A DNA stretch of 64,000 nt from Candidatus Latescibacterota bacterium (GCA_965219385.1 CBDCNM010000001.1:1042631-1106630); one strand, 5' to 3'. Counted from the first letter of the stretch, positions 1 to 64,000 are shown. Translations and numbers: made by a program. Notes: generated by a model not told the origin, from the sequence alone.

Positions 1-253
1 GGTTGGCAGGCTCATAGGAGCTGATATGGACACTGTGGAGGATGACTTCCCCTTTTTCGATGGCAGCGTAGCTATCTTTGAGGTTGACTTTGCCGGCGCG
101 GAGGGACTTTACTTCAGTGCCCTGCAAAACAATGCCCGTTTCGTAGAAGCCCAGAATTTCATAGTCATGGCGTGCTTTGCGGTTCTGGACGATGATTTTT
201 ATGCCATTCTTCTCCAGATCGGTCGAAGCTTTGTTTGTTGGTTTGGCGCTCAT
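1..253 (-). CDS. smpB: SsrA-binding protein SmpB (5' part; runs off the window start)
   Basis: Not in the ORF track. My translation from ATG at 253 gives [63 protein letters not shown], with the SmpB motifs NRKARHDY and GTEVKSLR. Confidence 0.95.
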
Positions 254-302
254 GGTTACCCCTTGACGGTAAGGGGATCCTCCTTTAACTTTTTAGCTGG
301 GT

Positions 303-390
303 GCCGAAGTGGCGAAATTGGTAGACGCGCTGCGTTCAGGGCGCAGTGGGGCATGCCCCCGTGGAGGTTCGAGTCCTCTCTTCGGCACCA
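303..390 (+). tRNA. tRNA-Leu(CAG)
   Basis: GCCGAAG/CTTCGGC acceptor stem, anticodon arm CTGCG-TTCAGGG-CGCAG, long variable arm, GGTTCGAGTCC T-loop, encoded CCA. Confidence 0.97.
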
Positions 391-426
391 TTTTTATCTC
401 TTTAAAAAATTAACGATTTAGGCCAG

Positions 427-454
427 GCCGGGCAAGTTGATCGCCCGGCTTTCT
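427..454 (+). terminator. Probable intrinsic terminator after tRNA-Leu
   Basis: GCCGGGC-N9-GCCCGGC stem followed by TTTCT. Confidence 0.55.
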
Positions 455-464
455 CGTCTATTTT

Positions 465-756
465 CAGTACTTCACGAAATACCCGTACCTATTTGGACCT
501 CAAGGCCGGAGGGGATTTTGCCGGCGGCGTTTTATGGGGGGTGGAGCGAGGAAAAGAGGGCTCTGGGACTCAGAAGCCGTCTTAAAATTCCTGGTGAGCC
601 CAAAGCCCGAGCGAAAAGGCGGGGGCCGGCGGAGGTTTTGAGATGGCTTCTCAGGCCTGCCTGGGGGGTGGCGGGGAGCAAGAGCGCCTTGGGCATCATA
701 AAACGCCAGAGGCACAATCCCCGCACAGCCCCACCCGCCGATTCCGTGAAGTACTG
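465..756. mobile_element. MITE copy 1 (292 bp, non-autonomous; ends resemble ISH3/IS701-type elements)
   Basis: Terminal inverted repeats CAGTACTTCACGAAAT / ATTCCGTGAAGTACTG and a 5-bp direct repeat ATTTT on both sides (460-464, 757-761). Related copies at 49305-49493 and 62010-62066. Confidence 0.85.
573..650. mobile_element. 78-bp MITE nested inside MITE copy 1 (IS5-like ends)
   Basis: Inverted ends GAAGCCGTCTTAAAA / TTTTGAGATGGCTTC, flanked by TCA (570-572 and 651-653). Absent from copy 2. Confidence 0.6.
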
Positions 757-784
757 ATTTTCAACCCTGGAAAGGAGAGCAAAC

Positions 785-1162
785 ATGGCAAGCTTCCTCC
801 ACACCCGCATTCGCGTCAGCGATCTGGACCGATCTATTGACTGGTACTGTAAGCATCTGGGTTTTTCTCTGATCAACCGGTCGGATAAATCCCCGGCCGG
901 CAATCACATCGCCAACCTCGAACTTCCCGGCAATGAACATACCTTCGAACTCACCTGGTCGGCGGACTACGAACTCAAGGTCCCGGAGGACCTCATGCAT
1001 ATTGCCATTGGGGTGCCCGATCTTATCGCTTTCTGTGACCGGCTTGAAAAAGACGGTATCGAAATCTGGCCTGAGGACTGGAGAGAGACCTTTGTCTCGG
1101 GAAGAAAAATGGCCTTCATCGATGATCCTGATGGCTATGAAGTAGAATTGTTAGAGAGGTAA
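785..1162 (+). CDS. gloA: VOC family protein / lactoylglutathione lyase (glyoxalase I)
   Basis: FLHTRIRVSDLDRSIDWY, ELTW, HIAIGV and AFIDDPDGYEVEL motifs; RBS GGAG. Confidence 0.8.
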   Translation: MASFLHTRIRVSDLDRSIDWYCKHLGFSLINRSDKSPAGNHIANLELPGNEHTFELTWSADYELKVPEDLMHIAIGVPDLIAFCDRLEKDGIEIWPEDWRETFVSGRKMAFIDDPDGYEVELLER

Positions 1163-1191
1163 TCCGTCCCTTCCGGGGCATCTCTTCTTTG

Positions 1192-2487
1192 TCAAACCGC
1201 ATCCGCGTAGATTCCGGTTTCACCCTCGGTTTTGCCGATGATCACCGCACCACAGGTATCGCTAAACACGTTGACCGAGGTCCTGCACATATCGAGAATA
1301 CGATCTGTTACCCAGATGAGACCTACCGCCTCTAGGGGCAGGCCCACCACCCCGAGTATAATGGTGATGGCGACCAGACTGGAAGCTGGGATTCCCGCAA
1401 CTCCTATGGACGTCAGCAAGGCCAGAAGCACCACGGTAAGCTGGGTGGCAAAACCCATCTCAAAACCTTGAAGCACGCCGTAGATCTGTCCAATAAAGAC
1501 CACTACCACGCATTCGTACAGAGCCGTACCATCCATATTCACAGTAGCTCCAAGAGGCAGGGTAAAGCTGGTCGTGCGACCCGAAACGCCGGCGTCTCTC
1601 TCAACGGTCTCCATGGTCACCGGCAGGGTCGCCGCCGAGGAGGCGGTTGAGAATGCCGTAAGCAGCACCGGGGACATAGCTCTGTAGTGCTGGGCCGGAT
1701 TGACGCGACCGATAAGTTTGAGCAACAAGCCCAGGGTTATGAAAAAATGGATGGCCAGGGCTAACAGCACCGTGAGGAAAAACAGGAGCAATGGTTTGAA
1801 GGCGCCAAATCCCGTCCGGATGATAATGGGCGCAACCAGCCCAAAAACACCAATGGGCGCAAACTTGATAATCAGATCGGTTATCTTCATCATAACGCTC
1901 TGGGTCCCTTCCCAGAACTTCCTTTGTGACTCGCGGAGAGACTCGGGAAGCCGGCTGATGAAGAAGCCAAAGAGGAGGCTGAAGGTAATCAGGCCGAGCA
2001 ATTGACTATTATCGGTTGCAGCATCAATTATGTTCGGCGGCAACATGCGCAGAAAGATGTTTACCATATCCGAGGTCCCCTGCCCTGCAAACTTCTGGAC
2101 GAACTCTTCGGAGGTTTCCGCTTGACCCAGTATTTGCTGGGCCAATTCCACCCCTACGACCCCGGGCTGGACTATGTTGACCAGAACCCAACCTGTAAGA
2201 ATTGCCAGCAGGCCCGTCATCGAATAATAAATGAGTAGCTTCGAACCCATCCGGCCGAAGGCTCGGTCCGATCCAAGGCTCATAATCCCGCATATAATGG
2301 ATGAAAAGATCAGCGGAACGACTATCATCTTCAGGGCATTTTTAAACAGATCACCGAGGAAGACACAGGTTGCAACAAGCCCTTGGGTAAAACCGCTGTC
2401 CTGTAGCCCTCCCACCTTGATGATGACCGCAAAGAGTGCTGCAGCCAAAATTGCCAGGGCGATTTGCCAGTGCAGTTTTAGTTTCAT
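1192..2487 (-). CDS. Dicarboxylate/amino acid:cation symporter (DAACS, GltP-like)
   Basis: ALKMIVVPLIFSSI, AFSTASSAATLP, LPLGATVNMDGTALYE and DRILDMCRTSVNVFSD motifs. Start placed at ATG 2487. Confidence 0.93.
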   Translation of the reverse strand: MKLKLHWQIALAILAAALFAVIIKVGGLQDSGFTQGLVATCVFLGDLFKNALKMIVVPLIFSSIICGIMSLGSDRAFGRMGSKLLIYYSMTGLLAILTGWVLVNIVQPGVVGVELAQQILGQAETSEEFVQKFAGQGTSDMVNIFLRMLPPNIIDAATDNSQLLGLITFSLLFGFFISRLPESLRESQRKFWEGTQSVMMKITDLIIKFAPIGVFGLVAPIIIRTGFGAFKPLLLFFLTVLLALAIHFFITLGLLLKLIGRVNPAQHYRAMSPVLLTAFSTASSAATLPVTMETVERDAGVSGRTTSFTLPLGATVNMDGTALYECVVVVFIGQIYGVLQGFEMGFATQLTVVLLALLTSIGVAGIPASSLVAITIILGVVGLPLEAVGLIWVTDRILDMCRTSVNVFSDTCGAVIIGKTEGETGIYADAV

Positions 2488-2824
2488 TGGTATTCTTTTC
2501 AATGGTTGCGTGACTTTAAAAGGAGTGCACGACCCGCCAACCTAGTGGAGCCCGACAGAAGTAATCAAAGTCATTAATATACAATATTCTACACCATATG
2601 AAAACGGGTGGATTATTTCCTCCAGGACGCGCTGGTATGTGCGCCACCATGGTCAGTGTCTGGAGTGATTCCCCGGGGTGCTTCCCCGACGGTAAGTAGC
2701 CAGTATACTCCACCCCGACCCGGATGGCTGATTCTTTTTCCAAATGTCGTGTTTCTCTCGTAGCTTACAGCTTCCACTTGAGCACAAGAAAACCGCCATA
2801 GCTTACTTTCTACAGCGGTTTAAA

Positions 2825-2901
2825 TGGTACCCTCGGCGGGATTCGAACCCACGACCCACAGATTAGGAATCTGTTGCTCTATCCTGCTGAGCTACGAGGG
2901 C
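2825..2901 (-). tRNA. tRNA-Arg(CCT)
   Basis: Reverse complement reads GCCCTCGTAGCTCAGCAGGATAGAGC...ACAGA-TTCCTAA-TCTGT...GGTTCGAATCC...ACCA. Confidence 0.97.
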
Positions 2902-3060
2902 CCAAAAGCCGACAGACCGCAAGTGCTTCCCGAAGGAACTCGAGATCCGATGAGTTCTCTTTCTTTATAATTTAGCCTAAAATGCCCGGTGAAGCAAGAA
3001 AGCCTCCATCCTTCAATTTTTGGCCCGAGCGGCCCCTCAACCACTCTAAGCTCTTTATTT

Positions 3061-3171
3061 TATTGGACTTTTGCAAAAATCGGAAAATTTGTGGAAAATC
3101 ACCACTCCATGCCGACTGCGGTAGCAATATCAGTCAAGCTCGCAAAAAGTCAAATTTGCAAAAGTCCAGTA
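3061..3171. repeat. 17-bp inverted repeat pair upstream of the act operon
   Basis: TATTGGACTTTTGCAAA (3061-3077) and TTTGCAAAAGTCCAGTA (3155-3171), one mismatch. Confidence 0.7.
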
Positions 3172-3318
3172 CTTATTTTCATATTCCTGTTGACTTTACC
3201 TGTAACTTCCATATTTTTACACCTGCGTTGCACGGAATCCTTGCTCGCCTGTTCAAACGAGATGGGGCGGCCCTCCTCCCTTCTCCGCCACGTTCTCAGT
3301 TAAAATAAACACCTTTAG

Positions 3319-3975
3319 ATGGCTCAGATATTTCCTCGTAGCGCCAATTGGGCTTCAAAAGCCAGCATTCTCGTAGGACTCATCATCGTCGGCACCCTGC
3401 TTGGTTACATCCTCAATATCAACCGCACATATTACGTCAGCCAGGTGAATATACCAAGGGATCAACCCGTGCCCTTCAGCCACAAGCACCACGTCACCGG
3501 CATGGGTCTTGATTGTCGCTACTGCCATAGCACCGTTGAAGAGACCGCTTTTGCTGGTATCCCGCCCACGGAAACCTGCATGACCTGCCACTCCCAGATC
3601 TGGACAGAAGCGCCCATCCTCGAACCGGTTCGGGCCAGCTTTCGCGACAACAAAGCCCTGGAATGGACCCGGGTACACGATCTGCCCGACTTTGTTTTCT
3701 TCAATCATAGTATTCATGTCAACAAAGGGGTTGGTTGCCAGACCTGTCATGGTCAGGTCGACCAGATGCCGCTCATGTGGAAAGAGAATAGCCTCAACAT
3801 GGAGTGGTGCCTGGAGTGCCATCGCGCCCCTGAGAAGTTCATTCGACCTCGCGAGGAAGTCTTCAACATGGCCTGGAAAGCCCCTGATGATCAGGAAGCT
3901 CTGGGTCGCCAACTCGTAGAGGAATACCAGATCAAGAAGGTTCAACTAACCGATTGCTCGATCTGCCACCGCTAA
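3319..3975 (+). CDS. actA: Alternative complex III pentaheme cytochrome c subunit ActA
   Basis: N-terminal TM helix and five CxxCH motifs (CRYCH, CMTCH, CQTCH, CLECH, CSICH); MAQIF start and QPVPFSHKHH motif. Confidence 0.95.
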   Translation: MAQIFPRSANWASKASILVGLIIVGTLLGYILNINRTYYVSQVNIPRDQPVPFSHKHHVTGMGLDCRYCHSTVEETAFAGIPPTETCMTCHSQIWTEAPILEPVRASFRDNKALEWTRVHDLPDFVFFNHSIHVNKGVGCQTCHGQVDQMPLMWKENSLNMEWCLECHRAPEKFIRPREEVFNMAWKAPDDQEALGRQLVEEYQIKKVQLTDCSICHR

Positions 3976-6971
3976 TGAAAGAAAAAATTACCCGCAAAAG
4001 CCTGGAAATAAAAGATAACCGCACCTGTCTGCCCCAATCCGCTGGCCGCGAGCACTGGCGCAGCCTCGACGAACTCGCCCGCACAGATGAGTTTCAGGAA
4101 ATGCTCCAGCGCGAATTCCCCGAGCAAGCCTCGGAAATGAATGACCCGGCGAGCCGGCGCAATTTCCTGAAGTTAATGGGCGCTTCCCTGGCTTTCGGAG
4201 GCCTCACGGGGTGTACCGTTCAGCCGGCTGAAAAAATCGTCCCCTATGTGCGCGCTCCGGAAAACATGCTTCCCGGCAAACCCTTGTACTATGCATCGGC
4301 CATGCCTCTGAGCGGGGTGGCTACCGGTATTCTGGTCGAAAGTCATATGGGGCGCCCCACCCATATCGAAGGCAATCCTCAACATCCAGGTAGTCTGGGC
4401 GGAGTCAATACCCTGATTCAAGCTTCGGTGCTCGACCTCTACGATCCAGACCGTGCCCAGACAGTCAAAAATGCCGGTCGGATCAGCACCTGGAGCAACT
4501 TTTTGCAGGACCTCAACCTAGGCCTGGAACGGCAGCGTCTCAAAAAAGGGGCCGGCCTGAGGATACTCACCCAAACAGTGGGTTCGCCTACTCTGGGCTA
4601 CCAACTCAAGACCCTCCTCGAAGGGCTTTCCCAGGCCCGCTGGCACCAGTACGAACCTGCCAACCGCGACAACGTCAGAGCCGGTGCCATGCTCGCCTTT
4701 GGAGAGCCGGTCCACACCTATTGCGATTTTTCGCAAGCAGATGTGGTCCTCTCCCTGGACGCGGATTTTGCTTTCAGCGGCCCCGGCAATACCCGCTATG
4801 CCCGCGATTTTGCCGCTGGCCGCCGGCTCGCCGAGGGCGCCAAAGAAATGAACCGCCTCTACGCGGTGGAAAGCACCCCTACGGCCACCGGCAGTATAGC
4901 GGATCACCGCATGGCCTTGAGCACGGGGGAAATCGAGGCTTTCGCTCTGACCCTGGCCCGGAAGCTGGAGGTTTCCTGGACCTCGGAGGAAAAGCTCGAA
5001 CCCTACGACGACGAGGCTGGCTGGTTAGAGCCTCTGGCGCGCGATCTGCGCAAGAATCGAGGTTCCAGCCTGGTTATCGCCGGCGACTACCAGGCCCCGG
5101 CCTTGCACGCCCTTGCCCACGCCATTAACGAGGCTTTGGGCAATGTCGGAAAAACCGTCCACTACACCGACCCCATCGAGGTGGAATCTGTAGACCAGAG
5201 CCAGTCCCTGCGGGAACTGGTGAACGACATAAGGGCCGGACAGGTAGACCTACTTGTCATCCTGGGCGGGGACCCGGTCTTCAATACACCGGCGGATCTG
5301 GAGTTTGGCCAGGCTCTACAGATGGTCGAGTTTCGCGCCTACCTGGGTATGTATGAAAACCAAACCTCGAATCTGTGTCACTGGCATATCCCCGAGTCCC
5401 ACTACCTGGAATCCTGGAGCGACGCCCGCGCCTACGACGGCACGGTTTCAATCATCCAGCCCCTAGTTGAACCGCTTTATGGCACCAAATCCGCCCACGA
5501 ACTGCTTGGAGCCATGAACGGTCAGACCGGCCGTCCGGTCCTCGACACCCTGCGAGAGTACTGGGCGAACCAGGCTGTCGCCGGGGACTTCGAGGAATTC
5601 TGGCTTCAGTCCCTGCACGACGGGGTGCTGTCCGACACTGCCCTGCCCGCCAAAACCGTCACCCCGAACAAAAACCTGCGGATTCCCACGGGAATTGGCC
5701 GCGGCCTGCAAGAAGAGGAACTCGAACTGGTTTTGCGGCCGGATCCGCTGATCTGGGACGGCCGTTTTGCCAACAACGGCTGGTTGCAGGAAACCCCCAA
5801 CCCCATCACCAAGCTTACCTGGGACAACGCCGCCCTTTTAAGTCCGGCCACCGCAAAGCGTCTGGGGGTCCAAAACGAGCAAATAGTTCATTTGAATTAC
5901 CAGGGCCGCTCCATCAGCGCTCCTGTATGGATCGCGCCAGGCCAGGCCCGCGATGTAGTGACCGTCCACCTGGGCTATGGTCAGATCCGCAGCGGTCGGG
6001 GCGGCACCGATGCCGGCTTCAATGCCTATGCGCTGCGGCCGTCCACCCATTTGTGGGGCGGAAAAGGCCTGCAGATCGCCAAAACCTTTGAGCGCCATCC
6101 ACTGGCCTGCACCCAGGACCACCACAGCATGGAGGGCCGCCACCTGGTCCGCCACGGCAACCTGCAGGAGTACAAAAAGCATCCAACCTTCGCCCGGGAA
6201 GAGGGCCACAATTTCCCCGCGGATTTCACCCTTTACTCCGGGTTTGAGTACAACGGCAATGCCTGGGGCATGACCATTGACCTGAACGCCTGCATCGGCT
6301 GCAATGCCTGTTCCGTGGCCTGCCAGTCCGAAAACAATATCCCGGTCGTGGGCAAGGAAGAGGTGCTCAATGCACGGGAAATGTCCTGGATCCGCATCGA
6401 CCGCTACTACGCCGGCGATATGGACGATCCCGAGATCCTCCACCAGCCCGTCCCCTGTCAACAGTGCGAAAACGCCCCGTGCGAGCTGGTCTGTCCGGTG
6501 ACCGCAACCTCGCACAGCGAAGAAGGTCTCAACGACATGGTCTACAACCGCTGCGTGGGCACCCGTTACTGTTCCAACAACTGTCCTTACAAGGTCCGGC
6601 GCTTTAATTTTCTGCAGTACGCGGACCGCGACACCGAGAGCTTGAAGTTACAGAAAAATCCCGATGTAACCATACGAGCACGCGGGGTGATGGAAAAGTG
6701 CACCTATTGCGTCCAGCGCATCAACACCGCGCGCATCGAGTCCAAGAAGGCCGGCCAACCCATCCGCGACGGCCAGATCAAAACCGCCTGCCAGCAAGCC
6801 TGTCCCACTGAGGCCATTGCCTTTGGAGATATCAACGATCCCAAGGCCAAGGTGGCCAAGCTCAAGGCCAGTCCGCTCAACTACGAGATCCTGAACGAAT
6901 TGAACACCCGGCCCCGCACCTCTTACCTAGCCCGGGTGAACAATCCCAACTCGGAGATAATCGAGAGCTGA
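3975..6971 (+). CDS. actB: Alternative complex III subunit ActB (TAT-exported molybdopterin-oxidoreductase-like domain fused to a Fe-S domain)
   Basis: WRSLDEL, TAT motif SRRNFLKLMG, GRPTHIEGNPQHP, C-terminal CIGCNAC, CQQCENAPC, CVGTRYCSNNCPY, EKCTYC. ATG at 3975 overlaps the actA stop (TAATG). Confidence 0.95.
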   Translation: MKEKITRKSLEIKDNRTCLPQSAGREHWRSLDELARTDEFQEMLQREFPEQASEMNDPASRRNFLKLMGASLAFGGLTGCTVQPAEKIVPYVRAPENMLPGKPLYYASAMPLSGVATGILVESHMGRPTHIEGNPQHPGSLGGVNTLIQASVLDLYDPDRAQTVKNAGRISTWSNFLQDLNLGLERQRLKKGAGLRILTQTVGSPTLGYQLKTLLEGLSQARWHQYEPANRDNVRAGAMLAFGEPVHTYCDFSQADVVLSLDADFAFSGPGNTRYARDFAAGRRLAEGAKEMNRLYAVESTPTATGSIADHRMALSTGEIEAFALTLARKLEVSWTSEEKLEPYDDEAGWLEPLARDLRKNRGSSLVIAGDYQAPALHALAHAINEALGNVGKTVHYTDPIEVESVDQSQSLRELVNDIRAGQVDLLVILGGDPVFNTPADLEFGQALQMVEFRAYLGMYENQTSNLCHWHIPESHYLESWSDARAYDGTVSIIQPLVEPLYGTKSAHELLGAMNGQTGRPVLDTLREYWANQAVAGDFEEFWLQSLHDGVLSDTALPAKTVTPNKNLRIPTGIGRGLQEEELELVLRPDPLIWDGRFANNGWLQETPNPITKLTWDNAALLSPATAKRLGVQNEQIVHLNYQGRSISAPVWIAPGQARDVVTVHLGYGQIRSGRGGTDAGFNAYALRPSTHLWGGKGLQIAKTFERHPLACTQDHHSMEGRHLVRHGNLQEYKKHPTFAREEGHNFPADFTLYSGFEYNGNAWGMTIDLNACIGCNACSVACQSENNIPVVGKEEVLNAREMSWIRIDRYYAGDMDDPEILHQPVPCQQCENAPCELVCPVTATSHSEEGLNDMVYNRCVGTRYCSNNCPYKVRRFNFLQYADRDTESLKLQKNPDVTIRARGVMEKCTYCVQRINTARIESKKAGQPIRDGQIKTACQQACPTEAIAFGDINDPKAKVAKLKASPLNYEILNELNTRPRTSYLARVNNPNSEIIES

Positions 6972-6972
6972 T

Positions 6973-8373
6973 ATGCCAGAGGCTGCAACTTCATCTGGAA
7001 AGCCCTATATCCCCCCCCCCTCCGAACTGGGTCCCGGTCAGACCTCCTACACCTCGATCACCGAGAAGCTCAGTTCGATCGCGCTGACTCGCTCCACCCC
7101 CCTGTCGTGGTGCGCCGCCTGTTTGGTGGGCTTCCTTCTGCTCCAGGCGTTTCTCATCTCCGTGGCCTACCTGTTCTACGAAGGCGTGGGCATCTGGGGA
7201 CTCAACGTCCCGATCGGTTGGGGTTTTGCCATCATCAACTTCGTCTGGTGGATCGGGATCGGCCATGCCGGGACCCTGATCTCGGCCATCCTCCTGCTCT
7301 TCCGCCAGAAGTGGCGCACCTCCATCAACCGCTCCGCCGAGGCCATGACCATTTTCGCGGTGATGTGCGCCGCCATGTTTCCGCTCATCCACACCGGTCG
7401 TCCCTGGCTGGCGGTGTACTGGCTTTTGCCCTACCCCAACTCCATGGGCATCTGGCCGCAGTTCCGCAGCCCCCTGATCTGGGATGTCTTTGCCGTCTCT
7501 ACCTACTTCACGGTATCCCTGCTCTTCTGGGTCATGGGCATGATCCCGGACTTCGCCAGTTTCCGGGATCGCGCCAGGCATCGCATCACTCAGGTCTTCT
7601 TCGGGGTTCTCGCCATGGGCTGGCGCGGTTCGGCCATCCACTGGGAGCGCTACGAGATGGCCTCCCTGCTAATGGCCGGTCTGGCCACCCCCCTGGTCCT
7701 GTCGGTACACAGCATCGTGAGTCTCGACTTTGCCATTGCCATTATACCCGGCTGGCACACCACCATTTTTCCACCTTACTTCGTGGCCGGGGCCATCTAC
7801 GCCGGGTTTGCCATGGTGCTGACCCTGATGATTCCGGTGCGCCGGATCTTCGGACTGGAGGACTTCATCACCGACCGCCACCTCGAGAACATGGGCAAAG
7901 TCATGCTGGTTTCGGGGCTGGTCGTGGCCTACGGCTATTTTATGGAACAATTCATGGCCTGGTACAGCGCCAGCGTCTACGAAGGTTATATGATGCAAAA
8001 CCGCATGCACGGTCCTTATGGGCACTACTACTGGTTGCTCATCCTGTGCAATATTATCGTACCGCAACTCCTCTGGGTCAAAAAGGCCAGGACCAGTACC
8101 ATCTGGCTCTTCATCGTCTCGATGTTCATCAACGTGGGGATGTGGCTGGAGCGCTTCATCATCGTGGTAGTCAGCCTGCATCGGGACTTCATGCCCACCT
8201 CCTGGGACATGTACTATCCCACCATCTGGGACTGGGCCACCTATATTGGTACCATCGGGCTCTTCCTCTTCCTGTTCGCCCTCTTCATTCGGGGGCTGCC
8301 CTTGATTGCAATCCACGAAATACGCGCTCTCCTGCCCCTTGGAGGCAAAAAAATAGCTGAGCACCATGAATAG
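6973..8373 (+). CDS. actC: Alternative complex III quinol-binding membrane subunit ActC (NrfD family)
   Basis: NFVWWIGIGHAGTLISA, HTGRPW, FRSPLIWD and PGWHTTIFPPYFVAGA motifs. Confidence 0.95.
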   Translation: MPEAATSSGKPYIPPPSELGPGQTSYTSITEKLSSIALTRSTPLSWCAACLVGFLLLQAFLISVAYLFYEGVGIWGLNVPIGWGFAIINFVWWIGIGHAGTLISAILLLFRQKWRTSINRSAEAMTIFAVMCAAMFPLIHTGRPWLAVYWLLPYPNSMGIWPQFRSPLIWDVFAVSTYFTVSLLFWVMGMIPDFASFRDRARHRITQVFFGVLAMGWRGSAIHWERYEMASLLMAGLATPLVLSVHSIVSLDFAIAIIPGWHTTIFPPYFVAGAIYAGFAMVLTLMIPVRRIFGLEDFITDRHLENMGKVMLVSGLVVAYGYFMEQFMAWYSASVYEGYMMQNRMHGPYGHYYWLLILCNIIVPQLLWVKKARTSTIWLFIVSMFINVGMWLERFIIVVVSLHRDFMPTSWDMYYPTIWDWATYIGTIGLFLFLFALFIRGLPLIAIHEIRALLPLGGKKIAEHHE

Positions 8374-8914
8374 AGAATCTTCTCCTCCATTTTTTTATGG
8401 CTTGATGGCCGAATTCGAAGGGCCCGAAGACCTGCTCAGCGCAGCAAAGCGTGCCTACGAAGCCGGCTATCGCAAACTGGATGCCTACTCTCCGCTCCCC
8501 ATTCACGGGCTGAGCGCCGCCATCGGCTTTCCCCGTACCAATCTGGGTTACGCAACCTTTATCTGCGGCCTGATAGGAGCTATTTCAGGGTACGGCCTGC
8601 AGTACTGGATCCACGTAATAGACTACCCTATCAACATCGCGGGACGTCCACTCCATAGTGGTCCCAGTTTCATACCCGTGACCTTTGAGCTGACCATACT
8701 TTTTGCCGCCTTCGGCACTTTCTTTGGCATGCTGATCGCCAATCGACTGCCCACGCCCTATCATCCCGTATTCAACCTCCCCAGCTTTGCCCGGGCCAGC
8801 CAGGATCGTTTTTTCCTCTGTATCGAAGCCGAAGACCCCCAATTTGATGCCGAAGAGACCAGGCGTTTTCTCGAAGATCTGAATCCCCAAGAGGTATCCC
8901 AAGTGGAGCACTGA
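8366..8914 (+). CDS. actD: Alternative complex III subunit ActD (DUF3341)
   Basis: DAYSPLPIHG, YPINIAGRP and FIPVTFELTILFAA motifs; operon position. Confidence 0.92.
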   Translation: MNRESSPPFFYGLMAEFEGPEDLLSAAKRAYEAGYRKLDAYSPLPIHGLSAAIGFPRTNLGYATFICGLIGAISGYGLQYWIHVIDYPINIAGRPLHSGPSFIPVTFELTILFAAFGTFFGMLIANRLPTPYHPVFNLPSFARASQDRFFLCIEAEDPQFDAEETRRFLEDLNPQEVSQVEH

Positions 8915-8918
8915 CAAC

Positions 8919-9503
8919 ATGGTTTCGTTCAAGGCTACAAAATGGCTGTGGGTTGGTCTGGTCTTTCTCCTGTATTTCGCCGCGGGGTGTGAACTGCGTC
9001 AGGCCATGTACAACCAGCCCAAACTCGATCCCCTCGAGGCCTCGGATTTCTTTGCCGATGGGCTCTCCGCCCGTCAGCCTGTCCCGGGAACCGTGGCCCG
9101 GGGCCAACTGCGCTTTGACAAGCACCTTTATCAGGGCAAGGTAAACGGGGAATTGGCCACTACTTTGCCCGTGGAATTGAGTAAAGGCCTCCTCACAAGA
9201 GGCCAGGAGCGCTACAATATCTACTGTTCCCCCTGTCACGATCGCACCGGTCGAGGCAATGGCATGGTCGTCCAGCGCGGTCTCAAACAACCGCCCTCCT
9301 TTCACGAGGAACGCTTGCGGGAAGTTGCCATAGGCCATTTCTTCGACGTTATGACCAACGGTTTCGGCGCCATGTACAGTTATGCCTCCCGCATATCGGT
9401 AGAGGATCGCTGGGCTATTGCCGCCTACGTACGCACCCTGCAATTCAGCCAGAACGCGGAATTCAACCAGCTACCGGAAGAAGATCAAAGGCATTTAAAA
9501 TGA
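8919..9503 (+). CDS. actE: Alternative complex III monoheme cytochrome c lipoprotein ActE
   Basis: Lipobox-like AAGC, MYNQPK, single CSPCH, GFGAMYSYA and DRWAIAAYVR. Confidence 0.92.
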   Translation: MVSFKATKWLWVGLVFLLYFAAGCELRQAMYNQPKLDPLEASDFFADGLSARQPVPGTVARGQLRFDKHLYQGKVNGELATTLPVELSKGLLTRGQERYNIYCSPCHDRTGRGNGMVVQRGLKQPPSFHEERLREVAIGHFFDVMTNGFGAMYSYASRISVEDRWAIAAYVRTLQFSQNAEFNQLPEEDQRHLK

Positions 9504-10711
9504 ACAACGAACGGATCGTCCAGCACACAGAGGCCCTAAAACCACGTCTGGAGAGCTTGCAGAACATCGCCCTCGTCGGCGGCGCGCTGGGAATGGCCGC
9601 CACGATTGCCGGCTATTTTACCCAAACAGACCAGTTCTTCCGTTCTTACCTGCTTGCCTTTGTCTACTGGATCAGCCTGTCCATGGGCAGTCTTGGGGTC
9701 CTGATGATGCATCACCTCGCCGGGGGGCGGTGGGGATTCTCTATTCGGCGCTTGCTCGAAGCCGGGACCCGGACCTTGCCTTTGATGTTCATCCTGCTTT
9801 TGCCCATCCTCTTTCTGGGTTTGCACGATCTTTACCACTGGACCCATACAGATTCTCTCGATGAGATCCTGAAAAAAAAGAGCAGTTATCTTAACGAACC
9901 CTTCTTTATCGCCCGGAACTTGATCTACTTCCTCGTCTGGGGGTTGATGGCCTTTTACCTAAACCGCTGGTCCACTCAGCAGGACGGCATCACCGAGACC
10001 CATCCCACGCGCAAAATGCAGCGCCTCAGTGGTCCCGGGGTTGTCATCTATGCTCTGACCATGACCCTGGCCGGTGTAGACTGGATCATGTCCCTGGAGC
10101 CCCACTGGTTTTCCACTATCTTCAGCGCCATTTACATCATCGGGCAGATTCTCCTGACCTGGGCCTTTATGATCCTGGTAGCTGTGCCTCTTTCGAGCCG
10201 GCAACCCCTCGACCAGTTGCTCACCAATGAGCGTCTGCGGGATCTGGGGACCTTCATGCTGGCTTTTGTCATGTTGTGGACCTATACTTCATTCTCACAG
10301 CTGCTGATCATCTGGGCGGGCAATCTTCCAGAGGAGATAACCTGGTACATGACCCGACTCAAAGGCGGTTGGCTGACCCTTGGCTACCTGATGATCGCCC
10401 TGCACTTTGCCCTGCCTCTTGTCCTGCTGGTCTCCAGCCGTATCAAAGCCCGGATTCCCATCCTGGTCAGCATAGCCCTGGGGCTGGTCATCATGCGTCT
10501 GGTGGACCTGTTCTGGATCACCGCCCCGGCATTCGACCGCGACCAATCCGGACTGAGTGTCCACTGGCTGGATATTGCGATTCCAATCGGCATGGGGGGA
10601 ATCTGGGTTTCCTACTTTTTCTGGCACTTAAAAAGGCGCTCGATCATAGCCCTCAACGACCCTCGATTCGAGTACCTACTCAGTCGTGAAGACGAGCACA
10701 ACCATGGATAA
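9500..10711 (+). CDS. actF: Alternative complex III membrane subunit ActF
   Basis: Multi-TM; DWIMSLEPHWFSTIF and FSQLLIIWAGNLPEE motifs. Confidence 0.92.
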   Translation: MNNERIVQHTEALKPRLESLQNIALVGGALGMAATIAGYFTQTDQFFRSYLLAFVYWISLSMGSLGVLMMHHLAGGRWGFSIRRLLEAGTRTLPLMFILLLPILFLGLHDLYHWTHTDSLDEILKKKSSYLNEPFFIARNLIYFLVWGLMAFYLNRWSTQQDGITETHPTRKMQRLSGPGVVIYALTMTLAGVDWIMSLEPHWFSTIFSAIYIIGQILLTWAFMILVAVPLSSRQPLDQLLTNERLRDLGTFMLAFVMLWTYTSFSQLLIIWAGNLPEEITWYMTRLKGGWLTLGYLMIALHFALPLVLLVSSRIKARIPILVSIALGLVIMRLVDLFWITAPAFDRDQSGLSVHWLDIAIPIGMGGIWVSYFFWHLKRRSIIALNDPRFEYLLSREDEHNHG

Positions 10712-11096
10712 ATCTGCGGAATCTAACCCCGGCCACGAAAAGACCGATGTCCCGGCTCGTCCCCTGGCCAACATAGGGATTGCAATTGTAGTACTGGTGG
10801 GGGGCTCCTTCCTGGCAATCGCTATAATGTTCAAGGTCTTTGACTACTACCAGCCCAGGTTCGACAGGCCCCCTCATCCCATGGCCGACAAACGCCAGGT
10901 GAGTTCTGCTCCGCGGATCCAGATTGACCCTCCCCAGCAAAAGAAGGATCTGCGGCAAATCGAGGATCATTTGCTCACCACCTACGACTGGGTGGAACAG
11001 GACGAGGGCTTGGTCAGGATTCCGATAAAACGCGCCATCGAAATCCTCGCCGAGAAGAATCTCCCGGTCAAGACCGGCAGTCCCGCGGCCCAGTAG
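10704..11096 (+). CDS. actG: Alternative complex III small subunit ActG-like
   Basis: GHEKTD, one TM helix, PRIQ and YDWV...VRIPIKRAI; lies between actF and sco. Confidence 0.75.
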   Translation: MDKSAESNPGHEKTDVPARPLANIGIAIVVLVGGSFLAIAIMFKVFDYYQPRFDRPPHPMADKRQVSSAPRIQIDPPQQKKDLRQIEDHLLTTYDWVEQDEGLVRIPIKRAIEILAEKNLPVKTGSPAAQ

Positions 11097-11102
11097 ATTA
11101 CC

Positions 11103-11957
11103 ATGTTGAGTTTTAATTTTAGCGATAATGAGTTCAGCCGCCGCCGAACCAAGCCCACGGGCGTTCTCTTTGGCATTCTACTGCTGATTCCCTCTTTTGC
11201 GGTTGCCCAATCTATAGAAGAGGGCAAGTTCGCCGAGATCGGCATCGACCAGAAACTCGATGAGCAATTGCCGCTGGATCTGGTCTTTAACAACGAAAAA
11301 GACCGGCAGGTTGCCCTGCGGGAATACTTCGGTGATAAACCGGTCGCTCTGTCCCTGGTCTACTACGAATGCCCCATGCTCTGCACCCAGGTGCTCAACG
11401 GCTTGCTGCGCAGCCTGCAAACCCTCGCCTTTGACGTGGGCCGGGAGTTCGAGGTGGTCACCGTGAGCTTTGATCCGGGCGAAACCCCTGCCCTGGCCGC
11501 TGCCAAAAAAAAGGAATACCTCAAGCGCTACGACCGGGAAGGAGCGGAAAAAGGCTGGCACTTTCTGACCGGGACCCAGGATCAGATCGACCGGCTTACC
11601 AAGGCTGTCGGCTTCCGCTATCAGTACGATGCGGAAACCGACAACTACGTCCACGCCAGCGGCATCATGGTCCTGACTCCCCAGGGCAAATTGGCCCGTT
11701 ACTTCTATGGTATTGAATACGCGCCCAAAGACCTGCGCCTGGGCCTGATCGAAGCGGCCGACAACAAGATTGGATCCCCTGTTGACCAGTTGCTCTTACT
11801 GTGCTACCGTTATGATCCGACCACTGGAAAATACGGACTGGTCATTATGAATTCCCTGCGGATCGCCGGTTTTGCCACGGTTGCGATCCTGGCGCTTTTT
11901 GTCGCGATCATGCTGAGACGCGAACGCAAACAAGGTTTGAACCAAGTCGAGTCCTAA
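11103..11957 (+). CDS. SCO1/SenC family copper chaperone
   Basis: YYECPMLC (CxxxC), WHFLTG, HASG, C-terminal TM; upstream of the oxidase genes. Confidence 0.92.
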   Translation: MLSFNFSDNEFSRRRTKPTGVLFGILLLIPSFAVAQSIEEGKFAEIGIDQKLDEQLPLDLVFNNEKDRQVALREYFGDKPVALSLVYYECPMLCTQVLNGLLRSLQTLAFDVGREFEVVTVSFDPGETPALAAAKKKEYLKRYDREGAEKGWHFLTGTQDQIDRLTKAVGFRYQYDAETDNYVHASGIMVLTPQGKLARYFYGIEYAPKDLRLGLIEAADNKIGSPVDQLLLLCYRYDPTTGKYGLVIMNSLRIAGFATVAILALFVAIMLRRERKQGLNQVES

Positions 11958-11971
11958 AGGACAATGCATCA

Positions 11972-12907
11972 ATGTCGAGTGAATTTGATCTGCTTCCAGA
12001 AAGGGCGTCTACCTTCGCCTGGCAGGTAGACGCCCTCTATATAGTCCTGGTTGTGCTCACCGCGATCTTCACCGTGGGGATCTGCCTGGCGATCCTCTAC
12101 CTGGCGGTAAAATACCGACGCCGCTCAGAGGATGAGCGACCGAAACCCATTCACGGTTCGATTCTCCTGGAGTTGTCCTGGAGCATCATCCCGCTCATCA
12201 TGGCCATAGGGGTTTTCGCCGTGGGAGCGGATATTTATTTTCGCATGTACCGCTCGCCGGCCGATCCGATCGATATCTACGTGGTAGGCAAGCAATGGAT
12301 GTGGAAAGTCCAGCATCCCGAAGGCAAGCGCGAGATCAACGAATTGCACGTTCCGCTTGGCCAGCCCGTGCAACTGACCATGGCTTCGGAGGACGTGATC
12401 CACAGCTTTTACATTCCGGCCTTCCGGACCAAGAAAGACGTGGTTCCGGGCCGCTATACGACCTTGTGGTTCGAAGCTACCAGGCTCGGCGAGTACCACC
12501 TGTTCTGTGCCGAGTACTGCGGCACCCAGCACTCCACCATGATCGGCAAGGTCACCGTCATGGAACCGGACGACTACCAAAACTGGCTCAGTGGCGGGGT
12601 TGCGGGCGAGACCATGGCCCAAGCCGGCGAGCGCCAGTTCCAGCAACTGGGTTGTCATACCTGCCATAAGACCACCTCCACCGGGCGCGGTCCTTCCCTG
12701 GTGGGCACCTTCGGCAAGCCCGTGCAGCTGGACAACGGAGAGGAAGTAATGGTCAATGAAGCCTATGTGAGGGAGTCCATCCTCAACCCCCAGGCCAAGG
12801 TGGTCCACGGCTTCAAACCGATCATGCCCACCTTTCAGGGGCAAATCAGCGAAGAAACCTTGTTGCAGATCGTCACCTATATCCAGTCCCTGGGCGAGGC
12901 CGAATAA
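11972..12907 (+). CDS. coxB: Cytochrome c oxidase subunit II with fused cytochrome c (caa3 type)
   Basis: DVIHSF, CuA motif [13 protein letters not shown]-terminal CHTCH. Confidence 0.96.
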
Positions 12908-12933
12908 GCAGAAAGGCAGAAGGAAGGTGTGAA

Positions 12934-14614
<1,681 letters not shown>

Positions 14615-14622
<8 letters not shown>

Positions 14623-15280
14623 CTCACACGCCACTGCTCTGCAGCACCAATTCGACGACCTGGATCAACAATACCAGGCCTCCAACATGGGAATGTGGGC
14701 CTTCATCGCCCAGGAAATCCTGTTCTTCGGCGGACTCTTCGGTGGTTACACGGTCTATCGCAACCTCTACACCCGCGCTTTTGTAGAGGGCAGCCATCAC
14801 CTGCCCATATTCTGGGGGGCCCTCAACACCGCGGTTCTCATCGCCAGCAGTCTCACCGTGGCCCTGGCGGTCCGCGCGGCCCAGCAAGGCAAAAGCAAGG
14901 CCATCTTCGGCTGGATCATAGGCACCATGATCCTGGGCAGCGTCTTTCTCGGGGTAAAGGTGATCGAGTACAGCGATAAGTACGAGCGCCACCTGATCCC
15001 CAGTACCTCCTTCGCGTACGAAGACCCGCTTCCGGCTGGGGTTACCGAGGGTCAGATGAAGATCTTCTTTTCCTTTTATTTTGTCATGACCGGCATGCAC
15101 GCCCTGCACATGGTCATCGGCATCGGCATCATGCTCTGGCTGTTGCCCAAGATTTGGCGCGGCATCTATACAGCGGAATACTTCAACCCGATCGAAAATT
15201 TTGGCCTCTACTGGCACTTCGTGGATATCATCTGGATCTTTCTTTTTCCCCTTCTCTACCTTATCGGCGGACGGCACTGA
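14615..15280 (+). CDS. ctaE: Cytochrome c oxidase subunit III
   Basis: [25 protein letters not shown] and [22 protein letters not shown] start at 14615 follows GGAGGAGG. Confidence 0.93.
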
Positions 15281-15624
15281 TGGAAGAGCATCGCGCAGAA
15301 CACCACGCATTACCCATCACATTATACCTGCTGGTCTTCTTTGCGCTCATGGTTGGCACGGCTCTCACCGTGGCCGTCGCCTACGTGAACATAGGCTGGC
15401 TGAATACCCCGGTGGCCCTGGCCATCGCCGTGGGCAAGGCCGTCTTGGTCGTCCTCTTCTTCATGCACGTACGGTATAACACCCCTTTGATGTGGGTCTT
15501 TGCCGGCGCCGGTTTTTTCTTTTTACTCATCCTGCTCGCCCTGACCCTGCAGGACTTTTATACCAGGCCCTGGGAGGCCCCGGCGCCGGTGGAATTCCTC
15601 GATCCTGCGGATGGGCCCTTTTAA
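15280..15624 (+). CDS. ctaF: Cytochrome c oxidase subunit IV family
   Basis: Three TM helices and KAVLVVLFFMH. ATG at 15280 overlaps the upstream TGA. Confidence 0.88.
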   Translation: MEEHRAEHHALPITLYLLVFFALMVGTALTVAVAYVNIGWLNTPVALAIAVGKAVLVVLFFMHVRYNTPLMWVFAGAGFFFLLILLALTLQDFYTRPWEAPAPVEFLDPADGPF

Positions 15625-15644
15625 TATTCTCTAGCCATAAACAA

Positions 15645-15680
15645 AAAAGCCCAGGGCAGTATCGCCGCCCCGGGGCTTTT
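15645..15680. terminator. Bidirectional intrinsic terminator
   Basis: AAAAGCCCAGGGC...GCCCCGGGGCTTTT between convergent genes. Confidence 0.7.
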
Positions 15681-15695
15681 GCCTGGGGTTTCTCT

Positions 15696-16058
15696 CTATA
15701 TCGACCGCACCAAAACAAGAATGGCACTGTGGGGCACGACCACGAATTTTTCGGTATCGAATTTGATCTCTACGACATCCTTGCGCAGAAAGATGGCGTG
15801 ATCCCCCTTCTTGGCCTGTAAGGGGATATAGCGCATGGAATCTCCCGATCCCTCGCTCCAGGGCGTTCCATCGTCCTCTGACCGGGGAGGCAGTGGAATT
15901 CCCGGACCAACCTCTTCAATCGTACCGCTTTGAACCGTTTCCTTTTCCAGAGCGGTTGGGGGCAGATAGAGCCCCACCTCGGTGCGCTCTTCGACGTCGT
16001 CCAGCCGCAGTAATACCCGATCCGCTACCACCACCAGTTCTCTATCACCTCGAAGCAT
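15696..16058 (-). CDS. Co-chaperonin GroES family protein (stand-alone)
   Basis: VVADRVLL, EERTEVGLYLP, GTIEEVGPG, PLQAKKGD and AILV match the Cpn10 pattern. ATG at 16058. Confidence 0.85.
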   Translation of the reverse strand: MLRGDRELVVVADRVLLRLDDVEERTEVGLYLPPTALEKETVQSGTIEEVGPGIPLPPRSEDDGTPWSEGSGDSMRYIPLQAKKGDHAIFLRKDVVEIKFDTEKFVVVPHSAILVLVRSI

Positions 16059-18429
16059 AAGATCCAGCAACTCCTCGTCTTTGCCAGCGTTTGGAAGGCT
16101 TCTTAGAGTCCACCACCACTTTGCTGCAGCAACTTGGCTACAAGTGCGGTCCAACCGGTCTGATGGCTGGCCCCCAGACCAGCGCCATTGTCACCATGAA
16201 AATATTCGTAAAAAAGGACCAGATCCTTCCAGTGGGGATCGTGATTGAAAATGGTCCGAGTGCCATTCACGGGACGTACCCCTTCCCCGTCCTTGAGGAA
16301 CAGCCGGCAAAGCCGGCGGGAAAGTTCCGCGGCCACATCCCACAAAGACAGCATCTGTCCCGATCCAGTGGGACACTCCACCTTGAAATTATCCCCATAT
16401 ATAGTAATAGAACTTTTGCAAAGATTCAATTATCAGATAATTCAGCGGAAACCACACCGGCCCTCGCCAGTTGGAATTCCCTCCAAAAAGGCCGATCGTG
16501 GATTCAGCCGGTTCGTAATCCACTCGATAATCCTCGCCATTGGCCTGGAAGATATAGGGATGTTCCAGGTGGTGACGCGAAAGAGCGCGGATACCATAAG
16601 GCGAGAGGAATTCCCGCTCGTCGAGCATGGGCCGCAGGACCCGTCGCAAGCGTTCCCTTCCGACAATGGCCAGGAGGGCGCTTTTTTCTCCCGGGCGCTC
16701 ACGGTAGGACACGTGATCGCGCAGATGGGCATGGTTGTTAATAAACCACAGCATACGGCGCTTGAACCCGGGCAGGGCATCGACCGTCTCCGGCTCGAGC
16801 GTCTCTACCGCGAACAGGGTAATCAAGCCCACCATGGAGCGAATCTTGAGCAGGATATTGCCGCTGCCATCCGGCAGGGACAGCGCATCGTAAAAAAATC
16901 CATCCTCCTCGTCCCACAGCTGCAGGTTTTCATCCCCCAGATGGTTGATGGCATGTGCAATGTACACAAAGTGTTCGAAAAACTTGCTGGCGATATCCGA
17001 ATAAGCCCTGTTGCCTCGTGCCAGCTCCAGAGCAATAGCCAGCATATTCAGGCAAAACATCCCCATCCAGCTGGTGGCATCCGACTGGTCAACGCGGCCC
17101 CCGGTGGGCAGGGGCGCAGAGCGGTCGAAAACCCCTATATTATCCAACCCCAGGAAACCACCCTCAAAAATGTTGTTGCCGGCGGCATCCTTGCGGTTTA
17201 CCCACCAGGTGAAATTCAGCAGGAGTTTGTGAAAGGCGCGCTCGAGAAACGCCTGGTCGCCCTTGCCTTTGAAACGTTTCTCGATTTTGTAAACCCGCCA
17301 TATCGCCCAAGCGTGGACCGGCGGATTCACATCGTCAAAGGCCCATTCGTAGGCTGGAATCTGCCCGTTGGGATGCATGTACCATTCCCGCAAAAACAAG
17401 ATCAACTGGCTTTTGGCAAAATCCACATCCACCAGGACGAAGGGGATGCAGTGGAAGGCCAGGTCCCAGGAGGCGTACCAGGGATATTCCCACTTGTCGG
17501 GCATGGATATGAATCTTCGTTATACAGGTGTGTCCAGGCCTGGTTGCGCGGATTCCGGCGGTCTGGCAGGGGGGCTCCTTCTTCATTTTGCTTAAGCCAG
17601 CGCTTGACCTCATAGTGGTAGAACTGCTTGGACCACAAAAGCCCTGACAGAGCCTGGCGCTGCACATTCCTGGCATCTTCGGACAGCCCCTCACAGACAA
17701 TCGTGTCGTAAAACTCGTCGGCTTCTTTTCTGCGCTGTTCGAAGATCCTTTCTCCTTCGCCGCCCCCCAGGGGACTTTCGTCGGGTATGCGATCCATCAA
17801 GCGCAGGTGAAGCTCCGCTCTGCCGCCCGCTGCCAACTCCGCGAAATAATACCCGGCGGCCTTCGTGCCCACCTGACCGCGATTGATCGTCCCTGGTTCG
17901 CCGTGGACGATATATTGGTCAAAGCCATCCTTCACATAGGGAGTCGAGTTTTCTTCCCCATAGAGACGCTGTCGGTTGGTCTCGTTTTCGGTGAACAACA
18001 ACTCAGGGCTATCCTGGAGAAAGAGCCAGCGCCTCCCCAGGGTTGGGTGGTTGCATTCGATCGCTGTACATCCATCCAGGGGTGCAGTTTGTTCAAGGGC
18101 TGGTCTATCTTCTTCCTGATTCACCCGCCAGGTATTGCGGAACCACAGCGTAGGCAACAGGTGCAAAGGGGCTGGGGCTGGCCCTCTGTTTATCGCCGAA
18201 ACGCGCACACATATATCTTCGACATCGACCTTGGCGTATTCTACATACACGTCAAAATAGCGTTGTTCGTCTAAAGCCCCCGTGTCAAGTAACTCGTATT
18301 CCTCCTGAGCACGCGGACGTTGGCGATTGCTCCAGACCAGATCTTCATACGGAAATGCCCTCTGTGGGTACTTGTAGAGGTACTTCATGTAGGAATGGGT
18401 GGGGGTGTTGTCCAGATAGAAATTAATAC

Positions 18430-19829
18430 GGTCAAGTCCTATTTTTAGTTGAAACAGTTCAGGCTCCGTTGGCTCAAGCCGACAGGGCTTGGGGTTGTAG
18501 TTTTAATTCGGTTTGAATAGCGTGGCGTAGCATGGGTAGATAGTGGACGCCTTTCACCTTTCGTAAACGCGGTTCGATATCGAGCAAGGCCGTGGCCAAC
18601 CAGCGGTAGCGTTGGGCCGAGGTCTTCCACACCTTGACGTTGCGGGTTAATTGACCCACCTGACTGTTGAGCGATTCAATACAATTGGTCGTCCGAAAAC
18701 TCATTTTCAGATAGGGCATCAAGCCCAATCGATGCAGGGTCAAGGGGTCTTCCAACCCTTCTTCCAAACGGTGAAGAGCGGACTGATTCATCCGCTGTAA
18801 GCCGGGTTTGAGGGCGTCTAATTGGGCTTGGGCCCGTTCGTAGGTTTCCTGGTCATAGGTTTTTTGTAGTTTTCGGCGCAGGGGGGCCTGTTCGTTTTTG
18901 GGCAGATAGGAGACGACGTTTTCGCGTTTGTGCCACTGGCAGCGCTGGATCAGGACATAGCCTTGCAAGGCTTTGGTCCGGGCGTTATAGAACCCTTTGG
19001 AGCCATCGATAAGGGCCAACAGCCCCTCTTCATAGCGCAAACCGCGTCGGATTAGATCCTGGATAAATTGACGGCAGCCCCGTTCATTTTCACTAGCGGC
19101 CTGGAGGAAGCCCAGGGGGATTTTCTCTCCTTCTATAGTGATGCCTAAGGCAATGATCATCTCTTCGTCGGCAAAGGTTTTGCCATCCACGAACAGGGCC
19201 ACCAGATCATATGCTGCCAGGGAACGCTCTTGAAACGGTTGCAGCTTACGCGCCGTGGCCTTGATAAAGCGGCGTGATACCGACGACGAGGATAAGCCAA
19301 AAGCCGGGGGTACGGCTTCGGCACAGGTTGCATACTGTCGGGTGGACAGGCCTTGGAGCAGTCGTACCAGCAAGCCGTCATCTACTTGACGAGGAATCTG
19401 TAACGCCTGGTAGGCTTCCAAGAGCACTTCGGTCTGGGTCTCGACAGTACGCACCCGAGGGACCTGGATGGGCAGTTTCTGGTCGGCCAGATAGACCGAG
19501 CCGGGTTGACGGCCCCATCGACGATGGGCTTGATCGGCCTCTTTACGCTCGTAGCGAGGCCCCGCCAGGGTTACCTCCTCTTGCAGTAGGGGCGATACCG
19601 CGTCCAGCCCCAAGGGGATCAACGCTTGAATCAGGGCGATACGAGTATCCAACGCGTCGATCGCCTCGGCGGGGACGGCATCCAAGGGCTTGACGGACGA
19701 ATCAGGAGGGGCTAGCTTCTTCATTTCAGGCTCCTTGCGTTGTTTGAGATACGGAAACATGGGTATGTTCTCCGCATCAAATATAACGAAGGGAGCCTGT
19801 GTTGTTTCAACTAAGATAGGGACATCTTC
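18430..19829 (-). mobile_element. IS256-family insertion sequence (1400 bp)
   Basis: Imperfect 27-bp terminal IRs sharing TTAGTTGAAACA; target duplication AAT(T)AATAC (18421-18429) / AATAATAC (19830-19837). Confidence 0.9.
18474..19724 (-). CDS. IS256-family DDE transposase
   Basis: GLSTR, LFVDG, LIDGSKG, QRCQWHKRENV and RTTNCIESLNS. ATG at 19724 with AAGGAG RBS; the ORF-track extension beyond the IS end is chimeric. Confidence 0.9.
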   Translation of the reverse strand: MKKLAPPDSSVKPLDAVPAEAIDALDTRIALIQALIPLGLDAVSPLLQEEVTLAGPRYERKEADQAHRRWGRQPGSVYLADQKLPIQVPRVRTVETQTEVLLEAYQALQIPRQVDDGLLVRLLQGLSTRQYATCAEAVPPAFGLSSSSVSRRFIKATARKLQPFQERSLAAYDLVALFVDGKTFADEEMIIALGITIEGEKIPLGFLQAASENERGCRQFIQDLIRRGLRYEEGLLALIDGSKGFYNARTKALQGYVLIQRCQWHKRENVVSYLPKNEQAPLRRKLQKTYDQETYERAQAQLDALKPGLQRMNQSALHRLEEGLEDPLTLHRLGLMPYLKMSFRTTNCIESLNSQVGQLTRNVKVWKTSAQRYRWLATALLDIEPRLRKVKGVHYLPMLRHAIQTELKLQPQALSA

Positions 19830-20240
19830 AATAATACTCCTTGACATCCTCGCCGTGGTTGCCCTCATTGCCGGTGAGTCCAAAGAGCCTTTCCTTGAGA
19901 ATGGGATCTTTGCCATTCCACAACCCCAAAGCCAGACAGAGCCGCTGATGATTATCACATACCCCCGCGATTCCATCCTCACCCCAGCGGTAGGCTTTGG
20001 AGCGCGCTAAATCATGGGGTAAGTATTCCCAGGCGCTCCCGTCGGAACTGTAGTCTTCCCGCACAGTCCCCCAGGAACGTTCGCTCAAATACGGCCCCCA
20101 GCGCTTCCAGTGTTTTTCTCGCCGCAGCGATTCCTGTAAACGTTGGTTTTCGGCAATTACAGGCGGTTGGCTCAAGATTACCTCGAGGACAATTTACAGA
20201 GATCTTTTCAAGAAAGCCCACGGATTGATCCATGGGAGGG

Positions 20241-20984
20241 TCAATTGGGCAAATCTTCAGCTGCGTTGATGCCCGCTCCGATTATACCGGCCTGGTTGCG
20301 CAGTTGTGCCGGCACCACCTCTGTATTTACGGTCAAGAGAGGCAGGAATTTCTCGTATTTCTTACTGATTCCTCCCCCGATTATGATCAATTCCGGCCAT
20401 AAATAAAATTCCATGCGTTTGAGGTATTCGTCCACCCGGCCTCCCCATTTTTTCCAGCTCAACCCCTCTCTTTCGCGCACAATGGACGCCGCCTGCTTCT
20501 CGGCGTTCTTTCCGTTGAGCTCTATATGGCCAAACTCGGTATTGGGCACCAGCTTCCCATCGACAAAGAGCGAGGAGCCGATCCCGGTGCCTAGTGTAAT
20601 GATCAGGACCACTCCTCGCCGCTGGCGCCCCGCGCCGAAGCGCATCTCTGCCAGACCAGCGGCATCGGCATCGTTGACCACGGCGACAGAGCAGCCCGTT
20701 GCCTCGGTAAACACATGCTGGGCATTGACCCCGATCCACTTTTTCGATACGTTGGCGGCAAGGGCAACTTCGCCCTGTCGTACAACCCCGGGAAAACCAC
20801 AGCCTACCGCCCCCTCCCAACCAAAGTGCTCCACAATTGCGGCAACGGTTTGCGCCATAGCCTCCGGAGTAGCTGGCTGAGGGGTGAGAAAACGGATCCG
20901 CTCGGTTTTCAATACCCCCTTTTCCACATCCACCAGAGCCCCCTTGATGCCAGTACCTCCGATATCAACTCCAAGAACCCCCAT
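20241..20984 (-). CDS. ppgK: Polyphosphate glucokinase (ROK family)
   Basis: GVDIGGTGIKGA, TPQPATP, NDADAAGLAE, TLGTGIGS, PNTEFGH and NQAGIIGA. Confidence 0.92.
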   Translation of the reverse strand: MGVLGVDIGGTGIKGALVDVEKGVLKTERIRFLTPQPATPEAMAQTVAAIVEHFGWEGAVGCGFPGVVRQGEVALAANVSKKWIGVNAQHVFTEATGCSVAVVNDADAAGLAEMRFGAGRQRRGVVLIITLGTGIGSSLFVDGKLVPNTEFGHIELNGKNAEKQAASIVREREGLSWKKWGGRVDEYLKRMEFYLWPELIIIGGGISKKYEKFLPLLTVNTEVVPAQLRNQAGIIGAGINAAEDLPN

Positions 20985-21138
20985 AAGCCTTTCACCTGTG
21001 GACTTTTACTCTGGGTGGGGTGACACATCGCCTAAATGGGATACACCTCCAGGTATCGCCGTTTGATGCCCAGCAGAAAAATTAAATAGGAGCGATAACA
21101 TGAGCAAATCCACTATCAGCCTTCTTGAACTGGGAGTC

Positions 21139-21439
21139 TTAGTTATATTCGCAGAAAATGCCACCCGGAGAAGCTTTCTGATCGGTTTGAAGCCACTTCC
21201 CGATCAGGTCTAGCTGCTTTTGGATCTCGTTTTCGCTCATATTCTCCGAAGTGGATTTATCCCAAAGAAACTCCATGTACCCGCCCAAATCCTGTGAATA
21301 GTCGATGCTGTCTTGGCGGAAATTTTCGAACAAGTAGGGCTCACCAGTCTTATCACATTCACCGTTTATGGAGATGTTGGCAACGTACCAGCCGTTATCT
21401 GTCTTGCTTATCTTGTAACGATCAATATGCCCCCAGCTA
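21139..21439 (-). pseudogene. 5'-truncated AT-rich hypothetical gene cut by the IS630 end
   Basis: Open frame WGHIDRYKISKTDNGW...DSIDY...W to a stop at 21139. The first codons in the ORF track come from the IS; GC is lower than in the flanks. Confidence 0.6.
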
Positions 21440-22499
21440 GTGTTTCGTCGTAGAAATTCGTTCACAAAGTCTCTTGATTTTCGCGAGGGTGGAATCGACC
21501 GTAGCGGTCCACACGAAAGGGGGCGCGTTGGCGTTCCATTGGGCGGTGTACCGTTCGATGCGCTCGATGCGCTCCCGTACCGTGCGGAACGAGTCCCGCC
21601 GAACCGCCTGACGGGTGATGATGTTGAACCAAATTTCTACCTGATTGAGCCACGAAGCATAGGTGGGGGTGTAGTGAAGGTGAAATCGGGGGCGCCGCGC
21701 CAGCCACTGCTTGACCTTGGCATGCTTGTGGGTGGCGTAATGGTCGACGACGAGATGCACGTCGAGACCGCCGGGCACGTTGCCCTCGATGTGGCCTAGG
21801 AACTGGAGAAACTCCTGGTGACGATGACGAGGCTTGCACGGGGTCATCCCTTCGCCGGTGGCCACGTCCAGGGCGGCAAACAGGGGGGGGTGCCGTGGCG
21901 CTTGTAGGCGTGCGTAACCCCTTCCACGTAGCCCAGGCCCAGGGGGTAGCAGGGGCTGACTTCGTTCCAACGCCTGGATCGGACTCTTCTCGTCCACGCA
22001 CAGCACCAGGGCGTGCTCGGGTGCGTACTTTGTCGACCAAGAAAGGATCGGTGGAAAGCTTGAAGGGCTTGTGTCGGTGGGGCTGCAAACCATACGTGCG
22101 CCAGATGCGATGCACCGCGTCCTTGGTCAGGCCCGTCTCCGCGCCCATGGAGCGCACCGACCACTGGGTTTGGTCTTTGGGCTTGGTCTTCAGCGTCTTG
22201 TATACCACCTCGGCTACCTGCTCGTCGGTGATCGATCGCGGCGCCCCTGAGCGCCGCTCATCATACAAGCCATTGAGTCCGTTTTCGAGAAAACGCTGGC
22301 GCCCCTTGCCGACCGTAGCGCGGGTCACGCCCACCGCACCAGCGACCGCTTCATGGGGCCAGCCTTCGGCCGCTAGCAGGACGATCTCCGCTCGCCGCAC
22401 CAACCCGTGTGGGAGGCTCCGTGAATGGGCCATCGATTCCAATTGTGCTCGGTCCGACGCACTCAGCTCTAACGGCGTTAACGGACGTCCCATCGCCAT
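21437..22499 (-). pseudogene. IS630 transposase pseudogene
   Basis: HTH region RRAEIVLL, FKLSTDPF, CVDEKS, YKRHGT and HYTPTYASWLNQVEIWF are spread over three frames; the segment normally found between VDKVR and PEHALV is deleted. Confidence 0.88.
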
Positions 22500-22583
22500 A
22501 GGTCTCTCCTTTCAGAAAAGGGGACAAGAGAAACCTACAACAGGGTCACCATCTTGTAAAGTTATTTATACGACGCAACACTA
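21438..22583 (-). mobile_element. IS630-family insertion sequence (degenerate)
   Basis: IRs TAGTGTTTCGTCGTAGAAAT / ATTTATACGACGCAACACTA, each in a CTAG context with a duplicated TA. Confidence 0.9.
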
Positions 22584-22678
22584 GTGGAGCTCGGCGCCGA
22601 GTACGAAAGAATGTGTGGGGCGGCGCGACTGCTTGAAAATCAGATACTGCATGATGCACCTTCCCGGTGTTTCTACAA

Positions 22679-23808
22679 CTAATCGAAGAACCGGAGATCC
22701 TCGCGCGCCGCGCCGCGGGCCACCTCCTCGTCGAGCGTGACCCCGAGGCCGGGGGTCTGCGGCAAGGCGATCCGCCCGTTGACGATCAGGTCGCGTTCCG
22801 CGGTGAGACTGTTCCACAGCTCGTTGTCGAGGTGGTGGAACTCCAGAACCTGAAAGTTGGGTGAAGCGGCGCAGACGTGGCACATCGCCACGGTGCCGAT
22901 CGGGCTGCAGATGTTGTGCGGTGAAATCGGCATGTAATAGATGTCGGCCAGATCGGCGATGCGCCGGCCTTCGGACAGGCCGCCGGTCTTGGCTAGATCG
23001 GGTGAGATGATGTCCGTCGCCTGCGTCTCGATCAGGTCAAGGAACCCGTGCCGCGTGTACAGGTTTTCGCCGGTACAGATCGGGGTGCGCGTCGCCGCTT
23101 TCACTTCCTTGAGGACGGCGACGTTTTCGGGCGGAATCGGATCCTCCAGCCACATCAGGTCGAGCCCTTCGAAGGCGTAGGCAACCTTGAGAATGTCGTG
23201 GGGGGCGTAGGCCCAGTGGGCGTCGATGAGCAGATCGGTGTCGGGCGCAGGGTTTCGCGGATCGCCGTGACCACCTCGATATGGAAGGCGATGTCGCAGT
23301 TGCTCATGGTGCGATTGTAGCGGTCGCGCCGCTCGGGGCGTGGATCGATGTCGAACTTGATGGCATCGAAGCCGCGCTCTTCCACCGCCCTTGCCTTGGC
23401 TGCCCAGGATTCGGGATTGTCCTCTTCGTCACCGGCGTGACAGTCGTTGTAGATGCGAATCGAGTCGCGGTAGGTGCCGCCCAGCAACTGCCAGATCGGC
23501 ACGCCGACTGCCTGCCCGGTGATATCCCACAGCGCCATCTCGATACCGCTGATCGCGCTCATCACCGCTCCCTGATAATACCCCGACGCCGACATCGAGC
23601 TTTTCATGTCGCGGAAGAGCTTGTCGACATTGCGAGGGTCCTGGCCGATGAGGGCGCGTTGGGTGAGGCGTTCGTCCACGGCGATGTGGTGGACGCCGGC
23701 CCCGTGGTAGGCCTCGCCGATACCGGCAATCCCCTCGTCGGTGCGCACCTTTACCAGCACCCAAGGCCAGGGGTTGAGCAGAACGGCACCGACATCAACG
23801 ATTTTCAT
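22679..23808 (-). pseudogene. Mandelate racemase/muconate lactonising (DgoD-like) enzyme with a 1-bp frameshift
   Basis: VKVRTDEGIAGIGE, SGIEMALWDI, IKFD, then LIDAHW, WLEDP, TGENL and SPHN in the next frame. Shift near 23245. Confidence 0.85.
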
Positions 23809-24285
23809 CGCTGCTCCTCACGATATCTGGAGGCGCGTGAGCGCGTCTGCCGGTGTCAAGTGGGGGATCAAGCGCTTGAGAAAGGCCGCCAGCAGCTCCT
23901 CCGGGGTTGAGTTACAGTCTACAAAAACTTCCCCGCTTGGGACAGGTCATACCACGATGGCCGACATGCCAATCACGCGGCGCACACCGTCCTGATCGAG
24001 CGACTCGAGTCGACGCAAATATTCGACCGCCGACAGCTCCAGGCAATTTCCAGTCCGCCAAGGCAAAAATGTCCGCCATACGTTTAGTGAGAATAAAAGT
24101 ATTATCGGTAGTGGGTCAAGTGGATTTCGGACATCCCGACACTCGCACTACCTGCCGGCGTGGTGTTGGGCGGACGTACGCAACCCCCATGGTTGCACGC
24201 GCCACCCCGTGCGTCAGTTCCTAACCAGAGAATCGGAAAGCATGTATGAAGGGGCGCAACTACCTGAAAAAGCGCCAGATACAAT

Positions 24286-24317
24286 AAGACCCCGACGGGG
24301 TCGCCCCTCGGGGTCTT
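24286..24317. repeat. Long GC hairpin downstream of tRNA-Asn (terminator or REP-like)
   Basis: AAGACCCCGA(C)GGGG-TCG-CCCC-TCGGGGTCTT. Confidence 0.6.
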
Positions 24318-24357
24318 GTGTCAACTAATGGGTCGCCAGGGTTGGCGGTCGAAAAAA

Positions 24358-24433
24358 TGGCTCCGGCGGTAGGGCTCGAACCTACGACATGGTGGTTAAC
24401 AGCCACCCGCTCTGCCAGCTGAGCTACGCCGGA
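24358..24433 (-). tRNA. tRNA-Asn(GTT)
   Basis: Reverse complement reads TCCGGCGTAGCTCAGCTGGCAGAGC-GGTGG-CTGTTAA-CCACC...GGTTCGAGCCC...GGAGCCA. Confidence 0.97.
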
Positions 24434-24462
24434 ACAAGCCTTTGTGTTTTCACCATTTTTGA

Positions 24463-24491
24463 AAAATAGGACCTCCAACAATATCTGTCAA
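24463..24491 (-). promoter_or_regulatory. Probable sigma70 promoter of tRNA-Asn
   Basis: TTGACA-N17-TATTTT on the minus strand. Confidence 0.6.
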
Positions 24492-24523
24492 GATACGCCA
24501 GGCACTCCTCCTGTCCTGTTTGT

Positions 24524-25369
24524 CTATTCTCCGTAGTATTCCTTGAGAACCTCGCTGCGGGCAGGGTGCCTCAGTTTTTGCAGGGCCTTTTCCTTGATCT
24601 GCCGCACCCGCTCCCGAGTGCGCCCCACATAGGCTCCTATCTCTTCGAGGGTCATGGGTCCGTGTCCATCCAGACCATAATACATGCGCAGCACCCGCGC
24701 CTCCCCTTTGCTCAGGGCGTGCATGGCCTCTTTTATCTCTTCTTTCAACTCCTCCTCTGAAAGCACGTCATCACTGGATTGCAACCCCTCGTCCGGTATC
24801 AGATCCCCGAAACACCGATCCGGTTCGTTGTCGTCGCAGGGCATCTCCAGGGAGACAGGCCGCTGGGCAAGCCGCAGCAACATATCCATGTCTCCTGTTT
24901 CCACCTCCAATTCCTCGGCGATTTCTTCGACCTCGGGGGGACGCCCGAACCGTTGCTCCAGCTTGGTCAGAACCTTGTTGACCCGGGTCAATTCGCCGAT
25001 CCGGTTGAGCGGCAGCCGCACGATGCGGGATTGCTCGGCCAGGGCTTGCAGGATGGACTGGCGAATCCACCATACAGCATAGGAGATAAACTTGAACCCC
25101 TTGGTGCCATCAAAGCGCTTGGCGGCTATGATCAACCCCAGATTGCCTTCATTGATCAAATCCGCAAGCGGCAACCCCAGATTCTGATACTGCTTGGCCA
25201 CACTCACCACAAAGCGAAGATTCGCCTGAACCAGGTCCGTCAGAGCCTCCTCATTCCCCTTTTGTATCTTCAGGGCGATTTGCACCTCGTCTTCGGCGGA
25301 TAGTCCAACAGAATCTTCGATCTCGTGGAAATATTGATCGACGAGTGTGTCGGTCTGCAACGCGGTCAT
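24524..25369 (-). CDS. RNA polymerase sigma factor, RpoD/SigA family (short, no region 1.1)
   Basis: ANLRFVVSVAKQY, DLINEGNLGL, FKFISYAVWWIRQSI and TLEEIG...TRERVRQIKEKAL. Confidence 0.93.
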   Translation of the reverse strand: MTALQTDTLVDQYFHEIEDSVGLSAEDEVQIALKIQKGNEEALTDLVQANLRFVVSVAKQYQNLGLPLADLINEGNLGLIIAAKRFDGTKGFKFISYAVWWIRQSILQALAEQSRIVRLPLNRIGELTRVNKVLTKLEQRFGRPPEVEEIAEELEVETGDMDMLLRLAQRPVSLEMPCDDNEPDRCFGDLIPDEGLQSSDDVLSEEELKEEIKEAMHALSKGEARVLRMYYGLDGHGPMTLEEIGAYVGRTRERVRQIKEKALQKLRHPARSEVLKEYYGE

Positions 25370-25700
25370 AGCTTGCTACCCTCCTCTTGCAAGTGATAAT
25401 AGACTACTCACCCTGGGGAGAGGGGTACGGTCAGCTAAAATAAGCCTGTAAAGAGCTTATAGTAAAGATTAAGCGCAGTGGAAGGAATGTCTACTCAGGG
25501 TCTGCCTGGGGAGCAAGCAAAGGAAATTAATCTAGAGACGACAATGTGTTATAATATAATACCCTGTTCGTATTGCACAATATTTTTTTTATTTTTTTGC
25601 AGGTAAACCCAGCGGTTCCCGGTTGAGAATTTGCTTTTCAACCTCGTTCCCAGGTCCTATATTCAGGCCCTTGCCAGCACCTGAGATCAGGAGAACAGCG

Positions 25701-26468
25701 ATGGACCGTCCCCCCTTTGGCCTTGCCGGCAAGCGCGCTCTGGTGACCGGCGGAGGCCGCGGAATCGGCCGCGCTTGCGCCGTGGCCCTGGCCCAGGCCG
25801 GGGCCACGGTCGCGGTTTTGAGCCGGACCCAGCAACAACTCGACGAGACCGTGGAAGAGATTGCCACCCGGGGAGGCAAGGCTCGAGCCTACAAGGGCGA
25901 TATCGGCAACCCCGAGGATATCCGGCACCTCGTCGATACCCTGTACCAGGGGGGGGAACACCTGGACATCCTGGTAAACAACGCCGGTATCAGCCCTATA
26001 TTCAAACCCGCCAGGGACGTAGCCCTGGAGGAGTGGGCCCAGATCCTCGACGTCAACCTGAGCGGCACCTTTCACCTGGTCCGCGACATCGGCGCCCGCA
26101 TGGTCGAGCGCCGCAGCGGCGCCATTGTCAACCTCACCTCCATCGGCGCGGTGCGAGCCCTGCCCCGCCTCGCCCCCTACAGCGCCAGCAAAGCCGCCCT
26201 GGGCGAGCTGACCCGCGTCCTGGCAGTGGAATGGGCCGCTTCTGGAGTCCGCGTCAATGCAGTGGCTCCGGCTTATATTGAAACCGCCATGACCGCCGGG
26301 GTCCACGGCGACCAGCGCCTGCAAAAGAACATAATCAACCGCACCCCCCTGGGCCGCTTTGGCCGGCCCGAAGAGGTCGCCTGGGCCGTGGTCTTCCTGG
26401 CATCGGATGCCGCCAGCTATATCACCGGACATACCCTCTTTGTCGACGGAGGCTGGACCAGCTTGTAA
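25701..26468 (+). CDS. SDR family NAD(P)-dependent oxidoreductase
   Basis: TGGGRGIG, NNAG, YSASK and VDGG. ATG at 25701 with AGGAG. Confidence 0.93.
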   Translation: MDRPPFGLAGKRALVTGGGRGIGRACAVALAQAGATVAVLSRTQQQLDETVEEIATRGGKARAYKGDIGNPEDIRHLVDTLYQGGEHLDILVNNAGISPIFKPARDVALEEWAQILDVNLSGTFHLVRDIGARMVERRSGAIVNLTSIGAVRALPRLAPYSASKAALGELTRVLAVEWAASGVRVNAVAPAYIETAMTAGVHGDQRLQKNIINRTPLGRFGRPEEVAWAVVFLASDAASYITGHTLFVDGGWTSL

Positions 26469-26471
26469 TTC

Positions 26472-27914
26472 CTACTCCAGATCAATGGCCTTCCTGGCCA
26501 GGGCCTTGCAGCGCTCCACATCGTAATCCCTGAGGATGGTGATTTTCTGTGCTTCCAGAGAGCCCTCGGCGTGAATCGCCAGGAGTTCGTTGTACCCCCC
26601 AAAGGTCGAGGCCGTCAGATCCCGGACCAAGTTGAAAGCCCTGAGCCGGTCCCGGGTAGACACTCCCTTTTTACCCCCCAGGAAACGCTCGATATACCCC
26701 TGGGTCTCTGGATTCTTCAGATCCTCTTCCGAGGGACCGGTAACCACCAGACCGCCGGCTATGTCCTGGACCCAGGCAACGGCCTGGTGATAGTTGTTGG
26801 CAAAGTGGTACTTGGCCAGATTGGTGTGAATGATATTGGGAACCGCCAGGCCGTGGTCGGTGATCCGGCAATCGTGAGCCGCCGCCAGACTCAGGCCGCG
26901 CACGGTCTCGGTATAGGCGATCAGCTTGGTTATTTTTTCGCGCACGTGGCTGGCCTTCTCCAGACCGTTGAAATCGGCCAGCAGGGCCGCAGCCCCGATG
27001 AAAAGATCGCACAGTGGGGGTTTGTAGGACACCGCGGTGAAGCGATGGAATTCTACGAAGGTATTGGCCAGGAAACCCGCGGCTTCCCACTCTCCTTTGA
27101 GAAAGACCTGCTCGTTGGGCACGAAAACGTCGTCGAAAATAGTCAGGGTATCGATCATCCGGTGCCGCGAACTCACCGGATGGTGAAAAGCGCTGGGCGG
27201 CGGCGAACCAAACGGGCTGGCCACCAATGTTACTCCCGGAGCATTCACCGGCACGACAAAGGAGACCGCGCACCGGGCGTCGTCCTCCTTGAGGGCTCGG
27301 GTCGGCAACACGATCAACTGGTCCACGTACGGGGCGCAGGTGGTGTGGGCCTTGGCGCCGCGGACCACGATGCCGTCCTCGCGTTCCTCGACGATGTGCA
27401 CGTAGTAGTCGGGGTGCTCCTGCTGGGAGGGCGGCAGGCTGCGATCCCCTTTTGCATCGGTCTGGGCGACCGCCAGGGTGAGATCCTCCTTCTTGCACCG
27501 AGCGTGAAAAGCCCGCACCCTGGCGTTGTACTGGGTATTTATCTTTGCATCCACCACCTGGCTCACCAGATCCAGGGCAAACAGGGCATCGGTGCCGATC
27601 TCCTTGACCAGCAGAACCACGCTCCCCCCCAGGCGGGTGGAGCATTCGATCATCTCACGGCGATTCAGCAGGTCCTGCGCGTTTTCAGGGCGCTTGTAGT
27701 AACGGCTGCAAACCTCGCTGCTTTCCGGCTCATCCCAGCTCATCAAAGAACGGTGCTCGGGATCCTCGGCCAGGTGAAAATCCAGGGCCGCGTGCTCGAC
27801 GGCGATGCCAATATCTTCATGCCGGGTCACATCTTCGACCCGGGCCCCTCCAGAATACACCACGCGGCCATCCCTGAGACCGGCTTTGTACTCTTCTGCG
27901 GTTCGCAACCCCAT
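26472..27914 (-). CDS. 4-hydroxyphenylacetate 3-hydroxylase / 4-hydroxybutyryl-CoA dehydratase family flavoprotein
   Basis: LRDGRVVY, AQTDAKGDRS, DGIVVRGAKAHTT, IFDDVFVP and DIAGG...HAEGS. Confidence 0.85.
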   Translation of the reverse strand: MGLRTAEEYKAGLRDGRVVYSGGARVEDVTRHEDIGIAVEHAALDFHLAEDPEHRSLMSWDEPESSEVCSRYYKRPENAQDLLNRREMIECSTRLGGSVVLLVKEIGTDALFALDLVSQVVDAKINTQYNARVRAFHARCKKEDLTLAVAQTDAKGDRSLPPSQQEHPDYYVHIVEEREDGIVVRGAKAHTTCAPYVDQLIVLPTRALKEDDARCAVSFVVPVNAPGVTLVASPFGSPPPSAFHHPVSSRHRMIDTLTIFDDVFVPNEQVFLKGEWEAAGFLANTFVEFHRFTAVSYKPPLCDLFIGAAALLADFNGLEKASHVREKITKLIAYTETVRGLSLAAAHDCRITDHGLAVPNIIHTNLAKYHFANNYHQAVAWVQDIAGGLVVTGPSEEDLKNPETQGYIERFLGGKKGVSTRDRLRAFNLVRDLTASTFGGYNELLAIHAEGSLEAQKITILRDYDVERCKALARKAIDLE

Positions 27915-27936
27915 ATCCGCGCCTTTCTCTTGCTGA

Positions 27937-30240
27937 TTAGTTCCTCAGTGGTTTTCCCGTCTTCAGCATATGCGCCATCCGCGCCCGCGTCCGTTCCAGG
28001 CCGCACAAATGCATAAACACCTCCCGCTCCAGGTCCAGCAAGTCCTGCTCGCTCACCGCCCGCATCGGCCCATCGCCGCCGCATAGAACCCGCGCCAGGC
28101 CGCGGCCTACGGTTTGATCGTGGGGTGTGAGAAACCCACCTTGCACCTGCCCCTCCAGCCACGCCTCGAGGGTTTGCCGGCCTTGTGCTCCGGCCACCTC
28201 CAACCCGGCGGCCCTGGCAGGAGGCTCGTAGCCTGTCTGCACCAGGCTCTTTGCCTGCTCGAATGCCCGCAGCAGCACGCGGTCCTCACCCAGCACAATA
28301 TCGTCTTCCTGGCCCAACAGCTGCCATTGTCGTCCCTGGTAGGCGTTGTCGGAGAAGCCCCCAGCCAGAATGGTCCGGAACCCCTTCTCTATGTCGCGGC
28401 CCTGCCGGCGCACCATCTCCTTACACCCCCCTCCTCCCGGAATCAACCCCACCCGGGTCTCCACCAAGCCGATCCGCAACTCCGCCGCCACCACCCGCGC
28501 ATCCACCGCCAGACAAAACTCACAGCCCCCTCCCAGGGTCAGTCCCCGGGGCGCGGCCACCACGGGAAAGGCGGCGTACCGCAGGGCCAGGATCGCATCC
28601 TGAAAGTAGCGCACGAATCCCTCGAGACCGTCCCAGTCCTCGTCCTCTGCCAGCCCCATCATGTACTCAAGGTCCGCCCCGGCCGAAAACAGCCCCCCTG
28701 CTCCCCACAGCAGCAGGGCGGCAAAAGGCGATTCGTCCACCAGGCGCTGCACCAATTCCAGGCCTCCAGGGCCGATCACATTCATTTTTCCCTGGAAGAC
28801 CAGGGCCCCCACCCCCTCCCCGAGTTCGGCCAGGTAGGCGTTATCGCTTTTGTAAAGCGCGTTCCCGGGCCGCAAGCAGGCTTCCAGGTTTTCCGCGGGC
28901 CGTGGACGCACTTCCACGGCCCCGCTCTTTGCCAGGGGAAAAATCAACAGCCCCTCCTCCTCTTCCCGGTAGAATCTATCCTCACCGGATTCCACCACAT
29001 CCCTCACCAGGTCGGGGACCCTGGCTCCATCCTGCTCGCAGCGCTGGACTACCTGTTTAACCCCCAGCAAATCCCAGAGCTCAAAGGGGCCGGCTTCCCA
29101 GTTGAATCCCCACTTCATCGCCCGGTCTATCTGGGCGATATCGGTAGCCATTTCAGCGGCATTTTGCGCCGCGTATACCAGCACCTGGCGCAAATGGTTC
29201 CAGGCAAAGACCCCGGCCCGACTCTGATCGTCCATCACGGCTTGGAGGCGAACCTGCAGATCCGGGTGCCGGCTGGCTTTTGCCAGGGCCCCGAGATCTT
29301 GAATTGCCATCTCCCCGTACTCAAGGGTCTCCAGATCCAGAGCCTGGATTCCCGCCTCTCCCTTGCGGTAGAAGCCCCCCCCGCTTTTTGCCCCCTGCAG
29401 ACCCTGCTGTAGCATGTCCTGCACAAACCCGGGTTGCGCGAATACCGCACGCTGCGAGTCCTCCGGCAAGTGCTCGTAGGCCGTGCGGGCGACATGCGCC
29501 AGAGTATCCAGCCCGATCAGGTCGCACAGCCGCAGGGTTGCGCTGCGGGGCCGCCCGAGCAAGGGCCCGGTGAGAGCATCCACGCTTGCAACCGAAAAGC
29601 CACCCGCTGCCATCCCGTGGAGGATGTCCATGAGCGCAAAAACCCCCAGGCGATTGGCAATGAAATTCGGAGTGTCCCTGGCCTCTACGCCCCCCTTGCC
29701 CAGCACTTCTTCCAGGAAGATCCGCATTTTCACTACCGCGACCGGCTCTGTATCCGGCCCGGGGATGAGTTCGACCAGCTTCATGTAGCGGGGCGGATTG
29801 AAAAAGTGAATCCCCAGGAAGTTTTTCCTGAACCTCAACGACCGTTCCCGCACCATAGCTTCGATGGATAAACCCGAGGTATTGCTGCTGATTACAAGAT
29901 CCTCCCCCGCGACCTCCTCGACCCGGGCCAGCAGGGCTTTTTTGGCCTCCATATCCTCGACAATGGCCTCAATGACCCAGTCGGCCGCGGCCACGCAACT
30001 CAAATCTTCCAAACTGCCCGGTTCGATGCCCTGGGCCATCTCGGGCAAAAAAAAGGCGGGGGGACGGATCTTCAAGACCCGTTCGAGTCCGCTTCGGGCC
30101 AGGCCGGCCCCATCCTCCTGGCCGGGCATATCCAGTAGATCCACCCTGATCCCGGCGTTGGCGAGCAGGGCAGCGATCTGGGCCCCCATCACCCCGGCGC
30201 CGAGGACGACCGCTCGTTCAATATGAGGTACTTGGCCCAT
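27937..30240 (-). CDS. 3-hydroxyacyl-CoA dehydrogenase / enoyl-CoA hydratase fusion (FadN-like)
   Basis: GAGVMG, SNTSGL, HFFNPPRYM, FIANRLG, GPFELWD, LGGGCE and C-terminal TGKPLRN. Confidence 0.92.
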   Translation of the reverse strand: MGQVPHIERAVVLGAGVMGAQIAALLANAGIRVDLLDMPGQEDGAGLARSGLERVLKIRPPAFFLPEMAQGIEPGSLEDLSCVAAADWVIEAIVEDMEAKKALLARVEEVAGEDLVISSNTSGLSIEAMVRERSLRFRKNFLGIHFFNPPRYMKLVELIPGPDTEPVAVVKMRIFLEEVLGKGGVEARDTPNFIANRLGVFALMDILHGMAAGGFSVASVDALTGPLLGRPRSATLRLCDLIGLDTLAHVARTAYEHLPEDSQRAVFAQPGFVQDMLQQGLQGAKSGGGFYRKGEAGIQALDLETLEYGEMAIQDLGALAKASRHPDLQVRLQAVMDDQSRAGVFAWNHLRQVLVYAAQNAAEMATDIAQIDRAMKWGFNWEAGPFELWDLLGVKQVVQRCEQDGARVPDLVRDVVESGEDRFYREEEEGLLIFPLAKSGAVEVRPRPAENLEACLRPGNALYKSDNAYLAELGEGVGALVFQGKMNVIGPGGLELVQRLVDESPFAALLLWGAGGLFSAGADLEYMMGLAEDEDWDGLEGFVRYFQDAILALRYAAFPVVAAPRGLTLGGGCEFCLAVDARVVAAELRIGLVETRVGLIPGGGGCKEMVRRQGRDIEKGFRTILAGGFSDNAYQGRQWQLLGQEDDIVLGEDRVLLRAFEQAKSLVQTGYEPPARAAGLEVAGAQGRQTLEAWLEGQVQGGFLTPHDQTVGRGLARVLCGGDGPMRAVSEQDLLDLEREVFMHLCGLERTRARMAHMLKTGKPLRN

Positions 30241-30273
30241 TATGGCTTCCAGTTTCCAACCTAAAATAGAGGT

Positions 30274-30516
30274 TCATCCCGCTCCAAAAAGGGAAAGTTG
30301 ATCGGGGTTGATCGAGGAGGATTTCACTTCGGGCACCCGCTCTCCTTCGTGGTGTAGCGCCAGCCAGTTATCGATCTCGCGCCGCCGGAAACGCACCATT
30401 TTTCCAAGCCGGTAATGGGGGATTTTACCGCGCCTGACCAACCGGCGCACCGTTGAAACCGAGCAGTGCAGGTAAGTTGCCACTTCCTGGGCTGCCATCA
30501 AGCCTTCTTTAAGCAT
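30274..30516 (-). CDS. Excisionase-like (HTH_17/MerR-superfamily) DNA-binding protein
   Basis: EVATYLHCSVSTVRRLVRRGKIPHYRLGKMVRF; tail ends QLSLFGAG. Confidence 0.85.
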   Translation of the reverse strand: MLKEGLMAAQEVATYLHCSVSTVRRLVRRGKIPHYRLGKMVRFRRREIDNWLALHHEGERVPEVKSSSINPDQLSLFGAG

Positions 30517-30529
30517 AAGACCGGTCTTC

Positions 30530-30970
30530 CTAAACCACGACCCGCCGCCCGAGAGAAAAGAAGTTGTTGTCCGTCTCTTGAATGGTCACCTCGATGTGGT
30601 ATTCAATCCCGCGCCCGGGAAACAGCTTGGCCAGGATATCGACCGCCTCGTTCGCACAGTAGAGGGCTACATTCTCCACGCTGGGATTGCGGCCGGGGAG
30701 GACCACTACACCTTCTGGTTCGAAAAGATCGGCGTTCAGAAAGGTGGTGTCGAACTCCGAGACCAGCATCTTGTGGTCCAGGAATTTGAAGATATCCTTC
30801 AAAACCCCGAAATCCACCGACATATCCAGCTTTTCATCGCGCGGGAAGCGCTCCGCCCGCAGGACGAATTCCCCGCGCCAGGTATGCCCGTGGACAAAGG
30901 CACACTTGCCCTGGTAGTCTAGCTGGCGGTGGGCCGCATGAAATTTACCGTGTGCTCTGAGCGTCTCCAT
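30530..30970 (-). CDS. queD: 6-carboxytetrahydropterin synthase / PTPS family
   Basis: FHAAH, CAFVHGHTW, VDFG, LDH, PSVENVA and QET motifs. Confidence 0.82.
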   Translation of the reverse strand: METLRAHGKFHAAHRQLDYQGKCAFVHGHTWRGEFVLRAERFPRDEKLDMSVDFGVLKDIFKFLDHKMLVSEFDTTFLNADLFEPEGVVVLPGRNPSVENVALYCANEAVDILAKLFPGRGIEYHIEVTIQETDNNFFSLGRRVVV

Positions 30971-30979
30971 CAGCTCTCC

Positions 30980-31243
30980 TCATCGTGGATCCTCTTCAAT
31001 TCGGGCCCGCTTTTCCAGTTTTACCCGGTACAACCAGACCCCCAGTGACACCAGGATCGAACAGACGATTACGTAATAAAGAGCCTTTCCTCCTATCCGG
31101 ACGAACTCTCCCGTAGACAGGGTCGTCAGGACAATGATCAGAACAAAAGAAGCCATAATGATACCCATGGAAACGCGCAGAAACATCTGGCAATTGGCAA
31201 TCATACCATCGTATGTCCCAGGGTTATTTTTCCTCTGTTTCAT
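30980..31243 (-). CDS. Small two-TM hypothetical membrane protein
   Basis: Co-oriented ORF between dxr and queD with two hydrophobic segments. Confidence 0.6.
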   Translation of the reverse strand: MKQRKNNPGTYDGMIANCQMFLRVSMGIIMASFVLIIVLTTLSTGEFVRIGGKALYYVIVCSILVSLGVWLYRVKLEKRARIEEDPR

Positions 31244-31287
31244 CCTGGCAAACCGTCCTTGTAAAAATACAAGTGCCTTCCCTGTGT

Positions 31288-32451
31288 TCAAGCCCGGGCA
31301 GACATCTGCCGATCGATCCACTTTTGCGCTCGATCCCGTCCCCGGCGGTCCGCTTCCAGTACCGCTTCGACAGAATCCACCGGCGCCCAGGTTGAAGACT
31401 CGAGCACTCTCAGGTTGATTCGGCCAATATCCAGGAAGCCGATTCTCCCTTCCAGGAAAGCGCTCACCGCCACTTCGTTGGCAGCATTCAGCACCGCAGG
31501 GGAGGTACCTCCCTGCTTGCCGGCTTCATAACACAACCCCAGACAAGGAAAATTTTCCCGGTCAGGGGCGGCAAAGCTCAGTTGCCCCAAGCCCGCCAGA
31601 TCCAGGGCCTCCAGCGGCGAGGCCCGCCGCTGGGGATGGGTCAATGCATACTGGATGGGCAGCGCCATATCGGTCCTGCCCATGTGGGCCAGCATGGAGG
31701 CATCGGCAAATTCCACCAAGGAGTGGATGATGGATTCTCGATGAATCACCACCTCGACCTGATCAATCTCCACGCCAAACAGCCAGCTGGCCTCGATGAC
31801 TTCAAAGCCTTTGTTCATCAAGGTGGCCGAATCCACTGTGATCTTGGGGCCCATCTTCCAGGTGGGATGATCCAGGGCCTGCAGCGGCGTAATAGCCTCC
31901 ATCTGGGCGCGGGTCCGCCCGAAAAAGGGCCCCCCCGAAGCCGTCAGGATCAAGCGACGGACAGCGCCGGCCTCTTCGCCTTTGAGGCACTGCCAGAGAG
32001 CATTAGGCTCGCTGTCCAGGGGCAGGATGGTAGCGCCAGAGGACCGAGCTTGTTGCAAAATCAACTCCCCGGCCGCGACCAGAGGCTCCTTGTTGGCCAT
32101 GGCCACTACCTTGCCCGCCTGGACCCCGGCCAGGGTCGGCTCCAGCCCCACCGCCCCGACCAGGGCATTGAGGATCACATCGGCCTCGGGCAACCCAGCC
32201 AGCTGCAGCAATCCCTGGCCACCGGCCACCACCCTGGTTCCGGGCAATGCTTGCTGGAGCTTCTCCGCCTGGTCGGCCGCGGCCACGCATACCCACTCTG
32301 GTTCCCAGACGCGCGCCCGTTCCAGGAGTTTCTGTACCTGCGTTCCACCACTCAACCCCAGGACCCGGTATTCTTCTCGCAGCCCTTCCAGCACCTTGAA
32401 GCTGGTGTCCCCTATGGAGCCCGTACACCCGAGGATGACTATGTTTTTCAC
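31288..32451 (-). CDS. dxr: 1-deoxy-D-xylulose-5-phosphate reductoisomerase
   Basis: ILGCTGSIG, ANKE, DSE, LTASGGPF, HPTWKMGPKITVDSATLMNKGFE and NAANE. GTG at 32451. Confidence 0.96.
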   Translation of the reverse strand: MKNIVILGCTGSIGDTSFKVLEGLREEYRVLGLSGGTQVQKLLERARVWEPEWVCVAAADQAEKLQQALPGTRVVAGGQGLLQLAGLPEADVILNALVGAVGLEPTLAGVQAGKVVAMANKEPLVAAGELILQQARSSGATILPLDSEPNALWQCLKGEEAGAVRRLILTASGGPFFGRTRAQMEAITPLQALDHPTWKMGPKITVDSATLMNKGFEVIEASWLFGVEIDQVEVVIHRESIIHSLVEFADASMLAHMGRTDMALPIQYALTHPQRRASPLEALDLAGLGQLSFAAPDRENFPCLGLCYEAGKQGGTSPAVLNAANEVAVSAFLEGRIGFLDIGRINLRVLESSTWAPVDSVEAVLEADRRGRDRAQKWIDRQMSARA

Positions 32452-32464
32452 GCACAACCTCAAA

Positions 32465-32608
32465 CTAGATATCCAGGATCCCCTCCACTCCCCCAAAGTG
32501 CCCGTCCGGCCTACACAGGGCATAACCCACGATTCCCGGCAGGGTTGCTACATTGGCAACCTGGTCGAAGACCCCCTCATCCATCTCGCGCAACAGCTTC
32601 TCGATGGC
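32465..32608 (-). pseudogene. rtcB: RtcB RNA ligase N-terminal remnant
   Basis: My translation AIEKLLREMDEGVFDQVANVATLPGIVGYALCRPDGHFGGV matches the RtcB pattern Q..NVATLPGI..A..MPD.H. Confidence 0.72.
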
Positions 32609-34267
32609 TCAGTTCTGGTTGATGGTGTTTCTGGAGCGGCGGTTGGAGCGCGGTCTCCGCCCCCCCGAATTGCGGTTCATCCCCTGTCTGTTTCGCGCCC
32701 TTCCCGCGAAGCGCACCGACCGTGTTTCGCGCACCACCATCACCTTGACCTCGCCGGCAAAGGTCAACTCGTTCTTGACTCGTTCGGCAATGTCAAAGGC
32801 CAGCATCTCGGAGTCATCGTCGCTTATTTCATCCCCTCTGACCATGACGCGAAGCTCGCGGCCCGCATTTATGGCATATACATCCTGCACTCCATCGAAG
32901 GAATTGGCGATTTCTTCCAGGCGCATGATGCGGCGGGCGTAGCCCTCCAGATCCTCGTGCCGCCCCCCGGGGCGGATGGACGAGATGGTATCGGCGGCCT
33001 TGACGATAAAAAAGATCGGGGACAGCCGTTCGTTGTCGCCGTGGTGTTCGGCAATGACCTCCTTGACGATAGGGTGCTCGCCAAATTTTTCCCCCAACTC
33101 AACCCCCAGATTCATGTGGGTGCCTTCCATTTCGCGGCTGACCGTCTTGCCGATATCGTGCAACAGGCCAGCGCGGCGGGCCAGCGGCACATCCAGCCCG
33201 ATTTCGGCGGCCATCAAACCCGCCAGTTGGGCCACCTCCATGGAGTGCTGCAGCAGATTCTGTCCCACCGTGGTCCTGTACTTCATCATGCCTACATAGT
33301 GCGATAATTCCGGGTGGACATCCCGGGCACCGATTTCCTCCAGGGCCCTTTCCCCCTCTTCGAGCATGTCGTTTTCGAGCTCGTTTTTACACCTTTCCAC
33401 CACTTCTTCTATGCGGCTGGGGGTAAAACCGCCTTCGGCAATCAGCCGTTCCATGGCTCTTGCAGCCGCTTCTCTTTTGGCCGGATCAAACGACGATAGC
33501 AGGACCGTCTCCGGGGTATCGTCCACTACCACCTTGACGCCGGTCGCCGTCTCGAAGGCCCGTACATTGCGGCCCTCTTTGCCTATTATCCGGCTCTTGA
33601 TGTCCTCGTTGGGCAACATCACGGTTGAAGTAGATACCCGTACGGCTTCCTCCACGGCGCAACGCTGGATGGCAAGCGCAATGATTTTTCTGGCCTCGCG
33701 CTCCGACTCTTCTTTGGCCCGGGTGCGCTCGACGCGGATCATCGCCGCCGAGCGGGCCCGCACCTCCCCGGCCAGGTGCTCCAGGAGTTGCTCCTTGGCT
33801 TCGTCCGCCGTCATATTGGCCACCATTTCGAGGCGTTTGCGATAAGTCTCCAGGGTGTGGTTCAACTCCTCCGCGGCCTGTTGATTCGCCTTGTCGCGGC
33901 CTCTGAGCCGCTTTTCCTGATTCTTGAAGCGCCTCCACTCCTTGCGCAACTCCTCGCGCTCGTTGTTTACCTCGCGATCCTTGTGGGCCACGCCCTTTTC
34001 GCGCTGGCTCAGATCCCTTGCCTGCTTTTCAAGCCCTTTCTCCTCCTGCACTTTGAACTTGTACCAATTGTCCTTCTCTTCGAGAAAGACGAGTCGCTGC
34101 TTGGGTTCATCTTCGGCCAAACGCTTCAACCCATTCTCTCCGGCCTCTTCTTCTCTTGCCTGATTGTGCCTTTGCAACAGTCCTTTTATGAGGACCCCCA
34201 GGCCGGTTCCCAAGAGCATCAGGCCAAGAGCACTCGGTATAACAATCCAGAGATCTTGGTATGTCAT
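32609..34267 (-). CDS. rny: Ribonuclease Y
   Basis: N-terminal TM and coiled coil, KH domain (RIIGKEGRNVR), HD domain (QNLLQHS, GLLHDIGK) and YAINAGRELRV. Confidence 0.96.
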   Translation of the reverse strand: MTYQDLWIVIPSALGLMLLGTGLGVLIKGLLQRHNQAREEEAGENGLKRLAEDEPKQRLVFLEEKDNWYKFKVQEEKGLEKQARDLSQREKGVAHKDREVNNEREELRKEWRRFKNQEKRLRGRDKANQQAAEELNHTLETYRKRLEMVANMTADEAKEQLLEHLAGEVRARSAAMIRVERTRAKEESEREARKIIALAIQRCAVEEAVRVSTSTVMLPNEDIKSRIIGKEGRNVRAFETATGVKVVVDDTPETVLLSSFDPAKREAAARAMERLIAEGGFTPSRIEEVVERCKNELENDMLEEGERALEEIGARDVHPELSHYVGMMKYRTTVGQNLLQHSMEVAQLAGLMAAEIGLDVPLARRAGLLHDIGKTVSREMEGTHMNLGVELGEKFGEHPIVKEVIAEHHGDNERLSPIFFIVKAADTISSIRPGGRHEDLEGYARRIMRLEEIANSFDGVQDVYAINAGRELRVMVRGDEISDDDSEMLAFDIAERVKNELTFAGEVKVMVVRETRSVRFAGRARNRQGMNRNSGGRRPRSNRRSRNTINQN

Positions 34268-34282
34268 GGTTTACAGAACCTT

Positions 34283-35722
34283 TTAGGTAGTTGCGTTTGA
34301 ATATTCCGGATCGAGTCTCCTCGAAGGTTTCCAAGCCCCTTTGGGGGCTGCTTCGAGGGCGGCCCGGAGCATTTCTGCCCGCTCGGCCTCGTCCTGCCAG
34401 CGCTCCCGGGTCTCGGCCGGCAGGGTGTGGATGGGATCGAAGTAGAAGAAAAACTGGCCCGGACGGACCACCGGACTGGTGAACACGGCAATCCCGGTGT
34501 CGCGCTGGTAGCATTCGTAGGAATGCACGTTGCGCTTGCCCCCTCCCCCCAGGGTGTCCAGCACAAATGCCGGGGTATTGAAACCGGCCGTGAGGCCCCG
34601 CACCTGTTTTTCGAGCACGAGCGCCGCTTCCAGGGTCGTGCGCAGATCTTCCACCCCTTTTACCATATCGTGCACGAAGACATAGTAAGGATGTACATTG
34701 ACATAACTCAAGCGCCGCACCAGCAAATGCATGGTGGCCACATCGTCGTTTACACCGCGTTGCAGCACCGCCTGGTTGCGGACCGTGATCCCCAGTTCCA
34801 TGAGCCGGTTCAGGCCCTGGCGGGTAATCCCGGTAATTTCGCGGGGGTGGTTGAAATGGGTATGCAGAACCACCTCCTTGTGATTGCGGCGACCCGCTTC
34901 CACGACCCGGTTCAGGGCGTTGACCCACTCCTGGTCGGATACCAGCTTTTGGGGCACGACGGCCGGCCCTTTGCTGGCAAAGCGCAAGCGGCGGATGTGG
35001 TCCAACTCGAGAAGGGTGAATCCAATGTGTTCGATGTGCTCGGCTTTTAAGTTGTACACATCCCCACCGCTGATTACGATATCCTCCAGTTCGGGCCGGG
35101 AAGCAATGTAGGCGAAAGCCTCTTCCCAGCGGCGGGTATTCACCGCCAGGTGGAGTTTTTCAACGTCTTCCGTATCCAGCCCTACGGCATAGGAGCGGGT
35201 GCAGAACCGGCAATAGACCGGGCAGGTATCCAGGGCCAGAAAGAGAGCCCGGTCAAAGTAGCGGTGGGTCAAACCCGGCGCCGGAGAATCCGCTTGCTCG
35301 TGGAGCGAATCCAGGGTCAGCTTCGGGTGGTCGGGCAACAACCTGGACCCCACCGGCACAAACTGAATCCGCAACGGGTCGCCATACGGCTCGTCCCAGT
35401 CGATCAGGCTCGCGATATAAGGCGAAATCCGCATGCTCATGGTGGACCGCCGCAATCCCTGGGCCACGTCCTCGTAAAAGGCCCCGGGCACCAGCTGGCC
35501 CACCACCTCCCGCAGCTTGCGCAAAGAGGTAATGCAATTGCGGACCTGGAAGCGGTGGTCGTGGAACTTCTCGGGCCCCAGATTTCGGTAGGCCGGAATC
35601 CGGCGCCAGAATTCGTCGTCGCGCAGTTCCTTGTGCTGCAAGAGGACCGGATCCACCGGGGGTTTGAGCGCCGGGGGATCCGCGGTGGAGACCAGGTCTT
35701 GCGGTTGCAGTGTATGGGTCAT
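34283..35722 (-). CDS. KamA family radical SAM protein (lysine 2,3-aminomutase-like)
   Basis: GLTHRY, CPVYCRFCTR, SGGD, HFNHPREI, NQAVL and PLP-lysine motif GGGGK. Confidence 0.9.
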   Translation of the reverse strand: MTHTLQPQDLVSTADPPALKPPVDPVLLQHKELRDDEFWRRIPAYRNLGPEKFHDHRFQVRNCITSLRKLREVVGQLVPGAFYEDVAQGLRRSTMSMRISPYIASLIDWDEPYGDPLRIQFVPVGSRLLPDHPKLTLDSLHEQADSPAPGLTHRYFDRALFLALDTCPVYCRFCTRSYAVGLDTEDVEKLHLAVNTRRWEEAFAYIASRPELEDIVISGGDVYNLKAEHIEHIGFTLLELDHIRRLRFASKGPAVVPQKLVSDQEWVNALNRVVEAGRRNHKEVVLHTHFNHPREITGITRQGLNRLMELGITVRNQAVLQRGVNDDVATMHLLVRRLSYVNVHPYYVFVHDMVKGVEDLRTTLEAALVLEKQVRGLTAGFNTPAFVLDTLGGGGKRNVHSYECYQRDTGIAVFTSPVVRPGQFFFYFDPIHTLPAETRERWQDEAERAEMLRAALEAAPKGAWKPSRRLDPEYSNATT

Positions 35723-35740
35723 TTTTGCATCGTTCAGCAG

Positions 35741-35780
35741 AAAAAAATGGAGGGGCAAAAGCCCGCGCTTGCCCCTCCAT
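35741..35780 (-). terminator. Intrinsic terminator after the peroxiredoxin gene
   Basis: ATGGAGGGGCAA / TTGCCCCTCCAT stem followed by a T-run on the minus strand. Confidence 0.75.
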
Positions 35781-35801
35781 CTCCCCCCAAAAAGTGGATG
35801 T

Positions 35802-36269
35802 TTAGTTCAACGATTCCAGACAGGACTTGATGGCTTCGAAGTCCGGCATCACCTTGGCATCGTCCGCAATCGACATATAGCGAATGATGCCCTGCTTGTC
35901 GACGACAAAGGCGGAGCGCTTGGCCACCCCAATGAACCCGAGAAGCTCATCATACTGGGCTCCATAGGTGGCGGATACTTCCTTGTTAAAGTCGCTGAGA
36001 AGGGGTATGGTTATGCCTTCTTTGGCCGCCCAGGCCTGGAGACTGAAGGGGCTATCCACACTGATGCCCAGGACCTCGGCGTCGAGGTTTTTATACCCTT
36101 CCAGCCCCTCGGATACCGTGCACAACTCCTCGGTACACACCCCGGTAAAAGCCAGCGGAACAAATAGAAGGAGGACATTTTTTCCGCGTAAGGAGTCGAG
36201 ACTAACCTCCTCTAAGTCGGTGTTTTTCAGGGTAAAATCAGGGGCTTTATCCCCAACTTGCACAGCCAT
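35802..36269 (-). CDS. Peroxiredoxin (AhpE-like redoxin)
   Basis: VGDKAPDFTL, PLAFTGVCTEELC, GISVDS and LLSDF. Confidence 0.92.
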   Translation of the reverse strand: MAVQVGDKAPDFTLKNTDLEEVSLDSLRGKNVLLLFVPLAFTGVCTEELCTVSEGLEGYKNLDAEVLGISVDSPFSLQAWAAKEGITIPLLSDFNKEVSATYGAQYDELLGFIGVAKRSAFVVDKQGIIRYMSIADDAKVMPDFEAIKSCLESLN

Positions 36270-36283
36270 TTATGATGTCCTTC

Positions 36284-36892
36284 TCAAGTGGCGGCCGCAA
36301 AGCGCCGTGCAACTTCGTCCCAGTTGACCACATTCCAAAAAGCCGCAATGTAGTCGGGCCGGCGATTCTGGTAGTTCAGGTAATAGGCATGCTCCCATAC
36401 GTCCAGGCCGAGAATCGGCGTCCCGTCCCCGGACATGATCGGGTTGTCCTGATTGGGGGTACTGAGGACTTCGAGCTTGCCGTCCTTGACTACCAGCCAG
36501 GCCCAGCCGCTGCCAAAGCGGGTGGCGCCGGCCGTGGCGAACTTTTCTTTGAAGGCATCCAGGCCGCCCAGATCGCTGTCGATGGCCGCGGCCAGATCAC
36601 CGCCGGGCGCACCGCTGTCGCCGCTCATTACGGTCCAGAAAAGGCTGTGGTTGGCGTGCCCTCCACCGTTGTTGCGCACGGCCGTGCGGATATCCTCGGG
36701 CACAGCATCCAGATCGCCGATGAGGCCCTCGACCTCTTTGCCCGCCAGGTCGGGATGTCCCTCCAGGGCGGTGTTGACATTGGTGATATAGGTGTTGTGG
36801 TGTTTGGTGTGGTGAATCTCCATGGTGCGGGCATCGATATGGGGCTTGAGTGCGTCGTACCCATAGGGAAGATCGGGAAGTGAATAAGCCAT
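36284..36892 (-). CDS. sodA: Superoxide dismutase, Mn/Fe family (Mn-type signature)
   Basis: [26 protein letters not shown] and DVWEHAYY. Confidence 0.96.
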
Positions 36893-36943
36893 CTTGGTTT
36901 CCTTTCATTGTGGGGTTGTTGGTTGAAGGGAAGGGAGAGAATA

Positions 36944-37324
36944 TCAGGCCCGTTCCGCTTGGGCCCAATAATCTTGCAAAGCCGCTCGAACGGCGTCTTC
37001 GGCCAGGACCGAGCAATGCAATTTCATGGGGGGCAGCCCCCCCAGAGCTGCGGCAATATCCTCTTTGCGCAATTGCTGGACATCTTCCAGGGGCTCCCCC
37101 TGGATCATCTCTGTCAGCATGGAACTAGCTGCAATCGCAGCGGCACAACCAAAGGTCTTGAAAGTGGCACGGGTGATGCGCCCTTCTTCGATCCGCAGGT
37201 AGAGTTGCAGCATATCGCCGCAGGCCGAATTTTCTACCAGACCCACTGCATCCGCGGCTTCTAGTTCTCCCACATTGCGCGGATTTTGGTAGTGATCCAG
37301 TATTTTATCGTTGTAGAGGGACAT
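36944..37324 (-). CDS. iscU: Fe-S cluster scaffold, IscU/NifU N-terminal family
   Basis: DHYQNPRNVG, ACGD, TFGC and KLHCSVLA. Confidence 0.9.
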   Translation of the reverse strand: MSLYNDKILDHYQNPRNVGELEAADAVGLVENSACGDMLQLYLRIEEGRITRATFKTFGCAAAIAASSMLTEMIQGEPLEDVQQLRKEDIAAALGGLPPMKLHCSVLAEDAVRAALQDYWAQAERA

Positions 37325-37385
37325 GCCTGTACCGTACTGAAATCATTAAAAAACACCGCTATAGGTGCAGGAATTAATCATTTCC

Positions 37386-37414
37386 AATATACACCTGTCA
37401 GGATGCGGTGTCAA
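37386..37414 (-). promoter_or_regulatory. Sigma70 promoter for iscU-sodA-prx
   Basis: TTGACA-N17-TATATT about 60 bp upstream of iscU. Confidence 0.7.
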
Positions 37415-37456
37415 CCCGTCCTCGGGCTTTTAACCCACCTTGGTGAGCAGGTGTTT

Positions 37457-37777
37457 TCAGGCCTTAAAATCGATGAGGCCGGTCTTGCCCCCGGCACAAT
37501 CTTTCCAGTAATTCCGCACCATCTGCAACAATTCCCACATGATGGTGTCTCTGGCCACGCGATCGATGATGCCCTCGAGTTGCTCTGCCTTTTCCCCGTC
37601 GATCAAGCCCAGGCCGCTCATCATGGTAAGATGGTGAATCATCCCGGTCTGGAGCAAGGTCCGATTCATATCGGCCGGGGAAATGCCGCTTTTGGATTCG
37701 AATTCCTCCATCAAAGCAGCGTACAACTCGGCCAGATCCTGCGCGACCGTGGTCTCTAACTTGAAGATCTTTTCCAT
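37457..37777 (-). CDS. Hypothetical helical protein at the end of the psp gene run
   Basis: 106-aa ORF from ATG 37777 with an AAGGA RBS; no family recognised. Confidence 0.7.
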   Translation of the reverse strand: MEKIFKLETTVAQDLAELYAALMEEFESKSGISPADMNRTLLQTGMIHHLTMMSGLGLIDGEKAEQLEGIIDRVARDTIMWELLQMVRNYWKDCAGGKTGLIDFKA

Positions 37778-37836
37778 TGTCCTTCTTAATTTATGCCCCC
37801 TGGCCGCCCATATAGTCGGAAACCTGGCCCGGACTG

Positions 37837-39306
37837 TCAAGAGTCCTCCCTACCCCCAATCAGATCGTGTTTGCGCAGGAGATGGCGAAAGCGGTCGTAG
37901 GACAACTTCAGGCTTTTTGCGGCCTCCTTCTGGCTCCCCCCGGCCCGCTCCAGCGCCCGCTTCAACAAACCCAACTCCAGGCCCCGGGTCTGCTCGTCAA
38001 AGCTCCCATCCCCAACCAGCGGCCCGCCTTGGCCCTGTACTTCGGGCGGCAAATCTTCGACCTCGATACCCTCTTCCCGGGCCACGCACAAGGCCCGCTC
38101 CACCGCGAACTTGAGTTCCCTCACATTGCCGGGCCAGGCGTAGCTTTCCATGGCGCGCAGGGCCGCCTCGCCAAAGGGGCGCAACTGAATCGATGGCACC
38201 TCGGCGCAAATTTGGCGGGCAAAATAATCGGCCAGGGGGCGCATATCCTCAATCCGCTGGCGCAGCGGGGGAAGGTGTATGATTGAAAAACGGAGACGGT
38301 CGTACAGATCCGCCCGAAAGCGGCCCGCCTCTATTTCGGCTTCGAGGTCCGCGTTGGTCGCGGCCACTACCCGCACATCCACCTGGATGGTGTGGGTCCC
38401 GCCGATGCGTTCGAATTCCTGGTACTCAAGTACCCGCAAGACGTTTTTCTGGAAATCCACCGAGGTATTGCCGACCTCGTCCAGAAACAGGGTGCCGCCA
38501 TCGGCGTTTTCAAAGCGGCCCCGGCGCAATTCCGCAGCCCCGGTGAAGGCCCCCTTCTCGTGGCCGAAAAGTTCGGATTCGAGCAGGGTTTCGGACAGGG
38601 CGGCACAATTCATCTTGACAAAGGGCCGCTTGCGCCGACTGCCGCCATAGTGCAGGGCCGCGGCGATCAACTCCTTGCCGGTGCCGCGTTCGCCCTGGAT
38701 CAGGACGGGCCGCGGAATGGAGGCGATTTGTTCGACCTGCTCGAGGAGGGCCTGGATTTTGGGACTGGCGCTGACTATCTGGTAGCGCTGCCCCAACTCG
38801 GTCCGGTAGAAAACATTGTCGCGCCCAAGGGCTTCGTTGTCGCGCCCAAGGGCTTCGTTGTCGCGCCCAAGGGCTTCGTTGTCGGCCTTTAAACGAGCAT
38901 TTTCGCGCAGCACCTGGAGCATGCGCTCGACCTTCTCCATGCTCAATTCCAGCTTGTCCTCAACGTAGAGGTCCTTTTCGATGAAATCGTCAGCCCCGTG
39001 CTGCACCGCTTCCACGGCTGCATCGATGCTGCCTTTGCCGGTCAGGATGATGACCGGCAGTTCGGCGCGCTCCTGTTTGATCTGCTTGAGGATCTCGATC
39101 CCATCCGGCTCACCGGCCCCGAAATCCAGATCCAGCACCACCAGTTCCACCCGCTCCTCCTCTCGGGGCAGGTGTTCTACCAGGCTGGTAGCACTGGAAA
39201 AGGCCAGGACCTCTTTGCCCCTCTGCCGCAGCTGGGCGGCCAGCAGGTCGCGCACCTGCGGCTGGTCATCGGCGATCAAAACGCAGTTTTTTACAGTTTT
39301 ACTCAT
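37837..39306 (-). CDS. Sigma54-dependent response regulator: REC + PspF-like AAA+ + HTH
   Basis: REC (IADD, VLDLD, LTG, IEK), GERGTGKELIA, GAFTGA, FRADLYDRL, WPGNVREL and HTH LSYDRFRHLLRKH. Confidence 0.93.
   Translation of the reverse strand: MSKTVKNCVLIADDQPQVRDLLAAQLRQRGKEVLAFSSATSLVEHLPREEERVELVVLDLDFGAGEPDGIEILKQIKQERAELPVIILTGKGSIDAAVEAVQHGADDFIEKDLYVEDKLELSMEKVERMLQVLRENARLKADNEALGRDNEALGRDNEALGRDNVFYRTELGQRYQIVSASPKIQALLEQVEQIASIPRPVLIQGERGTGKELIAAALHYGGSRRKRPFVKMNCAALSETLLESELFGHEKGAFTGAAELRRGRFENADGGTLFLDEVGNTSVDFQKNVLRVLEYQEFERIGGTHTIQVDVRVVAATNADLEAEIEAGRFRADLYDRLRFSIIHLPPLRQRIEDMRPLADYFARQICAEVPSIQLRPFGEAALRAMESYAWPGNVRELKFAVERALCVAREEGIEVEDLPPEVQGQGGPLVGDGSFDEQTRGLELGLLKRALERAGGSQKEAAKSLKLSYDRFRHLLRKHDLIGGREDS
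38816..38884. repeat. 21-bp perfect tandem repeat x3.3 (encodes DNEALGR)
   Basis: TTGTCGCGCCCAAGGGCTTCG three times plus TTGTCG. Confidence 0.95.
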
Positions 39307-39330
39307 GGCGGTACCGACGTGATAAAATCT

Positions 39331-40899
39331 CTATAAGTAATTGTCCCCCAGGCTTTCACCGCTACTTCCAGCCTCGTAGTTCAGCGGTATATCCAGGCGG
39401 AAGACAGCCCCGTGCCCCAGCCTGCTCTTTACCCGCAACTCACCGTGGTGGGCCTGGACCAGGCGCCGGGCAATGCTCAACCCGTAGCCGTTGCCCCTTT
39501 CCTTGGTACTGAACCCCGGGTCGAAGACGTGCTTGAGATGCTCTTCGGCAATGCCGGGTCCATCGTCTTCAACCTCGATGAATACCATGGCCCGCTCCTG
39601 GTTGTACCCCACCCCCACGCCCACTTCCCCTCCCCCTTCGGCTAGGGCTTCGAGGGCATTGAGGCACAAATTGGTTACGGCCTCCCTCAGCATCCGTTCA
39701 TCCGCTTCGATCCGCGGCACCCCTTCCTGGACCCGGATCCGCAGCTGGGCTCCGCTGGTCTGACTCTTCACCGTCTCGACCACCTTGTACACCAGCCCGG
39801 CAGGATCAAAAAGTCCAGGACGCACCCGCTCGGGTTTCATGGCCTCCAGGTATCTCACCCATTCTTCGTAAAGCTGTTCGTGCTCGGCGGCCAGACCTGC
39901 CAGATCGCCTTCCCATGGGGCTTGGCCCCGGACCCGCCGCACTAGGCTGCGCAGCCGGCTGCCGGCGATGCCCAGCAAATTTTTGAGCTGGTGCCCTTTG
40001 GTGTAGAGCCCTTCGTAGGCCTGTTCCCTGCCCAGTTCGACCAGCTCGAGCGACAGGCGCGCCAGGACCTGAGATGCGCTGGGGCCGAATTCCTCGGCGA
40101 TATGCTGGTATTCCTGGGGCAGATCCCCGGGTTTGACATGGTGGAAAAACAGCCGGGCCAGATGGGTGTAGGGAGCGCGAAAGGTCGGATCCAGCTGGAT
40201 GGCTACCTTGAATTCTCCCAGGGCCCCCAGGATCTGACTGCCACGCATAAGTAAAACCCCTAAACTATTGTGACCCAATGCAGAAAGTGGATTAACACTC
40301 AGCCCCTTTCGAAAGGCTTTAATGGCTTGCGGATGGGTTTCCTCCCCCTCGGTATAAATATTGCCCAGGGCAAAACAGACCCGGTCCAGACCGTCGTAGT
40401 CTTCTCCCTTATCCACAGCCTCTACAATGGCCTCGAAGTGGTGAATAGCCCGCTGGCGCTTTTCGCTCTTGCGCCGGGCTGAGCCGGCAAAGATCAAGCC
40501 TAGTTGAAAATGGGCCTCGAGCTTGCCGGCTGCCGCCGCTGCTGCAAAGGTATCAATCGCATCCTGAACCCGCCCCCCCTGCAGCTGGCACAGCCCCAGC
40601 CGAAAAAGCAGATTGGCCTCTCCTGGTTCCCGTACCAGCCCCTTCTCGAAGGCCTCTTCGGCCTCCCTCCATTGCTCTAGGCGATAATGGGCCAAACCCA
40701 AATCGCGCCAGGCACCCGGATAGCCCGGGTCTTTTTCCAGGACCTGCTGAAAACCCTGGACAGCGGCTTTGAAGGCCCCCTTTTTCAGATCGTCCCGGCC
40801 CTGGTGGTAGACATCTGTGACTGGTTGGCCGCTGCCGCCGGCCAACTCTTCCGCCTCCGCGGGCGGGCGGGCACCCTGTAGCCCTGGCCTATTTGACAT
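39331..40899 (-). CDS. Soluble TPR-repeat sensor histidine kinase
   Basis: Several TPRs (AWRDLGLAHYRL, LLFRLGLC, GHNSLGVLL), H-box GHQLKNLL, N-box NLCLNA, DDGPG, FSTK, GYGL. No TM segment; ATG at 40899. Confidence 0.9.
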   Translation of the reverse strand: MSNRPGLQGARPPAEAEELAGGSGQPVTDVYHQGRDDLKKGAFKAAVQGFQQVLEKDPGYPGAWRDLGLAHYRLEQWREAEEAFEKGLVREPGEANLLFRLGLCQLQGGRVQDAIDTFAAAAAAGKLEAHFQLGLIFAGSARRKSEKRQRAIHHFEAIVEAVDKGEDYDGLDRVCFALGNIYTEGEETHPQAIKAFRKGLSVNPLSALGHNSLGVLLMRGSQILGALGEFKVAIQLDPTFRAPYTHLARLFFHHVKPGDLPQEYQHIAEEFGPSASQVLARLSLELVELGREQAYEGLYTKGHQLKNLLGIAGSRLRSLVRRVRGQAPWEGDLAGLAAEHEQLYEEWVRYLEAMKPERVRPGLFDPAGLVYKVVETVKSQTSGAQLRIRVQEGVPRIEADERMLREAVTNLCLNALEALAEGGGEVGVGVGYNQERAMVFIEVEDDGPGIAEEHLKHVFDPGFSTKERGNGYGLSIARRLVQAHHGELRVKSRLGHGAVFRLDIPLNYEAGSSGESLGDNYL

Positions 40900-40915
40900 A
40901 CCTGAGTCCCCAAAC

Positions 40916-41071
40916 TCAACTTTTGAGCAGACGCCAACCTGCAAAAAGCACCCCCAGCACAAAAAGCGCCAGGGCGATTTCCCAGATCAGGCCGATCAAA
41001 ACCCCCGCGATCTTCAGCGCCAGCAAGGCCCCCACGACCAGCAGCGCAACACCTGCTATCTTGGCCAGCAT
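40916..41071 (-). CDS. 51-aa hydrophobic membrane protein (PspG-like size and character)
   Basis: Not in the ORF track: MLAKIAGVALLVVGALLALKIAGVLIGLIWEIALALFVLGVLFAGWRLLKS, with RBS GGAGG. Confidence 0.7.
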   Translation of the reverse strand: MLAKIAGVALLVVGALLALKIAGVLIGLIWEIALALFVLGVLFAGWRLLKS

Positions 41072-41076
41072 CTTTC

Positions 41077-41331
41077 CTACCTCCCTTGAATTTTGGCTTT
41101 TTCTGCTTCCCAGCGGTCGAATTTTTCGCTCAGGGCGATCATCACATCCTGCACGTCCGTCAAGCGCTGATCGATCTGGTCCAGGCGGTTTTACATCTTT
41201 TCCAACGCTTTGTCCCCATCTTTTTCTGAAGACATCCTCTTGATCCGTTTATCCGTGTTGAGATAGTTTACGAAGCCGATGCACAGAACGATCAAACTGA
41301 TTGCTAATGCGAGTTCGAATAGCCAGCCCAT
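41077..41331 (-). pseudogene. PspB-like TM + coiled-coil protein with an in-frame TAA at codon 47
   Basis: MGWLFELALAISLIVLCIGFVNYL...LEKM*NRLDQIDQRLTDVQDVMIALSEKFDRWE...; RBS GGAG; internal stop at 41191-41193. Confidence 0.65.
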
Positions 41332-41436
41332 ATTTCTCTCCGTTCATGCGAAAAAGATAACCGGACTCTGGTCCGAGTCCGAGTCCGCGCCCTGGTTCAA
41401 AGTTTGGCTTTTTCCTCTTCCCGGAGGCCTGCCGTC

Positions 41437-41898
41437 CTAGGCCGAGTCCACCCCCCGGCTCCAGGGCTTTTCGTGGGCCAACAGGATCTCGGGGAAGCGG
41501 TACACCACCATCCCCGACTCGGTGATTTCGATTTCCACAAACCCGCCATCGGCCAGCCGCACGAGGATCTCCTCGGCTTCCTCCATGGTCAGGCCGGTAT
41601 CGGCCGCGGTTTCGGTCGCGGTCAGGCGCCCGCCCCGCTCCTGCCCCAGGCGCACAATGGCGTTTTGCTGGCGCCGGTAGCGCAGCAGCTGGGCAGAGGA
41701 ATCCAGCTTCCGGGCCAGCACCCACAACACCCCTCCCAGAACAACCAGGGCCACCCCCGCCGAGAGCGGGTCTTCCCACTGGCGCTGCTCGAGTTTGCTG
41801 AACAATCCCCACAGCATCAATCCCAGGCCCACCGACACCATGGGCACGGCCCAGACCTTGAGAAACAGCGCGCCGAGCCGCTTCAAGCCGCCTTCCAT
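41437..41898 (-). CDS. Two-TM membrane protein with a C-terminal winged-helix-like domain
   Basis: Two hydrophobic helices followed by GGRLTATETAADTGLTMEEAEEILVRLADGGFVEIEITESGMVVYRFP. Alternative start at 41952. Confidence 0.75.
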   Translation of the reverse strand: MEGGLKRLGALFLKVWAVPMVSVGLGLMLWGLFSKLEQRQWEDPLSAGVALVVLGGVLWVLARKLDSSAQLLRYRRQQNAIVRLGQERGGRLTATETAADTGLTMEEAEEILVRLADGGFVEIEITESGMVVYRFPEILLAHEKPWSRGVDSA

Positions 41899-42025
41899 GT
41901 AATTCCCCGCCTTAATTTTTGCCTCTCTTGTCGCGGTTCGCACGGTGCGCATAGGTTATCTACCCTACTAGGATTGTTGGGTTGTGCGGAAATTGACAGA
42001 AGCCGGTCCCTCTGGACCACGCCGT

Positions 42026-42709
42026 TCACTTCTCAGCTTTGCCCTTTTTCAGCCTGGCCTTGAGAGAAGCCAGTTCGTCCTCCACGCCACGGTTCCCTTC
42101 GAGCTTGCGCATCTCTTTTTCGATATCCTCCATTTCCCCTGATATCTCGGTATGCGCCTCGGCTTCGGCTTCGGACGTCTCGATCTTCTGCTCAAAGCGC
42201 TCAAAGCTGGAAAAGGCATCGTTCCCCAGCCCCGAAATGCTCTGCGCCAGCTTCTTGCGGGCCTCGGCCGCCCGGTGCCGGGCCACCAGGGTCCCCTGGC
42301 GGGTGCGGGCCTCTTCCAGCTTGGTCTTGAGCTCGCGGAGCTGGTCGCGCAGCTGGTCGGCAGTTTGCCGACTCTCACCCAGGGCCGGCTGCAAATCTCG
42401 AGCAGCTTGTTGCAATACGGCCTTGCGCTCCAGGGCGCGGCGGGCCAGATCGTCTTCCCCTGCTTCCACGGCGCGTTCGGCCTTGCCCTGCCACTCCGCC
42501 ACCTGGGCTTCTTTCTCATTGTACTGCCGCTCCAGGCGCTTCTGGTTGGCCACGGCCGTGCCGACCGAAGCTGTTGCCTTGTTTACGGCTTCTTCCATTT
42601 CGCGGACCATCTGCCGGATCATCTTTTCGGGGTCCTCGGCCCGATCCAGGGCTTCGTTGATGTTGGATTTGAGGATGTCCGCCATGCGTGAAAAAGCTCC
42701 CTTGGCCAT
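42026..42709 (-). CDS. pspA: Phage shock protein A (PspA/IM30 family)
   Basis: FSRMADILKSNINEALDRAEDPEKMIRQMVREM, GEDDLARRAL, FERFEQKI and VEDELASLK. ATG at 42709 with AAGGAG. Confidence 0.95.
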   Translation of the reverse strand: MAKGAFSRMADILKSNINEALDRAEDPEKMIRQMVREMEEAVNKATASVGTAVANQKRLERQYNEKEAQVAEWQGKAERAVEAGEDDLARRALERKAVLQQAARDLQPALGESRQTADQLRDQLRELKTKLEEARTRQGTLVARHRAAEARKKLAQSISGLGNDAFSSFERFEQKIETSEAEAEAHTEISGEMEDIEKEMRKLEGNRGVEDELASLKARLKKGKAEK

Positions 42710-42763
42710 GATGCCACTCCTTGTGTGTTTTTTTCTCTGGGTTGCGTACTCGCCAGGAGCCAT

Positions 42764-42779
42764 TGCAAGTCCGGTGCCA
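42764..42779 (-). promoter_or_regulatory. Sigma54 (-24/-12) promoter of the pspA operon
   Basis: TGGCAC-CGGAC-TTGCA on the minus strand, an exact match to TGGCAC-N5-TTGCW. Confidence 0.88.
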
Positions 42780-42865
42780 GGGCGACTCAAATCTTTAAAA
42801 TAGTTCTTATCCCTTTCTGGCTCAAGTAATTATAAATGGCACTGGTGGATTTATCTTTTTTCATT

Positions 42866-42902
42866 TGGCCATTCTCGCCATTTCCGCTGGTGGAACCCGC
42901 CA
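42866..42902. promoter_or_regulatory. Candidate tandem enhancer (UAS) sites
   Basis: Two 15-bp imperfect palindromes, TGGCCATTCTCGCCA and TGGTGGAACCCGCCA, with starts 22 bp apart, about 90-125 bp upstream of the -24 box. Confidence 0.5.
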
Positions 42903-43063
42903 TTCCTGCCAGGGTTCGGGAACCTCGCGGGCCCAGGTCGATCTTTGAGCCGGCAGGTGCCGGATTGGGCTCCGATCGAATATTTAAGATTGAAATCCAC
43001 CCTCTACACCCCTATATTTTCTACACCCCTGTCGCCGCCCCCTTCCCGAAAGGGCCCTGTCGC

Positions 43064-44545
43064 ATGACCCATCCGACCGTTGTTATCGGACTGATAGTAT
43101 ACCTTCTGGTGATGCTGGGCATCGGCCTTTATGCCAGCCGCCGCATCGCCAGCTCGGCCGACTTCATCGTCGCCGGCAAACGGCTGTCCCTCCTGCTGTG
43201 TACCGCCACCCTGGCCGCAACTTGGTTCGGAGGCGGCATCTGCATCGGCGCGGCCAGCGCCGCGTACAAGGGAGGGTTCCTGGCCGTCATCGCCGATCCC
43301 TTTGGGGCGGCCCTGTGCCTGTTCCTGGCCGGCCTGTTCTACGTCCGCATGATGCGCCGCATGGGTCTGATGACCGTGGCCTCGTTTTTCACCAGCCGCT
43401 TCAACCGGCACGTCGGACTCCTGGCCAGCCTGTGTACCATCCCGGCCTATGTGGGCTGGGTGGCTGGACTCATGGTGGCCTTCGGCCGCATCCTCCAATC
43501 CCTGACCGGACTGGATCCGACCACCGGCATCTGCCTGGCCGCCTTCATCGTCCTGCTCTACACCTTTGCCGGCGGTATGTGGGCCGTCACCCTGACCGAC
43601 TTTGTCCAGCTGGTCATCCTGGTCGGGGGCTTGGTTCTCCTCACCCCCATCCTCCTGACCGACATGGGTGGCTGGGCCCAGCTCAGGGCGCAAATCCCGG
43701 ACGAGCGCTTCTACCTTTTTCCGCGGGAGGGGGGCGCCACGGGCTGGTTCGCCTATGCCCGCGACTGGCTGGTGGTGGGTCTGGGCAACCTGGCCGGCCA
43801 GGACCTCATCCAGCGCAGTCTGTCCAGCCGCGATGAAAAGGTGGCCTACCGCGGCGCCTATTTCGCCGGCCTGCTCTACATCTCCGTGGGTCTCCTGCCG
43901 GTGTTTCTGGGCCTGGCCGGGGCCGTGATCCTGCCCGAATTGGCCGACCCCGACCTGATCATGATGGAACTGGCCCTCAAGTACCTGCCCGAAATCGCCC
44001 TGGTGCTGTTCATGGGTGCCCTGCTGTCGGCGCTGCTCAGCAGCGCCGACAGCGCCCTGCTGGCCTCGGCCAGCGTCATTGGCTGGGATTTGCTGCGCTT
44101 TTTCAAGCCCGGGAGCAGGGACCACCACACCCTCTGGCTCACCCGCGCCGCCGTTCTGGTCCTTGGCCTGGCCGCCCTGGTCCTGGCCCTGCACAAAACC
44201 TCGGTCTACGACCTGATCGTGGACTCGTGGTCCGTGCTGCTGGCCACCCTCTTCGTGCCCCTCACCGCCGGGATCTGGTGGTCCCGCGGCAACGGCCCCG
44301 GCGCCCTGGCCGCCATAATCGTCGGCTTCATCTCCTGGCAGGTGCTGCTGGTAGTCACCCCCAACCTGCCGGCCGATCTGCTGGCCGTGCCCTTTGCCGC
44401 CCTGGCCCTGATCCTGGTGAGCCTGGCCACCCGCCAGCGGACCCCGGCCCTGCCCCTGACCAACCAGGCCGGGGAGTCCCTGGCCTATGCCGACCGCCTC
44501 GGCCTGTCCTTTGCACCCCACCCCAAAGCCGACCGCACACCATGA
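43064..44545 (+). CDS. Sodium:solute symporter family protein
   Basis: DFIVAG, ATLAATWFGGG, YTFAGGMWAVTLTDFVQ and SSADSALL; about 13 TM helices. ATG at 43064. Confidence 0.92.
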   Translation: MTHPTVVIGLIVYLLVMLGIGLYASRRIASSADFIVAGKRLSLLLCTATLAATWFGGGICIGAASAAYKGGFLAVIADPFGAALCLFLAGLFYVRMMRRMGLMTVASFFTSRFNRHVGLLASLCTIPAYVGWVAGLMVAFGRILQSLTGLDPTTGICLAAFIVLLYTFAGGMWAVTLTDFVQLVILVGGLVLLTPILLTDMGGWAQLRAQIPDERFYLFPREGGATGWFAYARDWLVVGLGNLAGQDLIQRSLSSRDEKVAYRGAYFAGLLYISVGLLPVFLGLAGAVILPELADPDLIMMELALKYLPEIALVLFMGALLSALLSSADSALLASASVIGWDLLRFFKPGSRDHHTLWLTRAAVLVLGLAALVLALHKTSVYDLIVDSWSVLLATLFVPLTAGIWWSRGNGPGALAAIIVGFISWQVLLVVTPNLPADLLAVPFAALALILVSLATRQRTPALPLTNQAGESLAYADRLGLSFAPHPKADRTP

Positions 44546-45012
44546 AAAAACGCCTTGGCATCATTGCCGATACCCACGATTACTTTGATCCACAAGTCCC
44601 CGACCTGTTCCAGGGGGTGGACTTGATCCTCCACGCCGGTGACGTGGGCGCCCGGGAGATCCTGCACCGGTTGTCCCTGTGGGCCCCGGTCTGTGCCGTG
44701 CGCGGCAATATCGATGTGGGCGCGGCCTGTGATAACCTGCCGGACAGCCTGATGTGTTGCGTGGGGCAGGTGAACATCTTCACGACCCACATCTTCACGC
44801 CGCCTGCGGCCGGACAGCCCGGGGATGATCCGCGCGGAGCCCAGGTCGTAATCTTTGGCCACAGCCACCGGCAACTCCTGAAACGGCACCGCGGGGTGCT
44901 CTATTTCAACCCGGCCAGCGCGGGCCGCAAACGCTTCAAGGAAACCCGTTCAGTGGGTTTGTTGGAAATCCAGGACGGACAGGTGGAAGCACAACACCTG
45001 GGGCTGGGTTAA
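44542..45012 (+). CDS. Metallophosphoesterase, YfcE/MJ0936 family
   Basis: IADTH, HAGD, VRGNID, FGHSH and NPAS. ATG at 44542 overlaps the upstream stop. Confidence 0.9.
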   Translation: MKKRLGIIADTHDYFDPQVPDLFQGVDLILHAGDVGAREILHRLSLWAPVCAVRGNIDVGAACDNLPDSLMCCVGQVNIFTTHIFTPPAAGQPGDDPRGAQVVIFGHSHRQLLKRHRGVLYFNPASAGRKRFKETRSVGLLEIQDGQVEAQHLGLG

Positions 45013-45123
45013 CCCCGATAGCAGAGGCCCGACAACACCATTGCCTTGACAGCCAACCTGGCCTTTTGATTTTATATATGTTCGAAATTAAAACCACCAC
45101 CCTCTAGAGTAAGGAAAAGCACC

Positions 45124-46533
45124 ATGAAAATGCACATCAACGGCAACTGGGTCGACAAAGACGAGAAAATCGATGTCTACAACCCCTTTGACGGTTCCGT
45201 GATCGACACCGTACCCAGAGGCGATGCCCAGGATGTGGATCGAGCCATCTCCTCGGCGGTCCGCGGGGCCCAGATCATGCGTCAGATGCCCGCCTACGAG
45301 CGCTATCAGATCCTGCACAAAGCCTCCGAACTGATGACCGAACGCCTCGAAGACCTGGGCCGCACCATCTCCTCCGAGGAAGGCAAAATCATCAGCGAGG
45401 GCCTGGGTGAAGCGGCGCGGGCCCAGGAGACCATGACCCTGGCGGCCGAAGAAGCCAAGCGGCTCTACGGCGAGACCCTGCCCCTGGACGCCTCCTCCAA
45501 CGGCGCCGGCAAATTTGGTCTCACCTTGCGGGTGCCCTGCGGTGTGGTGGCGGCCATCACCCCATTCAATTTCCCTCTCAACCTGGTCTGCCACAAGGTT
45601 GGTCCGGCTCTGGCCGCCGGCAATGCAGTGGTCATCAAACCCGCTACCGACACCCCGCTTTCGGCCCTGAAGATTACCGAAGTTTTGCTGGATGCCGGGA
45701 TCCCCCCCGAGGCCATCCAGTGCGTCACCGGCTCGGGCGGGGTCATCGGCGACGCCGTCAGTAGCGATCCCCGGGTGCGCAAGATCAGCTTTACCGGCAG
45801 CCGCGATGTGGGCGAACACATCTGCCAGGTCGCCGGTCTCAAGAAGGTGACCATGGAACTGGGGTCCAACGCCCCCCTGATCGTTTTGCCCGACGCCGAT
45901 CTGGAAAAGGTAGCCACCGCTACCGCCGCCACCGGCTTTGCCAACGCCGGCCAGGTCTGCATCTCGGCCCAGCGGGTGCTGGTCAACGGGGAAGTGTACG
46001 GGGACTTTATCGACGCACTCAAACCGAAAGTAGAAGCCCTGGCCACGGGCAATCAGCTCGAAGAGTCGGTCCTCATGGGCCCCATGATCCGCGAGTCGGA
46101 CGCCGAGCGGGTCAACGAGTGGATCCACGAAGCCGTGGACGGCGGCGCCACCCTGGTGACCGGAGGGGATCGCGTGGGTACCATGCACGCCCCGACCGTG
46201 GTGGCGGACGTGGACCCGAAGATGCGGATTTCCAGCCAGGAAGTCTTCGGACCGGCCGTGGCCCTGACCCGCTTCGACTCGGTCGAGGAGGCCATCACCA
46301 TGGCCAACGACACTAACTACGGCCTGAGCGCTGGCCTCTTCACCCAGAATCTCGACTGGGCTCTCAAGTTCGCCCGGGAGGTTCACTCCGGCAATATCAA
46401 TGTCAACTGGGGACCGCAATGGCGGGCCGACCTGATGCCTTACGGCGGCTTCAAAGACAGTGGCATGGGCAAGGAAGGTCCCAAGTACGCCATCGAGGAA
46501 ATGACCGAATTGAAGACGGTCATCTTCCACTAA
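45124..46533 (+). CDS. Aldehyde dehydrogenase family protein
   Basis: ITPFNFP, FTGS, MELG, NAGQVC, EVFGP and PYGGFKDSG. Confidence 0.95.
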   Translation: MKMHINGNWVDKDEKIDVYNPFDGSVIDTVPRGDAQDVDRAISSAVRGAQIMRQMPAYERYQILHKASELMTERLEDLGRTISSEEGKIISEGLGEAARAQETMTLAAEEAKRLYGETLPLDASSNGAGKFGLTLRVPCGVVAAITPFNFPLNLVCHKVGPALAAGNAVVIKPATDTPLSALKITEVLLDAGIPPEAIQCVTGSGGVIGDAVSSDPRVRKISFTGSRDVGEHICQVAGLKKVTMELGSNAPLIVLPDADLEKVATATAATGFANAGQVCISAQRVLVNGEVYGDFIDALKPKVEALATGNQLEESVLMGPMIRESDAERVNEWIHEAVDGGATLVTGGDRVGTMHAPTVVADVDPKMRISSQEVFGPAVALTRFDSVEEAITMANDTNYGLSAGLFTQNLDWALKFAREVHSGNINVNWGPQWRADLMPYGGFKDSGMGKEGPKYAIEEMTELKTVIFH

Positions 46534-46562
46534 GAGTCCATGCGGAAACCATCTTCGCAGAT

Positions 46563-47570
46563 TCAGCTCCAGAAGCGGGCGCAGTGGGTGCGCAGCCACC
46601 TGAGGCTCTCCTGCACCCACTGCTCGGCGTCGTATTGCGGCAGGCTACAGACCTCCACATAATGGTGCAGCCCATCCGGATCGGGGGCCTCTGCCTGCAA
46701 CACCTCCAGGATCCGCTCAACCGGCACCTGCCCCGAGCCGATGGGCGCGTGAAAGAAAGCCGGTTCACCCATCGTGGTGGTGGGTTGGACGTGCATATCT
46801 TTGATGTGCGTCGCGATCGTGTAGGGAGCGACCAGCCGCGCCGCTTCAAGGGAATCCTCCACCACGGCAATCGAGTTGGCAAAGTCAAAGGTGTGGCGCA
46901 GCCATGGAGAGTCTATGGCCTCCAGCACCTGGACGTATTCGGCCACCCGGTAGTCCATGTGAGACTCGTTGGTCAGCACCACCCCTAGCCTTTCGGCTAC
47001 CGGCAACAAGGTCCGGGTATTGTGGATGATCCGCTCGATCTGCTCTTCAACCGGCGGCTCCTTGGTGAAGTGATTGTGGCGGGTGGGTTCGCTGTGCACC
47101 AGGTTGAATGCTTGCGCCCCTGCACAAGCGGCCAACTCCATGGCCCGCACCACCTGGTCGAAATACGTGCCCCCGGTCCAGCCACCGCCCTCCTTGCCCA
47201 GGTTGAACCGCGGCCCCCATGCCAGGCGCCCCCTGGGTGGGCAATGCCCTGCCCCCCATTCCTCGGCAGTAGCCGCCAGATTGGCTTCCCCGCCAGCCAG
47301 GAACACCAACCCGCGTTCCTCTGTTTTGGCTTTGAACCGCTCTGCTCCCTCTTCATCGCCCAACCACCCCGACTCCATATAGACGGACTCCAGCTCGTGA
47401 GCCTCGACCCGGCCCAGGAGCCAGTCGATAGGGTTGTACAGATCCTGGGGTGGCTCCACCGAGGTAAAGTACGGAATCCGGCGCTCTGAGAGGAGAAATT
47501 CAGGGGTATCGTAGCGCAGCCACGGATAACAAACCCAGCGATAACTAGCTTGCGAAAGCCCTAACTTCAC
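46563..47570 (-). CDS. Sugar phosphate isomerase/epimerase (xylose-isomerase-like TIM barrel)
   Basis: ESHMDY, DFAN, HIKD and PIGSG. GTG at 47570 overlaps the upstream TGA. Confidence 0.82.
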   Translation of the reverse strand: MKLGLSQASYRWVCYPWLRYDTPEFLLSERRIPYFTSVEPPQDLYNPIDWLLGRVEAHELESVYMESGWLGDEEGAERFKAKTEERGLVFLAGGEANLAATAEEWGAGHCPPRGRLAWGPRFNLGKEGGGWTGGTYFDQVVRAMELAACAGAQAFNLVHSEPTRHNHFTKEPPVEEQIERIIHNTRTLLPVAERLGVVLTNESHMDYRVAEYVQVLEAIDSPWLRHTFDFANSIAVVEDSLEAARLVAPYTIATHIKDMHVQPTTTMGEPAFFHAPIGSGQVPVERILEVLQAEAPDPDGLHHYVEVCSLPQYDAEQWVQESLRWLRTHCARFWS

Positions 47571-48508
47571 GTCTTTCCCCCCTGGTTGAAATACCTCCCG
47601 CAGGTGGCATGTAACCAGTCTATGCTGCTGCGCATCCACACTTCCGGATCGTGGTCCGGGGGAGGTGCTACCTCCACACACACCGGCAGGTTCGCCGGAT
47701 CCGGGGCCTCGGCCTCTAGCAGGGCCACGATCTCGGCGATGGGGACATCCCCTCTGCCCAGTGGGGCCCAGAAGACCCGCGGTTCGCCGGTCCCGGTGGC
47801 GGGTTGCACCCGCATATCCTTGAGATGGGCATTGACGGAGTAGCGGACGGCCTGGCGCGCCCCCTCCAGCGGATCCTCGACCACCGAGATCGGATTGGCC
47901 GTATCCAGGTTGATGCCGACCCACTCCGACCCCACCCCCTCGATCACCTGGACTATCTCCCCGAGGCGGTAGTCCAGGTGATTTTCAAAAGCCAGCACCA
48001 CCCCGTGCTCTTCACAGGCGGGGACCAGACTGCCGAAGTTGTGGATGGCCCGTTCGATCTGCACCTGGATGGGAGGATTTCGGGTAAAGTGATTGTGGCG
48101 TATCGACTGGCTGTGCACGGCGGCGGCCAGGACTCCCCCGCCTAGTTTAACCCGCTGGATTTGCGCCACGACCCGTTCGAATTCCCCTTCCCACCACTCG
48201 ACTTCGTCTGCCGCCACGTTGAGGCTTACACTGCCAATGTACTGGATGCCGGCTGCGGCCATTTTAGCCTTGAATGAATCGGCCCGCCCGGGATCATCCC
48301 CCCACGTGGCCACCATGTAGAGAGCCTCCAACCCCAGTTCCCCACTCTTGTGGACGAGCCAGTCCTCCACATCCGCGTCGATCCGGGGCGGCGTCACGGT
48401 CTGGATAAAGGGGGGCGGGTAGCCCGCCCTGAAGTGATCCGGCCGGTCCCGCCTGAGATTGGGATAGATGATCCAGCGGTAACACGCCTGCGACATGCCC
48501 AGTTTCAT
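47567..48508 (-). CDS. Sugar phosphate isomerase/epimerase (xylose-isomerase-like TIM barrel)
   Basis: ENHLDY, DTAN, HLKD and PLGRGDV. Confidence 0.85.
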   Translation of the reverse strand: MKLGMSQACYRWIIYPNLRRDRPDHFRAGYPPPFIQTVTPPRIDADVEDWLVHKSGELGLEALYMVATWGDDPGRADSFKAKMAAAGIQYIGSVSLNVAADEVEWWEGEFERVVAQIQRVKLGGGVLAAAVHSQSIRHNHFTRNPPIQVQIERAIHNFGSLVPACEEHGVVLAFENHLDYRLGEIVQVIEGVGSEWVGINLDTANPISVVEDPLEGARQAVRYSVNAHLKDMRVQPATGTGEPRVFWAPLGRGDVPIAEIVALLEAEAPDPANLPVCVEVAPPPDHDPEVWMRSSIDWLHATCGRYFNQGGKT

Positions 48509-48629
48509 TGCCTGTACCCTGATAGATCTATTGCTCCCAGAGCAGCGGCCGCACCTGACCGTTCCATGGATCGAACAGCGGCTTGCTCGCTCGCGCTTGG
48601 GCCGACGCCGGTCATTCTGTTAGGGACTC

Positions 48630-49211
48630 TTATTTGGAAGGCTGATAATAGGGATTTTTGCCATTGGCGTGCTCGGTCACATCGTAGATTTCCGCGATTT
48701 CCGGCACCGCCTCTTTGATCGCCACTTCAATACCCTGCTTCAGGGTGATATCCGCCATGCCGCACCCCTGGCAGCCCCCGTCGAACTGGACGTAGACCAC
48801 ATTGTCCTTGACGTCGATGAGGGAAACAAACCCACCATGACTGGCCACGGCTGGATTAATCTGCTGATCGATGACCTGCTGAACCTTCTCTACTACCGGG
48901 CCCGAGAGGTCGGGAGGAAGCCTGGTGGCTCTTTCGATCTTGAATCCGCTTCCCATAAGTCCATCGACATAGTCTACGGTGGCATCTTCTACATGCGGCA
49001 GACTGGCGGCATCGACGTACACCTCAAACCCAGTAAAATCCAGGACTGCATCTTCGGATGTTTCCTGACCTTTCGCGATAAACGCCATTCTGAAATCGAC
49101 CTTGAGCAGAGAGACCGCCTGTGCTCCGATCCTCAACCCTTTTACCTGGCTTTCGCTTTTGGCGATGAGCTCATTGATTTTTTTTTGCGCACTTTCGGTA
49201 AATTCGAGCAT
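48630..49211 (-). CDS. nfuA: Fe-S biogenesis protein NfuA
   Basis: Degenerate A-type N-terminal domain followed by INPAVASHGG and GGCQGC. Confidence 0.88.
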   Translation of the reverse strand: MLEFTESAQKKINELIAKSESQVKGLRIGAQAVSLLKVDFRMAFIAKGQETSEDAVLDFTGFEVYVDAASLPHVEDATVDYVDGLMGSGFKIERATRLPPDLSGPVVEKVQQVIDQQINPAVASHGGFVSLIDVKDNVVYVQFDGGCQGCGMADITLKQGIEVAIKEAVPEIAEIYDVTEHANGKNPYYQPSK

Positions 49212-49304
49212 CTCTTTCTCCCTCTTGGTAAAGGGGGCCCCGCAGGGGCCTTCCCCTGGAATCTCCTTGAATTAATGTAGTCTTCCACCTCCTGGAGTCA
49301 ATAT

Positions 49305-49493
49305 CAGTACCTCGCGAAATACCCGTATCTATTTGGACCTCAAGGCCGGGAGGGGATGTTGCCGGCAGGGTGGTGGGGGCTGCGAGCGGGCACAGCAGCA
49401 GAGAGGAGAAGCGGGGCAAGAACGCCTTGGGCATCACAAAACGCCAGAGGCACAAACCCCTTAGAAGCCGCCTGCCGATTTCGTGCAGTACTG
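49305..49493. mobile_element. MITE copy 2 (189 bp)
   Basis: CAGTACCTCGCGAAATACCCGTATCTATTTGGACCTCAAGG ... CGCCTTGGGCATCA...AAACGCCAGAGGCACAA ... GATTTCGTGCAGTACTG; homologous to 465-756. Confidence 0.85.
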
Positions 49494-49503
49494 ACCTTCC
49501 TCC

Positions 49504-51672
49504 TCAAAAAATGTGGTTCCCCACCTTGCCGGTAAAATAGTCGATGACCAGCCACATTCCGCTGCACAGGACCTGACCGGCTATCAGTCCAAGAAAAAAA
49601 GGCTGGCTCCTCTGGTAGAGGGAAGCCCCCCCGTAGCGCATGATAGCGACCTTGACCAGCCAGGCCAGAAATATGCTGAACCAGATCCCATCCGTCATGC
49701 TGTTGCCTCCGATTGGAAAGCCGATCGGATGCAGCGGCCACCAGGACAGACGGGTCCGCGCCCACATCATCAGCACCATGGCCAACCCTCCCCCCATAAA
49801 AAAACCCATCCCCGGCCAGTATGCCCCTGTGGGTTCGAGGTTGCGCACCGCATTTTCGTAGGCAGTACGGGGCCCACCTGCAAAGAACCAGTTGCTCACG
49901 TTCACGGCGCCGTACTGGTAAACCAGGTGAAATATCATCCACATGGAGCCCAGAGCTCCGATCAGCAAAGCCAGGATGATGGCCCAGAATATCAGTCGCC
50001 GACTGGAAGGAGTCATCTCCTCTATCATTTTGAGGGCGTTGGCACAGGTGCCCATGACAAAAACCCGCACATCGGCGGCCCATATATAGGTCAGAGACAG
50101 GTTGAAAACCCCGGTCGGTCCCAGCAGGGAGGATCCCAGCCCCTGAACCACCAGATCCGGCGCTATCATGGGGGACCGCACCATGACCAGCCCAGCCTCG
50201 ACCACGATGCGGGTGATGCCGACGAACACCAGCATGGCCAGCACCACGAACAGCAGCGAGATCCCCAGCGGCGTACCCATCACCCACAACCACCAAGCCA
50301 TCACCAGAATACCGCCCACGGCGCCCATCACCGCAAGGCGATACGAGAGGATCTCGTCCCCATCGTCGACCTTTGGCGCTTTACCCAAGGCTTTGAGAAA
50401 TACATTTTTCAAGTGCTCGCGACCGAGCCACAACCCCATCAAAACCATGCCGATCAGGGCCCCGGCCCCCTGGTACCCCAGGAAGGTGAATTCGGAGGCC
50501 CCGTACACGATCTTCTGGCTGGACTTCAAACCGGTGAACAGGAAGAAGGCCTTCTCAAATTTGGACAGGACATGAAAAAAACATATTCCTATGGCGATCT
50601 GGGTATGGATGAGGTAGGAAAATCCCACGGTGGCGAAATTGATGGCCAGTTGCAGACCTTGCCCCCCCAGCAGCCAAATATGCCAGCTGGTCTGCGGCAC
50701 CCCAAAGGTCGGATCGTAGCTGTGCAGCCCTCGAAGGCTGCCGTAGATCATGGGGATGGCACAGCCGATCCACATGGTCGCACTCCTGAAAAAGCGATTG
50801 ACCAGCCGGTCGGACTCCTCGCCCCGGATCATGGCCAGGCCGACCTGGACGACGGGATAGGCCAGCCGCTCACGCTCCATCCACTGCCGCCGCAAAATCA
50901 CCACGATCGACACCATGCTCATGTAGAGCGCCAGGAGAAATATACCCCACCACATCAACGGCTCTAGCCAGGCTTCGTACGGAATACTCTGGTCCGACCC
51001 CAACACACCTTCGTAGAATAACTTGTTGCCGGTGCCGTCCTCGACCATGATATGCCTGGCGGGCAGATGCGGGAACAAGATTTCAGCCCATTGGTTCTCG
51101 GGTGAGGCAAAGTAGAAGAGGGCGGTGATGATCGGCAGGAGTTGTTCGCCCAACCCCATGGTGCACAGAGCGGAGACGATCAGCAACATGGCGTAGACCA
51201 GGACCAATTCCCCCCGGTTCAACGCCAGGCTGCGGCCGCGCCAAACTGCGAAGATATTGCCCAGAGAGGAAAGCAGCAGGAAGGTGGAAAAAAACAGGCC
51301 GGGCGAATACAGGTCGACATCGTCAAAAGGCTGGTAAGCATGGAACCAGCCCATGGCGACAATCCCGGCGAAGACAAGGGCCCTATTTTTATTGCGGCCA
51401 GCTGCTTTGAAAAGAAGATTCAGCACCCCAATCAAAAAGAGGAAGAGAAAGATCGCTCCAGGAGTGTTGAAATCGTTGGCCATGTAGGTTCCCCGCATGA
51501 CCATATTGCCATAAGGATCTCCAGTAGCCAGAAAAAAACTCAGAAAAGATCCGATCCAAAACCCCCGCCACCTCAGCTGGTGCGTTGCCGGCCCGCCCAG
51601 AATGGATTGCTGGCGCTCTGCCAGGTAGTGGCGATATGCTGCGGAAATCCCCTTTTGTATGCCCATTCTCAA
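49504..51672 (-). CDS. Large polytopic membrane protein, DUF6785/DUF6784-like
   Basis: ELVLVYAM, ILRRQWMERERLAYP, RIVVEAG, WWPLHPIG and RYGG...PFFLGLI. Confidence 0.75.
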   Translation of the reverse strand: MRMGIQKGISAAYRHYLAERQQSILGGPATHQLRWRGFWIGSFLSFFLATGDPYGNMVMRGTYMANDFNTPGAIFLFLFLIGVLNLLFKAAGRNKNRALVFAGIVAMGWFHAYQPFDDVDLYSPGLFFSTFLLLSSLGNIFAVWRGRSLALNRGELVLVYAMLLIVSALCTMGLGEQLLPIITALFYFASPENQWAEILFPHLPARHIMVEDGTGNKLFYEGVLGSDQSIPYEAWLEPLMWWGIFLLALYMSMVSIVVILRRQWMERERLAYPVVQVGLAMIRGEESDRLVNRFFRSATMWIGCAIPMIYGSLRGLHSYDPTFGVPQTSWHIWLLGGQGLQLAINFATVGFSYLIHTQIAIGICFFHVLSKFEKAFFLFTGLKSSQKIVYGASEFTFLGYQGAGALIGMVLMGLWLGREHLKNVFLKALGKAPKVDDGDEILSYRLAVMGAVGGILVMAWWLWVMGTPLGISLLFVVLAMLVFVGITRIVVEAGLVMVRSPMIAPDLVVQGLGSSLLGPTGVFNLSLTYIWAADVRVFVMGTCANALKMIEEMTPSSRRLIFWAIILALLIGALGSMWMIFHLVYQYGAVNVSNWFFAGGPRTAYENAVRNLEPTGAYWPGMGFFMGGGLAMVLMMWARTRLSWWPLHPIGFPIGGNSMTDGIWFSIFLAWLVKVAIMRYGGASLYQRSQPFFLGLIAGQVLCSGMWLVIDYFTGKVGNHIF

Positions 51673-51685
51673 TCAAGGACTGAAG

Positions 51686-51866
51686 TTAATCCACGAATTG
51701 CAGATATACCTCCCGCAGACGCTGGGTCAGAGCCCCGGGCTTACCATCGCTAATGATCGCGTCTGCGACCTGTTGTACCACCCCTACCTCGGTTGTGGCG
51801 CCGGCCGGGAATACCCCGTCTACACAAAGGCGCGAACTCGCCGTTTACAAAACCTATCTCGGGCAT
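51686..51866 (-). pseudogene. Class IV (D-amino acid/branched-chain) aminotransferase remnant with a large internal deletion
   Basis: N-terminal MPEIGFVNGEFAPL joined out of frame to C-terminal DGVFPAGATTEV...ISDGKPGALTQRLREVYLQFVD*. Confidence 0.68.
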
Positions 51867-52639
51867 CTCTCCCGTTCCAGACCAGCCAGAACGCACCACA
51901 GAGCCCGGTAATAATGCATGAGACGCACAGGCTCCGAACTGGCAGGTATCTCGGCCAGGCAAAAACCTTCGTACCCACTGGCCTGCAATAAGCTGAACAG
52001 CCGGCTCCAGGGGTAATCAGACCACAGCTCGGTGATGTGCACCAGGCCGATTTTTTTTTGCAGCAGGGCAAAATTGGCGTCGATTGAACCCTCCACCATA
52101 TCGCCCGTATTGGAGTTCCAGCAGGCCAGCACATTGTCGTGGTCCGCATAGTCCAGTATTTTGCGGATATTAGGTGGTTCGCTCGTCACCCGACCGTGGA
52201 CCTCCAGGCGGACCTCGACACCGTTTTCACGGCCGAATTCCCCGCACTCGCGCAGGGCCAGACCGATCTGTTCCAGGGTCTTTTCCAGCGCTACTCCTTC
52301 ATCGACATGGTCTTTATTGGGCCGGACCTTCACGCCGGGCGCTCCCACATCGCACGCCAATTCAATGTACTGCTTGGTGCCTTCGACGTTCCTGCGGACT
52401 TCCTCCGGCTCTACTGCGTCGTACTCGAAAGCACTGCCCAGACCGGCAATCTGGACCTTTGAATCCGCGAACCTCCTGGCGATCTCAACTCGCTGGGCTG
52501 GGCTCAGATCCACTTCTGCCTCGTGGGCGTGCGTGGTTCGCAGTTCCACGCCCTCGAAGCCCGTCTCCTCACAATTGCGGATGATGGTCTCAATGTCCCA
52601 ATCCTTGGCCAGATTATAGGTCACCAATCCCAATTTCAC
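51854..52639 (-). CDS. Sugar phosphate isomerase/epimerase (TIM barrel)
   Basis: KLGLVTYN, GFEGVELRTTHAH, LEVHG, CWNSN and VHITEL. Confidence 0.85.
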   Translation of the reverse strand: MKLGLVTYNLAKDWDIETIIRNCEETGFEGVELRTTHAHEAEVDLSPAQRVEIARRFADSKVQIAGLGSAFEYDAVEPEEVRRNVEGTKQYIELACDVGAPGVKVRPNKDHVDEGVALEKTLEQIGLALRECGEFGRENGVEVRLEVHGRVTSEPPNIRKILDYADHDNVLACWNSNTGDMVEGSIDANFALLQKKIGLVHITELWSDYPWSRLFSLLQASGYEGFCLAEIPASSEPVRLMHYYRALWCVLAGLERERCPR

Positions 52640-52777
52640 GACTCGACTCCTTTTTCGGCGTTGGTCAATGGGCTCACAGACCCTGCTCTTCAGTTCTGTC
52701 TCATCTACCCTAGCGCTCCTTTATATCACACCTCCCATTCTTCGCAAAGGGCCGATTGTAGATGGAAAGAAATGGGG

Positions 52778-54088
52778 CTAGGTTTCGGTGGGCCACCAGC
52801 CATCCGGATCTTCGTTCCACCGCCGGCCGCACATCCCGGAAATCAAGCGCCATTCAGCCGCTCCCATCGTTTGGGTCGAATGGTACACGAAGCGCTTCAA
52901 GCCCGCCCGCTCCGAGGCCCTTAGAATCCCGTGTAGATCTCTCGCCGTCATGGGATCACCCCGGTGGGGCCTACGGCCAGTGGAGACCCAGCAAACCACC
53001 TTGTCGACGTCCCCGACCGCATCCAGGGCCCGCCGGGTTTCGCCGTATACCACTTCCCCAAAGAACTCCTTGGGAAAGCCCATCTCCATGTCCCCGAGCG
53101 AGTGGATGCCTGGCAATTCGATGCCGAGCAGGGATTTAACCACCGCAAAACAATCTTCTTCCGTCAGGGTAGGATTCCATTCCAGGAGCGTGAGAACCCA
53201 GCGCCTAATGGTTCCGTACATGCCGTCGAAACCCCGGTGCCAGTAGTAATGCTTGGGAAAGATGTAGTCAAAAAATGACCCCATTTGCTGGTAGTTCTGC
53301 CCGGTAATCGAAGAGAAGGTGGCGGTGCGCGGAATGCCGCCCAATTCCACCTTGCGGTCCAGCTGGTCAATCCGGGCCCGCAGGGCGGCCATCCAGCCCA
53401 GGGAGACCTCCTGACGCTTGCGCAACCAGTACAGGGTGTCCTCGTCGATATCGAACAGGATGAGACCCGCTAATAATCCTCCTGAAGCGTGGTAGCGCAC
53501 CAGATCGGGGGTAAGGTTGTGGAAGCGGTGGCGCAGGTGCGCAATGCCGCGCTCGATCCGATTCATATCTACTCCCAGGCTGGCAAAACGCTTCTGCCAA
53601 TTCGGTTGGACGGCAAAAAGCTCACCCCGGCCAGGCGAAAATAGTTCGTGCTGGTGTTCCCCCGGACCGTCGCAAATAAACCCATGTGCCTGGGGAAAGG
53701 CCGTCATGATATCCTGGATACAAGCGCCCATTCCAGCTGCGCCATAAGGGTCGTCTTCGGTCGAATAGTCCCACCAATCTCGGGGGGCCGCAAAGGTGTC
53801 GAAGATCATGATATGCCAGCCGCGTGCAGCCGCATCGTCCAGCATGGCCTGCAGCAGCTTCTCCTTGTCCGGATCGCGCGGCAACTCCGGTGGTCTATCC
53901 AGACCGAAGGATTCATACACCTTGGAGGCAAGAGGATAAGCACTGATTTCCGCACCATCTTCCGAATGGAGAAACATGCGACCAATCATCAGCCCCTGTA
54001 CGCCCCCGTCTTCCCAGGCATCGAAGGTGGTTTTGTAATCGTTCAAATAATGTTCTAAAGGCAATGCCATTCTGATCCAGGGTACCAT
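52778..54088 (-). CDS. Hypothetical protein (436 aa, possibly TIM-barrel)
   Basis: Long ORF with GAGGAGG RBS; PKHYYWHRGFDGMYGT and GRRPHRGDPM segments; family not recognised. Confidence 0.75.
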   Translation of the reverse strand: MVPWIRMALPLEHYLNDYKTTFDAWEDGGVQGLMIGRMFLHSEDGAEISAYPLASKVYESFGLDRPPELPRDPDKEKLLQAMLDDAAARGWHIMIFDTFAAPRDWWDYSTEDDPYGAAGMGACIQDIMTAFPQAHGFICDGPGEHQHELFSPGRGELFAVQPNWQKRFASLGVDMNRIERGIAHLRHRFHNLTPDLVRYHASGGLLAGLILFDIDEDTLYWLRKRQEVSLGWMAALRARIDQLDRKVELGGIPRTATFSSITGQNYQQMGSFFDYIFPKHYYWHRGFDGMYGTIRRWVLTLLEWNPTLTEEDCFAVVKSLLGIELPGIHSLGDMEMGFPKEFFGEVVYGETRRALDAVGDVDKVVCWVSTGRRPHRGDPMTARDLHGILRASERAGLKRFVYHSTQTMGAAEWRLISGMCGRRWNEDPDGWWPTET

Positions 54089-54127
54089 TGGACCTCCTCA
54101 GCTTTAGTGTCCCCAACACCCTCTAGC

Positions 54128-54153
54128 AACAAATGTCTCTAACAAATGTCTCT
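54128..54153. repeat. 13-bp tandem duplication
   Basis: AACAAATGTCTCT twice, intergenic. Confidence 0.8.
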
Positions 54154-54160
54154 AATGAGG

Positions 54161-57100
54161 CTACCCGCCAATTCGAGGTCTTAGATAGGTGATCACGAGC
54201 AGAGCCAGCGGGGTTGTGCCCAGCCCCATCATAAACATGCCGTTAATCTGGTAGAAGAGGTGATCGGTCTCCCAGAGCGACCAACCGTTACCGATCAGGC
54301 CGCTTGTCCAAATGCATATCATGTAAACCAGGAAGTTGAAGCGCACAACCCGTACAACCAGAAAGAGCGGGACCGCCAGGAAGAGCAGGACCAGTCCTAC
54401 AAGCATTGCAAAGTGGAAAATATCTTCAGCCTGGGCCGCGGTTCCCATCACTCCCCCCACCAGGATTATGCCGGCGATGAGAATCCATGTCTTTTGCAGG
54501 GTTCGTTGCCATATCAGAAGACCGGTCAATCCCGCAAACAGGGCAATGACTCCCAGGTAAGCGCTGGTCAATCCGTCCAGGACCGGCAGATAAGTGTTCA
54601 GGTTCGGAGGATGATACCCCCCCGGCTTGAGGTAGTCCACCAGCCATCGATACTCCGCATAGGTCTTGAAATGGTCCATGCCTTTCGTCGCCAATAAAAA
54701 CGCTGTGGCCATCAGGATGGCCTGTAGCCAGAGCCCGGCCCTCTCCTGGCGCAACCTCAGTAGTCCCAACCACCGGGCAGGATCCATCTCTTCGGGATGG
54801 ATCTCCCGGAAGAGAGCAAGGCCCAGAGCCACGAGGACAACCATGGACAACCCTATGAAAACAGCCTCCAGCAAAGTGCCCATTACCTCCATACTCAGAA
54901 AAGTCCACAGTGCCTGGCTGGTATCGTAATTCTGGAAAAAAGCAGGCAAGGCATTGACCTTATCGACCACCACAAGTACTGCACCCAGAATGCCGAAGCG
55001 CAGACCTAAACCCCAGCTTATGGTCTTCTCGCGGTAGATTCTGAAAAAATTGACCCCTCCCAGAATCAGGGTTGCAAGACCCAGGATAACCCCTATTACC
55101 TTCGGTACTATATCCTTGGCTCCCTGCTTTCCAAGCTCCCGCAAAAAGTCCTCCGGAGCCTTGTACCCCTGGTGAAAATGTCCCACCCGGTCCCCCTGAA
55201 GACGCGTCACCAGACGAAACTCCCCGTCGTCGACCTTTTGATCGATCCGCTCCCAGACAAAGTGGTGGTCCACCCTGGCTTCCTGTTTTTCCACGCTTCC
55301 CTCCAGTAATTTGTACTGGAGGGTATCCGCCGTCACCTGATCAAAGTGCTTTTCGACAAACCCCTGGACCAGGACGCGAGCCGTATCCCCTTCCAGCTCG
55401 GCCCCGGCCTGGCTCTCTGGAATTTGGTGCTCGAACACGCTGACCCGTCCCTTGGCATTCACCCCCACCAGGACCTCCTCTTTCTCCTGGGGTTTGAACC
55501 AGCGGAGGTACCAAATCCATGGATGGGTCTGCTGGACGGCCAGGGTATCAGCCCGTGCGACACCGGCCCGGCGCACCAGGTGGATGTAGTGGTCTGTTCC
55601 CAGGCTGCTGGAAAACCAGGCGGTGAGGTAATGGTCCCGCACATCCAGTCCGATTGCTTCGCAAAACTCCTCTGCCAATCCGGTGGCCTCCGCCCGGGTC
55701 ACCGATAGTTCGAGGTTGCGTTCTCCAAAGCGCTTGATCTCGAGTGCACTCAAAAGGGCGACCCCAACCAGCCCCAGGATGCCGGCCCACCACCAACCGC
55801 GCGCGCCTATCAGGTAAGATTCCGGATCCTTTTGAACGGTCGTTTCCTCCATAATCGGCTGGGCCGGTGGGGTTGGGGGTAGCGGTTCGGCAACCTCCTC
55901 TTCCGCTTCTTCTTCAATTTCCCTGTAGCGCCTCGACAAAAACGCGAATAAGGCCGGTATGGCCGGCAGGAGGAGGATGCCGACGACGGCAAACCCCGAA
56001 ATCTGGAAGTAGAGGCTCGACGACTTCATCATCGGGAATGCCCCTTGAAAGGCATTGTAGACATAGTGGGCAATGATCGTCGACCAGATCCCGAAGCGCA
56101 AAAAAACAAACCCCAGAGCCACCCCTACCAGCGAAATTTCAATCCCCCGGGTATAAATGGGTTCGGTCGGATAGTTGGAGTGGAGAAATGCCCATACCAC
56201 CGCCGACAACACAACGGCCAGCCAGGGGCGCCCGAACCAGCGGATGAGCAGCGATATGGCCAGCAGCCTGAAGAAGAATTCCTCCTGGGCAGCGGCCACC
56301 AGTCCGATCAGCAGCGGGTAAATCCAGGGGATGGCAGTGCTGTAGGTATTGTCGTAATCGACTACCGAGGCCGGGGACCAGACTCCGAAATAGCGGGTGC
56401 CGACGATGTAGAACAAGGTCACGTACCCCAGCATGGCAAAGGCCAGGCCGTAGCCTACGAAGGTCGAGCGCATAAACCCGCCCGCGAATATCCGACGCAG
56501 GGCAAGATGTCCAAACGGACTGCGCTTTCCCGCGAAAAGCACCTCTCGTCCCAGCGCTCCTCCAGCCGTACCTGCGAGACTGATGATTCCCCCCGAGAAA
56601 ACCGCCCCAATAAGACCCGAGGCTATAAATGCTGCGATAAAGTGGGCGTTGGACTGCATGGTATCGTAGCCAAAGCGGGCCAGGGGCAGTGAGTTGGTAT
56701 GCCCGGCTGCAGTTGCGACCAATACCACCCCTCCGACCAGCAGCCCCGTCTTCCACTGCAGGGTTCCCTGCCGGTATTTCTGGACCAGCACGACCAGCAT
56801 CATCACCCCAAGAGCAAACCAGAAGACACCGAATATCTGGCTCAACAGGTTCGCCCGGGAACGCACCTCGCTGTAGTGCCGGGAAAATTGCTCGGGCACC
56901 TTCAGGTATTCTTTAAACCTGCCTATCCGGTCGCCCTGGACCACCACCTCCAGACGGTAATGTCCATCTTCCCCCACGGTAAAACCCTTCTTTCGGTAGG
57001 TGAAGATATGATCGGTCCGCGCTTTGCGTTGCTCGCTGGTGCGCTCGATCAATTCCCATTCTGCCAGATCGAACCCCTGAGTCTCCTGCAGAAAGGTTTG

Positions 57101-57583
57101 GGCCAGCCCCAATGCCTCCTCCTGCTTCAGGCTTGCTCCTTGGTCCGTCTCCAGAATTAAATGCGCGAAGCCGACAATCCGACCTCCCGGGTCAAGGCTG
57201 ACGCGCAACTCTTCCTTCTCCAGGGTTTTGAACCATCGCACGCTCCAGCTCCAGATCGAAAGCCAGTCTCGCGCCAGTTGATTGGCCTCCTCCAGTCCCA
57301 GGGTTTGTTCCAGGAAAATCTGCCCTCCGTAATCATGCGAGAATATCTGGGCGCTGGAGTATTGGTCCGTGCTGTAATCCAGCTCTTTTAAGTACCCCCG
57401 GGCTTGCTGGAAGGCTTCTTCCCGGCTCAGCTTAAAATCCAGGGAGGCCACCGGGAACGCTTCTTTATACAAGTGGAGAAAGACGGCCAGCCCTGCCACT
57501 CCAAGTAAGAGGCACAGCCCGATCCAGCGGATATCGTTGCGTTTCACGGTTTCCTCTTTTGTAAACATGGCTGAGATGCCCAA
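54161..57583 (-). CDS. Large CPBP (Abi/CAAX) intramembrane metalloprotease with an internal duplication
   Basis: EEFFFR, WAFLH and HYVYN motifs in the first half; repeated extracytoplasmic domain. Start uncertain (57568 or 57547 also possible). Confidence 0.82.
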   Translation of the reverse strand: MGISAMFTKEETVKRNDIRWIGLCLLLGVAGLAVFLHLYKEAFPVASLDFKLSREEAFQQARGYLKELDYSTDQYSSAQIFSHDYGGQIFLEQTLGLEEANQLARDWLSIWSWSVRWFKTLEKEELRVSLDPGGRIVGFAHLILETDQGASLKQEEALGLAQTFLQETQGFDLAEWELIERTSEQRKARTDHIFTYRKKGFTVGEDGHYRLEVVVQGDRIGRFKEYLKVPEQFSRHYSEVRSRANLLSQIFGVFWFALGVMMLVVLVQKYRQGTLQWKTGLLVGGVVLVATAAGHTNSLPLARFGYDTMQSNAHFIAAFIASGLIGAVFSGGIISLAGTAGGALGREVLFAGKRSPFGHLALRRIFAGGFMRSTFVGYGLAFAMLGYVTLFYIVGTRYFGVWSPASVVDYDNTYSTAIPWIYPLLIGLVAAAQEEFFFRLLAISLLIRWFGRPWLAVVLSAVVWAFLHSNYPTEPIYTRGIEISLVGVALGFVFLRFGIWSTIIAHYVYNAFQGAFPMMKSSSLYFQISGFAVVGILLLPAIPALFAFLSRRYREIEEEAEEEVAEPLPPTPPAQPIMEETTVQKDPESYLIGARGWWWAGILGLVGVALLSALEIKRFGERNLELSVTRAEATGLAEEFCEAIGLDVRDHYLTAWFSSSLGTDHYIHLVRRAGVARADTLAVQQTHPWIWYLRWFKPQEKEEVLVGVNAKGRVSVFEHQIPESQAGAELEGDTARVLVQGFVEKHFDQVTADTLQYKLLEGSVEKQEARVDHHFVWERIDQKVDDGEFRLVTRLQGDRVGHFHQGYKAPEDFLRELGKQGAKDIVPKVIGVILGLATLILGGVNFFRIYREKTISWGLGLRFGILGAVLVVVDKVNALPAFFQNYDTSQALWTFLSMEVMGTLLEAVFIGLSMVVLVALGLALFREIHPEEMDPARWLGLLRLRQERAGLWLQAILMATAFLLATKGMDHFKTYAEYRWLVDYLKPGGYHPPNLNTYLPVLDGLTSAYLGVIALFAGLTGLLIWQRTLQKTWILIAGIILVGGVMGTAAQAEDIFHFAMLVGLVLLFLAVPLFLVVRVVRFNFLVYMICIWTSGLIGNGWSLWETDHLFYQINGMFMMGLGTTPLALLVITYLRPRIGG

Positions 57584-57699
57584 GTGTATTTAGCTTGGCG
57601 GATTCAACAGAGGGGGGATAAAACCTGCAGGATGCTCAGGCGGGCGCCCATGGAACGATGTCGAGGAGGGAGGGGGTGGAAAGCCTCAATCCTGTCTAT

Positions 57700-58104
57700 T
57701 CAGTCCAAAAAACGGGCCCGCACCTGCGCATCGGGTATCCGGCAGACATCCTGTCTTCCAAACCACCGGTAGCGATTGCGCGCTATGATCCCATACACCA
57801 GATCGCGTATAAAGGCCGGCACCAGCAAAAATATGGATAGCAGGGGCCATAAACCCCGCAACTGGCGCATTGTGCGCAGCACCGCGGTGGAACGGGCGTA
57901 CAACTGCCCTCCCTCGACCAGGATTATGGTATCCAGCTGCTCCTCGGGTAAATGGTTCCGCCGCAGGATGCCCCGAGCTATCTGACCCTGCAACGGCGCA
58001 AAATGAAATCGCCCCTCGGGATCCCGGGAAATGATGAAATTTACGGTGGAGTCGCAGAAATTACATGATCCATCATACAACACCAGCGGATGATCCATTG
58101 CCAT
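57700..58104 (-). CDS. Thiol-disulfide oxidoreductase, DCC family (DUF393)
   Basis: YDGSCNFC, FAPLQ, RSTA and IARNRYRWFG. Confidence 0.9.
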   Translation of the reverse strand: MAMDHPLVLYDGSCNFCDSTVNFIISRDPEGRFHFAPLQGQIARGILRRNHLPEEQLDTIILVEGGQLYARSTAVLRTMRQLRGLWPLLSIFLLVPAFIRDLVYGIIARNRYRWFGRQDVCRIPDAQVRARFLD

Positions 58105-58146
58105 AGAGAATGCGCTCAAAAGTGAAAAAAACCTCGTTGCCGGTTT

Positions 58147-58833
58147 TCAACTTCTCTGCGCCACGTAGCGCACGACCAGATCTACCGCCTCGTCTTCTGA
58201 AATTTTGTCCGTATTTATGGTCAGGTGATAAAGCAGTGGATCGTCCCAATCCGCCTTGTGGTAGTTGCGCAGGTAAAGCTGGCGCCAGCGATCGTGTTGC
58301 TGGGCAAGTTCCCGGGCACCGTCGAGATCCATACCCCGCACTTTCATGAGGTTTTCGCAACGGCGCTCTAAAGGGGCCACGATTTTGAGGTGCAGGACAT
58401 CATCGCGGTTTGCCAGAATCACTTGGCTGGCGCGACCGACAATAACCGCTTTACCTGTCTGGCCGAACTCCTGTATAACCGTGGTGATCAGCAACTGGTA
58501 TGTGCCGCGGTCGAGATAGGTCGCCGATTGGCTGGCTTCGCGATCCATGACATAGGGAAATTCGAGACCGAATTCGGGAAAGTAGGCTGCCGATGATAGC
58601 GGAAACCCCCTGGGACTTACCTCGGGTACCAGGAGCCGTTTGAGAAAATGCTTGATCCGCCCTTCCCCTTTCTCATCGAATTTTTCGACTTCTTCAGGGG
58701 AGGTATCCGTGATTGAGGCAATCTCCTCCACCAGCTTTTGGTCGACCAACTCATAACCCAGGATTTCGGCTACGCGTTGGGCGATGGGATCACCGCCGCT
58801 ACCTATCTGTCGGGCGACTGTAATTACAGCCAA
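58147..58833 (-). CDS. Cytidylate kinase-like family protein
   Basis: VITVARQIGSGG, VIVGRAS and DPLLYHLTINT. Confidence 0.85.
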   Translation of the reverse strand: MAVITVARQIGSGGDPIAQRVAEILGYELVDQKLVEEIASITDTSPEEVEKFDEKGEGRIKHFLKRLLVPEVSPRGFPLSSAAYFPEFGLEFPYVMDREASQSATYLDRGTYQLLITTVIQEFGQTGKAVIVGRASQVILANRDDVLHLKIVAPLERRCENLMKVRGMDLDGARELAQQHDRWRQLYLRNYHKADWDDPLLYHLTINTDKISEDEAVDLVVRYVAQRS

Positions 58834-59057
58834 GACATGATCTCCGGTTCAAATAGCCCATTCCGTCCTCAAATTAACCAAACTCCGCTCTCGATGCAAG
58901 CCAATGTCCCAGAGATCATCCCGCCGGCCCAATCTATCTTTTTTGTGCTCTGGATCACGGCGCTGGAAAAAATTGGCCCATATCATTATTTTTAAAGTAG
59001 ATTAGTGAACAACTCTCCATTCGCATTCCCCGGAAAATCCATGGATAACTACTCAAT

Positions 59058-60332
59058 ATGGCATACTCCAAGCTTCGCATTCTGGTTCCTCTCGAGGATC
59101 CTGGAGCCGAAGAGGCCCTGGTTCGCTTTGCCGCGAGGTTGGCCCAGACTCGCAAGGGAGAACTACACCTCACGCACATAGTCACGCCCGAAGAGACGGT
59201 CCCACAGGCGGAGCAATTGTTGCAGCGAGCCGCTGGAATCGCAGCCCAGGTCGGTGTTCGAGCTCACCCTCATCTGGCGGAATATCCAAGCGTCACCCAG
59301 GGTATCCAGGAGTCGGTGCGTCGCTTGAAATGCAAAATGATGATGATGGGCTGGTACCACGAGGTCGAAAAGGGTGCCATCCTGGCAGCTCAGAATAGAG
59401 CCCTGACCAAGGCCATCAACGTAGAAACCCTGATCTTTAAAGACCGGAATTCCTTTCCCTTCCAGCGCATCCTCGTTCCCACCGGAGGCGGCAGCAACGC
59501 CCTGATGGGCATTCAGCTCGGCTCCGAACTTGCTCAGAACTGGGGCATCCCCATCGAGGTTCTGAGGGTTGCCCGGGAGCCGCACCACCGGCCGGACGAT
59601 CCAATTCTACAGCGCTATTGCAGCCAGCTTCTCGAGGGAACCAAACTGCAGTTGGAGCTTTTGGGACTGGACCTGCCCATCCGCATTCTTCCCGCGGAAG
59701 ATGTTGTCGCCCCCATCGTCGAACACACCCGGGAAGGCGATCTGGTGGTGCTGGGCGCCTCCAATGACTGGCGCCAGGAAGAACATCTGGCTGGCTCCAT
59801 CCCCGACGAGATCGCCAACCAGGTACCCAGTTCGGTCCTCCTAGTGCGTTCTTTGACCCCCAACAAGATCCTCCTCAGCCGCATATTCTGGGAGACCACC
59901 ATTCGCCTGGACCTCCATCCCAAAGACAAATGGGATGCCATCACCCAGATGGTGGATGCCTTGGTCGAAGAAAAACAGGTGCCTTCTTCGCAACGTCAGT
60001 ACGTGCTCGATCGCGCCCTGGAAAGGGAGCGCAAAAGCTCCACGGCCCTCGGCCACGAGACGGCCATCCCCCATGCCCCCATCCCCGACCTGCCAGGCAT
60101 CATAGGGTGCCTGGGCATTTGTCCCGATGGAGTGAACTTCCAGGGCGTGTACGACGAGCCCGTGCGCTGCATTTTTCTGCTCCTGACTCCTCAGCAAAAC
60201 TACCTCAGCTACATTCCGGTGCTGGCACAGATCGCCACCTTCATGAAGCCCGACTCCACCCGTTCCGCCGTCCTCCGCTGTCAGACCCCCTCGGAGGTGA
60301 GCGCCCTGATCAAACAGCAGGAAAAGGCCTGA
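59058..60332 (+). CDS. Tandem universal stress protein domains fused to a PTS EIIA (Ntr/Fru type) domain
   Basis: RILVP twice, VVLGAS...GSIPDEIA...SVLLVR, then ERERKSSTALGHETAIPHA. Confidence 0.85.
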   Translation: MAYSKLRILVPLEDPGAEEALVRFAARLAQTRKGELHLTHIVTPEETVPQAEQLLQRAAGIAAQVGVRAHPHLAEYPSVTQGIQESVRRLKCKMMMMGWYHEVEKGAILAAQNRALTKAINVETLIFKDRNSFPFQRILVPTGGGSNALMGIQLGSELAQNWGIPIEVLRVAREPHHRPDDPILQRYCSQLLEGTKLQLELLGLDLPIRILPAEDVVAPIVEHTREGDLVVLGASNDWRQEEHLAGSIPDEIANQVPSSVLLVRSLTPNKILLSRIFWETTIRLDLHPKDKWDAITQMVDALVEEKQVPSSQRQYVLDRALERERKSSTALGHETAIPHAPIPDLPGIIGCLGICPDGVNFQGVYDEPVRCIFLLLTPQQNYLSYIPVLAQIATFMKPDSTRSAVLRCQTPSEVSALIKQQEKA

Positions 60333-60334
60333 TC

Positions 60335-61267
60335 TTGGAAAGCCCGAAACACCTTCCCACAAAAGCGGTCATCGATCTGGGCACCAATACCATTTTGATG
60401 GTGGTGGGAAGGCGCCTGCTAGATGGCCGCATAGAAATCCTGGACGACGCTCATGCCATCGCCCGGCTGGGCAAAGGTGTGGATGCGCAGCGGCGGATCC
60501 TGCCCGAGACCATAAACCGGGTATGCGGCTTCCTCCTGGACTATAAAAAACGCGCCCACTCTCATGGCGCCCGGCAAATCACGGCATACGGTACTTCGGC
60601 TTTGAGGGATGCGGCCAATAAGGAGGAATTGATCGAGGTGGTAAAAATTAGGACCGGGATTGACCTGGTCGAAATTCCAGGTAGCGAAGAAGCCCGCCTG
60701 GCCTTCAGCGGGGCCGGTTTTGGCCTCGAACTGCCAGAGCGCTACGGGGTCCTCGATATCGGGGGAGGCTCAACCGAGTTGGCGATCGGGGCTGGAAATC
60801 GAATTGAACAATCTACTTCAGTAGATATTGGAGCGGTGCGGGTCACCGAAAGATGCTTCGGCCCACTCCCGCCTTCCCCAGCCCAGCAAGCGGATGCCGC
60901 CGCCGTGATTCAGCGAGAACTGAGTTTGCTCCTCCCCTATCCTGTGGGAACTCCCCTGGTGGGCGTCGCCGGCACCGCAACCACCCTGGGAGCCGTGGCC
61001 AAAGGCACCGGGGACTGCAACGCCGAGGAGTTAAACGGTCACTTTCTGTCCCGCGACCGCGTCGAGGAACTAGCCGCCTGCCTGCTGACTCTGAACCTCG
61101 ATGGAATCCGCACCATCCCGCAAATCCACCCTCAGCGCGCCGATATCATCACAGCCGGTGCGCTGATTCTGGCGCAGGCCCTGCGTCTGTTCGCCTGCCC
61201 CGGTTTAACGGTATCGACCCGCGGCATCCGCTACGGATTGCTGCTGAGGGTCCTGCGGCAAAACTGA
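60335..61267 (+). CDS. ppx: Exopolyphosphatase Ppx/GppA family
   Basis: IDLGTNT, RLG, TSALRDA, EEARL, DIGGGSTE, RADII and GIRYG. TTG at 60335. Confidence 0.9.
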   Translation: MESPKHLPTKAVIDLGTNTILMVVGRRLLDGRIEILDDAHAIARLGKGVDAQRRILPETINRVCGFLLDYKKRAHSHGARQITAYGTSALRDAANKEELIEVVKIRTGIDLVEIPGSEEARLAFSGAGFGLELPERYGVLDIGGGSTELAIGAGNRIEQSTSVDIGAVRVTERCFGPLPPSPAQQADAAAVIQRELSLLLPYPVGTPLVGVAGTATTLGAVAKGTGDCNAEELNGHFLSRDRVEELAACLLTLNLDGIRTIPQIHPQRADIITAGALILAQALRLFACPGLTVSTRGIRYGLLLRVLRQN

Positions 61268-61324
61268 TTTCCATAAAGATGCGGCGCTTCCAACGGCCCG
61301 GTGGTGTATCTCCTCCTGCCTCTG

Positions 61325-61987
61325 CTACAAACCGCGCTTTGCGGCAGGGGTGTTTTCGAAGTACTCGCACCGAGCCATGACAGCGCATTCATCGCACTGA
61401 GGCTTTCTGGCCTTGCAAATATAGCGCCCCTGCAGGACCATGATCTGGCTGAAAAGGGTCCAGTCTTTCGGAGGCAGGAGTTTCCCCAGAGCGCGCTCGA
61501 TCGCGACCGGGTCTTCTGCACGAGTCAGTCCCAGCCTGCGGCTCACCCGCCCCATGTGGGTATCCACGACAATGCCTGGAATGTCGTAAATATTGCCCAG
61601 AATCACATTGGCCGTCTTGCGTCCTACTCCCGGCAGCCGGACCAGGTCCTCCATACAGGGGGGCACCTCGCCCCCGTGGTTTTCCAGCAAGACTTCCATG
61701 GAGCAGCGGATATTGCGGGCCTTTTGCCTGAAGAAACCGGTCGGGTGAATGTCCTCCTCAAGCTCTTCTACCGGTACCTTGAGGTAATCCCGAGGGCTCC
61801 TGTACTTGGCGAAGAGTTGTTGCGTCACTTGATTGACCTTGACATCCGTGCACTGGGCCGCAAGAATGGTCGCCACCAGCAACTCGAGGGGATTGCTGTA
61901 GTCCAGCTCCACCCGGGGATTGGGGAAGGCCTTTTTCAGGTCCTTGAAAACCTGCCGGGCACGCTCTTTTAGTTCGTCTTCATTCAC
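61325..61987 (-). CDS. nth: Endonuclease III
   Basis: LLVATILAAQCTD, LPGVGRKTANV, VDTH and CKARKPQCDEC...C. GTG at 61987. Confidence 0.95.
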   Translation of the reverse strand: MNEDELKERARQVFKDLKKAFPNPRVELDYSNPLELLVATILAAQCTDVKVNQVTQQLFAKYRSPRDYLKVPVEELEEDIHPTGFFRQKARNIRCSMEVLLENHGGEVPPCMEDLVRLPGVGRKTANVILGNIYDIPGIVVDTHMGRVSRRLGLTRAEDPVAIERALGKLLPPKDWTLFSQIMVLQGRYICKARKPQCDECAVMARCEYFENTPAAKRGL

Positions 61988-62009
61988 GATAGGTGAACAA
62001 TGTCCTCTC

Positions 62010-62066
62010 AACTTGCCCCTCCCGTCCTCGAGGTCCAAATAGTTACGGGTATTTCGTGAAGTACTG
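62010..62066 (-). mobile_element. MITE copy 3 (one end only)
   Basis: Reverse complement CAGTACTTCACGAAATACCCGTAACTATTTGGACCTCGAGGACGGGAGGGG matches the left end of copies 1 and 2. Confidence 0.82.
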
Positions 62067-62096
62067 ACAACACCCACAGACCATGCCGGTTCCTTT

Positions 62097-63263
62097 TCAA
62101 CCCGTGCTGCCCCACTTGTATTTTTTCTCCTTCCAGCTGAATCTTCCCAGACTGCCCAGAATCCCCACCACTACCACGTAGTAAGGCTGTGTCAGGGTCC
62201 ACAGGGGAAAGCAGCCCAGCAAATCCCGCCGTCCGAATATTTGCATGGACCTGTATACCAGGATGATTTCGGCGCACACCTTGGCCCCCCAGCAACCCCC
62301 GGCCCAAACCACTCCCAAGCCTCCCCCCAACACCATGACCGGAGATAGAGCCAGGAGCGAATTCATGATAAACGCACTGGCCAGATAGCTAAAAAAAAGC
62401 GGATCCAGGTAGATCTGGTAAGGGGCGTTTGAAGCCCAGCGCAGGCGCTGGCTGAGCAAATCCCGCCAGGAACCAGAGGCCGGGTGGACTACAAAGGTTT
62501 CGGGCGCGGTAGCGAACACCATCTCCCAACGCTTCGTGCGCCGGATCAGCTGTAAAAGAAGAACATCGTCTCCCGAGGTCCTGTGGCGGACCTTTTCGTA
62601 GCCCCCGACCTCGTGAAAGGCCGCCTTGCGATAGGCCAGATTCTGACTGGAAGCCCCCATGGGACGGCCCCGGCCGACACTGCCCGCGGCACAGCCCATG
62701 AGGCAGAGAAAGTCCATCCCTTCCCACCCCGTTCTGGCGTTCACAACATCCCCCGGAGTGCCTATCTGTGAAAACCCGGCGACCATGCCCACCCCCTCGC
62801 TGAAACAATCTACCATCCCCTGGACCCAGGTTGGAGGCAGGCGACAATCGGCATCCGTGGTCAGGATAATCTCTCCCCGGGCAGCCGCAACTCCCAGGCT
62901 CAAGGCATCCTTTTTTGACCCCCCGATGCCCCCACCGGCACTCAACAGCCGCACCCCGTTCCCCGATCCAGCTCTGCGGCGAACAATCCGTGCCGTGGAG
63001 TCCGTGGAACCATCGTCCACCACAATGACTTCGCAAGCCTCCGCAGGATAGGTCTGGACCGCTAAGTCATCGAGGCAGGCACCGATGTGATCGGCTTCGT
63101 TGCGCGCGGCTACGATGATTGAAACCTGGGGATTCGCCCCATCCCCCCGCCGGCACGGCTTCAAGCCCGTGGCAAACCATCCAAGGGCGAGGAGGTACAG
63201 AGCCGTACACACCCCGAGCAGGAGATCGAAATAGGCTTGGAAGCTCTCCAGAAACTGCGCCAT
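62097..63263 (-). CDS. Glycosyltransferase family 2 (membrane-bound)
   Basis: IIVAARNE, VDDGSTD, TDADC, GDD and QRLRW. Confidence 0.92.
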   Translation of the reverse strand: MAQFLESFQAYFDLLLGVCTALYLLALGWFATGLKPCRRGDGANPQVSIIVAARNEADHIGACLDDLAVQTYPAEACEVIVVDDGSTDSTARIVRRRAGSGNGVRLLSAGGGIGGSKKDALSLGVAAARGEIILTTDADCRLPPTWVQGMVDCFSEGVGMVAGFSQIGTPGDVVNARTGWEGMDFLCLMGCAAGSVGRGRPMGASSQNLAYRKAAFHEVGGYEKVRHRTSGDDVLLLQLIRRTKRWEMVFATAPETFVVHPASGSWRDLLSQRLRWASNAPYQIYLDPLFFSYLASAFIMNSLLALSPVMVLGGGLGVVWAGGCWGAKVCAEIILVYRSMQIFGRRDLLGCFPLWTLTQPYYVVVVGILGSLGRFSWKEKKYKWGSTG

Positions 63264-63290
63264 AGAAAAAAGGGGAAGGAAAAGGGGACT

Positions 63291-64000
63291 TCAACCTTTA
63301 ATTTCCTTGACCATCGAGAACATACCCCGGTAGCCCTCCGAACAATTCCGACACATGTCCACACTCGTGCGTCCGGCGAGGATTTGTCGGCGGAAGTCCA
63401 TATAGGTCCGCCCCTTCCAGATTTCCTTGAAGGAACTCGCCCCGGCAAAAGCCTGGCCCATTTCAAAGTCCACATCCTTGTCGAAACAACAAGGCGCCAC
63501 AGCTCCATTCCAATTGACCATAGAGCTGTACCAGAGGACCTTGCACCCCCGTGCGGGCTGCCCCTTGACCACCAATTCCGCTTTATCCGTACTTTCATAC
63601 CGCCGCAGTTCCTCTGTTTCGGGCAGAAAAATCTCGGCCTCTTTGGAGGTGTAGACCTGCGCGGTCTTTAGCAGAAATTTATCCGTGGGCGCCAGGAGTT
63701 CACCGGCGATGCGCTCGGCCTCGGCCAGGTCCTTCTCGTTGTGTTTCATCACGATAAACTGCAGGTTGATAAGCGGATGTCGAACCCCTGCCCGTTCTCT
63801 GGCCTCTACCAGTAAGCGAACCCCTTCAAAAACTCGCTCGATCTTGCCGCCTACCCGGTAGCGTTCGTAGGTCTCCTGATCCACCCCATCCAGGGAGACG
63901 ATGATCTCGTCCAGACCCGACTCGACTACTTCTCTGGCTTGTTCCTGGTTGCGGATATAGTGGCCATTGGTGCTGGTCAGGGTGGGAATCTTTTTGTCCC
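63291..64000 (-). CDS. Radical SAM/SPASM domain protein (3' part; start is outside the window)
   Basis: STNG, VSLDG...TYERYRVGG, QFIVMKHNE, SPASM cysteines C...PCCFD...CRNC; frame stays open to the window end. Confidence 0.88.
   Translation of the reverse strand, partial: DKKIPTLTSTNGHYIRNQEQAREVVESGLDEIIVSLDGVDQETYERYRVGGKIERVFEGVRLLVEARERAGVRHPLINLQFIVMKHNEKDLAEAERIAGELLAPTDKFLLKTAQVYTSKEAEIFLPETEELRRYESTDKAELVVKGQPARGCKVLWYSSMVNWNGAVAPCCFDKDVDFEMGQAFAGASSFKEIWKGRTYMDFRRQILAGRTSVDMCRNCSEGYRGMFSMVKEIKG

Follow-up and report, generated by a model that had tools for sequence, protein, structure and literature searches.

A putative σ54-dependent pspA operon carrying its own two-component regulator in a Candidatus Latescibacterota genome

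Introduction

The phage-shock (Psp) system of enterobacteria comprises the pspABCDE genes and the divergent gene pspF, and combines an effector of the PspA/IM30 family with a σ54 promoter, upstream activator sites and an activator made of a PspF-type AAA+ domain and a Fis-type HTH. To our knowledge, the direct sequestration of PspF by PspA is the only circuit that has been worked out. How damage to the inner membrane is sensed through PspA remains a matter of debate, E. coli included. Feedback of an induced effector or chaperone on its own sensor kinase is found in ZraPSR and CpxP-CpxAR, where it takes place in the periplasm and on membrane kinases; ZraSR also acts through a σ54 activator. In NtrC1/DctD-type activators a receiver domain (REC) is followed by a helical coiled-coil linker and the AAA+ domain. 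LiaR of Bacillus subtilis is composed of a REC and a DNA-binding HTH and acts at a σ70-type promoter. Its locus, LiaIH-LiaGFSR, encodes a PspA homologue together with its own two-component system and adjoining small membrane proteins, as presented in the excerpts available of two reports (PMC11237479, PMC9239133).

The locus described here lies in a 64-kb stretch of Candidatus Latescibacterota DNA (named below the window). It shares with the enterobacterial Psp system the PspA/IM30 effector, the σ54 promoter, the upstream activator sites, an activator with a PspF-type AAA+ domain and a Fis-type HTH and, probably, feedback by PspA. It differs from that system in an activator that has a receiver and a coiled-coil linker but no equivalent of PspF W56, and whose gene is found downstream in the same orientation, accompanied by a dedicated soluble TPR kinase. 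Homologues of PspB, PspC, PspD and PspE are absent from the locus, which codes instead for a transmembrane (TM) winged-helix protein and a TM/coiled-coil protein of no known family, and PspA is predicted by modelling to contact the kinase rather than the activator. What the locus has in common with Lia is a PspA homologue placed under a two-component system encoded alongside it, together with adjoining small membrane proteins. Homology to Lia is limited to PspA, the kinase core and the REC, and the membrane kinase LiaS, which has a HAMP domain and is under LiaF control, differs from the soluble kinase described here. ZraS provides the closest solved kinase core but, in contrast to ZraPSR and CpxP-CpxAR, both kinase and effector are here cytoplasmic proteins, and a TPR array serves as the sensor. 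The REC, coiled-coil linker and AAA+ layout is that of NtrC1/DctD-type activators, from which the locus departs by an AAA domain of the PspF clade. No description of such an arrangement was found in the literature searched.

Organization of the operon

The operon spans positions 42902-37457 of the minus strand. Its features are given below in minus-strand order, those located inside a gene following that gene.

42888..42902, minus strand: distal upstream activator site TGGCGGGTTCCACCA, an imperfect TGGC-N7-GCCA palindrome
42866..42880, minus strand: proximal upstream activator site TGGCGAGAATGGCCA (spacing to the distal one, 22 bp)
42764..42779, minus strand: putative σ54 (-24/-12) promoter TGGCACcggacTTGCA, a perfect TGGCAC-N5-TTGCW match
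42026..42709, minus strand: pspA, 227 aa, PspA/IM30 family (PF04012)
41437..41952, minus strand: membrane-anchored winged-helix protein, 171 aa (by hydropathy two TM helices, then an acidic, cytoplasmic winged helix)
41361..41382, minus strand: terminator-like hairpin, then a T-rich run (folding energy -15.3 kcal/mol)
41077..41331, minus strand: small TM/coiled-coil ORF, interrupted by a TAA in frame (41191-41193)
40916..41071, minus strand: 51-aa hydrophobic ORF (TM by hydropathy) with a C-terminal GWRLLKS
39331..40899, minus strand: soluble TPR histidine kinase, 522 aa from ATG (TPR and HATPase_c)
40078..40386, minus strand: sensor surface of the kinase (residues 173-275), the predicted binding site of the PspA hairpin
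37837..39306, minus strand: PspF-like REC-AAA+-HTH_8 activator, 489 aa (PF00072, PF00158, PF25601, PF02954)
38816..38884, minus strand: perfect tandem repeat (21 bp x 3.3) encoding DNEALGR three times in the REC-AAA linker
37457..37777, minus strand: 106-aa helical protein, family unassigned by Pfam

All elements named in a previous sequence-only reading of this DNA are present where it had located them, and the coordinate at which it ended (42902) coincides with the outer limit of the distal activator site. That reading had also stated that the locus holds no pspC, in agreement with the absence of any PspC (PF04024) or PspB Pfam match from the seven ORFs of the operon. The terminator-like hairpin is not conserved: a hairpin of -10 or better was found in only 3 of 44 relatives, there within coding sequence. 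The operon yielded no σ70-like or other internal promoter able to prime the loop, so that a purely σ54-driven loop would lack the means to start.

PspA matches PF04012 at profile positions 2-218 of 220 (E 4.3e-49), which assigns it to the family, and scores 173.3 bits against the PspA equivalog TIGR02977, below the cut-off of 242.95. It is 36% identical to E. coli PspA and its best sequence matches in the PDB are Vipp1 and PspA structures. The last gene of the operon encodes a protein with a predicted structure of four helices (pLDDT 75.3), for which no Pfam match and no PDB fold match (best E 2.6) were found. It follows the activator gene in 40 of 52 related loci.

The putative promoter is placed 55 nt upstream of the pspA ATG, with GG and GC elements that fit the consensus, and is the sole match to TGGCAC-N5-TTGCW across the window (shuffle mean 0.07; at least one match in 7 of 100 shuffles). 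The strict motif is found at the same position in 41 of the 46 pspA upstream regions, and with one or two mismatches in three more. Paired upstream sites spaced by 21-22 bp and located 91-105 nt upstream of the promoter were identified in 34 of 40 upstream regions, while none of 2000 shuffles has such a pair; the window holds no second pair of sites this close. For the σ54 promoter proposed earlier ahead of pspA, both the motif and the paired palindromes are conserved.

Conservation of the locus

Homologues of the kinase were retained as true in 52 loci, from metagenome-assembled genomes (MAGs) labelled Latescibacterota, Gemmatimonadota and Myxococcota. The activator gene is next downstream of the kinase gene in all 51 loci that could be evaluated. 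pspA was detected by tblastn in 45 of the 52 loci and a divergent pspA-like ORF in two more; one locus has none and four end at a contig edge before pspA can be judged. Of the 48 judgeable loci, 47 have the kinase family linked to pspA, across two gene orders. The kinase/activator pair has stayed with pspA in relatives (45 + 2 of 52 loci), a synteny on which the sequence-only reading had staked its proposal. The gene order of the window is kept in MAGs labelled Latescibacterota and Gemmatimonadota, and Myxococcota MAGs carry a kinase-activator-pspA version. The latter loci retain pspA and the conserved sensor region of the kinase without the membrane genes of the operon. No σ54 promoter or upstream sites were found near their pspA or kinase genes, so that the regulatory link is deduced there solely from adjacency. 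Oxidative-stress genes (IscU-like, SOD, peroxiredoxin) are found 3' of the operon in nearly all related loci.

The activator

The activator has the architecture of a σ54 enhancer-binding protein of the NtrC response-regulator class. Unlike classical PspF it carries an N-terminal regulatory domain (Response_reg, residues 9-114, E 7.6e-22), whose alignment shows the receiver residues D13, D14, D59, T89 and K111 all present. The Walker A (GERGTGKE), GAFTGA and Walker B (DE) motifs are seen in the alignment of the AAA domain, which shares 46% identity with E. coli PspF across the portion that aligns; the HTH is also PspF-like. Among NCBIfam models the AAA part scores highest with PspF (341.5 bits; NifA 331.9), and PspF is the best hit of a PDB sequence search (265.7 bits; NifA 261.4). 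The whole protein reaches 367.1 bits with TIGR02974 (classical PspF), its best-scoring model, below the cut-off of 443.55; given this score and the nearly equal ones of the NifA models, the PspF assignment is a relative one.

Trees of the AAA domain were limited to the 150 best library matches of the query, nine E. coli proteins and a subset of the loci. Both the tree of 148 rows (97 SH-aLRT) and a more careful tree of 59 rows (support 100/99) place the activator in one group with PspF of E. coli and PspF-like proteins that are domain-less, rather than with the ordinary NtrC/AtoC proteins that had been named as the outcome contrary to the original proposal. E. coli NtrC, AtoC, ZraR, GlrR, NorR, FhlA and PrpR fall outside the PspF clade in both trees, as does RtcR in the 148-row tree (it was left out of the smaller one). 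The REC-bearing sister group is weakly supported (84/47). The same clade includes 14 REC-bearing library representatives, given without genomic context.

The AAA domain of PspF is the target of E. coli PspA, whose binding depends on W56, as stated in the portion available of Joly et al. 2009 (PMC3128695). The W56 column is occupied by R225 in the window's activator. A Trp is found at this column in 10 of 10 domain-less PspFs, in none of 30 REC-bearing clade members and in none of 104 rows outside the clade. This mutual exclusion of Trp and REC in the aligned sequences points to a discrete change in the mode of control during evolution. The REC-AAA linker is 78, 85 or 92 residues long across loci, in exact heptad steps. 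Variation by whole heptads only is as expected if the coiled-coil register matters, as in the NtrC1/DctD-type layout.

The kinase and its predicted complex with PspA

The kinase has a HATPase_c domain (E 4e-24) and no TM-like segment (the maximum Kyte-Doolittle mean over 19 residues is 1.05). Its residues are numbered according to the 523-aa translation of 39331-40902, one above the numbering from the ATG at 40899. The H-box KGHQLKNL (H304) is invariant in 32 homologues, as are N411/N415, D446-G448-G450, F460 and G470-G472-G474 in 32 sequences; the H, N, G1, F and G2 boxes of a two-component histidine kinase are therefore all present, while Pfam HisKA gives no match at E 0.01. The kinase core is closest to ZraS (9jfj_A, E 3e-21) and aligns with the DHp and CA domains of ZraS from residue 303 onward.

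The best-conserved TPR surface that the kinase has (residues 173-275) is predicted to clamp the α1/α2 helical hairpin of PspA. The complex model favours this arrangement with a score of 0.62, a measure of the model's confidence obtained from unpaired alignments, and the three controls all scored 0.00. Of 157 solved complexes, 116 attained this mark, as did 2 of 215 mismatched pairs, a calibration that is approximate because our own alignments were used. Three runs share at least 90% of their contacts, with a partner pLDDT of at least 73. For the 29 kinase residues at the interface, mean conservation is 0.90, compared with 0.65 in the remainder of residues 160-300 (p 2e-7); for the interface residues of PspA it is 0.86, compared with 0.78 in the remainder of residues 1-140, a difference that is not significant (p 0.08). 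The 13 solved PspA/Vipp1 sequences bear PspA or Vipp1 names only, which makes it unlikely that the model is recalling a similar complex. The initial idea that the TPRs may bind PspA has in this way passed a controlled prediction.

The small membrane genes

The 171-aa protein has no Pfam or NCBIfam family above cut-off. Its predicted structure (mean pLDDT 76.9) consists of two long helices and, after them, a winged helix that Foldseek matches to winged-helix domains (E 2e-3 to 3e-2), among them, beside many others, the ESCRT-II winged helix 3cuq_A (rmsd 1.7, 62 columns). The net charge of the winged helix is -4 to -8 in 18 of 18 homologues, and the gene is present in 44 of 52 loci.

The TM/coiled-coil ORF runs from 41331 to 41194 and is interrupted by the TAA, 3' of which 37 codons encode the conserved C-terminal motif of the family, RLxxI(D/E)xRLTDVQDVMIALSEKxDRWE. 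It is an intact single ORF in all 20 aligned homologues; such ORFs are found in 43 of 52 loci, related loci having one to three intact copies each, and the motif is much more conserved than the remaining protein. The break in the window implies either that this part is dispensable or that the system is impaired in this genome. The ORF had been called PspB-like, the in-frame stop being overlooked, and is not a PspB homologue: comparison with E. coli PspB by hhalign gave a probability of 2.9%, and PF06667 had no match at E up to 10 in the ORF read through with X, nor in the intact homologues. The likeness is one of layout (TM, then coiled coil). The 51-aa ORF has no family match; tblastn finds it in six loci and inspection of ORFs revealed similar ones in additional loci (L010, L019, L032, L036, L038, L041, L042 and L052).

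Discussion

We favour, with a probability of about 0.55 for the whole chain, a σ54-dependent pspA operon equipped with a two-component regulator of its own and in which feedback has moved from the activator to the kinase. The soluble kinase would phosphorylate D59 of the activator, a step for which the evidence is the adjacency of the two genes in the 51 evaluable loci. The phosphorylated activator would assemble on both upstream sites and open the σ54 promoter. The kinase and activator genes are downstream in the same direction, so induction would raise their levels too (a positive autoregulation, we infer). Free PspA would keep the kinase off or in phosphatase mode, the direction being guessed by analogy. 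Membrane damage would pull PspA onto the membrane and into polymers, perhaps with the aid of the TM winged-helix and TM/coiled-coil proteins, and the kinase would be released. The negative feedback that is exerted on PspF in E. coli would then sit one step higher, at the kinase. Two-component rewiring of a PspF-type circuit is by itself highly probable, while action of PspA on the kinase is put at somewhat under even odds. More tentative still is a version in which PspA is the kinase ligand, the TPR sensor distinguishing a free ESCRT-III-like hairpin from one buried within a polymer at the membrane and converting this state into phosphorylation of the PspF-derived activator, and in which the acidic, membrane-anchored winged-helix protein is a putative ESCRT-II-like adaptor for the seeding of PspA at the membrane.

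The kinase could alternatively be governed by the winged-helix, TM/coiled-coil and 51-aa membrane proteins in the fashion of PspBC or LiaF, PspA being only an output. The spread of the first two (44/52 and 43/52 loci) fits this reading, as do a coiled-coil motif conserved as a docking helix would be, an acidic winged helix suited to bind protein rather than DNA, and the TPR domain, a type that commonly grips short helices or peptides. We consider it unlikely, however, as Myxococcota-type loci without the membrane genes still keep the sensor region and pspA, the coiled-coil gene is broken in the window, and the PspA-kinase model passed with a wide margin. Somewhat less likely again is an ordinary cytoplasmic two-component system whose TPR senses a soluble metabolite or a redox cue, with pspA as one of several targets and the PspA-kinase interface as a modelling artefact. 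The neighbouring oxidative-stress genes and the 14 REC-bearing clade members of context not given would suit such a system, against which speak the linkage to pspA in 47 of 48 judgeable loci and two gene orders, the position of the window's only σ54 promoter and only site pair ahead of pspA, and the three model controls at 0.00. Direct inhibition of the activator by PspA as in E. coli, with receiver and kinase as a second, independent input, is improbable: the AAA domain is PspF-like and is the part on which PspA acts in the available text on E. coli (PMC3128695), but the docking Trp present in 10 of 10 domain-less PspFs is missing from 30 of 30 REC-bearing members and replaced by Arg in the window.

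The locus probably represents a second, widespread solution. It retains the effector, the promoter type and the activator lineage, but the activator has a receiver domain in exchange for the Trp on which PspA docks, and a soluble kinase dedicated to it has been added. If PspA truly binds the kinase, the pair would offer a clean in vitro assay of "free" versus "engaged" PspA and would be a first case of an ESCRT-III-family protein as a kinase ligand. Three families of no known function also gain names and partners, in phyla whose cultured members are few or lacking.

The psp Transcriptional Unit

Each element listed in the sequence-only reading is present on the minus strand between positions 42902 and 37457 of the window, except for the PspB label given to one small ORF and for the integrity of that ORF (see below). 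The unit is organized as follows, in the direction of transcription:

42888-42902, minus strand: distal palindromic site, TGGCGGGTTCCACCA
42866-42880, minus strand: proximal palindromic site, TGGCGAGAATGGCCA
42764-42779, minus strand: sigma54 promoter, TGGCACcggacTTGCA, the sole perfect match in the 64-kb window
42026-42709, minus strand: pspA, with AAGGAG just 5′ (PF04012, E 4e-49)
41437-41952, minus strand: 171-aa winged-helix protein with two hydrophobic segments
3′ of the 171-aa gene, minus strand: small TM ORF ("PspB-like"), 46 codons up to a TAA
between the small TM ORF and the kinase gene, minus strand: 51-aa hydrophobic ORF
3′ of the 51-aa ORF, minus strand: 522-aa kinase with TPRs and HATPase_c, without a TM-like segment
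3′ of the kinase gene, minus strand: 489-aa activator, REC / Sigma54_activat / HTH_8
ending at 37457, minus strand: 106-aa ORF of no family

The sigma54 motif has a mean of 0.07 matches in shuffled sequence. Intergenic gaps within the unit, calculated from the coordinates, range from 5 to 105 nt. The unit probably ends at 37457 because the next gene, coding an IscU-like protein, has its own sigma70-like promoter (37414-37386, 11/12 positions). The promoter scan of the window's operon found no internal sigma70-like promoter, yet the first kinase and activator molecules must have some source.

Conservation of the Locus

An alignment of 32 kinase homologues, scanned against one genome per GTDB species, returned 56 loci (L001-L056). 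Four weak TPR-only matches (L053-L056) were set aside, and gene presence in the 52 true loci was scored by tblastn with the window's proteins. The activator gene lies directly downstream of the kinase gene in all 51 judgeable loci (L044 stops inside the kinase gene); an apparent fusion of the two in L018 was rejected because a stop codon separates them. Of the 52 loci, 45 contain pspA, and the linkage of the kinase/activator pair to pspA, for which a gene-neighbourhood check had been proposed, thus holds in relatives. Contig ends cut the locus in four loci without pspA (L027, L034, L035, L047), a divergent PspA-like ORF comes straight after the activator gene in L049 and L050 (TIGR02977, E 3e-5 in L049), and no pspA was found by tblastn in L051. 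The TM winged-helix gene occurs in 44 loci and the 106-aa gene in 40; one or more TM/coiled-coil ORFs are found in 43.

Two layouts were distinguished. The first (L001-L045 and L052) has the window's gene order, flanked by a divergent sodium:solute symporter gene upstream and by IscU and SOD genes downstream. Its genomes are labelled Latescibacterota, Gemmatimonadota, one Planctomycetota, one Handelsmanbacteria and two "uncultured bacterium"; L019 bears the label Gemmatimonas phototrophica. The second (L046-L051) is found under the labels Myxococcota or "Deltaproteobacteria" ("Proteobacteria bacterium" for L046) and has the order kinase, activator, pspA or pspA-like gene (the last not found in L051), with the membrane genes absent and kinases 31-42% identical to that of the window. 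An ECF sigma factor gene comes after these genes in L046-L051.

In the window the symporter gene (43064-44545, plus strand) diverges from pspA, and the activator sites lie in the intergenic region common to both genes; tblastn detected the symporter gene in 39 loci. On the other side (35802-37324), IscU-like and Fe/Mn superoxide dismutase genes follow the psp unit, and a peroxiredoxin gene comes next. The first two are found after the unit in nearly all Latescibacterota-type loci while the peroxiredoxin gene was seen in the window; these surroundings look like a conserved stress-gene neighbourhood.

Promoter and Upstream Sites

The regions upstream of pspA were compared in 45 loci and the window. 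The strict motif TGG[CT]A[CT]-N5-TTGC[AT] is found 63-139 nt 5′ of the pspA start in 41 of these 46 regions. In L006, L032 and L042 its place is taken by a copy that departs from the motif at one or two bases; none was found upstream of pspA in L046 and L048. Upstream sequence of 200 nt or more was available for 40 regions, and 34 of these carry a pair of TGGC-N7-GCCA-like sites with a spacing of 21-22 bp; the proximal site begins 91-105 nt upstream of the promoter. Such a pair was held by none of 2000 shuffles. The remaining six regions have either two sites 32 bp apart (three cases) or one detectable site (three cases). The palindromic arms are kept and the centres are variable, as would be expected for a site bound by a dimer. 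Neither a sigma54 promoter nor a site pair was recognised near pspA or the kinase gene in the Myxococcota-type loci L046-L051, and no likeness was established between the TGGC-N7-GCCA sites and those of the E. coli psp upstream region.

The Activator Is of PspF-Like Descent and Carries a Complete Receiver

The alignment of the activator with E. coli PspF takes in the C-terminal helix-turn-helix and shows 46% identity. PspF is the best NCBIfam model for its AAA part (341.5 bits), followed by NifA (331.9), RtcR (298.5), AtoC (294.8), NorR (293.4) and NtrC (284.5), every score lying under the curated cut-off of its model. PspF is also the best PDB sequence match (265.7 bits; NifA 261.4 and ZraR 244.6 come next).

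For phylogeny, the AAA part was searched against a representative library of 1.84 billion proteins and to the best 150 matches we added nine activators of E. coli, that of the window and 50 copies from the loci (n=210). We left out 27 sequences that matched the query in anything but a single long stretch, as well as rows shorter than 200 residues; locus activators were taken from 15 loci avoiding near-duplicates (L001 and L044, also selected, have no full-length activator), and 148 rows remained. A PspF clade supported at 97 SH-aLRT contains E. coli PspF with nine PspF-like proteins likewise lacking an N-terminal regulatory domain (domain-less), all psp-linked activators of the Latescibacterota type (10/10) and of the Myxococcota type (6/6), and 14 REC-bearing representatives. 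E. coli NtrC, AtoC, ZraR, GlrR, NorR, FhlA, PrpR and RtcR fall outside. A 59-row tree, built from most of the clade, seven outside E. coli activators (RtcR left out) and 14 random outside rows, recovered the PspF clade (100/99) and within it a domain-less PspF subclade (100/99), the other clade members forming a weakly supported sister group (84/47). The AAA domain of the activator, described as PspF-like from its sequence, hence groups with E. coli PspF and not with E. coli NtrC or AtoC.

W56 of E. coli PspF is a surface residue needed for PspA binding, according to excerpts of Joly et al. 2009 (PMC3128695). In the alignment Arg225 of the window's activator stands in its column. Trp occupies this column in 10/10 members of the domain-less subclade, in 0/30 REC-bearing clade members and in 0/104 rows outside the clade (148-row set). 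Four other "short" rows of the PspF clade are also without Trp, some of which may be truncated gene calls. PspA docking on the Trp and control by a receiver look, from this distribution, like mutually exclusive modes.

The receiver of the window's activator has D13, D14, D59, T89 and K111, all conserved in the alignment. It is joined to the AAA domain by a helical, heptad-like linker, the length of which was measured in 43 loci: 38 have 78 residues, L048 has 77, L032 and L036 each have 85, and L035 and the window each have 92. The steps between 78, 85 and 92 correspond to whole ENEALG(R/A) heptads. The extra 14 linker residues of the window are encoded by a perfect 21-bp tandem repeat of 3.3 copies (38816-38884), a perfection that marks the expansion as recent; heptad copies in the L032, L035 and L036 linkers are more diverged. 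Activators of the NtrC1/DctD type have a coiled-coil linker in which register matters, and the heptad-step linker of the window fits this kind.

The Kinase and Its Predicted Contact with PspA

Across 32 kinase homologues there is no variation in the H-box (KGH304QLKNL; numbering of the 523-aa translation of 39331-40902) or in the residues of the N, G1, F and G2 boxes. From the H-box onward the kinase core aligns with the cytoplasmic part of ZraS (9jfj_A, E 3e-21), the kinase of a sigma54 activator. The canonical N-terminal TPRs (residues ~45-150) vary and are absent in many homologues of 420 aa. The most conserved part of the protein is the TPR-like segment 170-300 (O-GlcNAc transferase TPR match at 180-248), which is common to the Myxococcota-type kinases too.

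The sequence-only reading had suggested that the TPRs bind PspA or the membrane partners. Prediction of a complex between kinase residues 20-340 and PspA, each given as an alignment, supports binding: the median score is 0.62 while the best of three controls scores 0.00. Among solved complexes 116 of 157 attain this mark, and among mismatched pairs 2 of 215, counts that are only approximate here because our own alignments were used. Runs share at least 90% of contacts, with partner pLDDT of at least 73. Recall of a like complex by the model is unlikely since solved PspA/Vipp1 entries name solely PspA or Vipp1. In the modelled interface, kinase residues 173-275 meet residues 8-10, 41-62 and 105-123 of PspA (the alpha1/alpha2 hairpin), with kinase 229-237 and PspA 44-55 and 116-123 among the predicted contacts. 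Mean column conservation of the 29 kinase interface residues is 0.90, against 0.65 for the rest of segment 160-300 (p 2e-7); the PspA interface has a weak excess (0.86 versus 0.78 within residues 1-140, p 0.08).

Membrane Proteins and the 106-aa Protein

In the structure model of the 171-aa protein a TM hairpin precedes a winged helix (pLDDT 85-89 in the latter). Foldseek matched the model to winged-helix domains of RbkR, IclR, ArsR and MarR proteins and of ESCRT-II (E 2e-3 to 3e-2), and an Atlas search returned unnamed clusters only, plus a MarR lead at 0.86. DNA binding is unlikely because the domain, of 56 residues, is acidic in 18/18 homologues, with net charges between -4 and -8, and we think that the protein binds a protein instead. 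It might, as a guess, be the membrane anchor of PspA. PspA is a relative of ESCRT-III and the ESCRT-II winged helix 3cuq_A is among the many winged-helix matches, which makes an ESCRT-II-like adaptor role conceivable.

The "PspB-like" ORF did not keep its name. It has no match to PF06667 at E up to 10, intact members of its family also lack one, and hhalign against E. coli PspB gives a probability of 2.9%. The ORF stops at an in-frame TAA (41191-41193) beyond which 37 codons continue in frame (NRLDQIDQRLTDVQDVMIALSEKFDRWE...). In related loci, which have one to three paralogues each, the TM segment and the NRLDQIDQRLTDVQDVMIALSEKFDRWE motif are always in one ORF, and the 20 homologues aligned are all intact; the window's copy is thus split. 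The TAA may originate from mutation or sequencing error, or may be read through. In-frame stops were also seen in well-aligned relative genes: two TAG in pspA and two TAG plus one TAA in the winged-helix gene of L052 (region 8042-9215), and one TAG in the winged-helix gene of L044 (position 4195). Five of these six are TAG, and assembly error, decay or recoding may account for them. In the interval from the winged-helix gene to the small ORF, the window has a stable, terminator-like hairpin (41361-41382, -15.3 kcal/mol) that ends in a T-rich tail. It is confined to the window and was rejected as a conserved attenuator: hairpins of -10 kcal/mol or better occur in 3/44 relatives, all within coding sequence.

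The 106-aa protein is modelled as four helices, without a Pfam match or a PDB fold match (best E 2.6), and its Atlas search gave sub-threshold leads only (best 0.89). A ribbon-helix-helix N-terminus, guessed from its sequence, is not borne out by the structure model.

Relation to Known Psp Systems and Proposed Mechanism

Neither a PspF with a receiver nor a TPR kinase next to pspA is described in the excerpts consulted of PMC11237479, PMC9239133, PMC4641369, PMC12316311 and PMC3128695, and full-text literature searches found nothing nearer. The arrangement is likewise not described in the parts consulted of the two surveys (Ravi et al. 2024, PMC11237479; Popp et al. 2022, PMC9239133); note that the web app and supplementary tables of the former and the external data of the latter could list this neighbourhood. 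Ravi et al. report, in these parts, NtrC-like factors with ACT and PAS domains and classic membrane-kinase systems, and state that PspF and two-component systems were excluded from the detailed searches. Desulfovibrio PspF is classical, domain-less and divergently transcribed, in the excerpts of Kazakov et al. 2015 (PMC4641369).

The mechanism that we propose builds on the conserved anatomy of the locus, on the PspF-like descent of the activator with its complete receiver and lost docking Trp, on the intact kinase core, and on the conserved promoter and upstream sites. The kinase would phosphorylate D59 of the activator, which would bind the two TGGC-N7-GCCA sites and drive sigma54-dependent transcription of the psp operon; read-through into the kinase and activator genes would result in positive autoregulation. 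PspA, whose contact with the kinase is supported by the complex model, would silence the kinase when free and release it when engaging the membrane, a direction of control that we propose by analogy with the PspA-PspF pair. PspA feedback would in this way be shifted from the PspF-like activator to a dedicated soluble TPR kinase.
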